Assembly: GCA_964187785.1 (NCBI GenBank) | Contig: OZ076409.1 | Span: forward strand, 7,008,001 to 7,072,000 | Direction of reading: 5' to 3' | Source: Amphiscolops sp. MND2022 | Lineage: Eukaryota | DNA length: 64,000 nt | Shown here: positions 1-64,000 of the stretch, one piece after another | Layout of the letters: each line of letters opens with the position of its first letter | Position numbering within the stretch: position 1 is the first letter of the stretch | The notes under the pieces: generated by a model | Databases searched by the model: none | The model's input: the letters and a program-made list of their open reading frames with translations, nothing else | Told to the model about the DNA's origin: nothing | Made by a program: the position numbers and the translations under genes

Positions 1-1049
1 AAATGATTAGTCGATCTTTCAGGTTACTCATTTTTAGATGGAATAAAAGACGCCTTGGAGGAAAACTGCTGGTGATGGTAAATCGAACAGTAATCTTCTT
101 GCCACTTCACAAAGTCTTGGATTTTTTAAAGTTTTCGACTTGAGAGACTCAAACGCCGTTATATTAGTGTGCAGACACACTTCAAGTCTGAACCGAGCAC
201 CATTTTATTGACATTCAAATTGACGCGTAATTCAAAATACCGATAATATAAATTATTCTAGTTAAAGCTATATTAAATCAGATAAATAATTCAAATTCCA
301 TTTAAATTATGAATAAAAATGGACATCACCGGAAAGTACCATACAGTGGCGGCACCTGTTGATGTCATAAAATCAAAGATTCATAAAAACGGAAGGGGAA
401 GGGCGTAATCTGAATGGTCAAGCAAAGTGCGTGCGTGTTTGTATATTTCTAAAATATCAACTCCATCACTCGAAATGTCAAAATTCAAAACTAAATAGCT
501 CGCAAACTGTCACAAATGCAAAATTTCGTCAAGTTTGCATCTTTTCTCGATTTTCACAAAGTTAAAAAGATATTCACCCCCAAATCTTCTGAATTTAATC
601 CTCTCAAATATCGAAAAAAAACTCAAATTTCAAGTAAACTTTCCGTAAGTTTGCAATTTCCAACTTTTCAATATGGGTCGCAGAAATTTCAAACATTTTT
701 TGTACACTAGATGAAATTATACGAAACTTTCCTAGCTGATAATTTTTGTATTCCTGGCAGCTTTCAAGACATTTGTATATGAAAATGGCAATTTTAAGCA
801 ATGGAGTTTCGATATTTTAGAACGCTACTGTATGCAAAGCGCATTTTGCATATTTGCGAATAAGGTGGGGGTTACTTAGGCCTCTAACACATCAATATCC
901 GATAACCTAAAAGTTACCGTGTGTTACCAAATGTTTCTCAATTTCATTGCAGTTAGTTTAGTGGCTCCATGAACTGACCTCTTTGTTCTTTATCGTAATC
1001 GTTCGCATGGCGTTTGGGGATCTTTTCAGAAATCATACTTCTATATGAC

Positions 1050-1365
1050 CAGAGTTTTGACATCGCTAATTTTTTTCGCTAAACCGCTAATTTCAAAATC
1101 GCTGTTTCGCTTAAAAACTTTCTTCAAACTATTAAATGTTTGAATTCAAGAATGTTTCGAATATAAACGATAACCTAATTCAATGTTCGCAAGCGTTTTT
1201 CTTACTCTGTGGGTTTTACAGATGAAGAGTTCAACTCGAAATTTTTCGAAATTCATTTTGAAACTCAGTATATTTTCCGAGTACATTTTGAATTTGAATC
1301 GCTAAAAGAATCGCTGAATAAATTCTGCGCGGCCGCTAAATCGCTGGTTAGCGGTGTTAAAACTG
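1050..1365. mobile_element. hAT-like MITE (CAGAGTTTTGACATCGCTA family)
   Basis: Imperfect TIR; perfect 8-bp TSD tatatgac; relatives at 50683-50966, ~32383-32580, ~46920-47115. Confidence 0.82.
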
Positions 1366-2058
1366 TATATGACTATGACTAGTGAATTTTGGAAAATATC
1401 ATATGTGAAATGCGAAAAAAAAGAATGACATGTGATAAATATGAAAAGTGGAAATAGTTTCATTTGTTCTAATTGGTCATTCTAGTTCACCTAATTCTTT
1501 TTGTTATTTTCCGCCCACATAAATGTGGGAGGAAAATCATAATCTGTGTGGCGTTTTTTTTAACAAATTCTGCCAAATCTCCACTTTATGTATAATCTCC
1601 TGGTGCTTATAAAAAGACGTACCTTTTGTCCTAGCACGCTTTATCCAAACTTTTAACGTTATATACGAAATAAATTGCGTTTTTCTAAGGATGAGACGGA
1701 GGTTGGAAATTATTGCGCTATATCCGAATTTTCGACGTTATATCTGAACTATATTGCATTATACTAAGGAAGATGCGGAGGTTCGAAAACAAGCCATCGC
1801 TTACGAAGGCGGAAAATATCCCGGTGCACAGCGGGCGTCTTGTTAGTAGTTTTCCGTGGTTATTTCGTTGGTTCGTGAAAAGATTGGGGATATTTGTCAA
1901 ATCACGTGACTTCAAATTGACAGCTTCAATCGGAAGTGAACTCATTAGCGGAACTCGATCAGTGGTAATTAGATAGAAATTAACTCTTTCTTGTCACTGC
2001 TGTTTCTCATACACAGTTGCTAGTACAACTACTGGCCAAAAATCAGTCCTACCGCAGC

Positions 2059-2824
2059 CAGGGTGTACAAAATGTATTGTATTTCAATATACAGTACTGT
2101 GACTAAACGAAAACGGTCGATTATTTTTTTGAAATCAAAATTCATCCATGGATTCAGTAGATTTGTGGGAGTTAATTGAGCATGAAGCTTGCCAAAAAAC
2201 TGTGGATGGAACGGTCAAAAATTGGAAAAACAGCAAAAAGCCCCAATTTTGCCCAAAATCAACTATTTGTGTCCGAGAAAATTTTAAAAAACACTAATAT
2301 AAACTAGATGAAATTTTTATTGTGATGTTTTTCAAAACTCTCAACCAATTTCGAGGAAATCGAGCCTAAAGTCGCCCGGGGGACGTTTCTTAATCACAGT
2401 ACTGTATCGACAAAAAATGAATGAAACATACTTATTTTTAGTTTCACAATGGATTTACTTTTTGTTCCAATAAATTTGGGCTTTGAGCCACTGTGTTCTA
2501 TGTCGGCAGATTTGACACAAATGTATTATTATGACGGTATACGCAAAATACACGAACTCAATTCAATTTCTCGGCCAACTGTTATAAAGTATTCGGATTC
2601 ATTTTACTAGTCCTTTTGAAAAATTGATTCAGGAAGTTTGGTAAAATTATTGATGGTTATAAAAACAGCCAAAAAGTGTATTTGGCGAACGAAATTTTTG
2701 TTCGAACAGTATATTTTTCCTCACGCATTATTGGACAATATATTTAAAATATTTATTGTTAACCAGCAACAAAAATTATATTATTTTGAAAAATAGAGTT
2801 TAAATTCAATATTTTACATCCCTG
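2059..2824. mobile_element. hAT-like MITE hosting a Tc1/mariner MITE
   Basis: Ends cagggtgtacaaaat / attttacatccctg; degenerate TSD accgcagc / gccacagc (6/8). Confidence 0.55.
2092..2404. mobile_element. Tc1/mariner-type MITE
   Basis: TA|CAGTACTGTGA...TCACAGTACTG|TA; inverted relative at ~15454-15800. Confidence 0.82.
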
Positions 2825-4016
2825 GCCACAGCTTTACATCCCCTGAAGCGACCGCGCCGAAGCGTTTCAGTGAATCGGTTAGCGGTTCGTATCTCGGGGC
2901 TTTGAGGTAGCGCTATTGCTTTCATTTTTCTGTGCCATTGCAAATTGCATCTCTTTTGTGACGTAATATACTTAGTTTTATGGCTGCTCTTCTTTTCACT
3001 TGCTTGATTTTACGACTCTTTCACTTCGTTTACTCCAGAAACTTAATGGCGCATTTTCCTTTTACAAATTTCCTTTCCTCTGAAGATTTCCTTTGTGCTA
3101 GTGATTTCAGGAAGACACTTTCTCGCTGGTTCTTTGTTATGGCGGAAAACGGCGGAATTGATTATTGTCCATGTGGAAATTTTTTGCCCAATTCTTGCGA
3201 ATTAGATATAATCAGGTTCTTCCACATTGCTACTAAATGCCTACCCAAGTTTTCTAGCTGTTATTGAAGAATGTCCCTATAGAACTTCAGAAGGGCTTCA
3301 TCGGTTATCCGGTTTCACGGGTTGTCCCATTCAGTTTTGATGAATAGCCCTTTTTGAATAGCCCGAATTACCAAAAAGTCAATTAATTTTGAAACCACGT
3401 GAATTCGAATCAGTGTATTGTACACGATCTACGATTGAACGAAAAAATATACGAGTTGCATGTTATACGAAGATGCCATTATTATACGAGTTGTACGGAG
3501 AATAGCTTTTCAGCCACTTTGCGTCGATTTTCCCATAACGCACTTGAAAAGGTTTTGGAAATATGAAATTGTGATGAATTTAAGCATCCCAAAAATGGTA
3601 ATAGGCAATATGGGATTAGAAAATGGGGCTATTACTATCCCCTTTTTGAAACAATTAACACTTTCCAATGAGAAATGATCAAAAAATGTGCTCCATGCCT
3701 TTATACGATAAAAGAGGCCAATTACACGAATATACGATATACGAAACCTTCGGTTATACGATTACACGTTATAAGAGGAACTCAGTATACGACAATACAC
3801 TGATTCGCATATCGTTTTTTTTTGGTATGATAGTCAATTTTGCCGATTGGAATTGACTCAAGATCGAGTGAATGGTGTCACACCAACAAATGCAGTAAGT
3901 TTTTATTTTCCTCATAATTCATTACACTTGCGATAAGCAAGTGCTATCAGAAAGTGCGGGCGCTTTTTTTTCCTGCGCGACAACTCTCATTTCACGCGGC
4001 AAGTCGCACAGTTCAC

Positions 4017-4089
4017 GCGCTCGTGGTCTAGTGGTAAGATGTTTGCTTTTCAACCCAGAGGTTTCGTGTTCGAACCCGTGCGTATGCGC
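4017..4089 (+). pseudogene. tRNA-like module at the head of a repeat
   Basis: TGGTCTAGTGG and GTTCGAACC followed by T-run; poor stems. Confidence 0.6.
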
Positions 4090-4934
4090 TAATTTTTTCC
4101 GAAGCAGAAGGTTCTCCTTTTTTTCGACACTATGAGACTCCCCCCCTCCCCCCTCCTTGTCGGCTTTGTGAGACTTTTTTTCGAAATTTTTTTCAATGTC
4201 CCCAGAGTGTCCTCCCTTCAATTTATTTGATATTTTGCAACAGAACGAATGCTAGAAAATCTCAAAGGGTACCTTTTTTCAGATTTTTCGGCACTGAGAC
4301 TGTTGAAATTTCTTTGTTTTTTTTTCGAAAGACTCCAAACGGTCTCCCTTCAGTTTTTTGAAAATTTTCAACAGAATGGATGTTAAAAAAATCTCAAAGG
4401 GCCGCCTTTTACAGTTTCCGGCAATGTGAGATTTTTCAAAAGGAATAATTGTTGTCTTTAAAAATTAGGTTTTCTCAGACCCAGCACGCTATATCCGATT
4501 TTTTTAAAGAACGGCGTTTTTTCTATGCGACTTTTTAAAATTCGTTTTCAACGAAGCCCCCCTCAATTTTACAAAAAACGAAACGTTTTGCGAGCGTAAA
4601 GTACTCCTCAACGTTTTCGGCACCATGCGATTTACCGGAGACCCTCATCAAAAAAATTTTCGAAAAATTTCGAAAATTTTTTTTCCTCAATTTTCTGTTT
4701 TTTTTTTCGTTGAGAAAGATGGGTTTTTGCTGTTTCCAGTTGGGGAAGAATGGTTTTCGAGACTTATGCGCATCCCTTCGGGTATTTTTGGTGCTGTAAA
4801 ATTGATGAAATTTTAATATTATTGCCCTTTTACCCTTGGTTGTCCGTATAATATTGCTTTTTTGGTTTTCTTTTGAAAAGCACGGCTTCGCCTCTGTGTA
4901 AAAATGGAAAGCGAAAATATTTCCTCAGCAGGTG

Positions 4935-5374
4935 TTTTTAGTCGGCGCGTTTTCTTTTTAAGGAAAAATGCCCGACTATAGCAGTGACCTTTTTTTTCTT
5001 CAGCCTCACACTGATCGGTCCACTTTTTATCCTGAAAACCAGCCAAGGCGCCCAGTCCGGCAAAGAGGCCAAGGCAAATTTAGTGCAAACCTTTTTCAAG
5101 GTAACCTACAAAACCGGACGGGACTACAGAGTCCCCCCTTTCGATTTTTTTTCGGCACTGTGCGACTTTCGAAATTTTTTTTGTCTGCAAAGGGTCCCCC
5201 TTTCATTTTGTACTTCTTTAACGTAATCTTCAAAACCGTCCGAGGCTAAAGGGTCCCCCCTTTTGATTTTTTTCTGCACTGTGCGACATTTTCCTTGAAA
5301 ATTTTTTTCGAAATTTTTTTTTGCGCTTTTTAAGCCTTAGATATAGCGCCGACTTTAGACGTTCTCGTCTTGTT
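4935..5374 (+). mobile_element. HINE-A (Helentron/DINE-1-like non-autonomous element), representative of about 20 copies or fragments
   Basis: 5' TTTTAGTCGGCGC..CCCGACT; 3' subterminal inverted copy GCGCCGACT, hairpin AGACG-TTCT-CGTCT, TGTT end; no TSD; T-rich sites; internal aagggtcccc/ttcggcact repeats. Confidence 0.75.
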
Positions 5375-6000
5375 TCTATTTTGCCATACTCCAATTTTCT
5401 CTCCAGAGATAGGGGTTCTACCGCAGAATTCAGCTACGAAAAAAGTAGGTTCGTAGCATGTTAGTTATAAAGATATCTGATCTTCTTTGAATAAGTGCCC
5501 TAAATGAAAATATTCAAAATGCCCCCAAATAAAAAACCCCAAAATTTTAATCTTTTAGCCCCAAAATAGCATAGCGCTACTTTTCCAACACTGAAGCACA
5601 CACTAGAGCATACACTTTTTCAACTTCTGATTAGTTTTGCCTGAAGCCCATGTGTTGTTCAGCACAATTTTATTCAACAATTATTGGTACCGTGTTTGGT
5701 CCGAACGGCACAAGCATCAGCAAAAGTGATGTTTTTTCCAACGCTGAGAAAAATGGGTTTGTCTTGCGAAATGGTTGAGCTTCTCCAAAATTCTTTTCTT
5801 GGCAAAATACAAATTTATCAAAAGTCTCTGACCCATAAAGGAAGGCAACCCCAAATCCTTTTACAGCAAGACATTGTGCAACAAAACCTATTAGATATGC
5901 TGTGTAACAACAAGCCATACGGTACAGAAAAATAAAGTTGTGAAGAACCAAAATGAAAGCGCAGTATTAGACCTTTCAAAGGCGCTATAATTCAGTTCTT

Positions 6001-6410
6001 GGCTCTTTTCTGTTTTCCCCCACCACCAATTTTTTTTGGAAAATCAGTGAAAATCGTCTTACAAAAAGACTTGAATACAAACCAGAAAGCTTCAAAATTA
6101 CATTTACTCTTAATGTGACAGTATAGGATTCAGATAAAAACTTTGTTTACACTTTTTCCTTAAGTAGTCACGCATTTTTGATGAAGAAATCAACAGCTTT
6201 CTATTTTGAGTCATCGATAAACACTTAATACGAACATAATCATAGTGAAAAAGCGTGAACAATGTTTTGTTCAAGCAGAAAACTACTCTAATAGATGTTA
6301 ACTTCCCATAATGAAAAAAAAGGTTTTACTTTTAGTTAAGCTGATCTAAAGTTTTTAAGGAATTTTACTTTCAAAAATTTTGGTGGTGGGGGGAAAACCA
6401 GAAAAGAGCC
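6001..6410. mobile_element. GG-ended MITE, copy in opposite orientation
   Basis: TIRs ggctcttttctg / cagaaaagagcc; reverse-complement homolog of 6915-7326; no TSD recognised. Confidence 0.82.
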
Positions 6411-6914
6411 AGAAATTTGAAGTTTCTTGATGAAAGAACTTAGAAATGAACCAAATAGTGTGAAAAAGTTCCAATTTCTTGTACTTTTTGTGCAAATTTA
6501 GAACGTTTACGTTGGCGGAAGTTTATTGGATACGCTCGATTTGTTAAATTGTGCTGTTCATAAAGTATATGAGGCGGAAATCACTCGGCGCTGAGGGATT
6601 CTTGTATTTTATAATCGAATTGCCTCAGAATTGATCTCTTGTTAAATTTGTTAAATTAGTTCAACGGAAAGTGCGATCTTATTAAGTAAAGTTGAAAATT
6701 GCGATCAATTTGTAATTATGACTTCGGAAGAAATTCTAGATAATTTTGGAATATTTTGTTTAAATGTTCGATCCCGATTTTTTCTGCCGTTGCATTTTTG
6801 GATCAGCAACAGTGTCAAATTTCTCACTAATAGCGGGAATCCTTGCGTCGAAGTTTAGAAACTGTCTTGAAAACACAACATGGTACTTTTTTTTTAAAAA
6901 AAAAAACAAAATAA

Positions 6915-7326
6915 GGCTCTTTTCTGTTTTCCCCACCACCACCACCAAAATTTTTGAAAATAACTTTCCTTAAAAACTTCAGATTAGCCTAATTAAAAAT
7001 AAAACCTTTCATAACAGGAAGTTAACTTCTATTAGAGTAGTTTTCCGCTTGAACAAAACATTGTTCACACATTTTGACTATAATTATGCTCGTATTAAGT
7101 GTTTATTGATGACTCAAAACAGGAAGCTGTTGATTTCTTCATCAAAAATGCGTGACTACATATTGAAAAAATGTGAACAACGTTTGTATCTCAATCCTAA
7201 ACTGTCACCCGGAAAATAAATTTAAAATTGAAGCTTTCTGGTTTGTGTTAAAGTCTATTTGTTATAAGATTTTCACTAATTCTCCAAAAAAAATTTTCGT
7301 GGTGGGGGGGGGGGCAGAAAAGAACC
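6915..7326. mobile_element. GG-ended ~410-bp MITE (Merlin-like ends, tentative)
   Basis: TIR GGCTCTTTTCTG..CCCCACCAC; perfect 8-bp TSD caaaataa. Confidence 0.85.
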
Positions 7327-9414
7327 CAAAATAATATATAATTACTGCATCTGTCAGAATTTTCGATGTCCTTACATGATTTTATTTGTTCTGGCAGTTT
7401 GACAGCTTTTTTATCCCAATCTGTCCGACATTTTTTGATGAATATATGAATACACGCGAGGCCTGTACTTCTATTTTTGGTAAGTCTGCTCTTGCAGAAG
7501 CATTAGCATTATAACCCTAACTCTCGGGAGAGAATACTAGTAGTTATAACTGCTAGTAGTTATTTGAGAGCCTAATAAATTATTAAGGTCCAGTCATGAA
7601 TGGAATCGAAACCGGACTCTGAAATTGAGACGGATCAAAAGTTAATTCTTTCGTCCTTGCAGTATACCCACTGCGTGCCTACGTGCTTTTTAAGGACACA
7701 CTTCACCCCACAACCATTGTTTCAATTATTGACTTCGTGAATAAATTAACTGTTACACTTTTCACTTTCCCATTACTTTATCACGGCTGTCACTCTTCAA
7801 GTGATTGATTTGTCTTCAAAATTTGGTTCAAAGAAAAGTAGGCTATTATTTTTTCGTCCAATTTTCCACATGGGAAAAATAATCTCTCGGTCGCCGCTTT
7901 TGTTTCCAAATTTTGCCATGTTCCAATTTTGGGCTGAAAAATAGAAATGAAAAATCCAAACCAGACAGTGAAATAGTATAGACACTGTGTTGAAACATGT
8001 GAGCCGTTTGCTGCTACCAAGAAAAAAATAATGTGCTGTTTTTCAGTTGTCATCAATGTTTTTCAAGTGATTTAATTCGAAACTAGACTCCTCCTCAACA
8101 TTTCTAATCGCAAGGCTTATAATTTTTGCTGCTGTGAAGTTTTCGGTGGGAACTAATTGGACCTTTTCTGACTGAAATGTGGTTGACGCACTAGACTTGA
8201 AAGTCGGTTAATTGAAGCATAACTTTTGCCAGCTCCAGCCGCAATTTCCACGCGTTATTAGGTATCTTTACTGTATCTCAAAAATGTGCTACTTTATCAC
8301 AACAAAGCCATGTTGACAGAAAAGTCCGGGAATGTTACACTAGTTTTTTTCTTTGTCAAACAAAGATCATTCTTGTGTATCGTCGGGTTTTGTTGGAACA
8401 AGACGGGAACGTATGGGATTTATTAACATACATTCTGTTGCAAAATATCAAAAAAATGAAGGGGGCCCTTTGATATGCGTAGATCAAGTTGAACAAACGA
8501 ACAAAAAAGTGGACCTTTCAGTGTGAGGTCAGGAGAAAAAAAGGTCACTGTAAGAGTCGGACATTTTTTGCTTCACGAAAAGCGCCGACTAAAAAATACG
8601 GAAAGACAATAGAGCGGTGTTTGTAGCAGTCAGGTTGTTCAAGACTTAGTGGCTGTTTTCAGAATCCAACTTCTTTGGTAGTTTTGTGAAGGATTGTTGG
8701 ACGAAATTGAAATGCTGTAACTATCGCTCTTTCATCATCTATTGGAATTGAATTGATTCAAGATGACTAAGTTTAGTAGTTAGTGATGGTATGGTTGCAA
8801 GATGCCTTAGGATAGTCTCTTACTTCGAAGGCATCTCACAGTCCTTCTCGAACTAACTTAAAGCTCCGAAGTGGTCTCATTGTTGTTTTTTGATGAAATT
8901 AACACTCACTCAAAGAAAATGCAATACAATAGGAGTGTAAAGGCGTAATTTCCTCCCAAAATTGTATTGTCGGGAGTCAAGTTCCATCTATAGAACAAAG
9001 TTGGCACCAAAAAAGCTAAAAAAACACCGCCAGTTTGAAGTCTAATTTCAAAACAATCAGTTTGTGTGGAAGAAGTTTCGACTTGTCTAACGTTTTGTGT
9101 TGTCTGACTAATTGATATTTGAAAATAGAATTTGGTGTGGACCAATAGTTACATAACAGCTACGTTTTGTCAAAGAGTATTGCGTAATTCTGAGCCGTTA
9201 GAGCGCACGTGCTCTTTATACATTCGTTTGTCCCCTGGCGAGGTCTGCAAGATTTTAGCCGTTGGACGATGTACGAGCTCTAAAATTCTCGAATTATTCG
9301 CCCTCACAACTGTATTCGTATAGAGGGAGGAAACTCACCATTTGTGTAGCGTTTTTTCCCAATTTCTGCAAAATCCCCATTTTATTACTCCATTTAAGTA
9401 TGTGGAATCTTTTA

Positions 9415-9487
9415 GTCACCGTGGCCCAGTTGGTAATGCGTCCGTCTGACAGAAAGGAGGTCGTGGGTTCAAACCCGGTCTGGAGCC
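9415..9487 (+). pseudogene. tRNA-like sequence (pseudo-tRNA or SINE head)
   Basis: A-box TGGCCCAGTTGG, B-box GGTTCAAACC; acceptor stem does not pair. Confidence 0.65.
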
Positions 9488-10556
9488 TGAAATTTTTTCT
9501 GTTATCCCAGAAAGTGAATGGTCGGTATATCTCACCTGTGCCATACTTATTTTTGCTTTATTAAGAAGTATGGATGGGTTTCGAACCTCGTCTTTTACAC
9601 ACTTTTTTGGTGTGGCGGAAAATTTCCCGGCGCTTAACGGGTGTCTTGTTTCCGTTTTCGTCGTCATTAATATCATTTTCTCCTTTTTTGGCATTCAATG
9701 GGTCATTATTTAGTTGGAGTTCATCACTGACAACACTCGGATAGTCAAACTCAATTCTTTGTAGATTATGCTGTCTCACGGGAAAATGTTCTTTTAACTG
9801 CTATGAATAAGTTTTTGTAGAACCACTACCTTCGCATATAATGCGGAAAGACAAAAATGATGAGTCTTTTCATTCCCCCGTCCATCTCATGGGAGTATTT
9901 TCGTATAAATTAGTGTGGCAAATAGTGGGTAGAGGTAATTTTTATTCTGTTCACGGTTATTATGCGACAATTTTGGAGAAATGCGATTGTCAGGATATTA
10001 TAAAAGGTCTGAAAACCTTGAATGTAAATGAGTGTCGTTCCTGTTATAGCAGCGCAAGGTGCTTCACTGGGCAATTATGGTGGGAGAGTGTTGAAATTTG
10101 AGTGGATCCGTGTCTCCATTGGCGGCGATGTACCTTCTGTCTGTGTGTCGACATAAAACCTGCCGTTAAAGCCCGCCTTTTGCGCACATATGGCGTTAAA
10201 GCACTAGTCGAAGTTGCCCCTGCCTGGTTCAAAACTGTGACTGTTTTGACTTTCTGGACTGTCTAATCTGACGACGCCTCTGGAGCAAAGTGGCTTTGAA
10301 GATAGCCGGTTGCCGTCTGTCATTTGTCACCAGCTTAGTTTTCGATCCAATTCTCCTCCAACTGTTATCATATTCTGACTGTTTACGCTGCACCGTAATG
10401 GGAACTGTAGTGTGAAGTTACAGTAACTGTTCCGATTGTTGACATGAAGTTCTGACCTGCTGACTTGTAGTTGCAGCTAATCTCAGGATAATCTGAAGTT
10501 TCAAGATTATTGAGAAGTGAATCGGATTGCACGTGAATTCGAATTCACCGGGGAGA

Positions 10557-13500
10557 ATGATGGATAACTTGGGTTTCATGAACATTACCTCTGACATCAA
10601 CAATTCCATGTCGAGCAACAACTCAAATGGCGAGAACGAAATTGTTGCTGGGCCCGCGAGACCTTTTTGGTTCCTGTTCTGTAAGATCTTTCTCAACATC
10701 ATGGGCATGCTTGGAAACTCGACAGTTATTATAATCTATTCGAAGAAGAAAGATTTCAGACCCAGCGAATGTTTCATCCTGTCTATCGCTTCCGTCGATT
10801 TCTGCTTTTCCTTTCTCAGTTTGCTGCTTTGGGTCCTGGGCTTCTTCTCTGCAAACACGGAAACGATCAACAGTATGCTGATCACCTTTGTGATCTACTA
10901 TTCGCTCTATCTCATCTTCTGGGTCAGCTTCAATCGCTACATCGCAGTTATCAAACCCATCGATTACATGCAGATCTTTTCCAGCCGAACAGTTTTCACC
11001 ATCATCGCCACCGGATTCCTGTTCGGAGTCATTTTCGCGATGATACCAGTTCTCTACTACAACACTAGGTAGTGTTCAATACTGAAACTGAATTTAAAAT
11101 TGAAACTGAAACTGAAACTCTAGGTACTGAAACGATTTTGAAAAAACTGAAAGTGGAACTGAAACTGAATTGACAAAATAAATAAAACTAAAACTGAAAC
11201 TAGAACTGAAACATACGAAACAATTATTTCAGCAAGTCCTTGTTTGTTGCCAAACGGGGACCCTTTAGCCTCGTCCAGTTTTGTATGTTATGCTATAAAA
11301 GAAACAAATGTTATAGGCACGTTAAGGTGCAATTTGGCGCCTTAAAATTTTGTAGAACTTTTGGTAGAACTATTTTGGTCACTTCAGGTGTATCGAAACA
11401 AAAAGTGACGAAAAGCCATGACTATAGTCTACTCTTTTCTTAAGAAAAGCGCCGACTAAAAAACTGAAACAAAACTGAAACTGAAATAGATAGTAAAGTA
11501 ACTGAAACTGGATCATATAAAATTTAATTTCAGTATTGAACACTAACGCTAGGTCCGAACTCTATCACAAAATTTTGGACGCCGTCTACTATTCGAGCAA
11601 AGTTTTCTTCATTCTAGTCGACATAGTTTTCATGTGTGTCGTCTACAGCAACGTTGCATCTTTGGAGAGTCGCAAAGCCGCTAAGAAGAATGCTAACTAC
11701 AAGGGCGCTGTCACGGCCGGAGAACCCCAGTCTCATGCTTTTGGCGGGGTTGGCACCAATGCAGAAATCGGCAATTGTGCCTCCAAAAACGGAGTTAAAT
11801 TTGCCGGAGGTTAGTGAATTGACTCGTGTACTGAATATGGTGGATCGTGTTTTTCGTGTATTTTCAGGAGTCGGAAAAATTGTGCCTTTTCTCTCCCGAC
11901 CTTTCACTGAAAATTTCAAACTTCTCAAAAACTGTCCATACGATTTTTATGAAATTTAGCACAGTCATTCTACACCCTAGGGTGCTCCTGAGTGCGCAAT
12001 GCCATCAAAATAGTATTCCTGGAATCTGCGAAACGACGAAATGACAAAGCAGGTAATTAGTTTTTCAATAATCCGTTTCCGGCTCCTTTATCGCACATGC
12101 GGCTCTGGTCTCATATTGCATCGGTATCGTGTCCAAAAAAAATTATCATACACGGTAACGTGTATTGACTGAAATAAATCAAGTTTTTGAAAGATAAGCA
12201 ATTTCGTGGGAATCGATAGTTCGTGTAACGGTACCAGAAAATTCGTGTCAATTCACTGCCGGGGGTGTACCAGGGTCAATGAACGCTGCCGGGCAGAACT
12301 GTCTCAAGGAGCACCCAGTAGTTCTGGAAGAGTCTTCTTCCCGATTCAGTGTGACCCCCAACCCCGCTGCTGATGAAATTGATGTTCTGACCCCCTCATC
12401 CCATTCACCCACGCTGAAGTTCCCCTGGAGAAAGGGAAAAGGGAGGAATGCAAAGGAGAAACCCAGGAGTCTCTTCAAACTGTCGCGCAGGGCGACCGCA
12501 GAGGGCAACGTTGTGGGCACGAATGCGAATACCCCTGCCTCCATCCCAGCTGATCAAGTTCAAGACATGGAAATGAAGCAAAACGAGTAAGTACTTTATT
12601 CAATTTTCTGCAATGGCCTGACGCAATTGTTGCTGTATTGTGCAGTTCTTTTTCATTCCTTTGTTGCTAAATTATGCTTGAAATGCCTTTTGGGGTCCGA
12701 AGCAGAAATTAGCAGCAGCCGGTGTAATTTTTTAGGAGTCATTTCTCCCGACCTTTCTTTCAATGAAAATCTCAAATTTCTCAAAAACTCCGTTCGATTT
12801 ATATAAAATTTAGTACAGTCGTTCTACTACACCCAATGATGCTCCTGCGTGCGCAATGGCATCAAAATCATATAACTGTGATCTGAGAGACATAGCCAAA
12901 ATTGTTAGAAAATGGCAAAAAAAGGTCAATTTCTCAAAAACTGTTTTAACGATTCGAACGAAAATCTTTTTACAATCATTCTACCCCATATTAGAGTCCT
13001 ATGTTTGCAATGACATCAAAATCGTATGACTGTGATATGAGAAACATTAGTCCAATTTTTTGGACAACAGCAATTTTGGACTTTTTCGATTTTCTCAAAA
13101 ACTGTCCATACGATTCAATTTTAATTTGCTTTCTATTTTAATTCGTTTGCGACCCCCTTACCGCACATGCACCTCTGGTCTATCATGAAGTTCTTTGGAC
13201 TTGAAGTTGACGTGAATTTAGAGGCAAATATGATTCAGAGTGAAGACTCATTTTTAGTCGGCGCTTTTCTAGTGAAAAGTGCCCGACACTTACAGTGGCT
13301 AGTTTTTTTCCTTTTTTTTCGTCAGACTACAATCTCACTCTGATTGGGCCACTTTTCTTACAATCGAAACTACTAAAACTACTACCATAAGGCCAAGTCC
13401 GGTCAGCGGAAATTAGTGCAAAAGGGTCCCCCCCTTCATTTCTTACTATTTTAACGTAACCTACAAAACCGGACGAGACTAAAGGGTTTTTCGATCCCCC

Positions 13501-16500
13501 CTTTCGATTTTTTCCGGCATTGTGCGACTTTTTTTCGAAAATTTTTTAATGTCTCAAAAGAGTCCCCCTTTCGAGTTTTTTGATATTTTGCAACAGAATA
13601 TATGTTAATAAAGCCCAAAGGGTCCCCCTTTTACATTTTTCGGCACTAAGCGACATTTTCTGAACGAAAAAAAATCAAAAATTTCAAGTTTTTTTTAAAA
13701 AAGTCTTTGCGCTTTTTGAGCCTTAGATATAGCGCCGACTTTAGATGTTCCCGTCTTGTTTATCATGGAATTTTTGAAGAGAACCTGGTCTGAATTCAGT
13801 CGAAATGAATTTATCACAGAGGGAGGGATGATCAAAACACCTGTGTTCGTGCTGATTTGATTCAGAGGCGTCGTATTCCGAAGGCGGAGTGATCTAAGAA
13901 TATCTAATGGAGTGTCAATAAAAACTTCACAATTCTCTCAGCAGGTCTGAAAGTCAAGTCAAGAGATTACCCGCCAAGCCTAGGCTTTCTTTGCGTCCCA
14001 AATATTGCCCCCAAGGTGAGAAACTTTGAACTGAACAAACTTACCCATTCATTGACCTGGTAGGAATGGGCGTGATTTAGGAAATCTCCCTTTTCTTTTC
14101 AAAGTCAATGTTGAAATGTCCGTGCTGTGAAAATGAATTAAAATTATCATAATACTCACAACCGAATAAATTCCTCCTGAAAGATAAAATCCAAATTCTC
14201 TAAATTTCAATTAACCTGTTCGCGGTGCAGATTGTAATTGGCTTTGTGAGCTAGATCCATCCAATAATAAGATTTTGAGGTTCACAATTTTGGCGACTTG
14301 TAGTTTTTTTGCACTAAAACATGATTTCATTTATAATTTCATTTTCCATTCACAAATCATTCATAACAAAGTTCATCATTTTGTCAATCCGTTCTCACTT
14401 TGCGCTTGTGAAATATTGGTTACCAGACAAAAGCGTCCAAAAAAAACGGAGTCAAAAGCGCCCAAAATACGCAGTCAAAAGCGCAGTCAAATTGATATAG
14501 TTCGTTCAGAAATGCCAAATTAGCCGTTCGAGTCGCTTTCAATTGAGATTTGTTAGGTGTGAAAATATCAAGTCTGGCATTCCAAGTGAGTTAACTTTGT
14601 ATTTGAACACCTTCAATTAAGCTTCATTAGAGGCGGTGAAATCAACTCAGAAATTAGTAAGACGTTTTGCATGAAGGCGCTTTTGACTGGGGCGCTTACG
14701 ACTGTGTAAAATGGGCGCTTTTGTCTGTACACGGAAATATTACATTGTTGGCTCATTTTTATTTTCGGCAGTCATTTTTGGCCGACAGCGCTATTGGCCG
14801 ACTGTGCAATTATTGACCGGCAAAATAATTTCAGAACAGCGGAATCTTACAATGGACTTTACATTTTGAAAAGAATTAAATTAGGTTTTCATAGGATGAG
14901 GAAATTGACCTGATTTTGATTCGAAATGATCTAATTTGTTTTGTTCCCATTTAAATGAAAAATAGATGTGTTCGCAAACAATTTTTCATGCACATATAGC
15001 TTTTGATTAGATGCGAATTACAGTTACATAGCAAAATTGAGAATATTTTCGCTGATATCCAAGCATATTCAATCGGGTCAGCTAACTGCACAGTCGGCCA
15101 GTTGAGCGAGCGGTCGGCCGATTACACTGCCGCCGTCATTTTTGTCAATTTCATTTGCGACATCGCACAGAGGGATGAACTTAATAAGGTAATGAAAAGT
15201 CTAGTTAAACGGGGAAGTAATTTTGGCGGATACCATGAGAATTCGAAATGACTTGCATCCAAGCTTGAGACTCAAATCCCTTTGTGGGTTAGGACGGATT
15301 TTTTTAAACGGTCCTTCTGCAATTCTACACCGTCTAATTCCGTTGTTTGATGGTTAATTTATGTACAGTGCGCTTTTTCTGGACTAATCATGAAGCATCC
15401 TATTTCACCGTAACGTTGCTTTTTTAAAACTGATCCAATTAAAATTGAAAATACAGTACTGTAGTTAAGAAATCATTTTTTAGACAAGATTTGCTCAAAA
15501 AATTGGCTGAACTTTTTGAAAAACATCCGAATTAAAAGTTTCTCGAAATTTCATCTAGTTCACATTGGTATTTTGAAAAAAATTGAGACAAAATTTGAGA
15601 AAGGTACGAATGGCTGATTTTGAGCAAAATTGTGACTTTTTGCCGTTCTTCCAATTTTGACTGCTTTATCCACAGTTTTTTGGCAAGTTTTATGCCCAAT
15701 TAATTCCCATAAATCCACTGAATCCGTGAATGTATTCTGATTCAGTTTTAATTGGCTGAGAACGTCATATGGAGCCGATTTGTTGTTCACAGTATTTTAA
15801 GCCAGTGCTGTAAAGGCGCTTTAGCTTAATCGGGAAAGTGCTAGATTTCTAAGCGTAAGGTCAATGGTTCGAACCTCGCTATTAGCCGATCTTTGATGTA
15901 AAGGATGTTAAGGTGTTTTCTTCATGAATAAAACAATTTTAAAAAACTTTTTCAGACACTTCTTCACAGTTGTTTATGGTCTAGTTTCTGACTGTTCAAT
16001 TTGTTTGGTATTTTTTGTTCACAGACCATAACGCCTCGTGTGAAAGATGATATCTGGAAAAATTCAATAAAGTGAATGACTTTCATGCTTTATATTCCTT
16101 TGTTAAATTTTTGTACCACGAAATATTTAGCAACAAATTAAAAACCGGTGTGAAAACGACACAATTGTTTTACAAAATAGTCTTCCCAAGAGGAAAAAAC
16201 AATAAAATACAAAAAACAGTTTATTTCGTTAAAAACATGTTTAAAACGTTTCTCGTGAAAAGAAAACTGTATAATTAACAACCTTTGATTTAAGCTTGAA
16301 AAGGCGCTATTGCCTAATCGGTAGAATGCTAGATTTCTCAACGTAAGGTCAAGGGTTCGAACCTCGGTATTAGCCGATCTTTTATTTAAGCTCGAACCTG
16401 GACGAGTCGAAGTTAGACGTGCAGCAACAGCCGAAAAGCAGACAACTCAGTGTGGACATGACTGTTCTGGACTCGGAAGTTTCCCCCCGTCGCAAACCCC

Positions 16501-17343
16501 CCCGAGTAGCGCTGCTGAAGAAAGCCCTTACGGGCGTGGACCTTCACCCCGATCGTACGAACAACGGGGGAGGCTCCAATGACCGGGAAACTTCTGCCCT
16601 GAATCAAGGTTGTCAAGGTGTTTTATTCATGAATAAAACAAGAAAAAAACACGAATGAAATTTTAAAAAACACCATTTTTTCCTGTTTTTTTTCAGAGCG
16701 AAAAATTGAGATTAGACTTGAAAAAATGTCACCGCCGTTTTTGGGGAACAGAAACCATTCCTAATTTCAAGGACCCCTTTTTATAATCACTGAGACAAAA
16801 TTTCTGGTAATCGAAATATTTGGCAACAAATGAAAAACCGTTGTGCATAACACATTGTTTTCAACGGTAGTTTTCCCATGAGAAAAAAATCTAAAATACA
16901 AAGAAACAGTATATTTCGTTCAAAAACTTGTTTAAAATCTTTTTCGTGAAACAAACTGTATAATTAACAACCTTGCCCTGAACCTTGCAGCTGCGCCCAT
17001 CAACGTGACCCCGGGCGGAATGCTGAAACCGAGGACCTCGTTACGACAGAAACGAGTGACGTTCACCTTGTTTTTCGTCTGTTCCATCTTCATCGCTGTC
17101 ACCCTACCCTTCACCCTGGTCGAGATCCTCTCCTATGCACCCCCCATCTTCAATGCCAAACCCATCGTTGTCTATGAACTGAAACTGGTCACTTACTTGG
17201 TGTATTGTATCAATTTTGTAGTCAACCCCTTCATCTATTTCTTCGGAAACACTTTCTACCGCAAGGAACTCTTTGAGTTGATTAACAATTCCTTCTTCTG
17301 TGGAAAATGTAAGCTGTTACTCCCTCAAAACTCGGTTGCTTGA
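10557..17343 (+). CDS. Class A (rhodopsin-like) orphan GPCR, spliced: join(10557..11068,11553..11809,12274..12586,16391..16608,16991..17343), 550 aa
   Basis: Exon 1 has N-glycosylation-rich N-terminus, TM1 GMLGN, TM2 SIASVDF, TM3 SFNRYIAV, TM4; exon 2 has TM5; exon 5 has TM6 FIAVTLPF and TM7 NFVVNPFIY (NPxxY). GT..AG introns with compatible phases 2/1/2/1; total 1653 nt divisible by 3. Start codon and exact junctions are not confirmed by transcripts. Confidence 0.88.
11070..11545. mobile_element. hAT-like MITE forming GPCR intron 1
   Basis: 18-bp perfect TIR TAGTGTTCAATACTGAAA / TTTCAGTATTGAACACTA; 8-bp TSD acactagg (11062-69) / acgctagg (11546-53); internal (AAACTG)n repeats; nested HINE fragment ~11245-11463. 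Confidence 0.9.
11812..12258. mobile_element. hAT-like MITE forming GPCR intron 2
   Basis: TIR TAGTGAATTGACTCG / CGTGTCAATTCACTG; TSD ccggaggt (11804-11) / ccgggggt (12259-66); sibling copy at 42026-42720; nested HINE-C ~11862-12110. Confidence 0.88.
13251..13760 (+). mobile_element. HINE-A copy (GPCR intron 3)
   Basis: Same 5' and 3' termini. Confidence 0.75.
15454..15800. mobile_element. Tc1/mariner-type MITE, relative of 2092-2404
   Basis: TA|CAGTACTGT start; interior matches the reverse complement of 2092-2404; right end approximate. Confidence 0.7.
15815..15887 (+). pseudogene. tRNA-like sequence (second copy 16303-16375)
   Basis: TAGCTTAATCGG A-box-like, GGTTCGAACC B-box; stems degenerate. 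Confidence 0.6.
15900..16286. mobile_element. Sibling copy of the intron-4 MITE, inside intron 3
   Basis: Shares start aaggatgttaaggtgttttcttcatgaataaaacaa and end aaactgtataattaacaacctt with 16605-16975. Confidence 0.8.
16605..16975. mobile_element. TIR MITE (CAAGG termini, superfamily uncertain) forming GPCR intron 4
   Basis: TIR CAAGGTTGT / ACAACCTTG; TSD ccctgaat (16597-604) / ccctgaac (16976-83); sibling copy at ~15900-16286. Confidence 0.82.
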
Positions 17344-17660
17344 ATTTCGAATGTAAATTGTCGGCACCTGCGAATATTTGGAAAATGTTTTCAGTTTAAT
17401 CAGTTTTTTTGGAATTCAGTCAGTATTCAAAGAATCGAAATATAGCAACTTGGAATGCTTGTGGAATTTTCGAATCGGGTGCCTAATTGATAATTGTCCA
17501 ATTGAGATTGACGTATTTTAGATGTTTGTTATGCTAATTTGTATTGCTATCAAATATTTCATGAAAAAAAGTTTAGTTTGGAGTTGATTTTTTTTTGCTG
17601 AAAGTGACTTGATGTGGGGCCATATCAATCGATTCACACCTAGTCGAACCAGGTAGACTA

Positions 17661-18126
17661 TTTTTAGTCGGCGCTTCGTGAAGTGAAACGTGACTCTAAT
17701 AGTGACTTTTTTCAATCCACACGAACTGACCAAAATAGTTTTGCAAATATTTAAGGGGCCAAATGGTACCATTTGGCCCATGGAACTGAACTAAAATAAT
17801 TGTTCTTTTTTAGCGTAACATATAATACCGGACGAGACTAAAGGTTTCCCCTTTCGATTTTCTTTCGGCTCTGTGACTTTCTCGAAAATTTTTAAGGTCT
17901 TCAAAGGGTCCTCCTTTTACATTTTCGGCACTATGAGACTGTTCAAAATTCTCATTTTTCGTTTTTTTCGATACTTTTTAAATGCAACAGAATGGATGTT
18001 AAAAAATCCCAAAGGGTCCCCTTGCTTTTCTCGGGTACTGTGAAGGAGACTATTTGACACTTTGAAGTCCTTTTGCTGTTTTTGAGCTTTAAGCGGGGCG
18101 CCGACTGATGCCGTTCCCGGCTTGTT
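17661..18126 (+). mobile_element. HINE-A copy
   Basis: Same termini. Confidence 0.72.
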
Positions 18127-18866
18127 TGTTAATCGCGAGGTGACTTGCGTACTTTCTTTCACGCCTTGGGTCTCTGGAGTGTCTAACCGGTCTCGTTTCC
18201 AAATGACTTCAGAAACAAAGCGGGAATTTTTGGGCTGACTAGGTTTATTGTTGGGAATTTTAATTGAATCACGGCCAAGCATTGTTGAAATAATGGTGAA
18301 GAGTTAGTGCATTAATTTATCAACTTTGAAGGTAATTTGATTACGTAAGAAACAATCGACGATCTACTTTGCTATGGTCTCTTTACAGTCTGTTGTGGGG
18401 ATTTTCCCTGATCTAAATGACGCCTTGTCTCGGACGTTCAACCTTAACCGGTATGCAGTTTTGGGCGTCTTTTAATGGCTTCCTGATTTCGCAAATTTTT
18501 TGCCATTTAATTCGAGCGATTCATGCTGACTTCCGCTAAATTTTGCTCCTTTTTATGCAATTACAGAATAAACCAATTTGACGTGTATAAAAGTACTCGT
18601 TATTTTAAGTATAACATTCGAAATTTCGTGTATGTAACAGTAGGTATTGGGAGATACCATACATACCGTAAACGCTACATATAAAGTTTATTTACGTAAA
18701 ATATTCTTGAAGAAAAAAGAGCAGAGATGCTTAACCCTCTTCTGCATTTTGTTACCTAAATGTAACGAAGCCCCGGACGTACACTATAATTCATATTACA
18801 AACATTGCGTCATCGCGCATGAACAAATTCCGAGCTGTGAGCTACAATCTTATTTGATCTAATTTC

Positions 18867-19275
18867 GGAACTTTTTCCTTCCTCCCCACACTTTTCAAGA
18901 TGTTGTTTTTGCAATTAATTATATCTCAATTGCGTTTCCAATGAAACAGTTCAGTTTTAAATTTATTCTCAGGGTGAGAGTTTAGGATTCAGATACAAAC
19001 TTTCTTCAGACTTTTTCCCTATGTAGTTACGCATTTTTGATGAAGAAATCAACAGCTTCCTGTTTTGAGTCATCAATAAACACTCAATACGAACATAATT
19101 AGTCAAATTGTGTGAACAATGTTTTGTTCAAGTGGAAAACTACTCTAATAGTGTGGAGACAACAAAACTAAGGAAAAGACTTTTTCGAAGAAATATTGAA
19201 TGATATAGTCAAATATAATCCTTTATGTTGAGTTTGTTTTCTTTAAAAAAATGTGTGGGGGGAAGGAAAAAAGCC
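18867..19275. mobile_element. GG-ended MITE, diverged copy
   Basis: Shares internal core with 6001-6410; perfect 8-bp TSD ctaatttc. Confidence 0.82.
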
Positions 19276-20439
19276 CTAATTTCTTGCTGCAAATTAATTT
19301 CATGTATGTGTATTGTACCTTGAATGTAACATTGAGCCAATCATCGGCTCGACTGTATTTCACTTTTCCACTAAAATGTTTCATAATCTCGTACTATGGA
19401 AATGTAATAGTTTCTTTACCTTACATCCAGCTAAAACTGTTTAAAGGACTTTCATACCATATATATTGTAAAATCTCGTTTTCAGATGCCAAACGTGTCA
19501 GAAATGAAATGAAAGTGATTGACATGGTTTTCGTTGTCCAGTTCACTGTTACATTTAGGTAACGTGTCAAAATTGTAAAATTGTATACTGAGACTTCAAA
19601 TCTGAAAAAAAGGCATAATCATATGAGAAAATGGTCTACCACCAGCTTGTTGAAAGGATTAATTAATTTTTTCGATGGTTTTCAAACTTCATGAAGAAGA
19701 GGGTTAAATCCAAAAAGCAATTTCGACCAATTTGTTCAAAGTATTACGCCGATTGGAAGTCCTCAAGCCACATAAATTAATTTTTCAAGAGCAGCAGATG
19801 AAGCCGGGTAAATTAACCGACAAACGGTTCATAGCGCGTTCGAAAGAAGACAATCAGGGCTTTCAATCTGATTTTTGAACTGGCTCCGAACTTTGCGCCA
19901 AAACTTTGCACGCTTCGTATCTCTGATTTCATTTCAGCATGTTTCAAAACATGCTAGGGTTACTCTGACCCAATATTGATACCAGTGTGGTAAAAAGGCC
20001 AGAAACGAAAACTGGAAAGCGGAAAATCTGCGCTCAATTTGTTTTTGATTTTTTGGTCCCATTTCCATGATTCCGGAAACATGCCAATATTCCGTGAAAA
20101 GGCATGCAATGGTATATGGCAAATATTATTCAAGAATTTTTTTCACCATACGGTCAGCTAGTGCGTTGAGAAGTTCGCCGAAATTAACTGGTACGAAATC
20201 GTACCATGGTCCATTTAGGGTTAAAGCTTCCAAAACTTTATGAATAAATTCATGACATTCGGAAAATTTAAAATAATTTGCCGAATATGAAATACCATCA
20301 AGTTTTAGTGAGTTTTGAAGCTTCTAAGAACGTATCAAGAGGCTCCCTCCTGTGAATCGATCCAAATTTTTTGTTATTAAGTTCGTCCAAAACAATTCGT
20401 CCATTTTTTTTGCATTTTTTACAATAGGTGTATCGTTTT

Positions 20440-20726
20440 TGCACATGACGAAGTCAATGTGCATTGCAGTCCAGCTAAGTAAGTTTTTTTCCACAATAGT
20501 CAACTTCATAATGAGCGCCTTTTAGAAAAAAGCCAAAACCCAGAGAGATTCGAACCTGCAGCCTCCCGATTGCACGGCATAAGTGTTGACCACTGTGCCA
20601 TAGGGACGTTATTGAACAAAGTTGAACTGTTGAATATATACGCATGCGATTAAAATAATATATATACGCATATTAAAATAATCGATGTCTTCGTCATGTG
20701 TTGCGAAGCACCGCTTCGCCTGTGTG
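20440..20726 (+). mobile_element. HINE-B with internal antisense tRNA-like module (copies ~23131-23419, ~28372-28664)
   Basis: Subterminal inverted repeat CACATGACGAAG / CTTCGTCATGTG followed by hairpin GCGAAGC-ACC-GCTTCGC. Confidence 0.68.
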
Positions 20727-21070
20727 TCAATTGAAACATTCACAGACATAGAAGCATCAAAATACTGATCTATAGCTTGAGCTATAGTTTCCGCTCGACG
20801 TTCGACATTTTGATGACATTCTGAGTAAATGACAGTTTGACATTCGTGTCCATTTTCCCAATAGTTGTCGTTTAGCAATGTTTGCAGTTGGTGTGCACAA
20901 AGTCCGCCACGGAGACAACGCGTAGGCGTGAAATGATTTTGGAAACTTACGTTGAAATACACTCCAAATAATCTTCGATAGAATTCCATTCCGAGCGATT
21001 AATCGGTTAATCGAAATACCGATCAACCTTCGAACATCCCTAATTCTCGCCAATCAAATTGCGACATGAT

Positions 21071-21470
21071 CAGGGCTGTTTGAAAAAAAACATGAGGTGT
21101 TTAAAACATTGTTTTAAACAGTTGTTTTTTAAATAAAAAATACACATTTGTATATTTCTTGGGAGCCCAGTCATTTTGCGGAAAGTTTGGCTAAGCACTT
21201 GTCCCCTGTACCGAAGACCTACTTACTCTCTGTCCGTCAAGTGCGGGATCAGAAAGAATTTTCAGTACCATGGGGTGGATCCACGATGACTTGAGGAATT
21301 GAAACTGTGGAAAAACTTACATTTTGCGCAAAAATTTGAGAAAACAATTTTTGTTGCATAAGTTTGTTTTTGAAAAAATACATTTTTGTACTTAAAACAA
21401 GTGTATTTTTTAAATGAAAAAACGTTTAAAACGTTTTTATTTTGAAAAAAGTGGTTTTTTTGCAGCCCTG
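21071..21470. mobile_element. hAT MITE (copy 23764-24164 in the tandem duplicate)
   Basis: TIR CAGGGCTG / CAGCCCTG; perfect 8-bp TSD gacatgat. Confidence 0.88.
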
Positions 21471-24400
21471 GACATGATTGCATTTCCTTGTTTTTCTGAC
21501 TGTTTGAATGTATAAAACATGAAGCAGAAGCCATGCACAAAACTACTGAAGAGACTGTTTCTCATGGAATTCAACTGCCTTTTCTTGTCAGTCATTGAAA
21601 ATTTTTGACTATCTTTCGGAGATCATTGACTATCACTTGTTACGCCGTTTCTCGATTCCGTTCGAGCAAATGTTCCGAATTGAAAAGAATCTTTAAGCCA
21701 ATTACACTGCAGATAAGTATCCCAATAAAATGATGTACTGCTTTTTTCTGTTTGCCCATCTATTCTAACTTCATAATTATCCATCTTTTTGACTTATTCA
21801 AGCTCATTTGACTTATTTTTTTTCATTGTTTTGATATGAAATCGTTATACGACATCAAGTCTGCTGCATTTATAGCCAAAAAATAAAAGGTTTGCCAATT
21901 AGTCCTAATGATATTACTTTTTGTGGATCCCTATTGTCTTCCGTTGAAAAGATTCCTTGAAGTGAGTGCAACCGTAGAGCATGAATTGCTCCCTTTGTGA
22001 AAAAATATACCTTTTTGGTATAAGATGTATTATTTCACATACAAGTATTTCACTTTTCCACTAAAATGTTTCATAATCTCGTACTATGGAAATGTAATAG
22101 TTTCTTTACCTTACATCCAGCTAAAACTGTTTAAAGGACTTTCATACCATATATATTGTAAAATCTCGTTTTCAGATGCCAAACGTGTCAGAAATGAAAT
22201 GAAAGTGATTGACATGGTTTTCGTTGTCCAGTTCACTGTTACATTTAGGTAACGTGTCAAAATTGTAAAATTGTATACTGAGACTTCAAATCTGAAAAAA
22301 AGGCATAATCATATGAGAAAATGGTCTACCACCAGCTTGTTGAAAGGATTAATTAATTTTTTCGATGGTTTTCAAACTTCATGAAGAAGAGGGTTAAATC
22401 CAAAAAGCAATTTCGACCAATTTGTTCAAAGTATTACGCCGATTGGAAGTCCTCAAGCCACATAAATTAATTTTTCAAGAGCAGCAGATGAAGCCGGGTA
22501 AATTAACCGACAAACGGTTCATAGCGCGTTCGAAAGAAGACAATCAGGGCTTTCAATCTGATTTTTGAACTGGCTCCGAACTTTGCGCCAAAACTTTGCA
22601 CGCTTCGTATCTCTGATTTCATTTCAGCATGTTTCAAAACATGCTAGGGTTACTCTGACCCAATATTGATACCAGTGGGGTAAAAAGGCCAGAAACGAAA
22701 ACTGGAAAGCGGAAAATCTGCGCTCAATTTGTTTTTGATTTTTTGGTCCCATTTCCATGATTCCGGAAACATGCCAATATTCCGTGAAAAGGCATGCAAT
22801 GGTATATGGCAAATATTATTCAAGAATTTTTTTCACAATACGGTCAGCTAGTGCGTTGAGAAGTTCGCCGAAATTAACTGGTACGAAATCGTACCATGGT
22901 CCATTTAGGGTTAAAGCTTCCAAAACTTTATGAATAAATTCATGACATTCGGAAAATTTAAAATAATTTGCCGAATATGAAATACCATCAAGTTTTAGTG
23001 AGTTTTGAAGCTTCTAAGAACGTATCAAGGGGCTCCCTCCTGTGAATCGATCCAAATTTTTTGTTATTAAGTTCGTCCAAAACAATTCGTCCAATTTTTT
23101 TTTGCATTTTTTACAATAGGTGTATCGTTTTTGCACATGACGAAGTCAATGTGCATTGCAGTCCAGCTAAGTAAGTTTTTTTCCACAATAGTCAACTTCA
23201 TAATGATCGCCTTTTAGAAAAAAGCCAAAACCCCAGAGAGATTCGAACCTGCAGCCTCCCGATTGCACGGCATAAGTGTTGACCACTGTGCCATAGGGAC
23301 GTTATTGAACAAAGTTGAACTGTTGAATATATACGCATGCGATTAAAATAATATATATACGCATATTAAAATAATCGATGTCTTCGTCATGTGTTGCGAA
23401 GCACCGCTTCGCCTGTGTGTCAATTGAAACATTCACAGACATAGAAGCATCAAAATACTGATCTATAGCTTGAGCTATAGTTTCCGCTCGACGTTCGACA
23501 TTTTGATGACATTCTGAGTAAATGACAGTTTGACATTCGTGTCCATTTTCCCAATAGTTGTCGTTTAGCAATGTTTGCAGTTGGTGTGCACAAAGTCCGC
23601 CACGGAGACAACGCGTAGGCGTGAAATGATTTTGGAAACTTACGTTGAAATACACTCCAAATAATCTTCGATAGAATTCCATTCCGAGCGATTAATCGGT
23701 TAATCGAAATACCGATCAACCTTCGAACATCCCTAATTCTCGCCAATCAAATTGCGACATGATCAGGGCTGTTTGAAAAAAAACATGAGGTGTTTAAAAC
23801 ATTGTTTTAAACAGTTGTTTTTTAAATAAAAAATACACATTTGTATATTTCTTGGGAGCCCAGTCATTTTGCGGAAAGTTTGGCTAAGCACTTGTCCCCT
23901 GTACCGAAGACCTACTTACTCTCTGTCCGTCAAGTGCGGGATCAGAAAGAATTTTCAGTACCATGGGGTGGATCCACGATGACTTGAGGAATTGAAACTG
24001 TGGAAAAACTTACATTTTGCGCAAAAATTTGAGAAAACAATTTTTGTTGCATAAGTTTGTTTTTGAAAAAATACATTTTTGTACTTAAAACAAGTGTATT
24101 TTTTAAATGAAAAAACGTTTAAAACGTTTTTATTTTGAAAAAAAGCGGTTTTTTTGCAGCCCTGGACATGATTGCATTTCCTTGTTTTTCTGACTGTTTG
24201 AATGTATAAAACATGAAGCAGAAGCCATGCACAAAACTACTGAAGAGACTGTTTCTCATGGAATTCAACTGCCTTTTCTTGTCAGTCATTGAAAATTTTT
24301 GACTATCTTTCGGAGATCATTGACTATCACTTGTTACGCCGTTTCTCGATTCCGTTCGAGCAAATGTTCCGAATTGAAGAGAATGTTTAAGCCAATTACA

Positions 24401-27400
24401 CTGCAGATAAGTATCCCAATAAAATGATGTACTGCTTTTTTCTGTTTGCCCATCTATTCTAACTTCATAATTATCCATCTTTTTGACTTATTCAAGCTCA
24501 TTTGACTTATTTTTTTTCATTGTTTTGATATGAAATCGTTATACGACATCAAGTCTGCTGCATTTATAGCCAAAAAATAAAAGGTTTGCCAATTAGTCCT
24601 AATGATATTACTTTTTGTGGATCCCTATTGTCTTCCGTTGAAAAGATTCCTTGAAGTGAGTGCAACCGTAGAGCATGAATTGCTCCCTTTGTGAAAAAAA
24701 TATACCTTTTTGGTATAAGATGTATTATTTCACATACTGCAGTCACGTAATCTAGTTTAACTTTTTTTCTCAATCGATAGGTTGCCAGGATAAAGCAGTT
24801 AACAATCAAACCCCTGTAGCTGGCAGTTTTCTTACTGACACCGTCAGTCGATCTTTTGTATGCTCTGAAAACTAAGTTTTGTAATTGTTAGCATCTTGAC
24901 ATCGAAGGATGGCATTTCGTTTAACTTGTAATTTAGCTAACAACGTTATTTTCTGCCCATATTCCATATGGGAAAGGGAAATATTTAACTACGCCGTGTT
25001 TTTCCCCGAAATTTGCTATGGTCCAAAAACATACTAAAACTGAAAGGATTGACCCATAGAATTCAACTGACATAAACTTCTTTTCATGCGACATGTATTA
25101 GTATAGATTTTTGGACTTTTTTGGTTGACGGAATGATAATCGACAAAATATTTCGCGTTTGTAGCGGCCACTCAACTCGCACAGCGGAATTGAGTTTTTA
25201 AGCTGGTCCCTGATGCTTCCCGCTTCTTCGGCAAAAGCAGGAGCAACCTTTCAAGAGGAATGTGTCTGGTCAATCAGATCTTAGATGCTAACTGCCTCGG
25301 GTGACTCGACTCCACGCTATTTAGGCTAAACAATACTTCGATCCCTATCCCTCTTTTGACAAAGCTGCCTCGCTTCTTGTTATCTGGAGTACTGTTGTAC
25401 ACCCAAACACTGCAACTGACCGTCCTCAACGAATAGTTTCCACCTCCAACGAAGGGTTTTTCGTCCCACTTTACGATGAGCTTTTAATCTCGCTAATACG
25501 ACGAGCTATTTTACAACCCTTTCCTAGAACTTGGACCTACTGCGCCTAATTATGCTATTGCGAAATTTTTCTAATTGATTTGGACGCTCAAAAAAGCTGA
25601 TAGTTTTTCGATCGTTGAGCAGTGCAATGCTACCCGTCCAGTCACTACATTTCCAAACCGGAACCGGAGTAGCAACTCGAAAGCTGTCGAAGACATTTAA
25701 ATTTTAGCAAAATTTTCATTAGCCTTCTGAATTTGATATCAAAATTGGTCAAATTAATACTCTACTCAGCTGATATGCAAACGATAACCTTCACAATCAC
25801 AAAATATTCGAAGGACAAAATTGCATGACATCAGCTTTTGCATCACCTGTTTGGATTTATCGCACCTTCAGTTTGGAATTTCCTTCCAAATTTTCCACGA
25901 TGAGGTGAATCAATCCTGGAAACTGCAGTATGAACGACAATTTGTCCGATAGGTTGAATAGATGATATTTGACTCAACACGCCACCGTTTTCGTTCAAAT
26001 GGAATCAAAGTACAGAGAACTTTGAAAGGAAAGCTGAGCGGCATTACCAAATTGATCATTTGACATCAAATATTCACAATAGCACAAGTTAGTGATTTCG
26101 TGTTGGAGTTGCGTGTATTTTGGAAAGTTAAACTCAAGAGTTCAACTAAATGAGGTTTATGTTAAATTGTCCATCTCTGGTGCCAACAACGTTTTTGACA
26201 AATTTTGTAAAGTTTTGATAGAATTCGCGCGTTAGAACGTTGAAAATGTTCAACAACGAATGAATTCGTTGTCCAGTTGGTTTTTTGAAGCGGAAAAAGC
26301 AGTTTGTTGTTTGTTTTTCCTTACATGTTCGTGATTTTCTCGCGTATATTCTGAAAACAAGCAGTTTTCATGGAGCGAGTGAATGTTCGTAAATATGCTT
26401 CCGTACGCCGAGTTATTGAGATGAAGCGAACGAGTGTTAATTATTTGTTCGCCGAGAGCTTCGCCTGCATTCAAATGCGAATGCGAAACCTCGTCCACGC
26501 TGAGTAGTTTTATCTTCTTTAGTCCGAGAAGATTTGAAGGCTGTGTAAACTGGTACAGTGATTAATGGTACAGTGCGCTATATAAATGATTACGATATGC
26601 TTCTATTATTGAACATGAAAGCCTAAAAGCAGAAACAATACTGTGGCCCTGCAGGGGCCTACTTATGGAATACAGTAAATTTGTCATTTTTGAAATTAAC
26701 AGACGTCTTGCAAATCCGGCATCGTTTGCTTTAAAGTTTTGGTCGAAAATAGTTGATGTCGACATAATCCTTTCTTTTACATTGACTGCCAGTTAAAAGT
26801 TGCTCATTAGATTTAATGATCGAGAAAGTTGTTGTTGAAATATGGGCCTTTCCCGGGGGGGGGGGTGTTTGTTTCCGCCAATGCTGTTGACATCTAATAG
26901 CAACCAGTTGATCGATCAACTTGAAAAAGTGCGTCGTCCATTTTATCGTCAGTCATGCATTCAACTTGAATTGCATTATATTGAATAGAATGGTGATATG
27001 GAATGAAATGGAATTTTAATTTAGATAGTGTTGCTTGATGTGTTGCTTTGTGAGCTTTGGTAAAAAGCGCAATTTCAGCCCAGTACCAATGCTGAGTGTC
27101 AGATACAGAATGGTTTTTGCAGAAGCACACTTTGAAGATATAGTCCACTGTTATGCTAATGATGATTGCTGGCTGGCGGTTGTGCATAACGGGAGCTCAG
27201 AATACACTACAGACTCAAAGGTCGAAAAATGCTGTCTAGTTCTCGCTTATCTTTCAATCGTCTCAAATCACATATTAATACCGCGTTCTCTGGGCGGACT
27301 ATGTTTCTTATCCCCCAAGGTACACCTTGTTCCGTATTTCCCCACAGACACAAAAAAAAACATTTTATTCAAAAATATTTCAATAAGAGAATATGGATGT

Positions 27401-27581
27401 AAATACTAAGAAAATTGTCTCTAGAGCTGTTTTGACACTTCCAGCAAAAATTGCCCCTAATTATTTAAAACAATATTTTCTAAAATAGCAAAAATTCACA
27501 CGCCTGGAACAAGTTGAAATTATATTAAATGGCCTCTTTTTCAACGCAAATTTACTAGCATTTTAAAACTAAATCAATGTA

Positions 27582-28049
27582 AACAAGACGGGAACGTCAC
27601 AAGTCGGCGCCATATCTAAGGCTCAAAAATATTCAAGGAACAACTATTGGAAACATTTGGAAATTTTTTTTTTCAAAAAAAGTAATTGGTTGGTTAAAAA
27701 AGTCGCACAATGCCGAAAAACCCAAAAAGAGGTCATTTAGGCTCATTAAACGTTTTTTTACAAACCTAAAACTTCAAAAAATGCAAGGGGGTAAAATTTT
27801 CGAAAAAAAGTCGCATAGTGCCGAAAAAAAATCCCAAAGGGGGACCCTTTGGTCTAACTTGTATTTTTTATTTATGGTTTAGTTCGAGAATCGAACCCAC
27901 GCTCTCCGGGTTCAGAAAATTGGTCGAAGTTGAACAAATGAACAAATTGTAAAAAGTGGACCACTCAGAGTGAGATAGTCAACTGAAAAAAAACTACTCA
28001 CTGTAATAGTCGGGCTTTTTTCCTTAAGGGAAAAGGCGCCGACTAAAAA
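27582..28049 (-). mobile_element. HINE-A copy
   Basis: aacaagacgggaacg...gcgccgactaaaaa. Confidence 0.75.
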
Positions 28050-28281
28050 TAGGATTATGTCGACAGCAAGTAGTGAACAGTGAGTGAACACTCAAGTGTC
28101 TAATTTGATGAAATTCTCAAATTTCAACTGGTTTTCTTTTAATTTCATTTCGCTCTGAGCGTGTAGCGTACACAATGTTCACAATTTCTTCCATTTTCTG
28201 TTTTCCACGTTACTTGTTCCATCTTTATTTCTTTGAATTAACTGGAATATGATTGAAACACATGAGGTCTACATGACTAAT

Positions 28282-28866
28282 GGTTACATGACATTCCATC
28301 CTATGCAATTTCAACCTTCCGCAATTTCTACCAAACTCATTTTGGTTATTTAGTCCTAATACAGTGAGTTATTGCACATGACGAAGTCAATGTGCATTGC
28401 AGTCCAGCTAAGTAAGTTTTTTTCCACTATAGTCAACTTCATAATGAGCGCCTTTTAGAAAAAAGCCAAAACCCCAGAGAGATTCGAACCTGCAGCCTCC
28501 CGATTGCACGGCATAAGTGTTGTCCACTGTGCCATAGGGACGTTATTGAACAAAGTTGAACTGTTGAATATATACGCATGCGATTGAATATATACGATTT
28601 TTCGGCATCTTTAAAATAATCGATGTCTTCGTCATGTGTTGCGAAGCACCGCTTCGCCTCTGTGTTTCATTACAAAACGTATCAAGAGTGGCGTAAAATT
28701 TGAATTTAGAAATATATGTAAATTAAAACCACCTAAAATAATCATGTAACTAACTTGGATCAATTGCCAAAATAGAATTAGGTTGAAATTGCGGAAGGTT
28801 GGAAATGCAAGAGTTTCAAATTTATAAGTGCGGTTGAAATTGCATAGGATTAAATCTCCTGACACC
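28282..28866. mobile_element. Foldback-type MITE with nested HINE-B
   Basis: Inverted repeats atcctatgcaatttcaacc / ggttgaaattgcataggat; exact ends and TSD unclear. Confidence 0.55.
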
Positions 28867-28977
28867 GTTTACATGTTTTCAGTCGCAAAGACCGATCAAT
28901 TCTTCGATCTGGAATTGTAGTTTATAGATCTGGATAACAGATTTTTAGCTTGATTCTGATAATCGGGTTACACCAGG

Positions 28978-29405
28978 CAGAGATTTTAGTGGGTCGCTTA
29001 TGTTCGACCCATGACCCACTCGACCCATCGGGGCTCTGACTCATGACCCATGACTTGATTCAAAAATGTGCTACTAGGAAAGACAAACTTTGAAGCAAAT
29101 ATTTTTGTAACTTTCCAAATTTACAGAAATAGCTTCAACAACATTTGGTGAAAGTCGATTTCTCAGTGGTGTGAGAATATGACGTGCGTTGAAGGCACTA
29201 TAATGGCCATTTTTGAGTTTTGGCAGAGTTTTTCTGTTTTTTGACACCCATTGAAGAGGATTCAAAATGCTTGCACCATGTTTTTGTGCTTCTTTCTTGT
29301 AGGATTTTAATGACTGCCCGGTAAACTTTGACCCATCATATTTTTGCCCCCACGAGAAAAAGCGACCCATTTGACCCACTGACCCATGACCCACTTGCAT
29401 CTCTG
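28978..29405 (-). mobile_element. hAT deletion derivative with transposase C-terminal remnant
   Basis: TIR CAGAGAT..AGTGGGTC; perfect TSD acaccagg; GACCC subterminal repeats; remnant ARHILTPLRNRLSPNVVEA resembles the hAT dimerisation motif. Confidence 0.82.
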
Positions 29406-30998
29406 ACACCAGGTCTAAATCTCCTCGACGAAAGTATCGTAGGCCGGACAGGCCGGACTGATTGAAGCTGGATCCTCAAATATAAGCTATGAAAGAATGC
29501 AATAAGAATGGCAATAAGTCTGAGATATGTGATTATTTGCTAAAAGTTTTATCCGACCGGATTCCGTGAAAAGTCCGACCGGATACCGAACCGGACATTT
29601 TTGTGAAATTCGGCCGGATAGTGGACCGAACTTGATGTCCGGTACACCCCTAGTCTCAGCCGTTAAGGTGAATTGTCCTCCAGATGTCTTTGCTTTTCCC
29701 GAGTTGTCTCTCCAGAGTCGATTTTTTTTGGAATTGAAAAGTGCCACTGAAATTTCGAGGGTCGAAATATTTAGTATCGAATTTTACAGGCTCTATAGCA
29801 ATGGTATAATACGAATGAAATTTTCACATCTTTCGATCCTAGGTAAAATCAAGTCACAATTCGATTCTAGATAATTTTGCACATTTTTCGATCCTACATA
29901 ATTCGACTCTGCCCAGCAATCCGCTTTTCCTGGTCTGGGCGGTCTTTCTGCAAATCCTTTTTTTGAATTAATTCGCCACACTTGATGATATTTTTTTTAT
30001 TCTTCACCGTAAAAGTATCCGCCTAAAACCATTATATTTTTTATTTTTGTAAATTTTTATTCACTTAGTCGAAATTTGTAGAAATCTTTCAGCTGGGGTT
30101 TACCACTTTGGGTTTCACTTCTAATTTCCTTTCTGTTGATTTTTCATTACCCATGTAGTGTTTACCGAATATGAAGGATCGCTATGTTGGTTGCATATAA
30201 TGAATATATCAACAAAAACAGTCCGTTTCAATTTATAAATAAAAAATAACGGTAGATACATTTTTCGCAAAATTCACTTTCTCAAGCCTAATCTAGATGT
30301 AACTGTCAATCTCCCAAAAGTTTTGCAATCAATTTCCAAAAATTTTTTTCACTTCCTTTTTTTAGCTATGCACCCGGGTTGGCCCTCTGACTAGCATATT
30401 GGCTGTCTCAGCAAGATCTAACAGAAAATTGTCATGTCTAACAAAGTAGTGAAATCTGCATAGATGTTGATTTTCGTTGACTTCCTTTCACATTTTTTCT
30501 GACCAAATAGGATTTTACAAAAAAAAAATTCTGGGAACATGGCTCTCTTGATAAGATCTTACCATGGCAAAATGAATACCATGGCAAGATCTTGACAAGA
30601 TCTTAGCCAAGATTGTTCCAAGATCGTGTCAACATATCCATGGAGGGTCAACCCGGGCTGCAGCCATTTTTCGGATTTAAAAAATCCATGTTTATTCTTC
30701 ACTTGTAGAGGACAAGTAGATAAATGTTGCTTTTGGAAACGAAACGATCCCCTGCTTTTTGTTCTTAATCAAAGTAATGAAATTATCCTCATTGGAACTG
30801 GGTTTTTTCTCCACGGATAATTCTAGGAAGTCAAGACATGTTGTGAACAAAGGTGCAAATTAGGCACTTCTTTCGAAGGAACTTTCATCGGTCGACGACT
30901 ATGTATGCATCTAATTTAACCCATCGACGCTGATCTAAGCAAGGAGCCGCGACTGTCACTGCAGGCTAGCGGTTGCGCATAACCAAACACTATAGACT

Positions 30999-31358
30999 AA
31001 CAAGACGGGAACGTCTCAAGTCGGCGCTATATCTAAGGCTCATATAAAATCTAAGGGGTGATCCTTTGGAGACAAAAAAATTTCGAAAAAAAGTCGCACG
31101 GTGCCGAAAAAAAAATCGAAAGGTGGGACCCTTTAGTCCCGTCCGGTTTTGTAGGTTACGTTTAAAATGTAAAAAAACCAAAGGGGAATAACCCTTTGGA
31201 ATAACTTAGATGCGTTTCCCGGGTATTCGTTTAGTTTCCTTTAGTTGAACATACTGAACGTTAACGTTCGTCGCTTCGAGTCTGTCTTAGAAGAAAAAGA
31301 AAAAAACGAGTGACTGTAATAGTCGGGCTCTTTTATTAATGAAAGCGCCGACTAAAAA
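30999..31358 (-). mobile_element. HINE-A copy
   Basis: Same termini; close relative of 36169-36479. Confidence 0.75.
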
Positions 31359-31679
31359 TCGAAAAATGCTGTCTAGTTTTCGCTCATCTTTCAATAGTCT
31401 CAAATCACATATCAATACCGCGTTCTCCGGGCGGACCCCCTTGTTCCGTATTTTCCCACAAACACGAAAGCACATTTTGATCTTGAAGAAAACTATTTCA
31501 TTAATGAGACAATTTTATATGAATGTAAATATGTAAATCCATAGAGGATTCTCTCTACAGCTGTTTTGACACTTGCAGCAAAATTGGACCTTATTTTTTA
31601 GTCGGCGTTTTCGAAGAAAATCCCGACTCTTACAGTGGCTAGTTTTTTTTCGTCAATTCAACGCGATCTGTTGGTTGAG

Positions 31680-32589
31680 ACTAGAACTTGGTTGAGACAA
31701 TTTGAACAAGACGGGAACGTCTAGAGTCGGCGCTATATCTAAGGCTCAAAAAGCGCAAAGATTTTAGGATATGCTGAGGACGTTTTTTAAATCAAAAAGT
31801 CTCGGTTTCGAAACACTAAGTTTCCGCTTTAGGCCGTTTTAGTCGTCTTAGTAGTTTCTGTAAAAAGTAGACCTTTCAGTGTGAGGTCTGTGGTCTGGAG
31901 AAAGAAGGTCACTGTAAGAGTCGGGCATTTTTTGCTTCACAAAAGCTCCGACTGAGAAAGGAGTATGATATTCCAAAACGTATCGAACTGATAGTCAAAA
32001 ATTCGCAAAACTTTTTCAACAGAACCTATCCAGTACCCTACAGATGAAGCGCCCGAGTTTGCTTACTCAAAGTGAAACTGTTCAGCAGTTATTTAAATTT
32101 TCGATGCCTTACAAAGGAAGCAACCCCGTGGTTTGATCACCGGATTGGGAAGTCAGCCCAGAACTTGCCTGAAATAGGGAGATAAACGTAGAATTAGGCT
32201 GTAACGCTGACTTTTCAAACTCGGAAACAAAACTTTTCAAAAGTGCAAGGGAATGTTATGACATGCATTCCCTTTGGTTACCTAGTATTTTAGGCTATTT
32301 ACAAAATGGGGAGAGACCAAAGCCCACACTTCGAACTGTTTAGTCGTTGTAAAATTTTTGCCAATATTTTCCATGTTTCAATCAGAGTTTTGACATCGCT
32401 AATCAGCGATTTCGCGGTCGCGCAGAATTTCTCAGCATTTTCATTAGCGATTCAAATTAGCGGCAATCAATAGGTTGTTCAAATTCGAAATTTCCTCAGA
32501 AAATACATGGATTTTTGAAAAGAATTTCCAAAAATTCCAACTGTTACACTTGTAAAACTCACACAGTATGAGAAATTCTACTCCTTTTT
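31680..32589 (-). repeat. ~0.9-kb inverted duplicate of 46909-47818 (partial third copy ~39055-39325)
   Basis: Reverse-complement match at both ends and at interior positions checked, with few mismatches. Confidence 0.92.
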
Positions 32590-33128
32590 AGTCGGCGTTT
32601 TCGAAGAAAATCCCGACTCTTACAGTAGCTAGTTTTTTTTCGTCAATTCAACGCGATCTGTCCACTTTTTTGTTCATTTGTTCAACAATATCAACTTGAA
32701 CTACGGACGTCCAAAACATATTCGAAACGCCAGAACCTCGTCCACAACAAAAACATAGATTTCCAGAACATCGATAACATAGGATCCCCTCGTTTTTTCA
32801 CTCGTATTTTTTTTCGGCACTGTGCGACTTTTTTTGAAGCTTTTTGGAATCCACCAAAGGGGCTCCCCTTCAACTTTTCTTATATTTTGCAACACAATGG
32901 ATGTCAAAAAATCCCGAAGGGTCCCTGTTTACATTTTTCGGGACTGTGACATTGTTCAAAAATCTCATTTTAAAAATTTTTTCGGAAATTTTTTATGTCT
33001 CCCAATGGTCCCTCATCAATTTTTTCCTATTTTTCAACCAACTGGAGTTTCACAAAGCCCAAAGGGTCCCCCATTTTACAATTTTGAGCCTTAGATACTG
33101 CGCCGATTTTGGCCGTTCCCGGCTTGTT
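32585..33128 (+). mobile_element. HINE-A copy
   Basis: Same termini. Confidence 0.75.
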
Positions 33129-33555
33129 ACATCTTCCAGTGGGACTTGGTAGATCATCGTTGAGCAGCGGGCGGATTGCGATTGATTGCCAACACGAGTT
33201 TTTCCCTGAAAATATACTACTTATTGAAGGACATTCCAAGTTAAATGCATATTTTTTTCTAAATTTCGAATATCATATTCCATACTAACGTTTTTTTTTG
33301 AAAAAATCATTTTTCGGTTTCTTGAGAAACGAAAAATCTTAGTTTAAGCACGGGAACTTTTTAAATCTTTACTTCAAACTAATTCTGGCAATATCAATTA
33401 TAATACAAAAAGTATTTTCCACTTGGACTACATTACGAACTGACCTGAAAAGCAAGAGTACCTGGGTTCGAGTCCCGCACTAAACCAGAAACGTTTCAAG
33501 CCTGATTTGTTTTTAAACCTGGACAGCGCCTTCTTTGACACTTAGCCGAAACAAA

Positions 33556-34090
33556 AACAAGCCGGGAACGGCCAAAGTCGGCGCCATATCTAAGGCTCAA
33601 AATTTAAAAGGGGGACCCTTCGGGCTTTGTGAAACTCCAGCTGGTTGCAAAAAATTTAAAAAAATTGAAGGGGGGGCTTTGGAGACATGAAAAAATTTCC
33701 GAAAAATTTTTTTAATGAGATTTTTGAACAGTGTCGCAGTGCCGAAAAATGTAAAAGGGGGGACCCTTTGCAATTTTTTGACATCCATTGTGTTTCAAAA
33801 CATCAAAAAAATTGAAGGGGCGACCCTTTGGGGAAAAAAATTCAATCCAAAAAGTTTCAAAAAGTCGCATAGTTCCGAAAAAAGTGGGGATCCTTAGTGT
33901 GATTTCGAGGTTGTGGACGTCTGTTTTGTTTTTTTCTTTTCGTTTTGGACGCTTCTGAGGTTGGAGTTGTTGATGTTTGAAGTTGTGGAGGTTGTTGAAC
34001 AAATGAACAAAAAGTGGACCTTTCGTGTCTAAAAAAACTACCCACTGTAATAGTCGAGCACATTTTCTACTGAAATGCGCCGACTAAAAA
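33556..34090 (-). mobile_element. HINE-A copy
   Basis: Same termini; close relative of 42132-42676. Confidence 0.75.
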
Positions 34091-36168
34091 ACGTTTCGCA
34101 AGCATAGAAGGTACCGTGCGACTTACAGAAAAACAATTTCCTCCGCATTTGACAAAAGACGAGTTGGAAGTTCAAAAATATTACGCTATATCCAAATTTT
34201 TGACGTTTTATCCGAACAATATTGCGTTGTACTACGGAGCAAACGAAGGTTCAAAGAAAAGCGCTCTCGATTGTCCCAGCACACTTGCATCCAATTTTTG
34301 ACTTTATATCTGAAGTAAATTGCGTTTTACTAAGGAGGGGGCCGATGCTCAAAAAAAGCACTCCAATGTGGCGCAACACGCTATATCCGAACTTTTCACG
34401 ATATATTCGAAGTAATTCACGTTCTACTAAGGAGTGGTGGAGGTTGCGCTATATCAGAAATACTGGACTATCGAATGTTGTTTTTTTAGGACCAGTGAAT
34501 TGAAACATTTCTATAGACATTTCTATAGCTTTACTTATTATGATCTAACTACCACTTGGCTTTGGGGATTAACTCAGACTTTCAGGCCTGGTTACAAGGT
34601 CTTAAAAACGGCAGTACGAGGGTTCAAGTCTCGGACTAACCCAAACATTTTTGTCTGCAATAGTAGAGGGCAGACAAATGTGTCCCCCCTTCGGGATTTT
34701 TTGGCTCTATGCTACTTTTTTCAGCAGTTTTTTTTCAACCGAAGTGCCCCTTTTTGTTTTTCAAAAAAAAACAAAGCGATTTGCGAGAGTGGAAGGTCAC
34801 CGTATACTCAGCAAAATGCGACTTACCGAATTTGAAATTCTTGTATAAAAACTTTTTCGACTTGTTTTTCAATTTTCCGTTTCATGAAGTCTTCTGTTTC
34901 CTAAGGGTAACCTCGCTGATGATTTCTTTGGTCCTGTGAAACTGATGCGAGATTTCTCAATAATTGCGGAAATGACCCACGGTATATTTTGACATTGCGA
35001 ATTTTTTTTCGAAATTTTTTTGAGTCAAAGTGTACCCCTTGCACTTTCATGAATGTTTTGGCTTGGAAAAAGCGTTTGCGAGCTCAAAGTTCCATTTCTA
35101 GCACTATGAGACTTTTTCCGCCAAACAATGTTCTTAGAAAAATAATTTTCAAGAAATGGGCTTTTTCGTTGTTTCCACTTGGGGGAAAATGGTTTCTCAT
35201 GGGTATCTTTTTGGGTATTTTCCGGCACTGTAAAATTGAACTCATTTGAACCTTGAGCGGGGGCCAACTCGGGCCGTTCCCGGCTTGTTTGAGCTTATGG
35301 GACTGATGAGAGTTATCTCAATATTTGTAGAAAAAACCTACTGTTTTTCGGTTGTTTGCGACTTTTTATGAATTATTTTCCTTTTACTAGACGTGTGCGG
35401 TTGCGTGTTTTTAATGTTTTCAGTTCAGAAAACGCGTCTTTTGAGCCTAGAAGGTCAGACCTTTAGCTGAAAAATCATAATTCCGTGTTTTTTGATATTT
35501 TCAGTCGGAAAGTCATTTTCTTTACCCGCACTCGGAAACATCTTTTCTGTCCTCCTTTGGAAATTTCTTATTGTGACAGTATACGAGAAATATTGCAGTG
35601 CCACTGCGCCTCTTGTACATCCAAGTTTTTTTTCCAAGGAAACATTCATTGTGCTCTAATGCACACAATTCTGACAAAAGAGATCCGAGATTCAGTCCCG
35701 TCTGGTACCATTATTGTCCTGTTTCAATTTTTTAATTGAATTTTTGGTTTAAATATTTTTCGAATACATATTTTACAACTGATGGTAAAAGAAAGCGATT
35801 GATCCGTGGGTCCATTGTGAAGAGTGTTTTGAAAGAGAGGATACTATCCAGCTTCAAAAGAAGTAGAAGCATGTTTTTATAGTCGGCGCTTTTTGTTACA
35901 AAAAGTACCCGACTATCACTTACAATGGCAAGTTTTTTCTCAGACCACAGACCTCACACTGATTGGTCCACTTTTTGAACCACTTTCATGTCGCTGGGCA
36001 GTCAGTTGGACACGTTGTTGAGATGCGTGCTTCGCAAGCAGGTTGTCGTGTGTTCGAATCCCACTCAGGACTAAAAAGTTTTTTTGTATGTAGATCTTGG
36101 CGGGATGGAATGGTTGAACTTTTTTGGCACCGTGCGACTTTTTTTGAAAAAAGTTCCACATATTTTAG

Positions 36169-36479
36169 TTTTAGTCGGCGCTTTTCTTAAGAAAAGAGCC
36201 CGACTATTACAGTCACTCGTTTTTTTCTTTAAGACACACTCGAAGCGACGAACGTTAACGTTCAGTATGTTCAACTAAATGAAACGAATAGTAGTTTCCC
36301 TTTGGTTTTTACTTTTTAAACGTAACCTACAAAACTGGGCGGGACTAAAGGGTCCCTCTTTCGGTTTTTTCGGCACTGTGCGACTTTTTCTCGAAATATT
36401 TTTTGTCTCCAAAGGGTCCTTCCTTCGATTTTATTTCAGCCTTAGATATAGCGCCGACTTGAGACGTTCCCGTGTTGTT
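36169..36479 (+). mobile_element. HINE-A copy, preceded by another HINE-A 5' part from ~35876
   Basis: Same termini. Confidence 0.72.
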
Positions 36480-37333
36480 AAAATAATATTGTCCAAAATG
36501 GCGAAAATTCAGCTATTCAATGTGAAAAAGCTGATCTCAGTAAAAAGCCGCGACCATTACTTGCGTTCTATAAGGCGGCTTTCAAGTACGTTGTTCCTCC
36601 TTTTAAGACGATATAACCAAGAGTAAGTTGATTCTCTTAATGATGACATTTTCCACATCTATGAGAGGAACTTATGTCTAATTAGAAATCGAAACCCTCC
36701 TCAAGAAAAAGAAGAAACTCAATGTTATCGCTTGTGAATGCATCTATCGATACTAATCTCCATTGCGTAAGAAGAACTGCTGTATTGCTTCATGAAATAT
36801 GTTGATAAGAATGATGTGCTTTTGCCGAAATTCTGCCACCGTTTTTCATCTTTTCCGCATTTTTGTGCCCCTGAAAGGAGGTCTATTCAATAGATTACCG
36901 TTTTAAGCTAATATCGTTAGATTATTTGATTATCGTTAGTTGCATTTGATTGCTACGGTAAGCGGAGGAAAAGTCACCGAAAATAATTTACCAATTAGCT
37001 GTTTTTAGTAACCCACAGAAAAGCAGTTCATGAAATTTATGGCGAAGTGATAAACATGGATTAATTTCCATAACTGATGCGTAAAATTTACGGATAATTT
37101 AGCTCTTCTAATTGTATAATTGCATGAATTGACTTGCTTTTACAATATGAAAAGTCATGTTGTTGTTTATAATAGTTTCATCACAAAATTAACACTATAC
37201 TACAATCAGTAAATTTACTGTTCCTTACGACACGACAAGTTTGCGCTGTTGTTTTCCTAGTTTTTTTTACGAGAAATCTTGTTTAACTGCCATGCTTCCT
37301 TGTACCTATCGTATATGTTCATTCAGTTTAGGC

Positions 37334-38322
37334 TTTTTAGTCGGCGCTTTTGACAAAACGTACCGGACTCTTACAGGGCTATTTTTTCGTCAGACTATAA
37401 TCTCACTCTGTATGTAGCACTTTTTGATGTAGAGGTTAATCGGTTTAGTGGGAACCCAGCCGTCGCGAGTTCGGGTCCCTGCTTTGGCCAGCAATTTTTC
37501 GTGCTTTCAAAGGTAGGCGGAGGTTGGAAAATATTGTGCAATATCCGAATTTTTTCGAGCCCGGCGAATTGACACACATTTCTATAAGCTGTTCTGTAAG
37601 TTAACTTAGTACCATCTCACTGCCACTTGGCCTTGGTATTAACTCAGATTTCCAGACCTGGTCACGGTCTGAGAAGCAAAAGGTCGTGGGTTCGAGTCTC
37701 ATTCAAAAATTTATTTTAAAAATCATGTTTGCAAATTGCAGGTGAGAGACCAAAGGGTCCCCCTTTGGGATTTTTTGGCACTATGCAGTTTTTCGACATT
37801 TTTTTTTCATTGGAAGTGTTTTTGATTTTCAGCAAGAACAAAGCGTTTTGCGAGCATTGAGGACAACCTTAGGTTTTTCCGGCACAATGCGATTTTTTCC
37901 GGTTTTTTGTTTTTTTGAGATTTTCTGCAATGAAAACCCTTTTTTCGGCTCCTGAGGGTCACCTCATTGAACATTTTTTGATCGTGTGAAACTCGTGAGA
38001 GTTTTGATGAAAGAATCGCAGAAAAGACCGACGGTTTTTGGCACTCTGCGACTTCGAAAAGGAGGTTTGGTCAAAGTGCACCTATCTTGAAGCTTTTTTG
38101 GTTCTTTGAGCCTTTTTTACCGAAAAAAAATTTGAAAAAAGTGCGTTTTTGTTTCCAGTTGGGGAAACGTGGTTCTCGAGTCTTATGTGTATCCATCCCT
38201 TCGGGTATTTTTCGGCACTGTAAAATTGATAACATTTTAACAATATTGTCCTTTGCATATTTAAGACACCTGGTTTGTTTGAAATTTGAGCGGGACGCCA
38301 ACTTGGGCTGTTCCCGACTTGT
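37334..38322 (+). mobile_element. Long HINE-A copy with tRNA-like B-box modules
   Basis: Same termini; gagttcgggtcc and gggttcgagtct inside. Confidence 0.68.
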
Positions 38323-39958
38323 CTCCAATGTGCATGTTAATGATTATCGACTTGAATAAGGAATTTTGAAGGACCATCACTTGTTGAATTGAACCAAATT
38401 GTTGAATTTTCATTTGAGAAAGTCGAAATTGTTTCAGTAAAATAACATCATTCATTGTCATTTTTAGGCTTCAAAAACGGGTACTTGCAAGTCAAAAATC
38501 AATTGAAAAATGTCAAACAGGCCATACATTAAAAGATGCCACATTTTTTTTGCAAAATATGCTGCAATTCCCAAATATTGGCTGCAAAACGTGAAAAGAC
38601 ATCACAAGGTAAAAGACGAGTTTTGAATTTCCTAATAAACATAGGAATTATACAAGCAAACTGTAAGAACAGCTCTAATTTGAAAACAAAAACAAGAAAA
38701 GAGCGCGCCTCTGATTTCCTAATTCAATCTTTGAGCAAAAACCAAACCACTTGTTGAAAGAAGCGGCGACAATTTCACACAAACGCTTTTTTGATTTTCT
38801 AACAGCTTTTTTTCTAAACAGTGTTTCTCTAACAAATTTCACTGCGAGTGTTTATTTTTCTTTTTTTTTTCAGTGACCTTTTTTTCTTCAGACTACAATC
38901 CTCACACTGATCGGTCTACTTTTTAGAAACAATCCTGAAACCACCTAAGGCCAAGTCCGGCCAAAGCAAACTTAGTCCAAAAGGTCCCCCTTTCATTTTT
39001 ACCTTTTCAAGGAAACCTACAAACCCGGACGTGCCTAAAGGTTTGTAAGGATTCGAAGATTTGAATAACTACTGAACAGTTTCACTTTAAGTAAGCAAAC
39101 TCGGGCGCTTCATCTGTAGGGTACTGGATAGGTTCTGTTGAAAAAGTTTCGCAAATTTTTGACTATCAGTTCGATACGTTTTGGAATATCATACTCCTTT
39201 CTCAGTCGGAGCTTTTGTGAAGCAAAAAATGCCCGACTCTTACAGTGACCTTCTTTCTCCAGACCACAGACCTCACACTGAAAGGTCTACTTTTTACAGA
39301 AACTAATAAGACGACTAAAACGGCCAGCGGAAACGTGCAAAGGGTCCCCCTTTCATTTTTTTTACTTTTTCAACGTAACAAACAAAACCGGACGAGACTA
39401 AAGGGTCCCTTTGGATTTTTTTCGGCACTGTGCAACTTTTTTCGAAAATTTTTCAGTGTCCCCAAACGGTCCCCCATTTGAGTTTTTTGATATTTTGCGA
39501 CACAATCAATGTTGATAAATCCAAAAGGGCCCCCTTTTACATTTTTCGGCACTGTGCGACATTTTCGAAAGAAAAAAAGTTTCAAAAATTTCAAGTTTTC
39601 CAAAAAATGTTTTGCGCTTTTTGAGACTTAGATATAGCGCCGACTTAAGACGTTCTCGTCTTGTTGTCACAATTGGACGTATGTATTCCTTTCCTAACTC
39701 TATCTACGGATGGTACATTTGAGCCTCGAATTTTGTCGCAAGATACAAACGTTGTCCCTCGATTTCCGAAAATATCGTGCAAGACTCATGTTTAAAACAA
39801 ATTGTTTAATACAGGCCAATAAAATACGGTTTAAAACATTGCCAATAATGAATGTATTATACAAATTCATACATTTTTCTGCAGAATTTTGCCTAGGCCA
39901 AAGGACGGTATCTGGAGACATTTTACGGAGATTATTTTTCTTCATCATAAAAAGGATA

Positions 39959-40317
39959 AACAAGCCGGGACCGGCCCAAGTAGGCGCCATATCTAAGGCT
40001 CAAAAATAGCAAAAGGACTTCAATATGTCAAAGTATTGGTGAGTTGCGGACCTTTTTATGAAAAAAAATTTTGGAAAAAGTCTCACAGTGCCGAAAAAAA
40101 CTGAAAGGGTGGACCCTTTAGTCTCGCCCGGTATTGTATGTTACGCGGAAAAAACCTTTTTGGTTCAGCTCCCTGGGCCAACAGGTATATTAACACATTA
40201 AAATTCTGTAGAACTTTTGGTAGAACTATTTTGGTCAGTTCAGGTGGTCTTAAAAAACACTGAGGAAAAGCCATGACTATAGTCGACTCTTTTCTAAAGA
40301 AAAGCCCAGACTAAAAA
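39959..40317 (-). mobile_element. HINE-A copy
   Basis: Same termini. Confidence 0.72.
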
Positions 40318-42025
40318 GGGGCCGTGCAAGGCGAAACTATGTTGGTTTGCGACGGGAATGATGGCCCAGAGTTCAAAAGGGCAATTTTATAACTGAAAGA
40401 TGAGATAGTGCCGAATCGCTGCAAGCTGCAGAGCCTCCTTGCAGTGTCAGTAACGGCCCCCGTATATATAAATACTGAAAACCTCAACAAGTGCAGTACA
40501 GCTTTACTGAGCAAAACCAAAATTTATTAAAATGGTAAAAAAATTGACGCTCGGGATATGCACCCACTTGGGATTGTCATAATTCACGACAGCCTTCCCT
40601 TCTGCACTGTTGGCGCAATGGAAGACTCAACATGGTCTATTTGACGCGAGATTATTGTTAATAAGTCATGCTACCTTATAAATACAATTGACACCACAGG
40701 ATTTTCTCATCCTACTTGGCTGAAATAACAAATATTGCATTATTTTATTGCATTTATACACATTGCAGTTTTACTTTCAAATTTTCCCAATACAGTAATA
40801 CAAATTGCAGTTTTATTTTTTTGTCTATTGATAATTAATTTCTTCGAAAAGGGTTTTTCTGTCGAAAATAGTTTTCTGTTAGAATTTTGAAAAATACACT
40901 GAAATACATGTATTTTACAATAAAAACACTGTACGTATCATTCAACCTGTTTAATACGTATTAAATAAACAGCCCTGGTATAGTGAAAAATTTTGAATAT
41001 GATATAACAGCGTTTAGCTAGCTGTTTCTGTATATACCATTTGACCGCAAGTTCGTTGTTGCTTAATTAATCATTGGAATAAATTACTGCCATTGGCAAA
41101 TTGTAATTCGATCTTTAGTCGAAAAGCACCCTGAAGCCTTTGAATAAGTAATGAACTGGCATTACTTCTTTTTCAGAGGCTGCTAACAAAATGGTGTTTT
41201 TCTGTGAAAGTACCATCAAGTGAGGAATATCAATGCAAACGGCCTTTCAGGTCAAACAAGGCGTTTGGAATTGATTGAAAATATCGTGACACCTTGGAAA
41301 TGAACAAAGGTCTTCGCGAAGTTGGCCCAAATGGGTTTTGCTTCACTGAATCGAAGCGGTTGAAATTTCGAAATTGAATTCTGAGTACGCGGTCAGCTGA
41401 CAATTTACTCGCATCATTGACCTGTTGAAATCAGCCGATTTGCGGCCGCGCTGAATTTTTCAGCGATTTTATTAGCGATTCGACGAAGCTTGAAAAACTC
41501 GTCGAAAACAACTCTTCGAAAAGTCTCCGGCGGAAAAGTCGTCTCAGGAACAGAAAATCATCTCAGACAAATATAGTTCTAACTTGATGATCGTACTGTG
41601 CCATGAAAAATATTGAGAGGTAAACTATAAAAGTGAAAAATTTCAAGAAATTATATAAAAAGCTATATTACGCGTAAAACTGAAAATTTCACGCATCAAT
41701 TAAAAAATTAACCCATAATGCGGGTCGGCACTGCGTAGTCTCTGTGAGTAATCTGTAATTATTGTACGAGTTAAATTTCGACCAGTTTTCCTCCCTTTAA
41801 TTTCGAGGAGTTGTTTTCGACGAGTTTTCCACATACCGATTTCTGGGCCTAAAATTTAACATGAATTTATGAAGTTTCCTTTCCAAACGAGTTGATCGGT
41901 TGATAAGGTAGTTGGATGATAAAGTATATAGTGCAGCTATATGCTATTCGGATATAACGACGGCCTAGGGTATGCCGGAAAGACAGCGTTTTATCCAGAG
42001 TTGCACCGGACTTAAACGTTCCGTC

Positions 42026-42720
42026 CAGTGAATTGACGTCGGTACATGTACCGACCGGAACGCACAAATTTTCTTGTACCGTTACACGAACTACCGATTT
42101 ACCCGAGATATTGAAACAGTTTACATATACGAACAAGCCGAGAACGGCCAAAGTCGGCGCCATATCTAAGGCTCAAAATTGAAAAGGGGGACCCTTCGGG
42201 CTTTGTGAAACTCCAGCTGGTTGCAAAATATGAAAAAAATGAAGGGGGACCCTTTGGGGACTAGAAAAAATTTCCCAAAAAAGTGTAAAAACTGAGATTT
42301 TTGAACAGTGTCACATTGCCGAAAAATGTAAAAGGGGGGACTCTTTGGGATTTTTTGACATCCATTGTGTTGCAAAATATCGAAACAAATGAAGGGGGAC
42401 CCTTTGGTGCAATCCAAAAAATTTCAAAAAAAGTCGCATAGTGCCGAAAAAAAGTGGGGCTATAGGGGATCCTTAGTGTGATTTCGAAATTCTAGACGTG
42501 TTTTGTTTTTTCTTTTCGTTTTGGACGCGCTTTGGAGGTTCGAGTTGTTGAGGTTCGAAGTTGTTGAGGTTTGACGTAGTTGAACAAATGAACAAAAAAG
42601 TGGACCTTACGCGTCTAAAAAAACTACCCACTGTAAGAGTCGGGCACATTTTCTACTAAAATGCGCCGACTAAAAAGATACACGCGATACACGATTTTCA
42701 GTACCCAGGTGAATTCACCG
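42026..42720. mobile_element. Sibling copy of the intron-2 MITE (opposite orientation) with nested HINE-A
   Basis: Ends CAGTGAATTGAC / GTGAATTCACCG; TSD gttccgtc / attccgtc; internal gtaccgttacacgaacta matches the reverse complement of the intron-2 3' end. Confidence 0.82.
42132..42676 (-). mobile_element. HINE-A copy nested in the intron-2-family MITE
   Basis: Same termini. Confidence 0.75.
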
Positions 42721-45632
42721 ATTCCGTCCGACCAAATAGGACCAACTTAGCCGGATGCCAACTAGACACGCAGAGTTGGAACCAAGCACGTGATGAAATG
42801 TTGCTGGGCCTGGCGGGCTTATAGCCGGGCATTTTCGAGCTTAAATATATTCGGGCCGGGTATAACAGTTCGGAAAATAAATCGAAAATTTATACATGTT
42901 CAGTGCAGTTGCTAAAGAAATATTCTCAGCGCAAGCAACCAGAGCTCAAAGTGAACGAGATTTTATGAACGAAGTCCGCCAAAAAAACTGTCTGATGTTG
43001 AATTTTCGAATTCTGTTGTGAAAATGGATTTTTGAATTCTAATGTTTATATTTGATTGTCATTTACAATTTACGTTCGGGTATCAAATTCGTTTTCAGTC
43101 AGTTTCGTCGGGTATAAAAACGTTCAAAAATATCGGGTCGTCTTAGGATTTTAAAACGGGCTCTTGTCGGGCTTCGGGTAGAAAATTATGACCCGGTTCC
43201 AACTCCGCACGCAGACATGACAGCGTTCCTCAACTACAAGCGACGAAAAACCGCTTCTGAATTGGGCACTGAAGTATATGGTGAAAAACGAAGTAGACTT
43301 TTGCTCCAAAACGGCGAAAACTATTGTTTGATACCCGTCATAAATTCAATTAGTACCATTTTCACATCTGATACGAGATCATTGGTGTTAAATCCTTGTC
43401 CAGCCGGATTGTGTGAAAATCTAGGCCGGATGCAGGACCGGACATTTCTTCTGGAATTCGGCCGGATAGAGGAGCGGACTTCATGTCCAATACATCCCTA
43501 ATTTTGTCCGAAAGACAACCGAATGAAACCATGCATCCTTGTTAGGGCGGTCTGTAGGATTCTGACAATCAATTACTGTCAATATAAGCTTCTTGGCTTT
43601 CTGACCAGTAACGCTATGCAGGGCTCACAGAGTATCAGTAATGTCGATATAGTTTTTCCATGCTTTTTTTTAATTCTCAAAGGCATGATTTTTACGTAGC
43701 TTTTATGAAGCCTAATTTCGTACCAATCAGTTCCTCTGCAAACTTCTGAAGACACTAGCTGAACGTATGGAAAAGAAAACTTTTGAATATGGCATAGTAT
43801 TGTACACAGTTGCACGAAATATTGACTTGATGTCTATTCAATCAAGAAACCGGGACCAAAAAAATCGAAAAACTGCAGATTTTCCGTTTTTAGTCGGCGC
43901 TTCATGAAGTGAAACGCGACTATTATAGCGACTCTTTTTTTCAATCCACACGAACTGACCAAAATAGTTCTTTAAAGTTCTACAAAATATTATAGCACCA
44001 ACTTGCACCATTTGGCCTAGCGAACTGAACCAAAAAGGTTTTTCCTCTTTTTCCGCGTAACATAAAATACCGGGAGAGACTAAAGGGCCCCCCTTTCAGT
44101 TTTTTTTGGCATTTTGAGTCCCCCTTCAATTTTTTGATGTTTTGCAACAATGGATGTTAAAAAATGCGAAAGGGTCCCCCCTCTTAGCACGCCAGGGAAA
44201 TTTTCTCGTCCATTTAGGGTCAACCTATCAGATGATTCATTTTAATCGCGAATTAAGAGAAGTTTGAAGGTAATCATCGGATTATTCAAATCCGTTGAAC
44301 TTTTCAGCGAGATAAAAATTTCATTGATTGAAACCTGTCAAATAGTACGACAATGTCACAAAAAGGAAATTGCGACAATGAAACATTGACAGCCTCAATT
44401 ACAGTTATTCGCTGAATGATGAGTATGCTTTTTGCCGTCGAATGAGCTGTTTTCGAGGTCGAAAAATGCCTGGATAAAAGTTAGAGCGTTTTTAATGTTA
44501 ACAATAGCTTTTTAACCCTTGATCACGATTACTGTCGAATTTACGACTGGTTACTCTGAAATTGGCGTATAGTTTTTTTTTATATAGCTGATTGAAAACA
44601 AAGAAGAAAATCTTTTTTTGCAACTTAATGCCTGTACGAGTTATTTTTAAATAGTTTTTCAATGCTGTTTTTCAGATGCTATTACTCTGGTAATCAATCA
44701 GTTGTGCGGCGAATTTCGGCACCTGTCTCAATATTGATTAGAATTCTTTCGAGAGGAGCCGTATCATATTTTCCGCTTCACTGCGTTTTCTTTTCTGAAT
44801 GTCATTGGTGTCAAAAGATGCCATCGATTGAGTGAACAGTAGAGGTCTCCTCGTTCTCTCAATCTAAATCTTGATCGACAGATTTTGGCAGTTATGAAAG
44901 GAATCAATTTCTGCGGCGAATCCGAAGAGAATTCTTTTCTAAAGCGTCTATCAATCAAAAAGACAAAACATGTCCTATCTCCGGCTTACTTCTGGAAGCC
45001 TTTTGGAGCAATAATTGGACTGGTCAAGACCGAATAAGCAATAAATAGTGAAGTGATGACGTGGTTTTAAATGGAACATCATTTGATGATTCGACTTTTA
45101 GTTCAGGGGACATTCAGGGATTTTTCCGCGGCTATCAGCGGTGGAATCAATGAAGTAATCTATTACAGGTCTCTTTATGCTCTGCGGACATGAAGATACC
45201 ATACCCCTTTGATTCCTTTACCCCCCCCCCCTCTGCATCTACTATCGAAAACCCAGAAGCAATAAGAGCGTTGAATGATTGCGCACTAATTGACTGGGGG
45301 AAAGGAAGTAATAAATTGGACAAACATGATGTGGGTTTGCATTAATATGGACAAGGAAAGGCTTGTTGACTTGGTCACTTTTGTCATCTAGTAGGCTCTC
45401 AGGCACTGGGCTCTTCCTCTGTACACATGCCTCACATTTGTTCAGCTCCCTAATCATCTTAGAGACTGAACTAGATTTTTTAAATGTTGTTTTGTCAACG
45501 GATGCTCTCCTTGCAATGAAGGCCGTTCTCAAAGGAGGACATCGGTTAAGTCCTCCGCTATTCTCTTGCTCATCGTTGGTTTTCAGTCGGCGCATTTGAG
45601 AAGAAAATTTGCCCGACTATTAGAATGGCAAG

Positions 45633-46236
45633 TTTTTAGTCGGCGCTTTTTGCTTTTAAGGAAAAATGTCCCACTCCTACAGTGACCTTTTTTCTTCAGA
45701 TGACAGACCTTACTCTGATCGGTCCACTTTTTTTACAGAAACTACTAAAACTACTCAGGCCAAGTCCGGCCAAGGCAAACTTAGTGCAAAGGGTCCCCCT
45801 TTCATTTTTTTTTACTTATTCAACGTAACCTACAAAACTAGGCGAGTCTATAGGGTCCCCCCTTCTGATTTTTTTTCGGCACTGTAACTTCGAAAATTTT
45901 TTAATGTCTCAAAGGGGCCCCCCTTCAAGTTTTCTGATATTTTGCAACAATGTATGTTAATAAATCCCAAAGGGCCCCCTTTTTACATTTTTTGACACCT
46001 AAGCCACATTTTCCGAAAAAAAACCGATGTTTTTTTCAAAAAAAAACGTTTTTTTTTGTTTCCTCCCTGTTGGGGAAAAAGTGGTTTCCGAGTCTCATCG
46101 TGCATTAAAGGCACCCTTCGGGTGTCTCGAAACGGTTTTCTGAGCTTTTCATAAATAAGTGCTGGGAACTTTTTGAAAACTTTGCGCTTTTTGAGCCTTA
46201 GATATAGCGCCGACTTTAGACGTTCTAGTCTTGTTT
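45633..46236 (+). mobile_element. HINE-A copy (extra 5' end at ~45580)
   Basis: Same termini. Confidence 0.75.
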
Positions 46237-46669
46237 CCTCTTGTAGTCAGATGAGAATCTCACACTGCATGGTCCATTTTTACAATCTTCGGCCGTCGTG
46301 AATATTGCCACACAATTCCAGTGTTAGCGGTAATAGAAAAGCGTCTTGAATCTAATTACCAATTAGATAAGCAAACGATGCTTTCTAGGTGAACCACAAA
46401 ATCGGAACCGAAAAGTTTCACTTATGGGAATTGTAATACTTCGGAACAAGGAGCTGAGAAAAAAAACTTTCTGTCAATCAAAATCTACAATTTTGCATGT
46501 TGCTAATAATCAGCAAAAGTTTCCTATTCCGTTTTCCTACGGCAAACACTTTCCTACAGGCCAGAAACCTCAAAGCTAACTCAAAGACAGTAGGCATCAA
46601 AGTTTAAATGTTAATTGGCTAATTAACATGAGACGCTTTTGTATAATTACAATATGGTGTGAAACGAAA

Positions 46670-46778
46670 AGGGGTTAAATGAACGTGGGGTGAAATGAAT
46701 GTGGGGTGAAATGAATGTGGGTGAAGTGATATGGGGTGATGTGATATGAGGTGAAATGACATGGGGTGAAATGAACGC
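46670..46778 (+). repeat. 15-16-bp minisatellite (GGGGTGAAATGAATGT)n
   Basis: About 7 degenerate tandem units. Confidence 0.85.
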
Positions 46779-48447
46779 ACATCGAATTGACTTATTGGCT
46801 TATTGAACCTTCTAGTAATAAGTTCGAGTCACTTAATCAGGTGTTATGCGATGCCGTGTCTGGGTCTATGAACTATGAAAGATTCAAAAAGTCGTACAGT
46901 CCAACGAAAAAAAGGAGTAGAATTTCTCATACTGTGTGGGTTTTACAAGTGTAACAGTTGGAATTTTTGGAAATTCTTTTCAAAAATCCATGTATTTTCT
47001 GAGGAAATTTCGAATTTGAACAACCTATTGATTGCCGCTAATTTGAATCGCTAATGAAAATGCTGAGAAATTCTGCGCGACCGCGAAATCGCTGATTAGC
47101 GATGTCAAAACTCTGATTGAAACATGGAAAATATTGGCAAAAATTTTACAACAACTAAACAGTTCGAAGTGTGGGCTTTGGTCTCTCCCCATTTTGTAAA
47201 TAGCCTAAAATACTAGGTAACCAAAGGGAATGCATGTCATAACATTCCCTTGCACTTTTGAAAAGTTTTGTTTCCGAGTTTGAAAAGTCAGCGTTACAGC
47301 CTAATTCTACGTTTATCTCCCTATTTCAGGCAAGTTCTGGGCTGACTTCCCAATCCGGTTATCAAACCACGGGGTTGCTTCCTTTGTAAGGCATCGAAAA
47401 TTTAAATAACTGCTGAACAGTTTCACTTTGAGTAAGCAAACTCGGGCGCTTCATCTGTAGGGTACTGGATAGGTTCTGTTGAAAAAGTTTCGCGAATTTT
47501 TGACTATCAGTTCGATACGTTTTGGAATATCATACTCCTTTCTCAGTCGGAGCTTTTGTGAAGCAAAAAATGCCCGACTCTTACAGTGACCTTCTTTCTC
47601 CAGACCACAGACCTCACACTGAAAGGTCTACTTTTTACAGAAACTACTAAGACGACTAAAACGGCCTAAAGCGGAAACTTAGTGTTTCGAAACCGAGACT
47701 TTTTCATTTAAAAAACGTCCTCAGCATATTTTAAAATCTTTGCGCTTTTTGAGCCTTAGATATAGCGTCGACTCTAGACGTTCCCGTCTTGTTCAAATTG
47801 TCTCAACCAAGTTCTAGTTTTTTTTCGGAATTTTGGGAGTTTCATACTTTATTGATGCCGCTAAAGGGGGTCTTTTGTTTATTTTGATTTTCTGTAACAA
47901 ACTAGATGATGAGAAAGTCACTCTTTTGCGTTTTTCGGCACTGTGAGATTTTGTTTCGGAAAGCTTTTCTTTATGCTTGCAAAAGTAAAGAGCAAGGGGG
48001 TTTTGGTTTCTTCGGTACTATTCGACTTTTATGAATTGGAGATAACTGAGTTGCCCTCCTTCAATTTTCAGCAGAAACGAAGCGTTTTGCGACCATAGAG
48101 GGCTCCTTATGATTTTCGGCATTATGCGACTATGAACCCAAAGAATTTGAAAAGTTTTTGAGATTTTCTGTTAAGGAAATTCGTTTTCCAAGCCTTAAGG
48201 GTGACATCTCCGGTTATTTTGGTCCTGTGGAACGGATGAGAGTTTTTCTCAGTACCTGTGGAAAAGACCTACGGTTTTTAGGCGCTATGTGATTTTTTTT
48301 CGGAAAAGAGTTTGATTCCGTCAAAGACTACCCCCTTTGTTTTTAGTTTGGAAAAAGCGTTTTGCGAGCTCATAATCTCATTTTCGACAATAAACTTTAT
48401 TCCAAAAGAAAATTTCTCGAAAATCTTCCAAAGAAGTGGGTTTTCTG

Positions 48448-48643
48448 ATGTTTTCAGTTAGAAAAAAATGTTTTGAGTCCTATTGTTATCCCTTCGGGTG
48501 TTTTTTTTGGCTCCGTAAATGTGATATAATTTTGACAATGGTGTACACCATTGTCAAAATTATATCACATTTACGGAGCCAAAAAAAAAACACCCGAAGG
48601 GATAACAATAGGACTCAAAACATTTTTTTCTAACTGAAAACAT
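48448..48643. repeat. ~196-bp spacerless palindrome
   Basis: Centre GGTGT|ACACC at 48544/48545; arms differ only in a T8 versus A10 run. Confidence 0.95.
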
Positions 48644-49342
48644 TTCTAACTGCAAAGGGACGTCCCTTTGCATATTCAAAAAAGTGTCTCCTGAGGTTTT
48701 CGGCACTATGAGATATTGTCGGTTGTTTGTTCTCATTATATATGGGTTTTTGGTGTTTTCAGTTCAGAAACTGCTATTTCCGAGTCTCAAAGGTACCTCT
48801 TCGGGTGTTTTTTGGCACTGTATGATAGCCAAAAATTTGCAATAGTTATTTCCTGAATATTTCAAACACTTGCTCTTTTTGAACCTTGAGCGGGGCGCCG
48901 ACTTGGGCCGTTCCCGACTCGTTTAAAATAAAATAACGTGATGATTCTTTCGAGACATGAACTGGAATGACCTAAATTATTTTCTTTCCGCTGACCCTTG
49001 AAAAGAATGCCGAAGATAGTGTTTTAATTGTGCGTGAGCTCAAAGCAGATTTTCGCTCTCTAGCCTGCATTTCATAATCATTGTGTATGTATAACTTTGT
49101 TTCTTTCTTTCTTTCTTTTTTTCCTTGTTTATAATTACCTGGGGCTCTAAAAAGACGCTGCTTCATATTGGGCCTTGCATTGGGTCTGCGTCTCAATGCA
49201 GATCAATGAAGCTTGCCAGAAGATATTCTTTTGAAGACACAGTCTCCAGTCGAGTAAAAAACCTGCATGAATTCTTCACTAATTTCTTTTTTTATTTCTG
49301 CGATAGCACGAATAATATAGAAACTGGAAGGAGAAGTTTGTT

Positions 49343-49947
49343 TTTTTTAGGAGTCAGAAAAAATTTTCGACTACTTATGCAATCGTGTTGTTTTTTTTCT
49401 CCCGACCTTTTCATGAAAATCTCAAATTCCTCAAAAACTGTCCATACGATTTTCACGAAATTTTGCACAGTCACCCTTTGGGGTGTACAAAGTGACCCCT
49501 GCGTGCACAAAGGCATCAAAATCGTATGACTGGAATGTGAGAAACATAGCCAAAATTAGCCCAAAAATGGCTAAAAAACAGCTATTTTTCGACTTTTTTT
49601 GATTTTCGCAAAAACTTTCCATACGATTCGAACGAAATTTTCTACAGTCATTCTACACCATATGATAGTCCTTTGCGTGTGATTTCATCAAATTCGTATT
49701 GCTGAGATGTGAGAAACATAGCCTAAATTAACCCAAAAATGGCCAAAAAAACAGCTATTTTTCGACTTTTTTTGATTTTCGCAAAAACTGTCCATATGAT
49801 TAGACCGAAAATTTCTACAGTCATTTTCTACACCATAGGATGGTCCTATATGTGGAATTCCAATAAATTGGTATGACTGGGATTGGAGCGAGTCAGAAGG
49901 AAAAGACCTAAGCCGACTCCTTTACCGCATATGCGGCTCTGGTTTTT
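49343..49947 (+). mobile_element. HINE-C / Helitron-like repeat (copies ~11862-12110, ~12730-13160)
   Basis: 5' ttttAGGAGTC, 3' GACTCCT plus hairpin CCGCATATGCGG then CTCTGGT; internal tandem units. Confidence 0.68.
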
Positions 49948-50682
49948 CAGCCGAGTTTGCTCGTTAACCGAGTACCTACTGAAAAAGATTCAGATATTTT
50001 GTGAGTATATTTAAATTTCTCAAGCTGCCGACGACACTTAGTTTATTCATTTTTCGTACGATGAAGTGATTTAGTGTGAATTATTCGAAACTCTATGATT
50101 TCGTTTCGTCCGTCTTTCCAAATCGGCGTCGTTACTTTTCGACCAGAATCCATCTGAGAAAGTAATGTTATTATTTGAGCCGCGTTTTTTTGGACTTCTT
50201 AAATCAAAAGTTTTTGACAGAATTTAATGGCGAACAAAACTTAGGTTCTTAGAATGCATTGTACGAAGGTATTTGAATTTCATTTGAAGAAAGTGCCATT
50301 AGTGACCCCCAAAAAGTAAGAGAAAATTGAAAAAATTTGTTCAATTTTTGACCGTTTCATGCAATTTTTGTTCACTTTTTCGAATGTTTTTGTGAAAATT
50401 ATCCACAGAGTTTAACGACAAAATAATAGCTACTTATATATGCACTTTCCTAGTGTGAAACTAAAATCTAAAGTTCCTGAAAAAATTCCATTTTTGAAAT
50501 ACTATAAAAACGAAACGTTTAAACGCTGATTAACTTCCCCAATACCTTGTTTCCGTTTTTACACACTTTTTGAGCCCCGAGAGGGATGCCATCTTACCCC
50601 GTGCACAACTTGTCTTTTCCCAGTAAGATTCAGAATTTCAGATTATCCTCTTGGGTACAGCTATTGGGTATTTTGTTACAAA

Positions 50683-50966
50683 CAGTAATTTTGACACCGC
50701 TTATAGCGATTTAGCGAATTAGCGGCCGCGCATGAGTTTCTCAGCGATTTCATCAGCAATTCAAATTAGCAGCAACTAATAGAACTTCCAAAATCCATTA
50801 TCCTTGAAGTATACATAGGGTTTCAAAATTAGTTTTGGTAAATTCCAACTTTTCAACTTCTACCTTGGAAAAATTACAGTATTTTTTCTAAAAAACTGAA
50901 TTAATAGTTTGAAGAAAAATGTTTTCAGCGATTTTGAAATTACCGATTAGCGATGTCAAAACTCTG
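50683..50966. mobile_element. hAT-like MITE, same family as 1050-1365
   Basis: End tagcgatgtcaaaactctg; perfect 8-bp TSD gttacaaa. Confidence 0.82.
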
Positions 50967-51033
50967 GTTACAAAGCTCTATCAATTTCCTCCACAGAATC
51001 AGGTTCAAACCGTATCAAGAACTTACTTCCCCC

Positions 51034-51636
51034 ATTTTTAGTCAGCGCATTTTTCTTTAAAGGAAAAGTGCCCGAATCTTAGTGGCCTTTTTCTTCTTCA
51101 GACCACAGACCTCACACTGAAAGGTCCACTTTTTAGAGGAGCTACCAAAACTACTAAAACCAAGTCCGCCCTGTGGAAACCTAGTGCAAAGGGTCCTCCT
51201 TTCATTTTTTTACTTTTTTAACGTAACATACAAAACCGGACGAGGCTGAAGGGTCTTCCCTTTTCGATTTTTTTCGGCACTCTGCGACTTTTGTTCGAAA
51301 ATTTTTTAATGTCTCCATAGGGTCCCCCCTTCGATTTTTTTGATACTTTACAACAGAATGTAAATTAATAAATTCCAAAGGGTCCCCCTTTTACATTTTT
51401 CGGTAATATGCCACATTTTCCGAAAGAAAAATCTGAAGTTATTTTCAAAAAATGTTTTTTTTGTTCCCAGTTGGGGAAAAAATGGTTTCCGAGTCTTATC
51501 GAGCATGAAAGGCACCCTTTGGGTGTCTCAAAATCTGTTTTCTGAGCTTTTCATAAATACTTTCTGGGCATATTTTAAAAACTTTGCGCTTTTTGAGCCT
51601 TAGATAAACCGCCGACTTAGACGTTCCCGTCTTGTT
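51034..51636 (+). mobile_element. HINE-A copy
   Basis: Same termini. Confidence 0.75.
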
Positions 51637-52129
51637 CATATTCAGCCTGTTTTGGATGCCAGATAAGACAATGATACGATACAACACTATTTTAAGCTAC
51701 AGATTAGTGAAATTAATGTCACTCCTTATTTCCCACTCTGTAACATTTCCCTTTGTGTAAAATTGAAAACAATACGTTTTTGACATGTCCTGGAGCTATT
51801 TTGAGATCGAACCCTTGTATCGGTGAATATTGCAAATAGCTATCTTTGAGCGAAAGGTAGTTCCCTTCCACATAATCCCTGCAAACATCACAGACGTCAT
51901 GGTAATTGAATTATAACGTAATAAGTCACGCAAGCTCTTTTTTATGAATAGCCTTTTTATTACAGGAAGATTTTCCCACGAAAAATATTTTCACGTAACC
52001 AGAGTTCATTAGATGCCTCGGCTCTTTTCTTCCCTCCCATGACTCCCCCCATGACCAAATTTTTAAAAGTAAACTTCCTTGAAAATTTCAGACTAGCCTA
52101 ATTAAAAGTAAAACCTTCCTCCATAACAC

Positions 52130-53260
52130 CCCCTGTTGAATTTTTAAAAAGACGCATATCTAGTATTTTATTGACAAACCAGAGTTTCTAATACATTGTG
52201 AAATACGATTGGGCATAGAAGAATAAAGTTTTTCGATGAAAGAGTCCTTAACATTATTCCAAACAGAATAAACTGCTTCTTCGAGGGTGTCCGGGGTGAG
52301 GTGCATTGCGTTGAGTTCCCTCTTCATTTGCGCCCAGACATTTTCTATGGGGTTGAAATCTGGGCTGTATGAGGGCCAGAACTCTTTCGCAATACCATTG
52401 TCATGAAGCCACTGCTTAACTTCCCTCGATCGATGGATGGGACAGTTGTCATCCATGAAAAACTGGTCCTCGCCCAACGTGTCGATTCCGGCCGTCTTCA
52501 GCAGATCAATATAGTCTGCACTCTTGAATCTTTTTGGGGTCTTCAACAATACTCGAGACCCATTGCCACTTATGCAGCTCCAAAATATCATTGAAAATCG
52601 CGATGTTGTCTTCTCGATTGTTTTCTCTGGCTTGTACCGAGTACCAGTGGTCCTCCAGACATAGACTCGTCCATCACTCTTCAATGAAAACTTGTATTCG
52701 TCGCTTAAAACAACGCGTTTCCACTCCTCCACGGTCTTATTACGTTTCTGCTTTGCCCAGAGCAGTCGATTAACACGGGTTTCTGCTCTCATTCGAAGCA
52801 TCTTCGCAGCGGCACGGCCTACAAGGTCCATTTTGTGCAAGTTTCGTCTAATTGTCTTTGTAGATACATTTTTCATGCTGAAACTGTTGAATAGAACACG
52901 AAGTTTTTCTGCCGATGCCTTTTTGTTCTTTACAATTCTTCGCAGCCAATTTTGATATTTTTGTGTCAATTTCGGAGGTCTACCACTCCTTTTTGCGCCG
53001 TCTACACTGCCATTTTTCAGGTAGTTTTTATAGATTGTTTGAGCCGTTGATTTGTTTGAAAAACGCATCTTCTCTCGAATTTTCTCCCACGAAAGCCCCA
53101 AATCTCGAAGAATAACGACCTTAAGGCGTTCTTGAGACGTTCTTTTAACCATTTTAAACGTTATAACGTTTTAACAGTGAACGGAAGTAAGTTTTTTTTC
53201 ACGCTTCCTAGAAATTTTATACATTTAACTAGCATGCCGTAAATTTTGGTTCATGCACTG
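52130..53260 (-). mobile_element. Tc1 element retaining only one TIR
   Basis: Minus strand begins TA|CAGTGCATGAACCAAAATTTACGGCA at 53260; no matching TIR seen downstream of the stop codon; left boundary approximate. Confidence 0.75.
52160..53152 (-). CDS. Tc1-family DD34E transposase, uninterrupted 330 aa ORF
   Basis: N-terminal HTH region with GRPPKL; SDE, DDNCPIH, WPSYSPDFNPIENVW; 34 residues between second D and E. Confidence 0.95.
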   Translation of the reverse strand: MVKRTSQERLKVVILRDLGLSWEKIREKMRFSNKSTAQTIYKNYLKNGSVDGAKRSGRPPKLTQKYQNWLRRIVKNKKASAEKLRVLFNSFSMKNVSTKTIRRNLHKMDLVGRAAAKMLRMRAETRVNRLLWAKQKRNKTVEEWKRVVLSDEYKFSLKSDGRVYVWRTTGTRYKPEKTIEKTTSRFSMIFWSCISGNGSRVLLKTPKRFKSADYIDLLKTAGIDTLGEDQFFMDDNCPIHRSREVKQWLHDNGIAKEFWPSYSPDFNPIENVWAQMKRELNAMHLTPDTLEEAVYSVWNNVKDSFIEKLYSSMPNRISQCIRNSGLSIKY

Positions 53261-53491
53261 TACTTTTTTGTTTGAACAAAACATTTTTCACATATTAACT
53301 ATAGTTTTGATCGTATTCCATGTTTTTGTGACTCAAAACAGGAAGGTGTTAGTTTTCTAATCAAAAATGAGTGACTTTATAAGTATAAATAGTGTGAACA
53401 AATTTTATATCTCAATTCCAAATTATCTTACGGGAAATGAATTAAAATTGGATGTTCCTGGTTTGTATTTACTAATTTACCACTAATTTAC

Positions 53492-53687
53492 TGTGGCATG
53501 AAATGGCAAAACGAACAATACAATTAAAATGAACATTGAACTATCTGCCACTTTTATGATATCATGTAATGTTAATGCATATATGAAAACACACTGAAAT
53601 AACAGTTACAATTCAGATTTGCTTTGATACTTACACTCTTGCTTTTAATTAACTGTATTTATCCTCTTGTTTCTCCAAGTTACTTCA
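53492..53687 (+). repeat. 5' LTR
   Basis: TGTGGCATG...TTACTTCA, direct repeat of 60573-60768. Confidence 0.96.
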
Positions 53688-53700
53688 TGGCGCAGTCAGC
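53688..53700 (+). promoter_or_regulatory. Primer-binding site (tRNA-Ser-like)
   Basis: TGGCGCAGTC immediately after the 5' LTR; resembles the complement of a tRNA-Ser 3' end. tRNA identity is tentative. Confidence 0.75.
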
Positions 53701-56088
53701 GTCTTGAACAAAAAGAAAAACAATGGATAACAACAATACTGACCTCAATTCCACGGAGGACAGACCGATGTCTTCGGAACAGACAACACGGACAACCAAC
53801 AACCAAACGATGTCAGAAAGAGCGGAAAAAAGCAAGTACAAGATTCCCATTTTGTCTGATAGAGAAACCGATCTTACCAAAGCCAACCCAAAGATGTGGT
53901 GGGAACAAATTTCGGAATACATTCTTTTGACCTACAACCGAAACTTGGACGAAATTACCGATGAAGGAGTAGAATACATGGACCCTCACACGGTATACCA
54001 CATAAAAGGTGACGTTATCTGGGCTCTAGGCCCAAAAGCCAAACATGAAATCATGAGAGGACAATGGGGCCGAGAAATAAAAGATGTCAAATTGCCAGAA
54101 TTATTGACACTATTCAAAAAAACTTTTTTCCCGGTAAGAAACGTCTTCCACAGCAGGGCCCAATTTTTCAATATGAAGCAAGACGATAACGAGACTTTAG
54201 ATGAATACTGGAAGAGGCTCGTGGACATCGAGAGAAAGTGTGACTTTGGGAACATAACGGCAGAAGAAATCATCACGTACAAATTTGCAGCCACAATTAA
54301 AGATAAACGAGCCCGGGACAAATTCATAAAGGGCCCTCTGAAAATACAATTGGTATTAGAGACCATAGAGCTCGACAATTACAACAGAAAGTACGGTGAT
54401 AAAAAACCCAAAACCAAAAAAGCCAAAAAAGATTCCACAAGTAGTTCAACAAGCACCGAACTAATCGGACATACGAACCAATCACGGAAGCGGAGGACAC
54501 AATTTAACGACAAAAAGAAATTAACGAACAAAAACTGTCGCTTCTGCGGAAAGCCAAACTGGTCCATGGAACACATTTGCCCGGCACGGAGAGCACAATG
54601 CAACAATTGCAAAAAGATGGGACACTTTGCCAAGGTTTGCAAATCCAAGACCGTAAGCCGGATAGCCGAAGTGGTTTCATCGGACAGTAACACCGAATCA
54701 TGGCCGGAAGTGGACCACATTCAATCCGTGAACGGTATTAACCGAGTCGACTTCTACAAAACTATCCTATTGGTCCACGGCCAGCCAATAGAATTCATTA
54801 TTGATACCGGCTCTCCAGTGACAATTATTCCGCCAATTATTGATTTAACCGAAGTGAAGAAAACGACAAAAACATTTGTGGACGTAAACAAGAATCCAAT
54901 AAAATTCAAGGGGGAAGCCATGGTTGAAGTGAAAACAGAAAAAAGCAGAGAGATATTACCAATCTTAATAACAGAAAATAAAAATACTCAACCGTTATTG
55001 GGCTTGGACTGGCTTGATAAATTGGAAATTGGATTACAAGGCAGCAAGAAAACAAATGTTATTCGTCATGTGACAGAAGACGAAAGAAGAAAAAGAATCC
55101 TCAACGAATACGAAGATCTATTCAAAAACAACCACACTATCAAAGACCTTACCATCGACATTCAGTTGAAAAAAGACGTCAAGCCAATCCAGCAAAAGGG
55201 ACGGCCGGTCCCTATCCATTTGCAAAAAATTGTCCGTGAAGAGTTAGAAAAACTAATAGACAAAGGACATCTGGAAAAGGCTGACAGAACAACTGAAAAT
55301 TGTTTTGTATCACCCGCAGTTATCACCATCAAAAAGGACAAATCAGTCAAAATAGCTCTGGATTCACGAAAACTGAACGACGCATGTATAAAAAGAAAAG
55401 CTGCAATGCCGAACATGGAAGAATAGATTAGCAAAATCTCCGCAAAAATTACCAAAGGAAATGGGGATATTTGGATGTCCAAAATCGATCTGGATTATGC
55501 ATACGGACAAGCGAAATTGTCGAAAGAAGCCGCAAGACACTGCGTATTCTCCATCATTGGAGGAGAATTCACCGGACACTACCGGTTCAAGAAAGGCTTC
55601 TACGGTTTATCCGACATCCCTACGGTATTCCAAGAGCACATCGACTCCGTGTTGGAATTCAAAACATCGGTCTGGCTAGACGACATCATATGCGTGACTA
55701 ACGGTGATATCGAAGATCATGAAAAAGAATTGCGAGAAGTTTTGTCAAAACTGCAAGACGCTGGTTATCGGGCAAGTGAAAAGAAAACAGAATTATTCAG
55801 AAAGGAATTAACCTGGCTCGGCTACTATATCAACCAAAACGGCGTTAAACCAATCAAGGACAAAACGGAAGCAATAACTAAATTAGAAGCCCCGAAGAAC
55901 GTGAAAGAACTGAAATCATTCCTGGGATCAATACAACATTTATCAAAGTTTATCAACAATCTATCGAAGAAAACCGACGAAATGAGAAAACTCTTGAGAA
56001 AGGATACCAAATGGGAGTGGACACCCGAGATAGACGAAGACTTTGAAAAGCTGAAGAAAGAGATCACAGAGGCCCCATGCCTAGCACA

Positions 56089-57428
56089 CAGGGCTGTCAT
56101 ATTGTTAGTTAAAAACGATATTAACATGTTAACATGTAAATTACACAAAAGTAGATGTAAATAACAGTAAAATTGTAAAAATCAAAATCTTAGTCTTTGT
56201 TCAACTGCTTGAACAAAAAGGCCATTTTTCCCGCTTTTTCAACTCCAAGAGAGCTGCGTAGCGTTCCATATGTCAAGCCTAGGGTTGAAAAGTAGCGCTC
56301 GAGTCCTGCACTTGAGGCTACGGCTGTGACAATAGAGCAGGCGATTTGAACCAACTTCGCAGAAAATCCAAATTTTATGCCACCTTTCCACCAGGCATCT
56401 GGTGAGACATTTTTGGAGATTGCCATGGAAACGATGGTCGAGCAGATTGGCAGCAAAAGTTAATAACAAGTTGTTAATAACACTATGTAAATAACATGAC
56501 AGCCCTGCTTCTTTCTGCTGCAAAATATCTTTTGAAAGCAAATTTGCCATATGGGCATGACAACCATATGTGTGGATTTCTGAAAATCGGTTCCTCATTG
56601 ACGCCATATTGGCTGCATTGTCAGTAACTACACTGCAAATTTTAACTGAAAATTCCGATTCTACAAAGGCTAACTGCTCACGGACTATACGCTCTAAATA
56701 ATCTGCTGTATGCGATTCGCCAGTTGTAACCATGGTAGTAACTAAATAGGGCACCCCTTGGCAAATAAAACATACTCCAAGGACGGGCTCATTTGTGAGG
56801 GTGGACCACCCATCGATGGCAAGCGTAGCATTCATGCCCCTGACTTTTACCTTGACTTTCTCTTTTTCTTGCTCGTAAACTTCGTCTAAAAGTTCACCCG
56901 CTAGTCTTCGGCGATCAGGGATAACAGCTCCGGGCTTCATTTTCTGCACAAAATCTTTAAAATTTTTGTTCGCGGCGGCATTGAAAGGTGTATTGGTGGC
57001 GACAAAATAGCGCACTAGAGAAAGATCCATTTCATGTTGTTTGGATTTTGATATGCAAATGTCCATAGTAGTCTGCTTCAAGACCTTAGAGGGCCCAGGT
57101 CCGTCTACTTGCTGAACATCTTCATCGTCAGGTTTTGCTGCGCATTTCTTCAGATGAGCTTCCAGTCTAACAGGATTATTCACAATTTCCGTATTGCAAG
57201 CCTTGCATTTCCCTTTTTTAACACCATTAACAGTAACAGAAAGAAATTTATCCCACACCGGCTTTTTCGCTGGAGGCATTTCAGTGATCTGAAAAAATAC
57301 AATAACACCGAATGATGAAAATCCAAAAAAAACTGTTAAAATCGGATGTTAATTTCAAAACATTCATGTAAATAACATGTAAATTAAAGGCTTGTTAATA
57401 ACACTATGTAAATAACATGACAGCCCTG
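56089..57428 (-). mobile_element. hAT transposon (internally deleted) inserted in Gypsy pol
   Basis: 12-bp TIR CAGGGCTGTCAT; perfect 8-bp TSD ctagcaca (56081-88 / 57429-36). Confidence 0.96.
56190..57279 (-). pseudogene. Truncated hAT transposase (BED finger, catalytic N-half, C-terminal dimerisation remnant)
   Basis: WDKF..CKAC..HLKKC; AIDGWS, VVTDNAANM, GCHAH; then in another frame WWK..ASSAGLERYFS..RSSL; middle missing. Confidence 0.9.
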
Positions 57429-60400
57429 CTAGCACATTTCGACCCACAGAAGGAAAACTACATCACCACAGATGCGAGCAATACCGGATTGGGCGCAACA
57501 CTATGGCAGAAAGAAGGTGAAACTTTTAGACCCGTAGCATTCGCAAGTAGATTTTTAACTGATTGTGAAAAGAAATACGCAATTAATGAACTAGAATTAT
57601 TAGGGGCTCTTTGGGGTTTAGAATACTTCAGGTATTTTGTGTATGGAAAAAGAGTAAATTTGTTAACAGATCACCAGGCGTTACAACCGCTATTGAAAAA
57701 GAACCGAGCTCATAAGCAATACAGCGCACGATTAACACGTTGGCTGGATAGATTGAGCCATTTCGATGTCAATGTTGAATACACGGCCGGTAAAAACATT
57801 CCGCTGACGGACTATTTGAGCCGTCATCCGATTATACCATCCGAGATTGCCGAACTAGAAAACAAAGCGGACGGATTAACCGAAGCGGAAGCCGAAGAAG
57901 AGTTCGTCATTAATCAAATATACGGCTTATTAGAATTCAACCAAAAACGCGGCAGCATAAAACGATTCACTGAACGAAACGACACGACAGAAAAATTCAA
58001 CCAATCACAACGCGGCTCTAACACACGCGAACGGAACCAAAATACTCACTTGCTTAAAGCCTCACCGTTACCAAACAGCAGCATTTCAAACTCATTCAAA
58101 ACCTTACCGTCGCCAAGCAATAAAATGGACAAGGTCAACAGAATTGATATGGATTTTATATTCAAAAAGAGAGGCCATTCACCAGAAACGAAGCGTTTAT
58201 GGATCGAAAGAAACCATATCCTGAAACCGGACAAAACTCGAATAGTGGGGAAGGGCAAAGAAAGTGAGAGAATTCAAGAATATAGACCCAATCAAGCGGG
58301 GCGAAAACGAATTGCGGAATTAAACATTGAAATTTATAACCGTTTCTTCCACTATTGCGAAACATTAAACATGACCCCTTTACAAGAATTTCAACAGAAC
58401 AACAATGAATCCTGGACCAACAGCAATCAGTCCGACGGAGAAAGCCAGACGAGCCGGACAAAGCAAGACAAATGCCCCACCAACGCATTGAGACGGTTCA
58501 AGAAACACGAAACGGTCAACCTCATTAGACTGAAGCAGACGGCCAAACTGAACACGCTAGAGCCAGAACAAAATGAGAAGACCGCTGACGTACTAAAGAA
58601 AGCAGAGAAGGATTTTGCATTGGACCTGCCTCTACTGGTGGAGGAGACAGCACGCGATATCAAAATCCTAAATACAATTGCCGCAATTGAACAGCAACAA
58701 CTGGAGAGCATATTCTATCCATACCGCCCCCACCGTCTACATCTATCAACCAGATTCGGACTGCTATTTTATAACGACAGAATAGTCATACCGGAAAACA
58801 TGCGGTCGACAATCATTGCTATGCTGCACCACGGCCATGTCTCCAAAAACAAAATGGAACAACTCGCAGAAGCCTTCTGGTGGCCCGACCTGAACCGAGA
58901 TGTACACGAAAAAGCGGAAACATGCCCGAGCTGTAGAGCTGCAGGTAAGAACATCATTACACAAATTCCGTCAACGGAAAAAAATAATTTAGAAATTTTA
59001 ACCGAACCGAATCAGGAGATTCAATTGGATTTCGCCGGTCCAATTAACTCAAAATCACGCGGTGACGTTTACATTTTAGTAGCAGTAGACAGTTTTAGCA
59101 AGTGGCCCACCGCACAAGTATGTAAAAGTGCGGATACTCGGACCGTTTTAAAATTTTTAACCGAATATTTCACAAACAACGGGACACCACAGTGCATTAG
59201 AACCGATAACGGCAGCTGCTTCAAAAGCAGCGAATTCAAAAAATTTTGTACGGATGAAAACATAAAACGTATAAGATGCACTCCGAACCTACATACCGGC
59301 ACTGGTCTAGTCGAGCGTATGATACGGACAATTAAGTCATTAACTAGAGCGAATATGGCCGATGAATTAAACTTTGAAGACAGCATCCAATTAGCAATCA
59401 AAACAATCAGACAGACTCCACACAGTAGACTAAACATGACGCCTTTTCAAATGCACTTAGGCAGAAAACCACGAACTGCACTTATCAACATAATCGGTAA
59501 ACCTGAATGTCTGCTATCCAATTGGAAGAAAACGCTAACCAATTATATTTTAGCACAACCAACAGAGTTACAAGTAGTCACCATCAACGACGCTGAAGGG
59601 GAAATGGCCGACTACCTGGTACTCAACGATACTCGAAAAAGAAGCCGTTCGGTAAGCCGGAAATTCAAAAAATATCAGTTTTTAGAAAAAGAAAACAGAC
59701 CCAATTCAATGAAATGTGGTTTTAAAACAGATAAAATTTTAACGGCAACAAAAGAAACCGATCATACTGTCACTACCTCTGATGGCAGGATAATACACAA
59801 AAAACTGGCCTCTAAACCTTTAAAATTTCAGACCCAAAGGAAACCAGACGAACCGAAGAAGGCCATTACCCGCTGCAAAAGGTGCGGAAAATTCAGCAGC
59901 GACAAATACTGCGAAGCACACCGACAATTAGACAGTAATAACAATGACGCCGAGGAAGGACCTAGCACCAGCCGCAACTTCCCGACAATGCCCGCAAAGA
60001 AGAAATACAAGCGGATAATCACTTACGATTCATCCAGCAAAGAATCCAACACCGCCGACCCCAGCTCGGGAGAAGATAACCCCAACTCCGACAGGGAAGA
60101 AGATCCGGAGGAGACAGACCTCAGAGCCGAGATCGGACGGGAAATTGAAAGATTGCGGGAGCAGACACCGGCACCCACAACACAAGTCGGATGTAGCACC
60201 GGACGGGCCAGCACTCCACCACAACCGGACGTTCAGGGCACACCGATACACCGCCAAACAACGCTTGACACTGGAATCGAAATCGCCGAACCAGGAGACG
60301 GGATAACAGGTAAAATTAGGGCGGAACAAAACTCTTACTTTGGAAAAAAATCAAATAAAATCAGAACCTGAACCGCGTAGATCCGAAAGAATAAAATCAG

Positions 60401-60559
60401 CACGAAGAGTAGTGAAACTAGGTGGGGTAGAATTTTTTAAAATCTTTTACGTTTAGGAGACACCTACACTTTCACCACTCCAGCTCGATTTCCGTTCACT
60501 CCATTTCCACGGATCAAGAAAGAAATTCCACGACAACAGTGGTTCCCTTAGAAGGTCCC

Positions 60560-60572
60560 GGAAGAAGGGGAA
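60560..60572 (+). promoter_or_regulatory. Polypurine tract
   Basis: GGAAGAAGGGGAA abutting the 3' LTR. Confidence 0.9.
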
Positions 60573-60768
60573 TGTGGCATGAAATGGCAAAACGAACAAT
60601 ACAATTAAAATGAACATTGAACTACCTGCCACTTTTATGATGTCATGTAATGTTAATGCATATATGAAAACACACTGAAATAACAGTTACAATTCAGATT
60701 TGCTTTGATACTTACACTCTTGCTTTTTATTCACTGTATTTATCCTCTTGTTTCTCCAAGTTACTTCA
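60573..60768 (+). repeat. 3' LTR
   Basis: Direct repeat of the 5' LTR, followed by TSD tttac. Confidence 0.96.
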
Positions 60769-63700
60769 TTTACCAAAAAATTGGTGGTGGGGAAAACAAA
60801 AGAGCCGATGCCGCATTCAATGTGACTTTTGAAAAATGAACTGGGCAATTTTCAACGAATTGATTTACGTGTGACTTAGGTTTAGTAAAGATTATCTAAG
60901 GCAAAAATTCAAAACATGAAATTCAAAAGATTTTTTGAAGGTAAGCCAATTACAGTCTTTCGATTGAGCTTGAGTGAAATTGATGTGAAGATATGTTGAT
61001 ATTTTCTCTTCGAAAATTTTGTCGCCTCTCAGCAATGATCTTTTGAGTTGCCAATGCCTAGTTGCATAATGCCGAAAACCCTAAGGAGTCCTCTATTCCC
61101 GCAAAACGTTTCGTTTTGTAAAAATCGAGTGTGGACTTCAATAAAAACAAAATAGAAAAAAAAATCGCATAGAAAGACCGCCGTTCTTGAAAAAAAAATC
61201 GGATGTAATGTGAAAAATCTCACAATGCTGAAAACTGTAGAAGGGGGACCCTTTGAGTTTTTTAAAAATCTAGTTTGTTGCAAAATTTTCGAAAAAAGTC
61301 ACGAAGCGGAAACAAGCATAAAAATTTTGGTGAGTGCGAGACTCGAACCAACGTCCATCTGCTTCTGTGCCAAGTGGCAGTAGAAGTTATAAGTTACTAA
61401 GCAACAGCTTATAAAACTTATAGAATCTGTCAGTTCGTCGGTTTTAGAAAAGTCACTACTACAGTCTGCTCTTTCTACGCAAGCGCCGACTAAGAAACAA
61501 TTTGGGAGCGGTTTTTATTCGAATAAATACCGTAGTCTTGTTTCGATCAAAATAGATTGATGTGTCTGAGTTTTTTGAGGTGCTCGCGTAGTTAGAATTT
61601 ATTTTTTTATGTGATTGCATCTAGTGTTTCCAATTTCCGAAGACATAGAGGTTAAGTTAAACTTCTGCAATATTGAACCAATTTTTGACAATGACCACGA
61701 GATACCTTCGTAAGCAGGATAGAAGTAAACAAGAAAAAGTTTCTGCAAAAATCTCCAATTAGTTTTGAAAGAAAGTTTTTGAAAGTTTTGAAAAAAAATT
61801 ACTTCCAATTGACATTTAGAATACGGTGTTCAGACATTCAGATTACCAATGGTTCATTTGTGTTTGCCCTAATTGGCCATGGAATTTTACCTTCGGTCTT
61901 TTTGTACCTTATTGCTTTAAAACTTTTAATAACTTCCAAATTTTGAACAACCTTCCTTAACAAGAAGCATTGTCGCTCATTAATTGGCCTATTAGGACCA
62001 AATAATTGACCAAAAGAGCGAATATAACTGGCTATAAGTAATTGCTCGAAACCCATTTACTTATATACCCATTATGGTTCAAAACTAGCTGGAATGACAT
62101 TAGTTGGCGCCCCGTTTAAAGCTCAAAAAGCGCAAATTGCCTATGAGCATTTACTGGAAAACGTCACTTCTAAAAATATTCGAAAGAAGGACCCTTCGGA
62201 CACAAAATGCCAGCTGACAAAAATATCCAAAAACCAGATTAAAAAACCAACAAAAAGTGATTTGATTTGTTCATTTTTAAAATTAGAAATGTCTTTTTCA
62301 GTCGGCGTTGTTGTAGAAAAAGTACGACTCTTTCAGTGACTAGTTTTTTCTCCAATAGCTGTGATCCGTCCACATACGGAGCACAGATGGAACAAATATA
62401 CAGTAAAGACCATTTGGCCTAGCCAGCACGCTGTATCCAATTTTTTGACGCTATATACGAAGTGAGTAACGTTTCACCAAAGAGAAGGCGGGGGTTCAAA
62501 AATATTGCTCTTTTTTGACGTTATATCCAAACTATATTGCGTTTTTATCATTTTTGCGATAGCAGGAATAACATTGAAATCTCAATAATTCAACTATTTT
62601 TTTCAGTTCGATTTTTGTCGTGATTTCGAGTACCTACTGAAAAATTTAGACAATTTGTTCGGCAGTGAGTGGTAAGCGTGAGAATTAAATTTCTCAAGCT
62701 GCCGACCACAATTAGTTTCTCGTGCGATGGAACGAGTGAGTGGCAATCATGCATTCGTACGCCGAATTCATTGAGATGAAGCGAGCCAATGTTCGTAATT
62801 GTTTTCGTACACCGAGTTATTGAAATGAAGCGAACGAGTGTTAATGATTCGTTCGCCGACAGCTTCGCCTGCATTCAATTGCGAATGCGAAACTTCCTTT
62901 ACGCTTAGTAGTTATATTTTCTTTAGTCCGAGAAGAATTTAAGGCGATGTAATCTGGTAGAGTGATTAATTGTGCGCTATATAAATGATTAGGATATGTT
63001 TCTAATATTGAACATAAAAGCTCAAAAGCAGACATAATACTGTGCCCGCAGGTGCATATTTTACTGAGGAGGAGGCGGAGTTCAAAAACACTCTCCTTTG
63101 TTCCAGCACGCTATATCCGAATTGTGTCGTTATACCCAAAGTAAACTGCGTTTCACTTAGGAGGAGGCCGAGGTTCGAAAAAATATGTTTTTTTTTACTT
63201 TGCAGTATCATAACAAACCGGGAACGACCCAAGTCTGCGCCATATCTAAGGCTTAACTTAAGTCTCATTTTCTGAAGTGTCTTATAATAAACAAGACGCC
63301 AGCTGAGCACCGGGATATTTTCCGCTTCAACTGAGCCATATATGTTCAGGGTGCTCAGTTATAGCTATTTTAGTTATTTGACTATTTTAAAAATAGTCAA
63401 GTAGTTAATGGAGATCGTGGAGATTTGGCAGAATTTGGGAAAAAACGCAACACAGATTTTGATTTTCTTCCCCCATTATATGTGGGCGGAAAATAACAAC
63501 ACGGAATAAGTTATGCTGGCATGTGGATCTGACTAGAAATCATTGATCTACTTTAAATCTAAACTTCACATTCCAACAAATGGTAACTCTTTTCTATAAA
63601 TGGTCAAGAATTGTATTTTTGACTGCTGGGTTTTCAATTAATGACAGCTTACTGTCACAAAAACTATTACAAGAGTTCGGATCATTCGCCCTCGGTGATT

Positions 63701-64000
63701 TTGGAAAAAAAGTATCCAGAAACGTCGTATTTGCAATTACTTTCGCATGGCTTATTGTTTGTTATTTTCCGCCCCGACAACTTTTCTTTGTGAATGGGGA
63801 AGGAAAATCATAATCTATGTTGCGTTTTTCACCAACGCTTTTAGTCGGCGCTTCATGAAGTGAAACACGACTATTATAGTGGCTTTTTTTGCAATCCACA
63901 CGAACTGACCAAAATAGTTCTTAAAAGTTCTACAAAATATTATTGCACAAATTGCACCATTTGGCCTAGCGAACTGAACCAAAGTTTTTTCCTGTTTTCC

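Follow-up and report, generated by a model that had tools for sequence, protein, structure and literature searches.

Elements of many kinds that carry TIRs, most of them non-autonomous, can make introns, and many families may do so within a single genome (Gozashti 2022, 10.1101/2022.06.06.494994; 2025, PMC12130899). According to the accessible parts of these surveys, genomes with several families are common, up to 43 families occur in one genome and 82% of the introners that have been classified are TIR DNA elements. The available part of the 2022 survey mentions introners in two animal groups only (10.1101/2022.06.06.494994). Acoel names are absent from the 12 supplementary files, out of 14, of the 2025 survey that were searched (PMC12130899), and we found no report of introner-type intron gain in acoels in the literature.

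The gene considered here, a rhodopsin-type GPCR gene of what is probably an acoel worm, with a genome of 1.07 Gb, lies on the + strand at positions 10557-17343 of the 64-kb stretch of DNA that was analysed (the window), across which repeats are dense. On the strength of the sequence, we put at about 0.8 the probability that three hAT-like MITEs of three families, called E1, E2 and E4, have become its introns 1, 2 and 4 via splicing; what we infer is that they are spliced, and at which bases. Introns are already known to arise in this way from introners. As in the surveyed introners, in so far as the accessible text of the surveys describes them, non-autonomous elements with TIRs and TSDs would have entered exons and turned into whole introns, with one splice site provided by the element, the other by the TSD or the flank, and with small in-frame scars. 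Unlike there, three families are found in one gene here and splicing is a prediction; furthermore, the surveyed families were defined from similar annotated introns, whereas E1 and E2 show no enrichment in genes.

Individual systems come close as well, going by the consulted parts of each source. Introners of the Micromonas/Aureococcus type (review PMC11282704) are likewise MITE-like, with one site borne by the element and the second located in the duplicated target, and their removal is precise or nearly so; they differ in being algal and in having 3-nt TSDs, against 8-bp TSDs, lengths of 370-480 nt and an animal host here. The combination of TIR, TSD and TSD-derived splice site, with many families and flexible splice-site solutions, is also that of the introner-like elements of dinoflagellates (Roy et al., 10.1101/2020.10.14.339549), but the host there is a protist, the numbers are far larger, and in the Symbiodinium example the TSDs are of 4 bp (10.1101/2022.06.06.494994) instead of 8. 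The tunicate Fritillaria borealis offers an animal genome with introns that arose from MITE insertions; its new introns are, however, mostly non-GT-AG and need an altered spliceosome (PMC11282704), while all those predicted here are GT-AG. Finally, in the related acoel Praesagittifera naikaiensis the genome is likewise rich in repeats, hAT elements among them, and its introns contain many TEs. Its authors sought introns made of TEs only and did not find them, as far as the part of the paper at hand goes (PMC6451197); in contrast, intron 1 here consists of a MITE and its TSD only.

Three elements in the coding sequence of a receptor gene

Both direct reading of the sequence and a script give an intact gene of 550 codons: when the predicted junctions are used and intron 3 is removed, the five exons, all on the + strand, form a single open frame without stop or frameshift. 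Exon 1 (10557..11068, delimited by the ORF, the junction and Pfam 7tm_1) runs from the start codon to TM4, exon 2 (11553..11809, placed by homologue alignment) covers TM5 and the first part of intracellular loop 3, and exon 3 (12274..12586), which belongs to the same loop, stops at the exact end of P0002, an ORF of a related species. Exon 4 (16391..16608) is followed by exon 5 (16991..17343), which encodes TM6, TM7 and the C-terminus up to the stop codon. The Pfam 7tm_1 profile matches exon 1 over its positions 1-125 (E 1.1e-13) and exon 5 over positions 194-260 (E 8.7e-06).

E1 (11070-11545, + strand) is a MITE of 476 nt, an inverted repeat of which copies with the same termini exist in the genome; it carries the TIR TAGTGTTCAATACTG at both ends and is flanked by the TSD ACACTAGG (11062-11069) and ACGCTAGG (11546-11553). 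Intron 1 (11069..11552, + strand) takes in the base that ends the left TSD, the whole of E1, and the first 7 nt from the right TSD; the final 7 nt of exon 1 are part of the left TSD. Its length is exactly that of the inserted DNA (476 + 8), so that the predicted excision leaves no scar, i.e. a net change of 0 nt; at the predicted junction (11068/11553, GT...AG) the length difference is zero in 4/4 homologues. The target would have ended in AGG, the last G of which, together with the initial T of the TIR, would constitute the donor (AG|GTAGTG), and the AG of the duplicated target would serve as acceptor.

E2 (11812-12258, + strand) is a MITE of 447 nt with the TIRs TAGTGAATTGACTCG / CAGTGAATTGACACG and the TSD CCGGAGGT (11804-11811) / CCGGGGGT (12259-12266). 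True E2 sequence is limited in this copy to its two ends, with about 55 nt on the left and about 65 nt on the right; the interior is a different repeat, and about 27 nt adjoining the right TIR are absent. The donor of intron 2 (11810..12273, + strand; predicted junction 11809/12274, GT...AG) would be the GT that closes the left TSD (GAG|GTTAGT), and the acceptor would be the first AG beyond E2, 7 nt past the right TSD; the predicted splicing costs 9 nt of former coding sequence (net -9 nt). E4 (16605-16975, + strand), a MITE of 371 nt bounded by CAAGGTTGT...ACAACCTTG, has the TIRs CAAGGTTGTCAAGG / CAAGGTTGTTAATT and the TSD CCCTGAAT (16597-16604) / CCCTGAAC (16976-16983). In intron 4 (16609..16990, + strand; predicted junction 16608/16991, GT...AG) the donor would lie inside the left TIR (CAAG|GTTGTC), the last 4 nt of exon 4 (CAAG) being the first 4 nt of that TIR, and the first AG beyond the element, which again lies 7 nt past the right TSD, would be the acceptor, for a predicted net change of -3 nt. 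An alternative in-frame donor may be offered 9 nt further inward (16617|16618, CAAG|GTGTTT). Each of the three TSD pairs has 1 mismatch in 8.

Intron 3 (12587..16390, + strand), of 3.8 kb and with the donor GTAAGT, is packed with repeats. Within it, at 15809..16286 on the + strand, a repeat unit of 93 nt (15809-15901) runs directly into a copy that resembles E4 (15900-16286). This copy has no TSD (7/8 positions mismatch), and from its sequence the whole of 15809-16286 looks like a duplicate of 16297-16975 minus exon 4 and not like an independent insertion. Its use as an age clock for E4 was dropped, good alignment being limited to the ends (about 85-87%). The 93-nt unit has a tRNA-like look; ARAGORN finds no tRNA in the window, and a search of Rfam with the unit returned nothing beyond a chance snoRNA match (E 0.62).

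The preliminary description of this DNA had read introns 1, 2 and 4 as TIR-bounded elements with 8-bp TSDs; direct reading and the script reproduce this, as well as the GT and AG near the element ends, the three junctions preserving the frame. Its three different families are each multi-copy in the genome, with the termini where it had placed them, and its distinct splice-site solution for each element stands: the TSD/TIR boundary for E1, the GT of the TSD for E2 and the GT of the TIR for E4. Its free-standing siblings of two families in the window held up in part: that of E4 is the likely duplicate without TSD just mentioned, and that of E2 is an end fragment only, near 42040-42110.

Comparison with relatives and integrity of the gene

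In a related species, P0002 (392 aa) is one ORF over exons 1-3 that ends at the intron-3 donor, and P0006 (161 aa) is one ORF over exons 4-5 that starts inside exon 4; both are on the same 14,281-nt contig. Since these ORFs are uninterrupted, only intron 3 is common to the gene and its relatives, and introns 1, 2 and 4, absent at the orthologous positions, are lineage-specific gains. P0003 and P0004 from Symsagittifera roscoffensis are continuous across the intron-1 site, and P0001 (540 aa, from a 2,315-nt contig, a putative transcript) is collinear with all five exons. Identity in exon 1 is 92% with P0001 and 80% with P0002, the RQLSVDMTVLDSEVSPRRKP of exon 4 is conserved in P0001 and P0006, and the loop 3 region of intron 2 varies in length among relatives. 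A 164-aa ORF from another record of the same species, P0008, ends ...YYNTR, at the exact start of E1. An exhaustive representative search with exon 1 gave no close relatives beyond P0002, P0003 and P0008, and no close paralogue was found in the genome itself, the only other match having 28% identity.

The ancestral gene would thus have possessed a single intron in an otherwise continuous coding sequence. E1, E2 and E4 would have been inserted at different times and tolerated because the spliceosome removes each as an intron, the removal of E2 and E4 costing -9 and -3 nt, in-frame, in the length-variable third intracellular loop. One could suppose instead that each of the three positions already had an older intron, into which the element inserted later: introns are frequent sites of MITEs, intron 3 contains many of them, and one E4 copy (L038) sits at the acceptor site of an intron that a Peptidase_M28 gene already has. 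This is most improbable, however, given that every base of intron 1 belongs to the element or its TSD, that introns 2 and 4 hold just 7 extra bases each, which read as former codons, that the TSDs are inside coding sequence, and that the ORFs of the related species are uninterrupted at all three sites.

Another possibility is that the gene died and that MITEs then piled up in it neutrally, the GT/AG pairs being fortuitous. The window is repeat-dense, and a dead stretch of 1.65 kb could gather insertions; moreover, by our estimate chance alone would place about one frame-keeping GT/AG pair within 15 nt of each insertion. The proximity of GT and AG therefore carries little weight alone, and the weight is in the comparative evidence. 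On the other side, the 550 codons have remained free of stops and frameshifts although, over 463 nt, E1 alone differs from its family consensus (leave-one-out) by 18 substitutions as well as 9 indel events. The transmembrane core (exons 1 and 5) is nearly invariant, with 7 own-lineage changes in 283 ungapped columns, and ATP-citrate lyase, SEL1L and GCN1 are interrupted by these same families with identical layouts; that all these genes are dead is unlikely. When related species B serves as outgroup, 24 changes are private to the window lineage and 17 to its sister, a difference that is not significant (chi-square about 1.2, calculated by hand). In a simulation at 3.9% neutral divergence, substitutions alone keep the frame open in 15% of cases, indels not being counted. 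Part of the divergence of E1 from its consensus may be older than the insertion, in which case the latter is more recent and the intact frame says less. Taken as a whole, a dead gene is unlikely, and the elements would therefore leave the mRNA.

A third reading accepts the insertions as real but supposes that expression of the gene yields no more than shortened or alternative products, such as would come from exon skipping or truncation after TM4. It could draw on the weakness of the splicing motifs: the usual donor consensus is GTRAGT, and GTAGTG and GTTGTC fit this general consensus, which is not derived from the present genome, poorly, and in neither intron 1 nor intron 2 is a clear pyrimidine tract present at the acceptor. 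We nevertheless consider it very unlikely, because exon 5 (TM6-7) is near-identical to both P0001 and P0006, which would be unexpected if it were out of frame, and because skipping of exon 4 (218 nt) would shift the frame. As for the intron gain favoured here, the preliminary description had proposed, among other checks, to look for the same intron positions in relatives and for a TE-disrupted pseudogene; the sites turn out to be uninterrupted (P0002, P0006), and the frame is intact and constrained.

The three families elsewhere in the genome

E1, E2 and E4 are mobile, multi-copy families of this genome with TIRs, and their other copies keep the termini and the 8-bp TSDs. Because TSDs of 8 bp, the hAT criterion, are found in all three, the families probably belong to one superfamily, hAT-like, as judged from sequence features; their TIRs start with TAGTG, CAGTG and CAAGG, which we take to fit hAT (short TIRs beginning YA(R/A)NG). 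The window also contains a DUF659 ORF at 56239-57348. The samples of copies are small (E4 19 loci, E1 9-20 copies, E2 26 copies).

For E1, 20 exact left ends are present in the genome, and the copies begin and end at identical bases; TSDs with at most 1 mismatch border 7/9 other copies, and there is no second copy within the 64-kb window. Among the copies with an exact left end, 2/20 are predicted to be of the intron type. The sequence AGG followed by the E1 left TIR occurs only twice genome-wide, in the receptor gene and in a GCN1 gene (Pfam GNC1_N, E 1.1e-12), where the layout is again that of intron 1, with a net change of 0 nt and long ORFs at both loci; the GCN1 copy lies on C4 of this genome, near 1.720 Mb. 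An 803-aa ORF of a relative, P0007, is uninterrupted at the GCN1 site, and its tblastn match starts at the junction; BLASTP of the left flank against P0007 was not significant, and a comparison of the flanks with solved structures gave nothing usable. By eye, the left flank and P0007 both begin MV(L/V)QK. An antisense E1 copy (L007) was discarded as an intron, its net change of -25 nt being taken as chance. E2 has at least 39 left-end matches in the genome; among 26 other copies none acts convincingly as an intron, and 1/26 is sense-oriented in an open frame.

E4 has 74 exact right ends in the genome, and TSDs with at most 2 mismatches border 11/13 other copies (12 with the window copy). Besides the window, it is found in open frames or coding exons at 7/19 sampled loci, always in sense orientation, against 1/26 for E2 (Fisher p 0.006). 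At these 7 loci and in the window, joining the TIR donor to the first downstream AG restores open frames. For ATP-citrate lyase (on C7 of this genome, near 71.19 Mb), residues 1-114 and 117-340 of the human protein are matched by the flanks, the two codons in between coming from the predicted junction (net 0 nt), and for SEL1L (on C1, near 9.166 Mb) the flanks match human residues 535-606 and 614-759. These are the 2/7 cases with homology proof; for 4/7 the evidence is a long open frame whose GC is exon-like, and one (L046) is doubtful, its right-hand frame having 35% GC. A search of the ESM Atlas with a 497-aa flank of L050 gave no lead (best score 0.83).

From these sequence counts, E4 behaves like a dedicated intron-former, and E1 and E2 like ordinary MITEs with rare exonic survivors. 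The earlier proposal that MITEs are 'routinely' made into introns thus fits E4 (7/19) but not E1 (2/20) or E2 (0/26), and that of 'ordinary' MITEs, as opposed to a specialised introner, fits E1 and E2 but not E4. A wider reading, on which our judgement is evenly balanced, is that this acoel lineage is gaining introns genome-wide through hAT-like MITEs, E4 being a dedicated intron-generating element. E4 would be exon-enriched, and sense-only there, would bring a donor in its TIR and would spread through local hopping; a branch-site-like TTAAC is present near its 3' end.

Intron birth in animals is documented by few cases, and large surveys place introners almost exclusively in protists, in fungi and in a small number of marine animals. 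In the present case a single GPCR gene would combine three independent intron births, from three families and with three splice-site solutions, beside one old intron, and housekeeping genes (ATP-citrate lyase, SEL1L, GCN1) are also interrupted by E4 or E1. If RNA confirms the junctions, acoels would be a new animal system for intron gain, and E4 a candidate for testing what makes a transposon spliceable. If the genome-scale reading is true, Xenacoelomorpha would be a further animal group with active introners, in contrast with the paper on another acoel whose authors failed to find introns of this TE-only type, and would provide a tractable bilaterian for watching intron birth.

Architecture of the GPCR gene and its predicted introns

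The rhodopsin-type GPCR gene extends from 10557 to 17343 on the plus strand and has five predicted exons (10557-11068, 11553-11809, 12274-12586, 16391-16608 and 16991-17343). The first matches positions 1-125 of the Pfam 7tm_1 profile (E 1.1e-13) and the fifth the end of this profile, positions 194-260 (E 8.7e-06); the long middle section of the receptor is its third intracellular loop. All four junctions are of the GT...AG type, intron 3 starting with the donor GTAAGT at 12587, and the five exons when joined give a single 550-codon open frame. Direct reading, the inverted repeats and this frame confirm what the preliminary description had claimed, namely that introns 1, 2 and 4 each consist of a TIR-bounded element plus an 8-bp target site duplication (TSD), with the reading frame preserved. 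The elements, all on the plus strand, are E1 (11070-11545; identical 15-nt ends; TSD ACACTAGG / ACGCTAGG), E2 (11812-12258; ends TAGTGAATTGACTCG / CAGTGAATTGACACG; TSD CCGGAGGT / CCGGGGGT) and E4 (16605-16975; ends CAAGGTTGT... / ...ACAACCTTG; TSD CCCTGAAT / CCCTGAAC), and there is one mismatch in each TSD pair.

The splice sites would be provided differently in the three cases. Intron 1 would comprise the final G of the left TSD, E1 and seven bases of the right TSD, and its excision would take out exactly the DNA that the insertion brought. For intron 2, the donor would be the GT closing the left TSD and the acceptor the first AG past E2, 15 nt downstream, at the cost of nine former coding bases. 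Intron 4 would use a GT within the E4 TIR, four TIR bases (CAAG) becoming exonic, together with the first AG past the element, 15 nt on, giving a net loss of 3 nt. An alternative donor for intron 4, nine bases further in (16617/16618), would be equally in frame; the left TIR of the window copy (16612-16614) reads GTCAAGG instead of the family's GTTAAGG, a T to C change which removes a TAA in frame for this second donor. Possible branch-site motifs, read by eye, lie near the right ends of E4 (TTAAC) and E2 (TTCAC). By our estimate, a frame-preserving GT/AG pair is expected by chance near an insertion about as often as is observed, and therefore the case must stand on other evidence.

Each of the three elements is present in multiple copies in the 1.07-Gb assembly of the same animal. 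E1 copies are 82-88% identical, with the same terminal bases and 8-bp TSDs, and both features recur in the copies of E4; those of E2 have in common their terminal 55-65 nt only, the window copy differing in its interior and lacking about 27 nt next to the right TIR. Exact ends number 20 for E1 (19-mer) and 74 for E4 (16-mer). Because 8-bp TSDs are found in all three families we call them hAT-like, and the starts of their TIRs presumably fit hAT as well. The interior of the window E2 (11887-12111) is a fragment of another abundant repeat, present as short tandem arrays within intron 3 (12742-13181) and at 49393-49943.

A 93-nt unit occurs in two copies, 86% alike, within 15809-16286 and 16297-16975; it matches no tRNA and no Rfam family. 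The first copy precedes an E4-like copy devoid of TSD, and the second, the end of which is the intron 3 acceptor (ttatttaag/), precedes exon 4 and then E4. The upstream region thus reads as the downstream one minus exon 4, cut exactly at the splice borders. Elsewhere in the window are a Tc1/mariner-type DDE_3 transposase ORF (52160-53170, minus strand) and an LTR retrotransposon with gag, protease, RT, RNase H and integrase (53708-60371, plus strand), which coincides with a strong A-over-T skew at 54-60 kb and whose pol is interrupted by a DUF659 ORF in the opposite orientation (56239-57348, minus strand). A recent tandem duplication is suggested by a pair of identical open frames of 129 codons at 20609-20998 and 23302-23691 (minus strand), separated by 2.7 kb.

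Absence of the introns in relatives and state of the gene

A word-indexed search with exon 1 as query gave four homologues. One of them, P0002, has 392 aa, shows 80% identity over exon 1 and comes from a 14,281-nt contig; it is a single ORF over exons 1, 2 and 3 which stops exactly where intron 3 starts. P0006, with 161 aa and 94% identity over exon 5, comes from a contig also of 14,281 nt and is a single ORF over exons 4 and 5. Since both are uninterrupted, the gene in the P0002/P0006 species has intron 3 only; the alignment of orthologues, proposed earlier as a check, thus finds introns 1, 2 and 4 absent there. Two further homologues, P0003 and P0004, the latter from the acoel Symsagittifera roscoffensis (NCBI, UniRef; 57% identical), are continuous through the intron-1 site. 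The fourth, P0001 (540 aa), aligns collinearly to the whole set of five exons, with 92% identity over exon 1, and is taken as a sister-species transcript, because its 2,315-nt contig is too short for intron 3. None of the four homologues differs in length at junction 1; at junctions 2 and 4 the length of the loop varies among species. In a separate record of the same species, a 164-aa ORF (P0008) ends with ...YYNTR where the TAG of E1 starts, so the E1 insertion is not confined to this assembly. A 155-aa entry 100% identical to exon 5 (P0005) has a W at the TGA stop (window 17341-17500); it stems from a same-species public record in which genes were predicted with another genetic code, and was rejected as a real extension.

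With the P0002/P0006 species as outgroup, 24 amino-acid changes are proper to the window lineage and 17 to that of P0001. Exons 1 and 5 provide 283 ungapped columns, in which the window lineage has 7 such changes. Against a leave-one-out consensus built from seven other copies, the window E1 shows 18 substitutions over 463 nt, plus 9 indel events. A coding sequence of 1,650 nt drifting at this rate kept its frame open in 15% of simulations (substitutions alone) and, by simple proportion, should have accumulated about 30 indel events, figures that are upper bounds on age because the divergence of E1 may partly precede its insertion. The intact frame and the nearly invariant membrane core argue strongly that the gene is functional.

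The same families as predicted introns at other loci

Each sampled copy was deleted together with one TSD, and open frames were then sought on both sides. Among nine other E1 copies, one (L009; TSD CATGCAGG) lies within a 590-codon frame, in the same layout as the window E1 (AG/G+TAGTG ... AG/G). The sequence to its right belongs to GCN1 (Pfam GNC1_N, E 1.1e-12), and a relative's 803-aa ORF, P0007, 41% identical, is unbroken at this site. The 18-mer formed by AGG and the left TIR of E1 occurs only twice in the genome, in the GPCR gene and at L009; AGG precedes 2 of the 20 exact left ends (binomial versus 1/64, p 0.04).

For E4, 19 loci (L036-L054) were sampled, with a threshold of at least 50 open codons on each side. 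Such frames flank seven copies, all in sense (L037, L040, L043, L046, L048, L050 and L052), and are not found at 11 loci; L038 lies on the acceptor site of a pre-existing intron, in a Peptidase_M28 gene. The corresponding proportion is 1/26, in antisense, for E2 (Fisher p 0.006 versus E4), among whose 26 copies no convincing intron was found, and 6.6-13% for random sites. As with the window E4, splicing from the donor within the TIR to the first AG past the element would join both frames in all seven cases (net changes of +9, 0, +6, +3, about -6, +3 and -3; p ~5e-4 for a chance of 1/3 each). The flanks of L040 correspond to residues 1-114 and 117-340 of human ATP-citrate lyase, residues 115-116 being supplied by the final codon of the left flank and the codon split by the junction, and those of L048 to residues 535-606 and 614-759 of human SEL1L; at the level of homology, these are two proven E4 insertions in coding sequence. 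The other E4 flanks have no Pfam match; their GC content is exon-like, 41-58% versus 26-36% in the elements, and L046, with 35% in its right flank, is a doubtful case.

E4 copies cluster around the window (C1:7.008-7.072 Mb): about 3.1 Mb (C1:6.05-9.17 Mb) of the 1,067-Mb genome holds 8 of the 19 best-matching loci (L037, L038, L042, L043, L047, L048, L053 and L054) and 7 of the 74 exact right ends (binomial p 3e-9), which looks like local hopping. Remaining copies tend toward contig ends. CAG is present in 5 of 14 E4 target duplications versus 6.8% expected for window 8-mers (p 0.002), an excess which may reflect preferred targets or a filter on survival; three duplications (CCTTGCAG, AGTGTCAG, CTGCAAAG) end with an AG, like a splice acceptor.

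Relation to known introners

A 2022 survey (bioRxiv 10.1101/2022.06.06.494994) reports introners in 175 of 3,325 genomes, those of animals being limited to two groups; a single genome had as many as 43 families, and the TSD was used for splice sites in various ways. A 2025 survey (PMC12130899) gives 1,093 families in 201 species among 8,716 genomes, mostly non-autonomous and 82% of them TIR elements, with validation in sea urchin and Styela. No acoel genus name was found in the 12 of its 14 supplementary files that were searched, and a full-text literature search combining introner and acoel returned one unrelated match and no relevant report. The authors of the Praesagittifera genome paper (PMC6451197) sought TE-only introns without success, and the intron passages of the Symsagittifera genome paper are silent on them. 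The mechanism being already in print, it is thus the acoel host group that is new, within the literature searched.

The best reading is that of the introner mechanism: transposons would have entered exons and been kept through splicing, for which the TIR, the TSD or the nearest AG downstream would provide the sites. Gain of the predicted introns 1, 2 and 4 by MITE insertion is supported, one related species lacking all three. The suggestion that this is routine and requires no specialised family holds only in part, since predicted intron-type copies amount to 7/19 for E4, all in sense, to 2/20 for E1 and to none convincing in 26 for E2. E1 and E2 resemble ordinary MITEs that persist in exons in the rare cases where an insertion can be spliced; E4 acts as would a family adapted to intron formation, or filtered for it.

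Follow-up and report, generated by a model that had tools for sequence, protein, structure and literature searches.

Wessler and colleagues, and Giroux et al. 1994, are said to have described the splicing of the maize element Ds, a member of the hAT superfamily, from genes as a form of de novo intron formation; these cases reportedly concern recent mutant alleles, in which splicing usually leaves altered or extra sequence. Where new introns come from is a long-standing question, and introns generated by transposons are well documented in algae, fungi and protists, and rare in animals, where PMC9860276 names two groups. In introners, the recruitment of splice sites from the duplicated target (TSD) has already been described, in PMC11282704 and PMC9860276. 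Their hosts include Micromonas, Aureococcus and dinoflagellates, among others (Huff, Zilberman and Roy 2016, through the review PMC11282704), and in the account of Gozashti et al. 2022 (PMC9860276), a genome holds between 5 and more than 2,000 copies of an introner family, with animals contributing only two groups of hosts. In the tunicate Fritillaria borealis, MITE-derived non-canonical introns were reported by Henriet et al. 2019, as relayed in PMC11282704. In the literature, judged by title and listing, we found no relevant report of transposon-derived introns in acoels, and acoel names are absent as introner hosts from 12 of the 14 supplementary files of PMC12130899 and from the part of the supplementary file of PMC9860276 that was covered.

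The locus described here probably belongs in this company. In the window, that is, the entire stretch of 64,000 nucleotides from Amphiscolops sp. MND2022 that was analysed, a MITE of a family that we denote A lies within a stretch of a GPCR gene that was formerly one coding exon, and we consider it probable, from comparison of sequences, that this MITE is spliced out scarlessly at 11069/11552, so that an intact receptor is encoded (Table 1).

The element, its genomic family and the interrupted gene

Within the window, the TIR TAGTGTTCAATACTGAAA occurs at 11070-11087 on the forward strand and at 11528-11545 on the reverse strand, with 0 mismatches over 18 bp, and even when up to 3 mismatches are tolerated, these are the only two matches, the chance expectation being 0.16. 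The target copies that flank the element agree at 7 of 8 positions. The genome search proposed beforehand found that this TIR is not unique: the 23-nt left end, with at most 1 mismatch, is present 27 times, on many contigs, in the 1.07-Gb genome, against 0 matches for the reversed control. All 22 complete copies bear the same termini; 18 of them measure 443-537 bp and 4 measure 1,049-1,647 bp. The 8-bp TSD is likewise a property of the family, being perfect (8/8) in 11 copies, matching at 7/8 in 6, the window copy included, and shifted or interrupted by indels in 5. Aligned to the family consensus over 467 positions, the window copy departs from it at 19 (4.1%). Inspection by eye of the longer and one-ended copies revealed no ORF of at least 110 aa with an obvious transposase, and family A looks like a small family of ordinary MITEs without coding capacity. 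We refer to it as hAT-like, an assignment drawn from the 8-bp TSD and the TAG/CAG terminal motif alone. A YARNG-type TIR terminus is characteristic of hAT elements, and the family A TIR has one.

Table 1. Positions of the GPCR coding pieces, the two MITEs and the proposed intron 1 in the window
Feature	Position	Strand	Remarks
GPCR coding exon 1, TM1-TM4	10557..11068	+	from ATG to last base before the donor; open frame 10521-11072
TSD copy 1 of family A, ACACTAGG	11062..11069	+	last G would be the first base of the intron
Proposed intron 1	11069..11552	+	484 nt = element 476 + 8; GT...AG
Family A MITE (hAT-like, non-autonomous)	11070..11545	+	476 bp; TIR, TSD and genomic copies
Left TIR of family A	11070..11100	+	perfect over 18 nt, 87% complementary over 31 nt; starts with TAG 11070-11072
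Right TIR of family A	11515..11545	+	includes the cryptic acceptor ATTTCAG 11527-11533, within the predicted TIR duplex
TSD copy 2 of family A, ACGCTAGG	11546..11553	+	holds the acceptor AG; last G would be the first base of exon 2
GPCR exon 2, TM5 and start of intracellular loop 3	11553..11809	+	alignment to P0097
TSD of family B, CCGGAGGT / CCGGGGGT	11804-11811 / 12259-12266	+	8-bp TSDs in other copies too
Family B MITE forming intron 2	11812..12258	+	TIR T/CAGTGAATTGAC...; 14-nt arms, 93% complementarity
GPCR exon 3, loop 3	12265..12586	+	start 12265 if excision is precise, 12274 if CAG 12271-12273 is used; ends before GTAAGT
Open frame holding GPCR exon 4	16374..16655	+	approximate extent; open frame and orthologue alignment
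GPCR last exon, TM6-TM7, NPxxY	16991..17340	+	approximate start, after TTGCAG; 106/114 residues identical to P0097

The interrupted gene encodes a rhodopsin-type receptor (Pfam 7tm_1 in exon 1, E=6.6e-14), and the insertion point falls between TM4 and TM5, inside a single ancestral coding exon. Its sole named homologue, at 57% identity, is from the acoel Symsagittifera roscoffensis, so that the lineage is probably related to acoels, and the genome holds no close paralogue without the insertion, the best other match to exon 1 being 28% identical. An ORF that closes at the TAG of the TIR occurs on two ENA contigs (automatic ORF calls P0001 and P0099) and is the same in both, apart from 2 residues by which one of them differs in the non-coding stretch upstream; judged by these sequences, the insertion is carried by more than one allele.

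A second MITE, of a different family, B, forms intron 2 of the same gene. The TIR of family B has 182 genomic matches against 0 for the control, and of the 10 complete copies among the 12 loci examined, the window copy alone lies across a frame longer than 150 aa. At the position where the excision of intron 2 would be precise, the acceptor is no longer AG, so splicing probably goes to one 9 nt further downstream.

Predicted splice junctions and the uninterrupted relatives

The scenario that we favor for intron 1 is as follows. A hAT-like MITE would have inserted into the single coding exon of the GPCR, duplicating its 8-bp target ACACTAGG. Because the element starts with T and the target ends in AGG, the left junction, AG/GTAGTG, would become a 5' splice site, with the 3' splice site, ...CTAG/G, coming from the target copy on the right. 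The spliceosome would then cut out 11069-11552, that is, the element together with one target copy, such that the mRNA would regain the pre-insertion sequence and encode an intact seven-helix receptor. The TIRs might pair in the pre-mRNA, drawing both splice sites together, and the resulting stem might hide the competing ATTTCAG acceptor in double-stranded RNA.

The original prediction had the donor GT formed by the last TSD base and the first TIR base, and the acceptor AG located in the duplicated target, and both are borne out, at G11069/T11070 and 11551-11552, respectively. Joining 11068 to 11553 yields a frame without stops that reads ...AMIPVLYYNTRSELYHKILDAVYYS, and the expectation that removal of the element plus 8 nt restores N-T-R-S agrees with the colinearity of the in-silico product with uninterrupted orthologues. 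Two further claims, namely, that the TIR's TAG is an immediate in-frame stop in the unspliced message and that the TTTCAG acceptor at 11533 is out of frame, hold as well: with the element retained, the frame ends at TAG 11070-11072, codon 172, and use of ATTTCAG (AG 11532-11533) adds 19 nt, followed by a stop after 4 codons.

With donors taken from 11000-11110 and acceptors from 11500-11620, five GT..AG pairs keep the frame without introducing a stop, and of these, 11069/11552 alone leaves the length unchanged. The other four (11021/11552, 11021/11597, 11069/11597 and 11072/11597) raise the prospect that the element is spliced mainly via other sites, producing an in-frame deletion or a frameshifted target of nonsense-mediated decay, with the precise form being minor; the resemblance of ATTTCAG to a good acceptor and the probable shift of the intron 2 acceptor by 9 nt downstream point in the same direction. 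We regard this as quite improbable. The alternatives would drop 14 to 31 codons of TM4 or TM5, yet the residues that flank the junction are conserved and gapless; ATTTCAG leads to the early stop just mentioned; and the same site in the family A copy in GCN1 (see below) would leave 19 extra nt and throw a 2,440-codon exon out of frame.

Spliced in silico, the receptor, ...YYNTR/SELYHK..., shows residue-by-residue colinearity with three orthologues, two of them being genomic ORFs without interruption. Residues 2-171 of exon 1 align to P0097 1-170, from a sister species at 92% identity, with 156/170 identities and no gaps, and residues 1-85 of exon 2 align to P0097 171-256, directly after the exon 1 match. 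P0002 (392 aa) and P0003 (314 aa), both from ENA genomic contigs of related species, are ORFs that cross the insertion site unbroken, and their alignments leave exactly one residue opposite R171; P0002 ends where exon 3 of the window meets its GTAAGT donor and so is an unspliced ORF call. Thus, as far as can be told from P0002 and P0003, which are continuous, there is no interruption at this site in the relatives. Transposons commonly sit in introns, and if this one had landed in an intron that already existed at the GPCR site, no special target would be necessary. Such an origin is, however, close to refuted, given that the exons are separated by nothing but the element and a single copy of its 8-bp TSD and that P0002 and P0003 run across the site without a break. 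We infer splicing at 11069/11552 from this comparison, and the element at 11070-11545 can very probably be removed from the message, without a scar, as a new intron.

The splice signals themselves are less persuasive to the eye. The donor GTAGTG agrees with the usual GTRAGT just at positions +1 to +3 and looks weak, and its bases from +2 onward fall in the perfect 18-bp stem; the acceptor, ACACTAACGCTAG, lacks a pyrimidine tract, and the better-looking ATTTCAG lies 19 nt upstream. In the predicted RNA fold, the TIR stem is part of the minimum-energy structure (-113.7 kcal/mol, z=-4.8; 0 of 100 shuffles equally stable). Such weak-looking signals, with a donor buried in a perfect hairpin and a stronger, out-of-frame acceptor nearby, would fit an insertion that broke the GPCR, the element being unspliced or poorly spliced, the protein ending at the TAG after TM4, and the gene being a null allele or a young pseudogene in which the exons further downstream are still undecayed. 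The automatic ORF calls P0001 and P0099, which stop at that TAG, can be read in the same way. Nevertheless, we consider a broken gene unlikely: all five coding pieces of the GPCR are open, the last exon is identical to P0097 at 106 of 114 residues, and the insertion is present on two contigs that differ from each other. Further evidence comes from the second coding copy of family A and from the accumulation of mutations at both loci.

The GCN1 copy, selection and the target site

The second coding copy (locus L009, G000:C4:1720014-1720532) lies in GCN1, in the same orientation as in the GPCR, with a perfect TSD, CATGCAGG. It divides the open frame of GCN1 into 108 and 2,440 codons, which together form a 2,548-codon frame without stops; the flanks align to P0094 1-106 and 107-404, and the orthologues P0094-P0096 are unbroken ORFs across the site. 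GCN1, a single-copy gene, has one match in the genome. A protein search with the 108-aa left exon gave no junction-spanning match among proteins of 190-2000 aa, a range outside which the 2,500-aa orthologues fall.

Private changes amount to 22 substitutions over 516 sites and 2 indels in the copy in GCN1, and to 11 substitutions over 462 sites and 5 indels in the copy in the GPCR. At these rates, which date the insertions only if the copies share a common source near the time of insertion and which, for indels, derive from a repeat-rich element that may gain them faster than coding DNA, the GCN1 frame would be expected to have collected about 13 new stops and about 29 indels, and the GPCR coding sequence of about 1.6 kb, roughly 1.5 stops and 17 indels; 0 are observed in either gene. 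A stop-free GCN1 frame around a copy with 22 private substitutions implies that the element must be removed from the GCN1 mRNA, and GCN1 has clearly continued to be under selection since the insertion. For the GPCR alone, the argument from selection is modest, as the probability of no new stop under neutrality is 0.21, a value that is compatible with a broken receptor gene; the contrast between 5 private indels in the 476-bp element and 0 in about 1.6 kb of coding sequence speaks against one. Amino-acid divergence from P0097 (14/170 differences in exon 1 and 8/114 in the last exon, about as much as neutral decay along one lineage) was set aside as uninformative on selection after the insertion, as it cannot by itself reject a recently dead gene.

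Coding sequence harbors 2 of the 22 complete family A copies, those in the GPCR and GCN1, and both have a TSD that ends in AGG and lie in the same orientation. A TSD that allows precise GT-AG removal is found in 2/2 coding copies and, on either strand, in 0/20 others (Fisher p=0.0043, a test that involves just two coding copies among the 22). The enrichment of TSDs ending in AGG that had been proposed as a test is thus observed, at 2/2 versus 0/20. A broken GPCR would leave unexplained the scarless-type TSD at both coding copies, including the one in single-copy GCN1 with its intact 2,548-codon frame. Five other copies have long open frames over the empty site as reconstructed and are not counted as coding: L008 and L015 lie a little upstream of, respectively, the start of a ZIP-transporter frame and a SERRATE/Ars2 N-terminal frame; the flanks of L005 and L007 have no Pfam match save one reverse-transcriptase fragment in L007; and L042 is crossed by a 101-aa frame.

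Exonic insertions of family A would persist only where the TSD permits precise GT-AG removal. More generally, we tentatively suggest, with slightly more doubt than confidence, that unspecialised hAT-like MITEs are a recurring source of introns in this animal lineage, their insertions persisting only with AGG or AGGT in the 8-bp target, with GT and AG supplied by the TSD/TIR junction and the TIR hairpin helping. If so, one GPCR exon would have become three through insertions of two MITE families, one of which would also have divided the 7.6-kb first exon of GCN1; introns would be gained through selection on random insertions, with no dedicated introner, in a bilaterian group for which we found no such reports. 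Under this model, nearly all coding copies should be of the NNNNNAGG, AGGT-containing or GGTNNNNN types, in the sense orientation that avoids TTTCAG repeats, and non-coding copies should lack such a bias. The locus further suggests that any transposon that starts with T and has an 8-bp TSD could give rise to a scarless intron at about 1 target in 20, with selection doing the rest. The GPCR locus is a clean and datable case, with an intact element, its TSD, uninterrupted orthologues and an independent case, in the conserved gene GCN1, that follows the same TSD rule. Should RNA data confirm the splicing, this genome would be suited to measuring the frequency of such gains and the role of TIR pairing in splice-site choice.

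Comparison with known transposon-derived introns

Family A resembles MITEs of the hAT superfamily in its 8-bp TSD and short TIRs that start with TAG/CAG. The affinity with maize Ds extends to an exonic hAT-superfamily element with an 8-bp TSD and to removal from the pre-mRNA at or near the ends of the element; in contrast to the maize cases, the element here would be removed exactly, and the insertion has had time enough to diverge. With the introns of F. borealis, as described in PMC11282704, the GPCR intron shares an animal host and the apparent removal of exonic, TIR- and TSD-bearing MITEs as lineage-specific introns, but those introns are mostly AG-AC or AG-AT and are processed by a modified spliceosome, whereas the GPCR intron is GT-AG and would require only the ordinary machinery.

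Introners resemble family A in being short DNA transposons that are non-autonomous, bear TIRs and are flanked by a TSD. One or both splice sites come wholly or partly from the TSD (for family A, by prediction), the mRNA keeps its length (here, in silico) and relatives lack the intron at the orthologous site. Family A differs in its 8-bp TSD, in the donor GT split between the TSD and the TIR, and in its animal host. Only 2 of its 22 complete copies lie in coding sequence, against the 5 or more copies reported for introner families, the rest being non-coding, two of them adjoining first coding exons, and it looks like an ordinary MITE filtered by selection rather than a specialised intron generator. 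The mechanism itself, with splice sites taken from the TSD, is not new; the GPCR intron would be a further case of it, in an animal and from an ordinary hAT-like MITE.

The interrupted receptor gene and its uninterrupted relatives

The open frame of the receptor gene (GPCR) is stopped by the TAG at 11070-11072, the first triplet of the left terminal inverted repeat (TIR) of a 476-bp element, family A, and restarts at 11554 with SELYHKILDAVYY..., namely, TM5; the remaining helices are all present and open downstream of the element. Within the window (G000:C1:7008001-7072000, from an assembly of 1.07 Gb in 1,929 contigs), the TIR has only two matches at up to 3 mismatches, where 0.16 would be expected by chance, and its arms reach 31 nt at 87% complementarity.

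Features of the receptor gene and its two elements (TSD, target-site duplication)
Feature	Position in window	Strand	Remarks
GPCR, first four helices	10557-11072	+	open frame; rhodopsin-type, Pfam 7tm_1 E=6.6e-14
TSD copy 1	11062-11069		ACACTAGG; 8 nt before left TIR arm
TIR, left arm	11070-11087	+	TAGTGTTCAATACTGAAA
TIR, right arm	11528-11545	-	TAGTGTTCAATACTGAAA, 0 mismatches
TSD copy 2	11546-11553		ACGCTAGG; 8 nt after right TIR arm; 7/8 identical to copy 1
Family-B MITE	11812-12258		region 11804-12273
GPCR, further exon	within 12198-12587	+	open
GPCR, further exon	within 16374-16655	+	open
GPCR, last exon	to 17340	+	open, carries NPxxY

A search of exon 1 against 1.84 billion representative proteins recovered three close relatives, and a second search added P0097, a 540-aa protein from a 2,315-bp Logan contig that is evidently a transcript. 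Residues 2-171 of exon 1 align without gaps to P0097 1-170 (156/170 identical), and residues 1-85 of exon 2 align to P0097 171-256 (74/85). In the relatives P0002 and P0003, a single residue, facing R171, falls between the exon-1 and exon-2 alignments, and the junction reads YYNTR/SELYHK in the window, YYNTK SELYHK in P0097 and YYSTG SELYRK in P0002. Because P0002 (392 aa, from a 14-kb ENA contig) ends where exon 3 of the window enters a GTAAGT donor with a stop within, it is an unspliced genomic ORF, running on without a break where introns 1 and 2 lie in the window; P0003 is likewise continuous through both. The ancestral GPCR had one exon here, and the interruption consists of the element and one TSD copy, nothing else. 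The only named homologue comes from the acoel Symsagittifera roscoffensis (57% identity), so that, judging from this one name, the animal is likely an acoel relative.

The ORF that ends at the TAG of the TIR occurs on two ENA contigs, of 650 kb and 327 kb; on one of these (caller with TGA as W), 2 residues differ in the upstream non-coding stretch and none in 171 coding residues, so that the insertion is not limited to one allele. The database ORF P0099 extends exon 1 upstream (window 10401-10520) where five TGA codons are translated as W; the extension is an artefact of a code-4 ORF caller on a contig of this animal.

Two MITE families

Family A matches many genomic sites, at 81-88% identity for the best of the other copies; its 23-nt left end has 27 matches at no more than 1 mismatch (reversed control, 0), and 39 sites agree exactly with the 18-nt end when position 11 is written as W. 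From the loci fetched, we delimited 22 complete copies, with TSDs that are perfect (8/8) in 11, 7/8 in six, the window copy among them, and shifted or altered by indels in five. hAT-type elements are marked by a TSD of 8 bp together with short TIRs that start TAG/CAG, and by TSD length and TIR start the family bears this signature, which makes a hAT-like assignment probable. There are 18 copies shorter than 700 bp, of which 16 diverge from the family consensus by 3.3-6.4% and two outliers by ~20%; the window copy differs by 4.1% (19/467), plus several deletions. Internal segments of the MITE have also been amplified into tandem arrays (G000:C10:4649320-4655149 and G000:C12:374038-376820), one comprising ~50 units of ~104 bp from element positions 209-292 between two TIRs ~5.8 kb apart, the second derived from positions 12-143; both arrays are satellites of MITE origin.

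The next intron of the GPCR is a second, different MITE, family B, with the TIR T/CAGTGAATTGAC and the TSD CCGGAGGT/CCGGGGGT. Its donor AG/GT lies entirely within TSD copy 1, and since copy 2 now lacks an AG, the acceptor is probably the CAG at 12271-12273, which lies 9 nt further downstream and keeps the frame. The family-B TIR has 182 genome matches against 0 for the control, and P0002 and P0003 are uninterrupted at this site, too. The core of this element (11878-12110) is a repeat of very high abundance (first-look candidates, 2,001), found again after exon 3 (12700-13140) and nested in several longer family-A copies (L020, L022, L042); its translation contains ...ENFK(L/F)LKNCPYDF....

Proposed splice sites and predicted fold of intron 1

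The original prediction placed the donor of intron 1 across the last TSD base and the first TIR base and the acceptor inside the second TSD, and all its positional statements proved correct against the window sequence. The GT is G11069/T11070 and the AG is 11551-11552; the join 11068/11553 reads AAC ACT AG/G TCC in a frame without a stop, and the ATTTCAG acceptor ending at 11533, already dismissed as out of frame, adds 19 nt and runs into a stop after four codons. When each GT in 11000-11110 was combined with each AG in 11500-11620, five pairs kept the frame open, but only 11069/11552 left the length unchanged; with the other four, TM4 or TM5 would be shortened by 14 to 31 codons.

The donor is TAG/GTAGTG in the GPCR and CAG/GTAGTG in GCN1, the second host gene; the acceptors are ...CACTAACGCTAG/G and ...CACTACATGCAG/G, respectively, and neither donor nor acceptor looks strong. 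An ATTTCAG in the TIR precedes the required AG by 19 nt. In the predicted RNA fold of 11050-11570 (-113.7 kcal/mol, z=-4.8, 0/100 shuffles as stable), the two TIRs form a long terminal stem, with ATTTCAG double-stranded, G11069 at the stem foot and the TSD AG just outside. Such a stem might draw the intron ends together and might conceal the cryptic acceptor, at the price of pairing donor bases +2 to +6 as well. In the other complete copies inspected, position 11 is unlike between the left arm (AATACTG) and the right (AAAACTG), which leaves U opposite U when the RNA arms pair; in the window copy, a change at 11538 (position 11 of the right arm) produces a perfect 18-bp stem, which could be chance, being one of 11 private substitutions.

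In the sense orientation, common to GPCR and GCN1, the element body reads (ACTGAA)n; the opposite orientation offers many TTTCAG acceptors, which may explain the shared orientation, with two genes to go by.

A second coding copy, selection and known systems

The empty site was rebuilt by script for each of the 22 copies, and the longest open frame across it was measured. Two copies stand out, the window copy (269 aa) and L009 (590 aa, bounded by the locus end); frames exceeding 100 aa also occur at L005, L007, L008, L015 and L042 (101 aa). L009 (G000:C4:1720014-1720532; perfect TSD CATGCAGG; orientation as in the window) stands between a 108-codon frame starting at ATG and a 2,440-codon frame. 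The protein is GCN1 (HEAT_GCN1, GNC1_N and HEAT_EF3_N domains), which the genome matches at a single place. Against the orthologue P0094, the left frame covers residues 1-106 and the right 107-404, exactly contiguous. In the region G000:C4:1712000-1729500 (loci L009/L043/L044), the first coding exon of GCN1 is ~7.6 kb and ~2,550 codons long and intron-free except for the MITE; P0094-P0096 are uninterrupted ORFs, too (2,502-2,503 aa), and another family-B TIR lies ~6.4 kb upstream, at C4:1713588.

Two more copies, L008 (G000:C12:3828216-3828726) and L015 (G000:C10:343780-344282), were rejected as coding, being placed just upstream of the start of a ZIP zinc transporter and of the N-terminal frame of SERRATE/Ars2, respectively. 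They lie ~10-30 bp from the first coding residues; hAT elements favour the 5' ends of genes, which these positions would fit. Around L005 and L007, Pfam recognised nothing in the flanks but one reverse-transcriptase fragment in L007.

For an element running T...A, precise GT-AG excision needs a TSD with AGG at its end, AGGT anywhere within it or GGT at its start, by our own arithmetic ~5% of random 8-mers. Such a TSD is present in 2/2 coding copies and, with both strands considered, 0/20 others (p=0.0043, Fisher's exact test), so that the predicted enrichment of coding copies with TSDs ending in AGG is borne out, in a small sample.

Changes private to one copy were taken as most likely post-insertion. 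For L009 (22/516 substitutions, 2 indels), neutrality would imply ~13 new stops and ~29 indels in the 7,644-nt host frame, and none is observed; GCN1 is thus functional with the element in place, and the element must accordingly leave the mRNA. For the window copy (11/462 substitutions, 5 indels), the ~1,620-nt frame should hold ~1.5 stops (P0=0.21) and ~17 indels, and again has none; here, the lack of stops is weak evidence, the lack of indels counts only if the repeat-rich element is a fair yardstick, and amino-acid differences from P0097 do not tell selection from decay.

The observation is thereby confirmed, and its reading as a family-A insertion that would behave as a scarless GT-AG intron is supported, on a comparative basis, by every test run. 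For acoels, transposon-derived introns turned up neither in the literature searched nor in the searched parts of the PMC12130899 and PMC9860276 supplements. The type of mechanism is known already from introners, of which the intron described here is, by analogy, a further member. In the Micromonas model (Huff et al. 2016, as outlined in PMC11282704), a MITE-like introner brings one splice site, and target duplication generates the second; Gozashti et al. (PMC9860276) record introners in 175/3,325 genomes, with no more than two animal groups among the hosts. Intron 1 would work alike, with splice sites from the junction of duplicated target and element, but family A is an ordinary MITE of small family size whose copies mostly lie away from coding sequence, its TSD measures 8 bp, TSD and TIR each contribute part of the donor, and the host is an animal, likely an acoel relative.

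Follow-up and report, generated by a model that had tools for sequence, protein, structure and literature searches.

How might a spliceosome remove a transposon insertion when the copied target sequence offers a donor but no acceptor? The predicted second intron of a receptor gene raises this question. It lies in the window, by which we mean the whole 64,000-nucleotide stretch of DNA analyzed here and to which all positions refer. The intron holds an element with inverted ends (TIRs) and a target duplication (TSD) on either side, and the downstream TSD has no AG.

The receptor gene and its predicted introns

The gene around intron 2 encodes a rhodopsin-type GPCR (7tm_1, Pfam PF00001, E = 1e-13) and has one copy in the 1.07 Gb assembly. 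Relatives with names, from the acoels Convolutriloba macropyga and Symsagittifera roscoffensis, match exon 1 at 60% and 57%, and there are two nearer ones, P0001 (92% in exon 1) and P0002 (80%). By these matches the host is probably an acoel too. No relative was found among JGI metagenome contigs, and the matches to the GPCR exons include no transcript-derived protein of the same species that spans the intron-2 junction. Our model of the gene, on the forward strand, has five exons: 10557-11068 (from the ATG to TM4), 11553-11809 (TM5 and the start of the third intracellular loop; 86% to P0001), 12274-12586 (third intracellular loop), 16391-16608, and 16991-17343 (TM6-7 and the stop codon). Together they encode 550 amino acids without an internal stop, in end-to-end alignment with P0001. 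A candidate exon near 13944-14018 was rejected, because joining 12586 directly to 16391 keeps the phase and agrees with P0001.

Three of the four predicted introns (1, 2 and 4) are MITEs, from three families. Intron 1 (11069-11552) is predicted to be scarless: a MITE of the second family at 11070-11545, with TIR TAGTGTTCAATACTGA, lies between the TSDs ACACTAGG (11062-11069) and ACGCTAGG (11546-11553), and the joined exons give a gapless alignment to P0001 (YYNTRSELYHK). Intron 4 (16609-16990; acceptor model p = 0.996) contains a MITE of the third family at 16605-16975, with a TIR of the CAAGGTTGTTAA type and TSDs CCCTGAAT (16597-16604) and CCCTGAAC (16976-16983). Its donor is within the TIR, so that the final 4 nt of exon 4 (CAAG) come from the element, and its acceptor lies 15 nt downstream of the element's end, for a net change of -3 nt. 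Intron 3 (12587-16390) is canonical, has neither TIR nor TSD, and is at a position common to P0002; an apparent further copy of the intron-4 family lies inside it (15898-16290), with a copy of a short repeat on either side. Three MITE introns out of four is unusual, because only 1 of 238 dynein introns has a TIR and TSD. The same figure rules out a mass invasion of introns by MITEs.

The intron-2 element is 447 bp long (11812-12258) and is flanked by 8-bp TSDs that are identical at 7 of 8 positions, CCGGAGGT at 11804-11811, which is the source of the donor AG/GT, and CCGGGGGT at 12259-12266. Its TIRs (11812-11823 and 12247-12258) match at 11 of 12 positions, the left one reading TAGTGAATTGAC and the right end CAGTGAATTGAC; the first base of the left TIR is T, a variant of the C seen in the family. 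Three pieces derive from the family (11813-11865, 12109-12192 and 12204-12258), and a 27-nt deletion before the right TIR is private to this copy (1 of 69). The stretch 11866-12108 comes from a different repeat that is nested here and is very abundant (1998 candidates), and contains a cryptic acceptor (11867) and a cryptic donor (12053) on either side of a stop-containing stretch. The combination of TIR and TSD at both intron ends exceeds chance: among 475 shuffled donor/acceptor pairs, none passed a strict form of the test and 3 passed a loose form.

Predicted splice sites of intron 2

Splice sites were judged against 274 junctions from nine dynein heavy-chain genes of the host genome, derived by protein alignment. 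A filter (at least 2 references and a margin of at least 6) passed 212 of them and left 210 acceptors, which comprise 136 CAG, 64 TAG, 9 AAG and 1 GAG. A conditional-logit acceptor model based on these 210 introns picked the right site in 186 of 210 when each gene was held out in turn.

A previous, sequence-only reading of this locus had proposed that the donor at 11810-11811 is assembled from the TSD and the TIR into a near-consensus site. This holds up well: the predicted donor GTTAGT (11810-11815), in the context AG/GTTAGT, reaches 10.6 bits, which places it in the top quarter of dynein GT donors, and GTTAGT itself occurs in 10 of 210 donors. A second candidate, GTGAAT within the TIR, was rejected at -0.4 bits. 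The same reading found no AG in the second TSD, as the sequence at 12259-12266 confirms, and took the CAG at 12271-12273, in the former exon, as the likely acceptor. That CAG is 15 nt past the element and is the first AG after 12237. The acceptor model also ranks it best (p = 0.71, with 0.21 for an out-of-frame AAG at 12308 and 0.03 for 12237), at a score of 6.0 that is low for a true site (approximately the 11th percentile). The model is unreliable for element-derived introns, because in intron 1 it chooses wrongly, giving 0.84 to an out-of-frame TTTCAG and 0.075 to the sole in-frame site. Joining 11809 to 12274 stays in frame and removes 9 nt relative to the empty site (GVPG to G), in agreement with the three dropped codons proposed earlier. 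Comparison with a relative, which had been suggested as a check, indicates that these codons were once exon, since the empty site would read FAGGVPGSM, against FVGGAGTM in P0001. We put the probability at roughly three in four that the MITE is spliced from 11810 to the CAG at 12271-12273, with three codons lost.

Inside the element there are three further in-frame AGs, at 12198 (AAG), 12219 (TAG) and 12237 (CAG). The first two were rejected on model scores of -2.1 and 0.8. The third, which had been overlooked, would as the main acceptor (12235-12237) make 21 nt of the element end plus TSD2 exonic and add nine codons relative to the empty site. The product is open and in frame (563 amino acids), the private 27-nt deletion keeps this frame (1 in 3 by chance), and the base change in TSD2 would be synonymous. 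A CAG of this type is present in 34 of 69 copies of the family, and is absent from all three scarless copies described below, where it would be out of frame. We nevertheless consider its use improbable, as its score of 2.8 is below the 1st percentile of true acceptors, the sequence upstream is purine-rich, and the +1 base is A. It is more improbable still that the insertion is not productively spliced (a dead or dying allele), or that the TSD2 G reflects a polymorphism or a mistake in the assembly: introns 1 and 2 do have weak acceptors and a stop-containing cryptic exon (11868-12052) could form, but productive splicing is argued for by 1653 nt of exon without a stop or frameshift next to an element that has drifted to 81-93% of its own consensus, and by the identity to P0001 of TM6-7, which is 3' of all three MITE introns, in a single-copy gene.

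The intron-2 family and the history of the insertion

The suggestion that the family was mobile is well supported. A left-end pattern allowing up to 2 mismatches gave 178 matches, so the family has at least 178 copies; the same pattern written backward gave none. We examined 105 distinct left ends, made up of 100 listed places among the 178 matches together with loci from further searches, and found a right TIR and TSD at 69 of them; the other 36 were dropped. The TSDs of the 69 complete copies comprise 39 that are perfect, 22 with one mismatch and 8 with two; one copy with a TSD of 5/8 (L100) was excluded. The consensus, built from 35 copies, is 521 bp long, with a median identity of 93%. The copies are short, numerous and dispersed, with TIRs, a TSD and no coding capacity seen, as expected of MITEs. 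MITEs of the hAT superfamily have an 8-bp TSD and a short TIR starting with YAG. The intron-2 family has 8-bp TSDs of variable sequence and a TIR, CAGTGAATTGAC, with the YAG start, so it may be hAT-type by these two features. No autonomous partner and no transposase linked to these ends was found among 17 open-ended copies that were followed for about 10 kb, with ORFs judged by eye.

A sibling of the intron-2 element lies in the window on the opposite strand, at 42026-42720. The earlier reading had pointed out its own 8-bp TSD, which is GTTCCGTC and ATTCCGTC (42018-42025 and 42721-42728; 7/8), and had proposed aligning it with 11812-12258. That alignment is significant at the ends only, with matches of 34/37 (E = 2e-11), 29/37 (E = 7e-5) and 12/12. 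The sibling's TIRs match at 10 of 12 positions, its interior has been replaced by other repeats, and the nested repeats in both elements are other abundant repeats. It matches the family consensus over 82 nt at 93% and 37 nt at 84%, and we take both elements to be damaged members of one 521-bp family. Elsewhere in the window there are a truncated hAT-like element (56089-57428; DUF659, E = 2e-10) with a perfect 12-bp TIR and an 8-bp TSD, in the pol of a Gypsy-like retrotransposon; a 392-bp element (3411-3802) with a TIR starting CAGTG and a TSD of 7/8; a 336-aa ORF (52160-53170, reverse strand) that is Tc1/mariner transposase-like by eye; and a near-identical duplication (19355-24399 and 28368-28588) with a period of about 2.69 kb, plus a further partial copy.

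The family is mostly non-exonic, with 4 of 69 complete copies in long ORFs. AGGT is present in the sense TSD of 4 of 69 complete copies, and these four rank highest as ORF interrupters, each with 79 codons or more on both sides: the intron-2 copy, L062, L099 and L109, which are in unlike, non-paralogous ORFs. L062, L099 and L109 are predicted scarless introns with AG/GT in the TSD and a CAG or TAG acceptor. A search for the AGGT pattern, through which alone L099 came to light, gave 15 matches, of which 7 are complete; four of these are in long ORFs and three (L097, L106 and L108) are not. When the intron-2 copy is left out, 3 of 6 AGGT copies interrupt ORFs compared to 0 of 64 (P = 4e-4), or compared to 3 of 64 at a looser cut (P = 0.007). 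Three copies without AGGT (L127, L039 and L162), with 68-75 codons on each side, were not confirmed as exonic, and L162 has no Pfam hit. The ORF interrupted by L062, which is located downstream of an APC5 exon, is continuous in the relative P0015. Because AGGT-TSD copies interrupt ORFs and the L062 site is continuous in P0015, we infer that its members make introns facultatively and would borrow both splice sites.

The P0002 ORF, on a 14-kb contig, continues without a break past the sites of introns 1 and 2 and terminates at intron 3, and the window's exon-3 frame likewise ends where intron 3 begins. We read P0002 as the genomic ORF of a relative without introns 1 and 2. With its site empty in this relative at the protein level, intron 2 appears to be a gained intron.

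Two histories had been put forward for its acceptor: a scarless intron that lost its AG and slid, or recruitment of a cryptic AG at insertion. We favor the second, and a third history, in which TSD1 gained an A, had been missed. Recruitment of the CAG at insertion, with later loss of a GAG from TSD2, has in our estimate about an even chance of being correct, judging by the rarity of GAG, codon use, mutation bias and donor scores. It is favored over a scarless start because GAG makes up only 1 of 210 acceptors and, even with the AG restored in TSD2, scores below 12273 in the acceptor model (0.12 against 0.29). In the model, loss of the GAG raises the score of the CAG from 4.4 to 6.0.

In the third history the target sequence was CCGGGGGT. 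TSD2 would then have been free of AG throughout, 12273 would have served as acceptor ever since the element arrived, and the donor would have become stronger afterward through a synonymous G-to-A substitution in TSD1. This is possible but somewhat unlikely. Changes of the type G>A/C>T are 1.8 times as frequent in the family as A>G/T>C (0.044 versus 0.025), and GG/GTTAGT would still score 7.75 bits, equal to the median donor; however, GGG is the rarer glycine codon (61, against 179 for GGA), and all other exonic copies found have AG/GT. A scarless start at a GAG in TSD2 (12264), with a 9-nt slide after an A to G change, seems unlikely. The other three exonic copies are scarless via AG/GT in the TSD and GGA is the commoner codon, but those three use CAG or TAG, and the GAG figures above count against it. 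The scarless form aligns best with P0001 (2183 versus 2176), which shows only the former exon status of the codons.

In our preferred account, the intron-2 MITE, a non-autonomous element with inverted ends of 12 bp and target copies of 8 bp, lies in coding sequence for the third intracellular loop, a variable part of the GPCR. It seems to have no usable splice site of its own, and the ordinary spliceosome would remove it, starting at the AG/GT of the upstream TSD and ending with the host CAG (12271-12273), at the cost of three codons. Most copies lie outside exons, and exonic ones would persist where the target sequence happens to supply sites; here the target would have supplied a good donor, at best a weak GAG, and an in-frame CAG 9 nt downstream. 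The CAG was probably in use from insertion, and the subsequent loss of the GAG would have sharpened it. The flexible loop may tolerate the loss of three codons; intron 1, in a conserved part, is predicted to be scarless.

Other MITE families and comparison with known introners

The end pattern of the intron-1 family has 9 matches, and one of them besides intron 1 itself, L224, would form a scarless intron in an ORF that resembles GCN1. Roughly 6 kb separates L224 from the L062 intron, which is in the neighboring APC5-like gene. A 459-nt predicted GC-AG intron in a dynein gene (L183-L188, G000:C11), with a TIR of 11/12 and a TSD of 7/8, would represent a fourth MITE-intron family.

The intron-4 family has at least 159 copies, and its TIR holds the donor CAAG/GT in either orientation. 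We examined 84 left ends, of which 47 belong to complete copies. ORFs of at least 50 codons on each side are interrupted by 15 of the 47 complete copies and by 9 of the 31 pattern-only copies, including the one in the GPCR gene, compared to 3 of 348 random sites (cut 55 codons). In 12 of the 15 interrupting copies the first downstream YAG is in frame (P = 3e-4 against an expectation of one third; control 22 of 53, Fisher P = 0.017), and in 6 of the 15 the acceptor is 12 nt past the element, giving no length change. On our reading of the exceptions, L274 fits a scarless GC-AG intron and L269 an in-frame AAG, and L327 is unexplained. The hosts include ACLY (L260) and SF3B3 (L264). Many of the copies L252-L351 are clustered at 5.8-9.9 Mb of C1 and near contig ends, and two copies (L293 and L253) are on either side of one short exon. 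From these predictions the intron-4 family appears to be the stronger introner of the two. Its first-YAG rule is the same as the one we propose for intron 2, and provides the best indirect support for it. Dozens of introns elsewhere in the genome are likely to come from similar elements.

Clear transposon-made introns are rare in animals, with two groups in PMC9860276 (Gozashti et al. 2022) and the sea urchin in PMC12130899, as far as the sections used here go. In one gene of this genome there are three MITE introns, each of a different family and each solving the splice-site problem in its own way. With the non-exonic copies of each family as a control, one can test directly which insertions persist in exons and how borrowed acceptors are refined. 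Our broadest interpretation, which may well be right but could equally be wrong, is that MITEs of several families are still giving rise to new introns in this genome. An hAT-type MITE would turn into an intron at any site where the first AG of the host on the downstream side is in frame, often putting its CAAG in place of four host bases; the core genes ACLY, SF3B3, GCN1 and APC5 would be examples. Introners with shifted acceptors would be missed by the filter of PMC9860276 and could amount to a common but hidden way in which animals gain introns, and TSD mismatches would record the maturing of splice sites.

Maize Ds elements are spliced via host cryptic acceptors, in cases that are mutant alleles, whereas the MITE introns here look fixed in conserved genes. 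Our literature search found nothing on intron gain in acoels or on splice-site sliding in introners, so introner-type gain in the acoel lineage would be without an earlier report that we could find. The word 'acoel' does not appear in PMC9860276, nor 'acoel' or 'Symsagittifera' in the main text of PMC12130899. The class of mechanism is known, since introners described in PMC9860276 take sites from the TSD or exon and add or drop codons. According to that paper, introners are non-autonomous TIR elements with TSDs that generate spliceosomal introns; some families, as in Florenciella, take both sites from the TSD or adjacent exon, with cases of codon gain or loss; and they are more frequent in aquatic organisms and known in two animal groups only. 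PMC12130899 attributes approximately 82% of classified introners to TIR DNA transposons, mostly non-autonomous, notes that several families may act in one genome, and adds the sea urchin among animals; the portion used of a review of MITE-derived introns (PMC11282704) includes tunicates. The elements described here are likewise non-autonomous TIR DNA transposons with TSDs, of several families per genome, and take sites from the TSD or exon; the intron-2 family differs in being mostly non-exonic (4 of 69 copies in long ORFs).

PMC9860276 defines an introner, in the sections used, by at least 4 introns with similar ends in non-paralogous genes, and the intron-2 copy, L062, L099 and L109 provide four predicted ones. 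Empty sites in relatives are found at the protein level in P0002 (introns 1 and 2) and P0015 (L062). The same paper's boundary filter requires the similarity to come within 5 exonic or 10 intronic bases of both intron boundaries. The three scarless copies lie inside it and the intron-2 acceptor, 15 nt past the element, lies outside. Introns with acceptors 12-15 nt past the element are in this blind spot, and would likely be filtered out. Aureococcus introners, as given there, have an 8-bp TSD and keep 4 bp of the element in the exon, as does the intron-4 family with its CAAG/GT. In Aureococcus the element brings both splice sites and adds 12 bp, whereas the intron-4 family takes a host acceptor, often 12 nt past the element and then without a change in length (6 of 15).

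Follow-up and report, generated by a model that had tools for sequence, protein, structure and literature searches.

Imprecise intron gain by transposons has been reviewed (PMC3443670), and introners of the TIR/TSD type are described as taking their splice sites from the element, the TSD or the adjacent exon, with codons gained or lost in the process (Gozashti et al., 2022; PMC9860276, bioRxiv 2022.06.06.494994). Statements on published work here refer to parts of the papers cited. The 2022 survey reported two introner-bearing groups in animals and lists Hofstenia among the genomes in its supplement; surveys in general have reported introners from a handful of animal groups, and their detection is limited to families of similar introns. 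In a later study (Gozashti et al., 2025; PMC12130899), hAT introner families occur among the matches listed (32 of 63), including family fam1 of the tunicate Styela clava with a TSD of 8 and families of switchgrass, Salvia and fungi; the parts of its main text and 14 supplements that we covered contain no acoel name. A related behavior is described for the maize Ds and Ds1 elements (PMC5432752, which cites Wessler 1991), which are non-autonomous hAT elements with an 8-bp duplication; several donors lie in the 35 nt next to one end and give alternative products. The hallmarks of hAT elements are an 8-bp TSD and YARNG ends (PMC3014272). Mean exon counts differ between acoel genomes (6.4 versus 4.2 per gene; PMC10565955), and the genome papers on Symsagittifera roscoffensis and Nemertoderma give intron statistics only in the parts covered. 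We found no report of transposon-born introns in acoels in the open-access literature that we searched.

The window, by which we mean the whole 64-kb stretch of Amphiscolops sp. DNA that was analysed (64,000 nt), contains a class-A GPCR gene (Pfam 7tm_1) with five exons on the + strand. Exon 1 (10560-11068) matches Pfam 7tm_1 with an E value of 1.1e-13, exon 4 (16391-16608) encodes intracellular loop 3 and matches the homologs P0001 and P0014, and exon 5 (16991-17343) encodes TM6-TM7 and the tail, with a Pfam 7tm_1 match of E 8.7e-6 that is a fragment under the curated cut-off. The spliced model is a stop-free protein of 549 aa with 445 identities over 558 columns to P0001, the closest ortholog, which lies complete on a contig of 2,315 nt and is 92% identical in exon 1. 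A second ortholog, represented by P0002 and P0014, is 80-82% identical to the window gene, and homologs in the acoels S. roscoffensis and Convolutriloba macropyga are 57-60% identical. Neither word-index homolog searches nor a full phmmer search yielded another close ortholog or a spliced protein of Amphiscolops sp. In the C. macropyga RefSeq protein P0005 the last exon appears twice, which probably reflects an error of assembly or annotation.

Within this gene, intron 4 is predicted to span 16609-16990 (+ strand, phase 1) and consists mostly of a non-autonomous element of 371 bp (16605-16975; 30% GC, longest stop-free frame 58 codons). The 5' copy of an 8-bp TSD, CCCTGAAT (16597-16604, + strand), is exonic and matches the intronic 3' copy, CCCTGAAC (16976-16983, + strand), at 7/8 positions. 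The 12-bp left TIR, CAAGGTTGTCAA (16605-16616, + strand), matches the right TIR (16964-16975, + strand) at 11/12, and the latter contains TTAAC about 24 nt 5' of the acceptor, which we take to be branch-point-like. Beyond the TSD lie the 7 nt CTTGCAG (16984-16990, + strand) with the acceptor AG, which either come from the host exon or belong to a 9-nt addition discussed below. The coordinates that the earlier note had given, among them the GT at 16609 and CTTGCAG at 16984-16990, all held, as did its placement of that donor inside the TIR. Its proposal that a TIR element became intron 4 was also borne out, with TIR and TSD at both intron ends, an arrangement that 20,000 GT-AG pairs drawn at random from the window did not produce once. 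The family has two copies in the window, both in this one gene: the sole sibling (15900-16286) is decayed and lies inside intron 3; its identity is 59% overall, rising to 83% across 169 nt at the right end and, at the left end, to 92% across 36 nt. Exact-pattern scans for the ends of the intron-4 element matched no stretch in metagenome contigs or prokaryote genomes. A palindromic subterminal stretch at 16620-16640, which has a less exact match close to the right end of the element, is kept in the sibling and is a possible transposase binding site. Two tRNA-like tandem units of 93 nt, 86% alike, flank the sibling (15809-15901 and 16297-16389), and the second extends to the intron-3 acceptor. 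Searches of these units with ARAGORN and Rfam detected nothing.

The start of the TIR offers three predicted in-frame GT donors (16609-16619, + strand), which change the coding length by -3 nt (16609), 0 nt (16612) or +6 nt (16618). The second of these had been overlooked. With donor 16609, the first 4 nt of the left TIR are exonised and the intron measures 382 nt against 379 nt for the element plus one TSD, which agrees with the net -3 nt that had been calculated, and the spliced frame is open through TM6-TM7. We scored donors by matches to a U1-pairing consensus and counted four for 16609, three for 16612 and five for 16618, compared with five, seven and seven for introns 1-3; all three intron-4 donors are therefore weaker than those of introns 2 and 3 (3-5 versus 7 matches). 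Because 16609 and 16618 match U1 similarly, the loss of one codon that the earlier note had announced is one of two about equally likely outcomes: its arithmetic stands for donor 16609, whereas 16618 pairs with U1 at least as well. We predict dominance of 16609 with just under even confidence and dominance of 16618 with slightly less, and regard 16612 as an improbable main donor. The isoform of three additional residues that had been suggested for 16618 holds only when the 16609 product is the reference; against the element-free sequence the gain is two. On the acceptor side, no AG other than that at 16990 lies between 17033 and the nearest in-frame stop upstream (16933), and it is the sole one that leaves exon 5 intact. 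Unspliced read-through of intron 4 meets a stop at 16656, 5' of TM6. Upstream exon-4 donors and acceptors at 17033-17056 were considered and rejected, as they keep the frame but lose 57-252 nt that include residues conserved in orthologs.

Introns 1 and 2 of the same gene appear to have a similar origin, which had been overlooked: both coincide with further hAT-type MITEs that differ from the intron-4 element, at sites that are empty in a relative. Intron 1 (11069-11552) corresponds to a second family (11070-11545; TIR 12/12, TSD 7/8) and comprises the 476-bp TIR element plus exactly one 8-bp TSD, 484 nt in all. Both splice sites come from TSD junctions and the net change is 0 nt, which leaves no scar, and the site is uninterrupted in P0002, P0003 and P0010. 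Intron 2 (donor 11810) corresponds to a third family, a 447-bp TIR element (11812-12258; TIR 11/12, TSD 7/8), at a site that is uninterrupted in P0002; its donor lies in the 5' TSD, its 3' TSD has no AG, and candidate in-frame acceptors lie at 12198, 12219, 12237 and 12273. The TIRs differ among the elements of introns 1, 2 and 4. Three of the five clear 8-bp-TSD elements in 64 kb are introns of one GPCR gene. Intron 3 (12587-16390, + strand) is older and has its donor in common with a relative, as P0002 stops at the matching donor read-through. Elsewhere in the window, a fourth short element with CAGTG ends and an 8-bp TSD (7/8) occupies 3411-3802, outside any gene seen; a near-identical duplication with 2,693-nt spacing covers approximately 19800-25200 (the same ORF text at 21133/23826 and 19816/22506); and short frames at 52257-52673 (- strand) resemble a decayed Tc1/mariner transposase by eye, for which Pfam gave no support.

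The ends of the intron-4 element leave some choice as to its class. The P-element superfamily has CA..TG ends and TSDs of 7-8 bp, with which the ends, taken alone, would be compatible. The earlier note had left the TSD at 8 or 10 bp, and this ambiguity is real at the intron-4 site (7/8 or 9/10), whereas other elements in the window favor 8; the sibling does not settle the matter, as had been said, with best offsets of 4/5, 6/7 and 8/9 and a damaged left junction. A 10-bp TSD with AAGG ends, which would make the element something other than a hAT, gains from the 9/10 match, from intron 1, which also permits 10 (9/10), and from sibling base 16286, a T that fits without an extra mutation; against it, that sibling's left junction needs a deletion under either model, and 8 is the sole TSD length common to the five YARNG-ended elements of the 64-kb window (3411, 11070, 11812, 16605 and 56089). 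A scan for YARNG ends, which is partly circular, gave 76 pairs with near-perfect flanks of 4 nt in five, 5 nt in two and 8 nt in five, and none at 6, 7 or 9-12 nt. A motif-free TIR and TSD scan of the window gave 76 groups, 12 of them with 8-nt repeats versus 0.4 in shuffles, and we used only the per-element lengths from it because many groups are palindromes inside longer inverted repeats. The fifth YARNG-ended element is an internally deleted hAT (56089-57428, - strand; TSD 8/8, TIR 12/12) with a hAT dimerisation domain (PF05699, above the cut-off). Its TIR matches the end of the intron-4 element at 9/12 only in the CAAGG register (1-4/12 in shifted registers), a score reached by 45 of 127,976 12-mers in the window, which speaks against the 10-bp alternative, although the relic belongs to a different family from the intron-4 MITE and serves here as a guide to the terminus and to TSD length. 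We thus consider the 10-bp alternative unlikely. The intron-4 element has CAAGG at both ends, a TIR of 11/12 and an 8-bp TSD of 7/8, and it is short (371 bp), non-coding and repeated in the window; these features suggest a hAT-type MITE, for which a TSD of 8 bp is the better reading. The relic itself has a BED-like start and repeats its right end internally near 56507, and it sits in the pol region of a Ty3/gypsy-like retrotransposon (approximately 53680-60370, labelled from ORF reading). A separate possibility is that the intron is old, was later filled by the MITE and was then lost in relatives. An intron does lie near this region in the distant homolog P0009/P0012 of S. roscoffensis, about 10 codons before the RQ-RVT motif as opposed to 17-18 for intron 4; phase and position differ, and the linker aligns unstably. 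That intron, late in loop 3 (P0012 versus P0009), is absent in the C. macropyga homolog and is possibly another lineage-specific gain. P0014 continues in a single frame from exon 4 into exon 5 across the intron-4 site, and the C. macropyga fragments P0006 and P0007 also have no intron there; three parallel losses would be required, and the element overlaps the donor and covers all but 15 nt of intron 4. We regard an old intron as highly improbable. P0002 is continuous across the intron-1 and intron-2 sites and ends at the window's exon-3 read-through stop; because it stops at the intron-3 donor, its contig represents unspliced DNA with intron 3 only, and we infer from equal size that P0002 and P0014 lie on one 14,281-nt contig. 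Since P0014, the closest ortholog on genomic DNA, reads through the site, we conclude that intron 4 was gained and that its position held no old intron, in line with the earlier note.

If intron 4 was gained, the element could still be an unspliced or polymorphic insertion in a dead or truncated allele. Its donors are weak, and no transcript-derived protein with the window's junction was present among the homolog-search matches. Set against this, the frame is intact in all five exons, three separate insertions have all kept the frame, and the 96 residues that follow the intron-4 site show no difference between the window, P0001 and P0014 (96/96); a weaker point is P0015, identical to the window at 130/155 aa, which likewise begins downstream of the site. 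Mismatches in TSD and TIR indicate age: paired TIR/TSD copies of the three MITEs differ at 5/60 positions, with intron 4 contributing 2/20. With divergence of this size, about 10 changes in 103 codons would be expected in a dead gene (P of none = 5e-5), and this probability rises to 0.09 at 1% divergence, so a young insertion would weaken the selection argument. A dead allele seems to us quite unlikely, and the MITE in the GPCR gene very probably acts as a new intron that is spliced out of the RNA. A further alternative concerns the acceptor only. The earlier note had derived it from host exon; it does lie outside the element, and a host origin would need the 7 nt to be ancestral, whereas the element-free window has four residues between the conserved linker N/T and P (E-x-x-A-x-N/T...P) and the two closest orthologs, P0001 and P0014, have one each. 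The spliced product has three, as do two distant homologs, and the spacing of the pre-insertion peptide that had been reconstructed, A-L-N-L-A-A-A, is matched by none of four homologs. Because the two closest homologs are three codons shorter, the supposed host acceptor may be new sequence, with a net change of +2 codons: an addition of about 9 nt beside the 3' TSD, partly copied from the element end at insertion or in later repair, would have made the AG and rescued the frame (donor 16609, relative to the ancestor). The 8-nt sequence AACCTTGC occurs at 16969, in the element end, and again at 16981, and a comparable repeat at 12-nt spacing is rare in the background (0/1,275 exonic stretches and 140/9,115 window stretches). 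Were the 9 nt missing, the first available AG would be 17033, whose frame fits none of the TIR donors. Intron 2 is alike: two residues stand against a single one in both orthologs, and the sequence GTACCAG recurs from within the element (37/1,275 in the background), while in intron 1, where the TSD provides the AG, protein length is unchanged. Weighing on the other side, the linker is rich in indels and three MAFFT settings gave three registers, the two distant homologs have three residues there, slippage at Ala codons before insertion would equally add 9 nt, and the repeats were spotted post hoc with orthologs known from protein rather than DNA. Given the unstable alignment in three settings and the post hoc repeats, an acceptor created by addition stays a rival that we hold as tentative; it refines the best explanation without replacing it.

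Taken together, these observations make it likely, as judged from sequence, that a hAT-type MITE inserted in the loop-3 coding sequence and is spliced as intron 4. A hAT transposase would have inserted the 371-bp MITE and duplicated 8 bp. The TIR start CAAG-GT would place a donor at either end in either orientation, and the other TIR would supply the branch-point-like TTAAC. Since AG is lacking towards the 3' end of the element, the first AG past the TSD must serve, and the spliceosome would take it at 16990, in frame. The message would then retain one TSD and 4, 7 or 13 nt of TIR and lose 15 nt downstream. If the insertion is old and the gene has been under continued selection, splicing must presumably work. 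The same process with two other MITE families would have given introns 1 and 2. A broader reading is that in one acoel lineage several hAT MITE families set off a burst of intron gain, supplying three of the four introns of this gene, and that a short addition copied from the element end made the acceptor where the TSD had no AG; we consider this reading doubtful as a whole. If it is true, insertion and repair, rather than luck of the target, yielded in-frame introns. The density is what matters here: a single conserved gene owes three of its four introns to three different hAT-type MITEs, and all three introns are missing from a relative of about 80% identity. Because surveys detect only families of similar introns, old gains from multiple families would be missed by them. 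With several acoel genomes at hand, what proportion of acoel introns arose from transposons can be tested directly.

Intron gain by a hAT MITE in an acoel represents a known mechanism in a lineage that seems new for it, and, taken by itself, the geometry of intron 4 is nothing unusual among introners. The element ends coincide with the intron ends, with 4 nt outside the donor and 15 nt before the acceptor end, and the intron is absent at the orthologous site (P0014 and P0006/P0007 are continuous). However, the acceptor offset of 15 nt exceeds the 10 intronic bases permitted by the 2022 pipeline as described, and the family rule of that survey asks for at least four similar introns, whereas here there is one intron per family (PMC9860276). 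We therefore describe intron 4 as an introner-like intron that appears to derive from a hAT MITE. Like the TIR/TSD introners of that survey, it is a non-autonomous TIR element used as an intron, and the Aureococcus introner likewise leaves 4 nt of element and an 8-nt TSD in the message; in contrast, the Aureococcus element carries both splice sites and adds 12 nt, whereas the intron-4 acceptor ends 15 nt outside the element (PMC9860276). Rows for hAT introners with a TSD of 8, among the matches listed, are labelled 'co-opt both', whereas the intron-4 donor is carried by the TIR (PMC12130899). Animal hAT MITEs have the 8-bp TSD, YARNG termini and short TIR seen in intron 4, and are described in the parts covered as genomic repeats rather than introns (PMC3014272). 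The MITE-derived introns of Fritillaria are, as here, lineage-specific introns of a marine animal with TIR and TSD, although they have non-canonical ends, while the window introns are GT-AG (PMC11282704). The maize element Ds1 and the intron-4 element are both non-autonomous hATs with an 8-bp duplication and several terminal donors (PMC5432752). Ds1 also carries two acceptors and its cases are mutant alleles, whereas the intron-4 insertion looks old and fixed, and its three donors, unlike those of Ds1, all share one phase.
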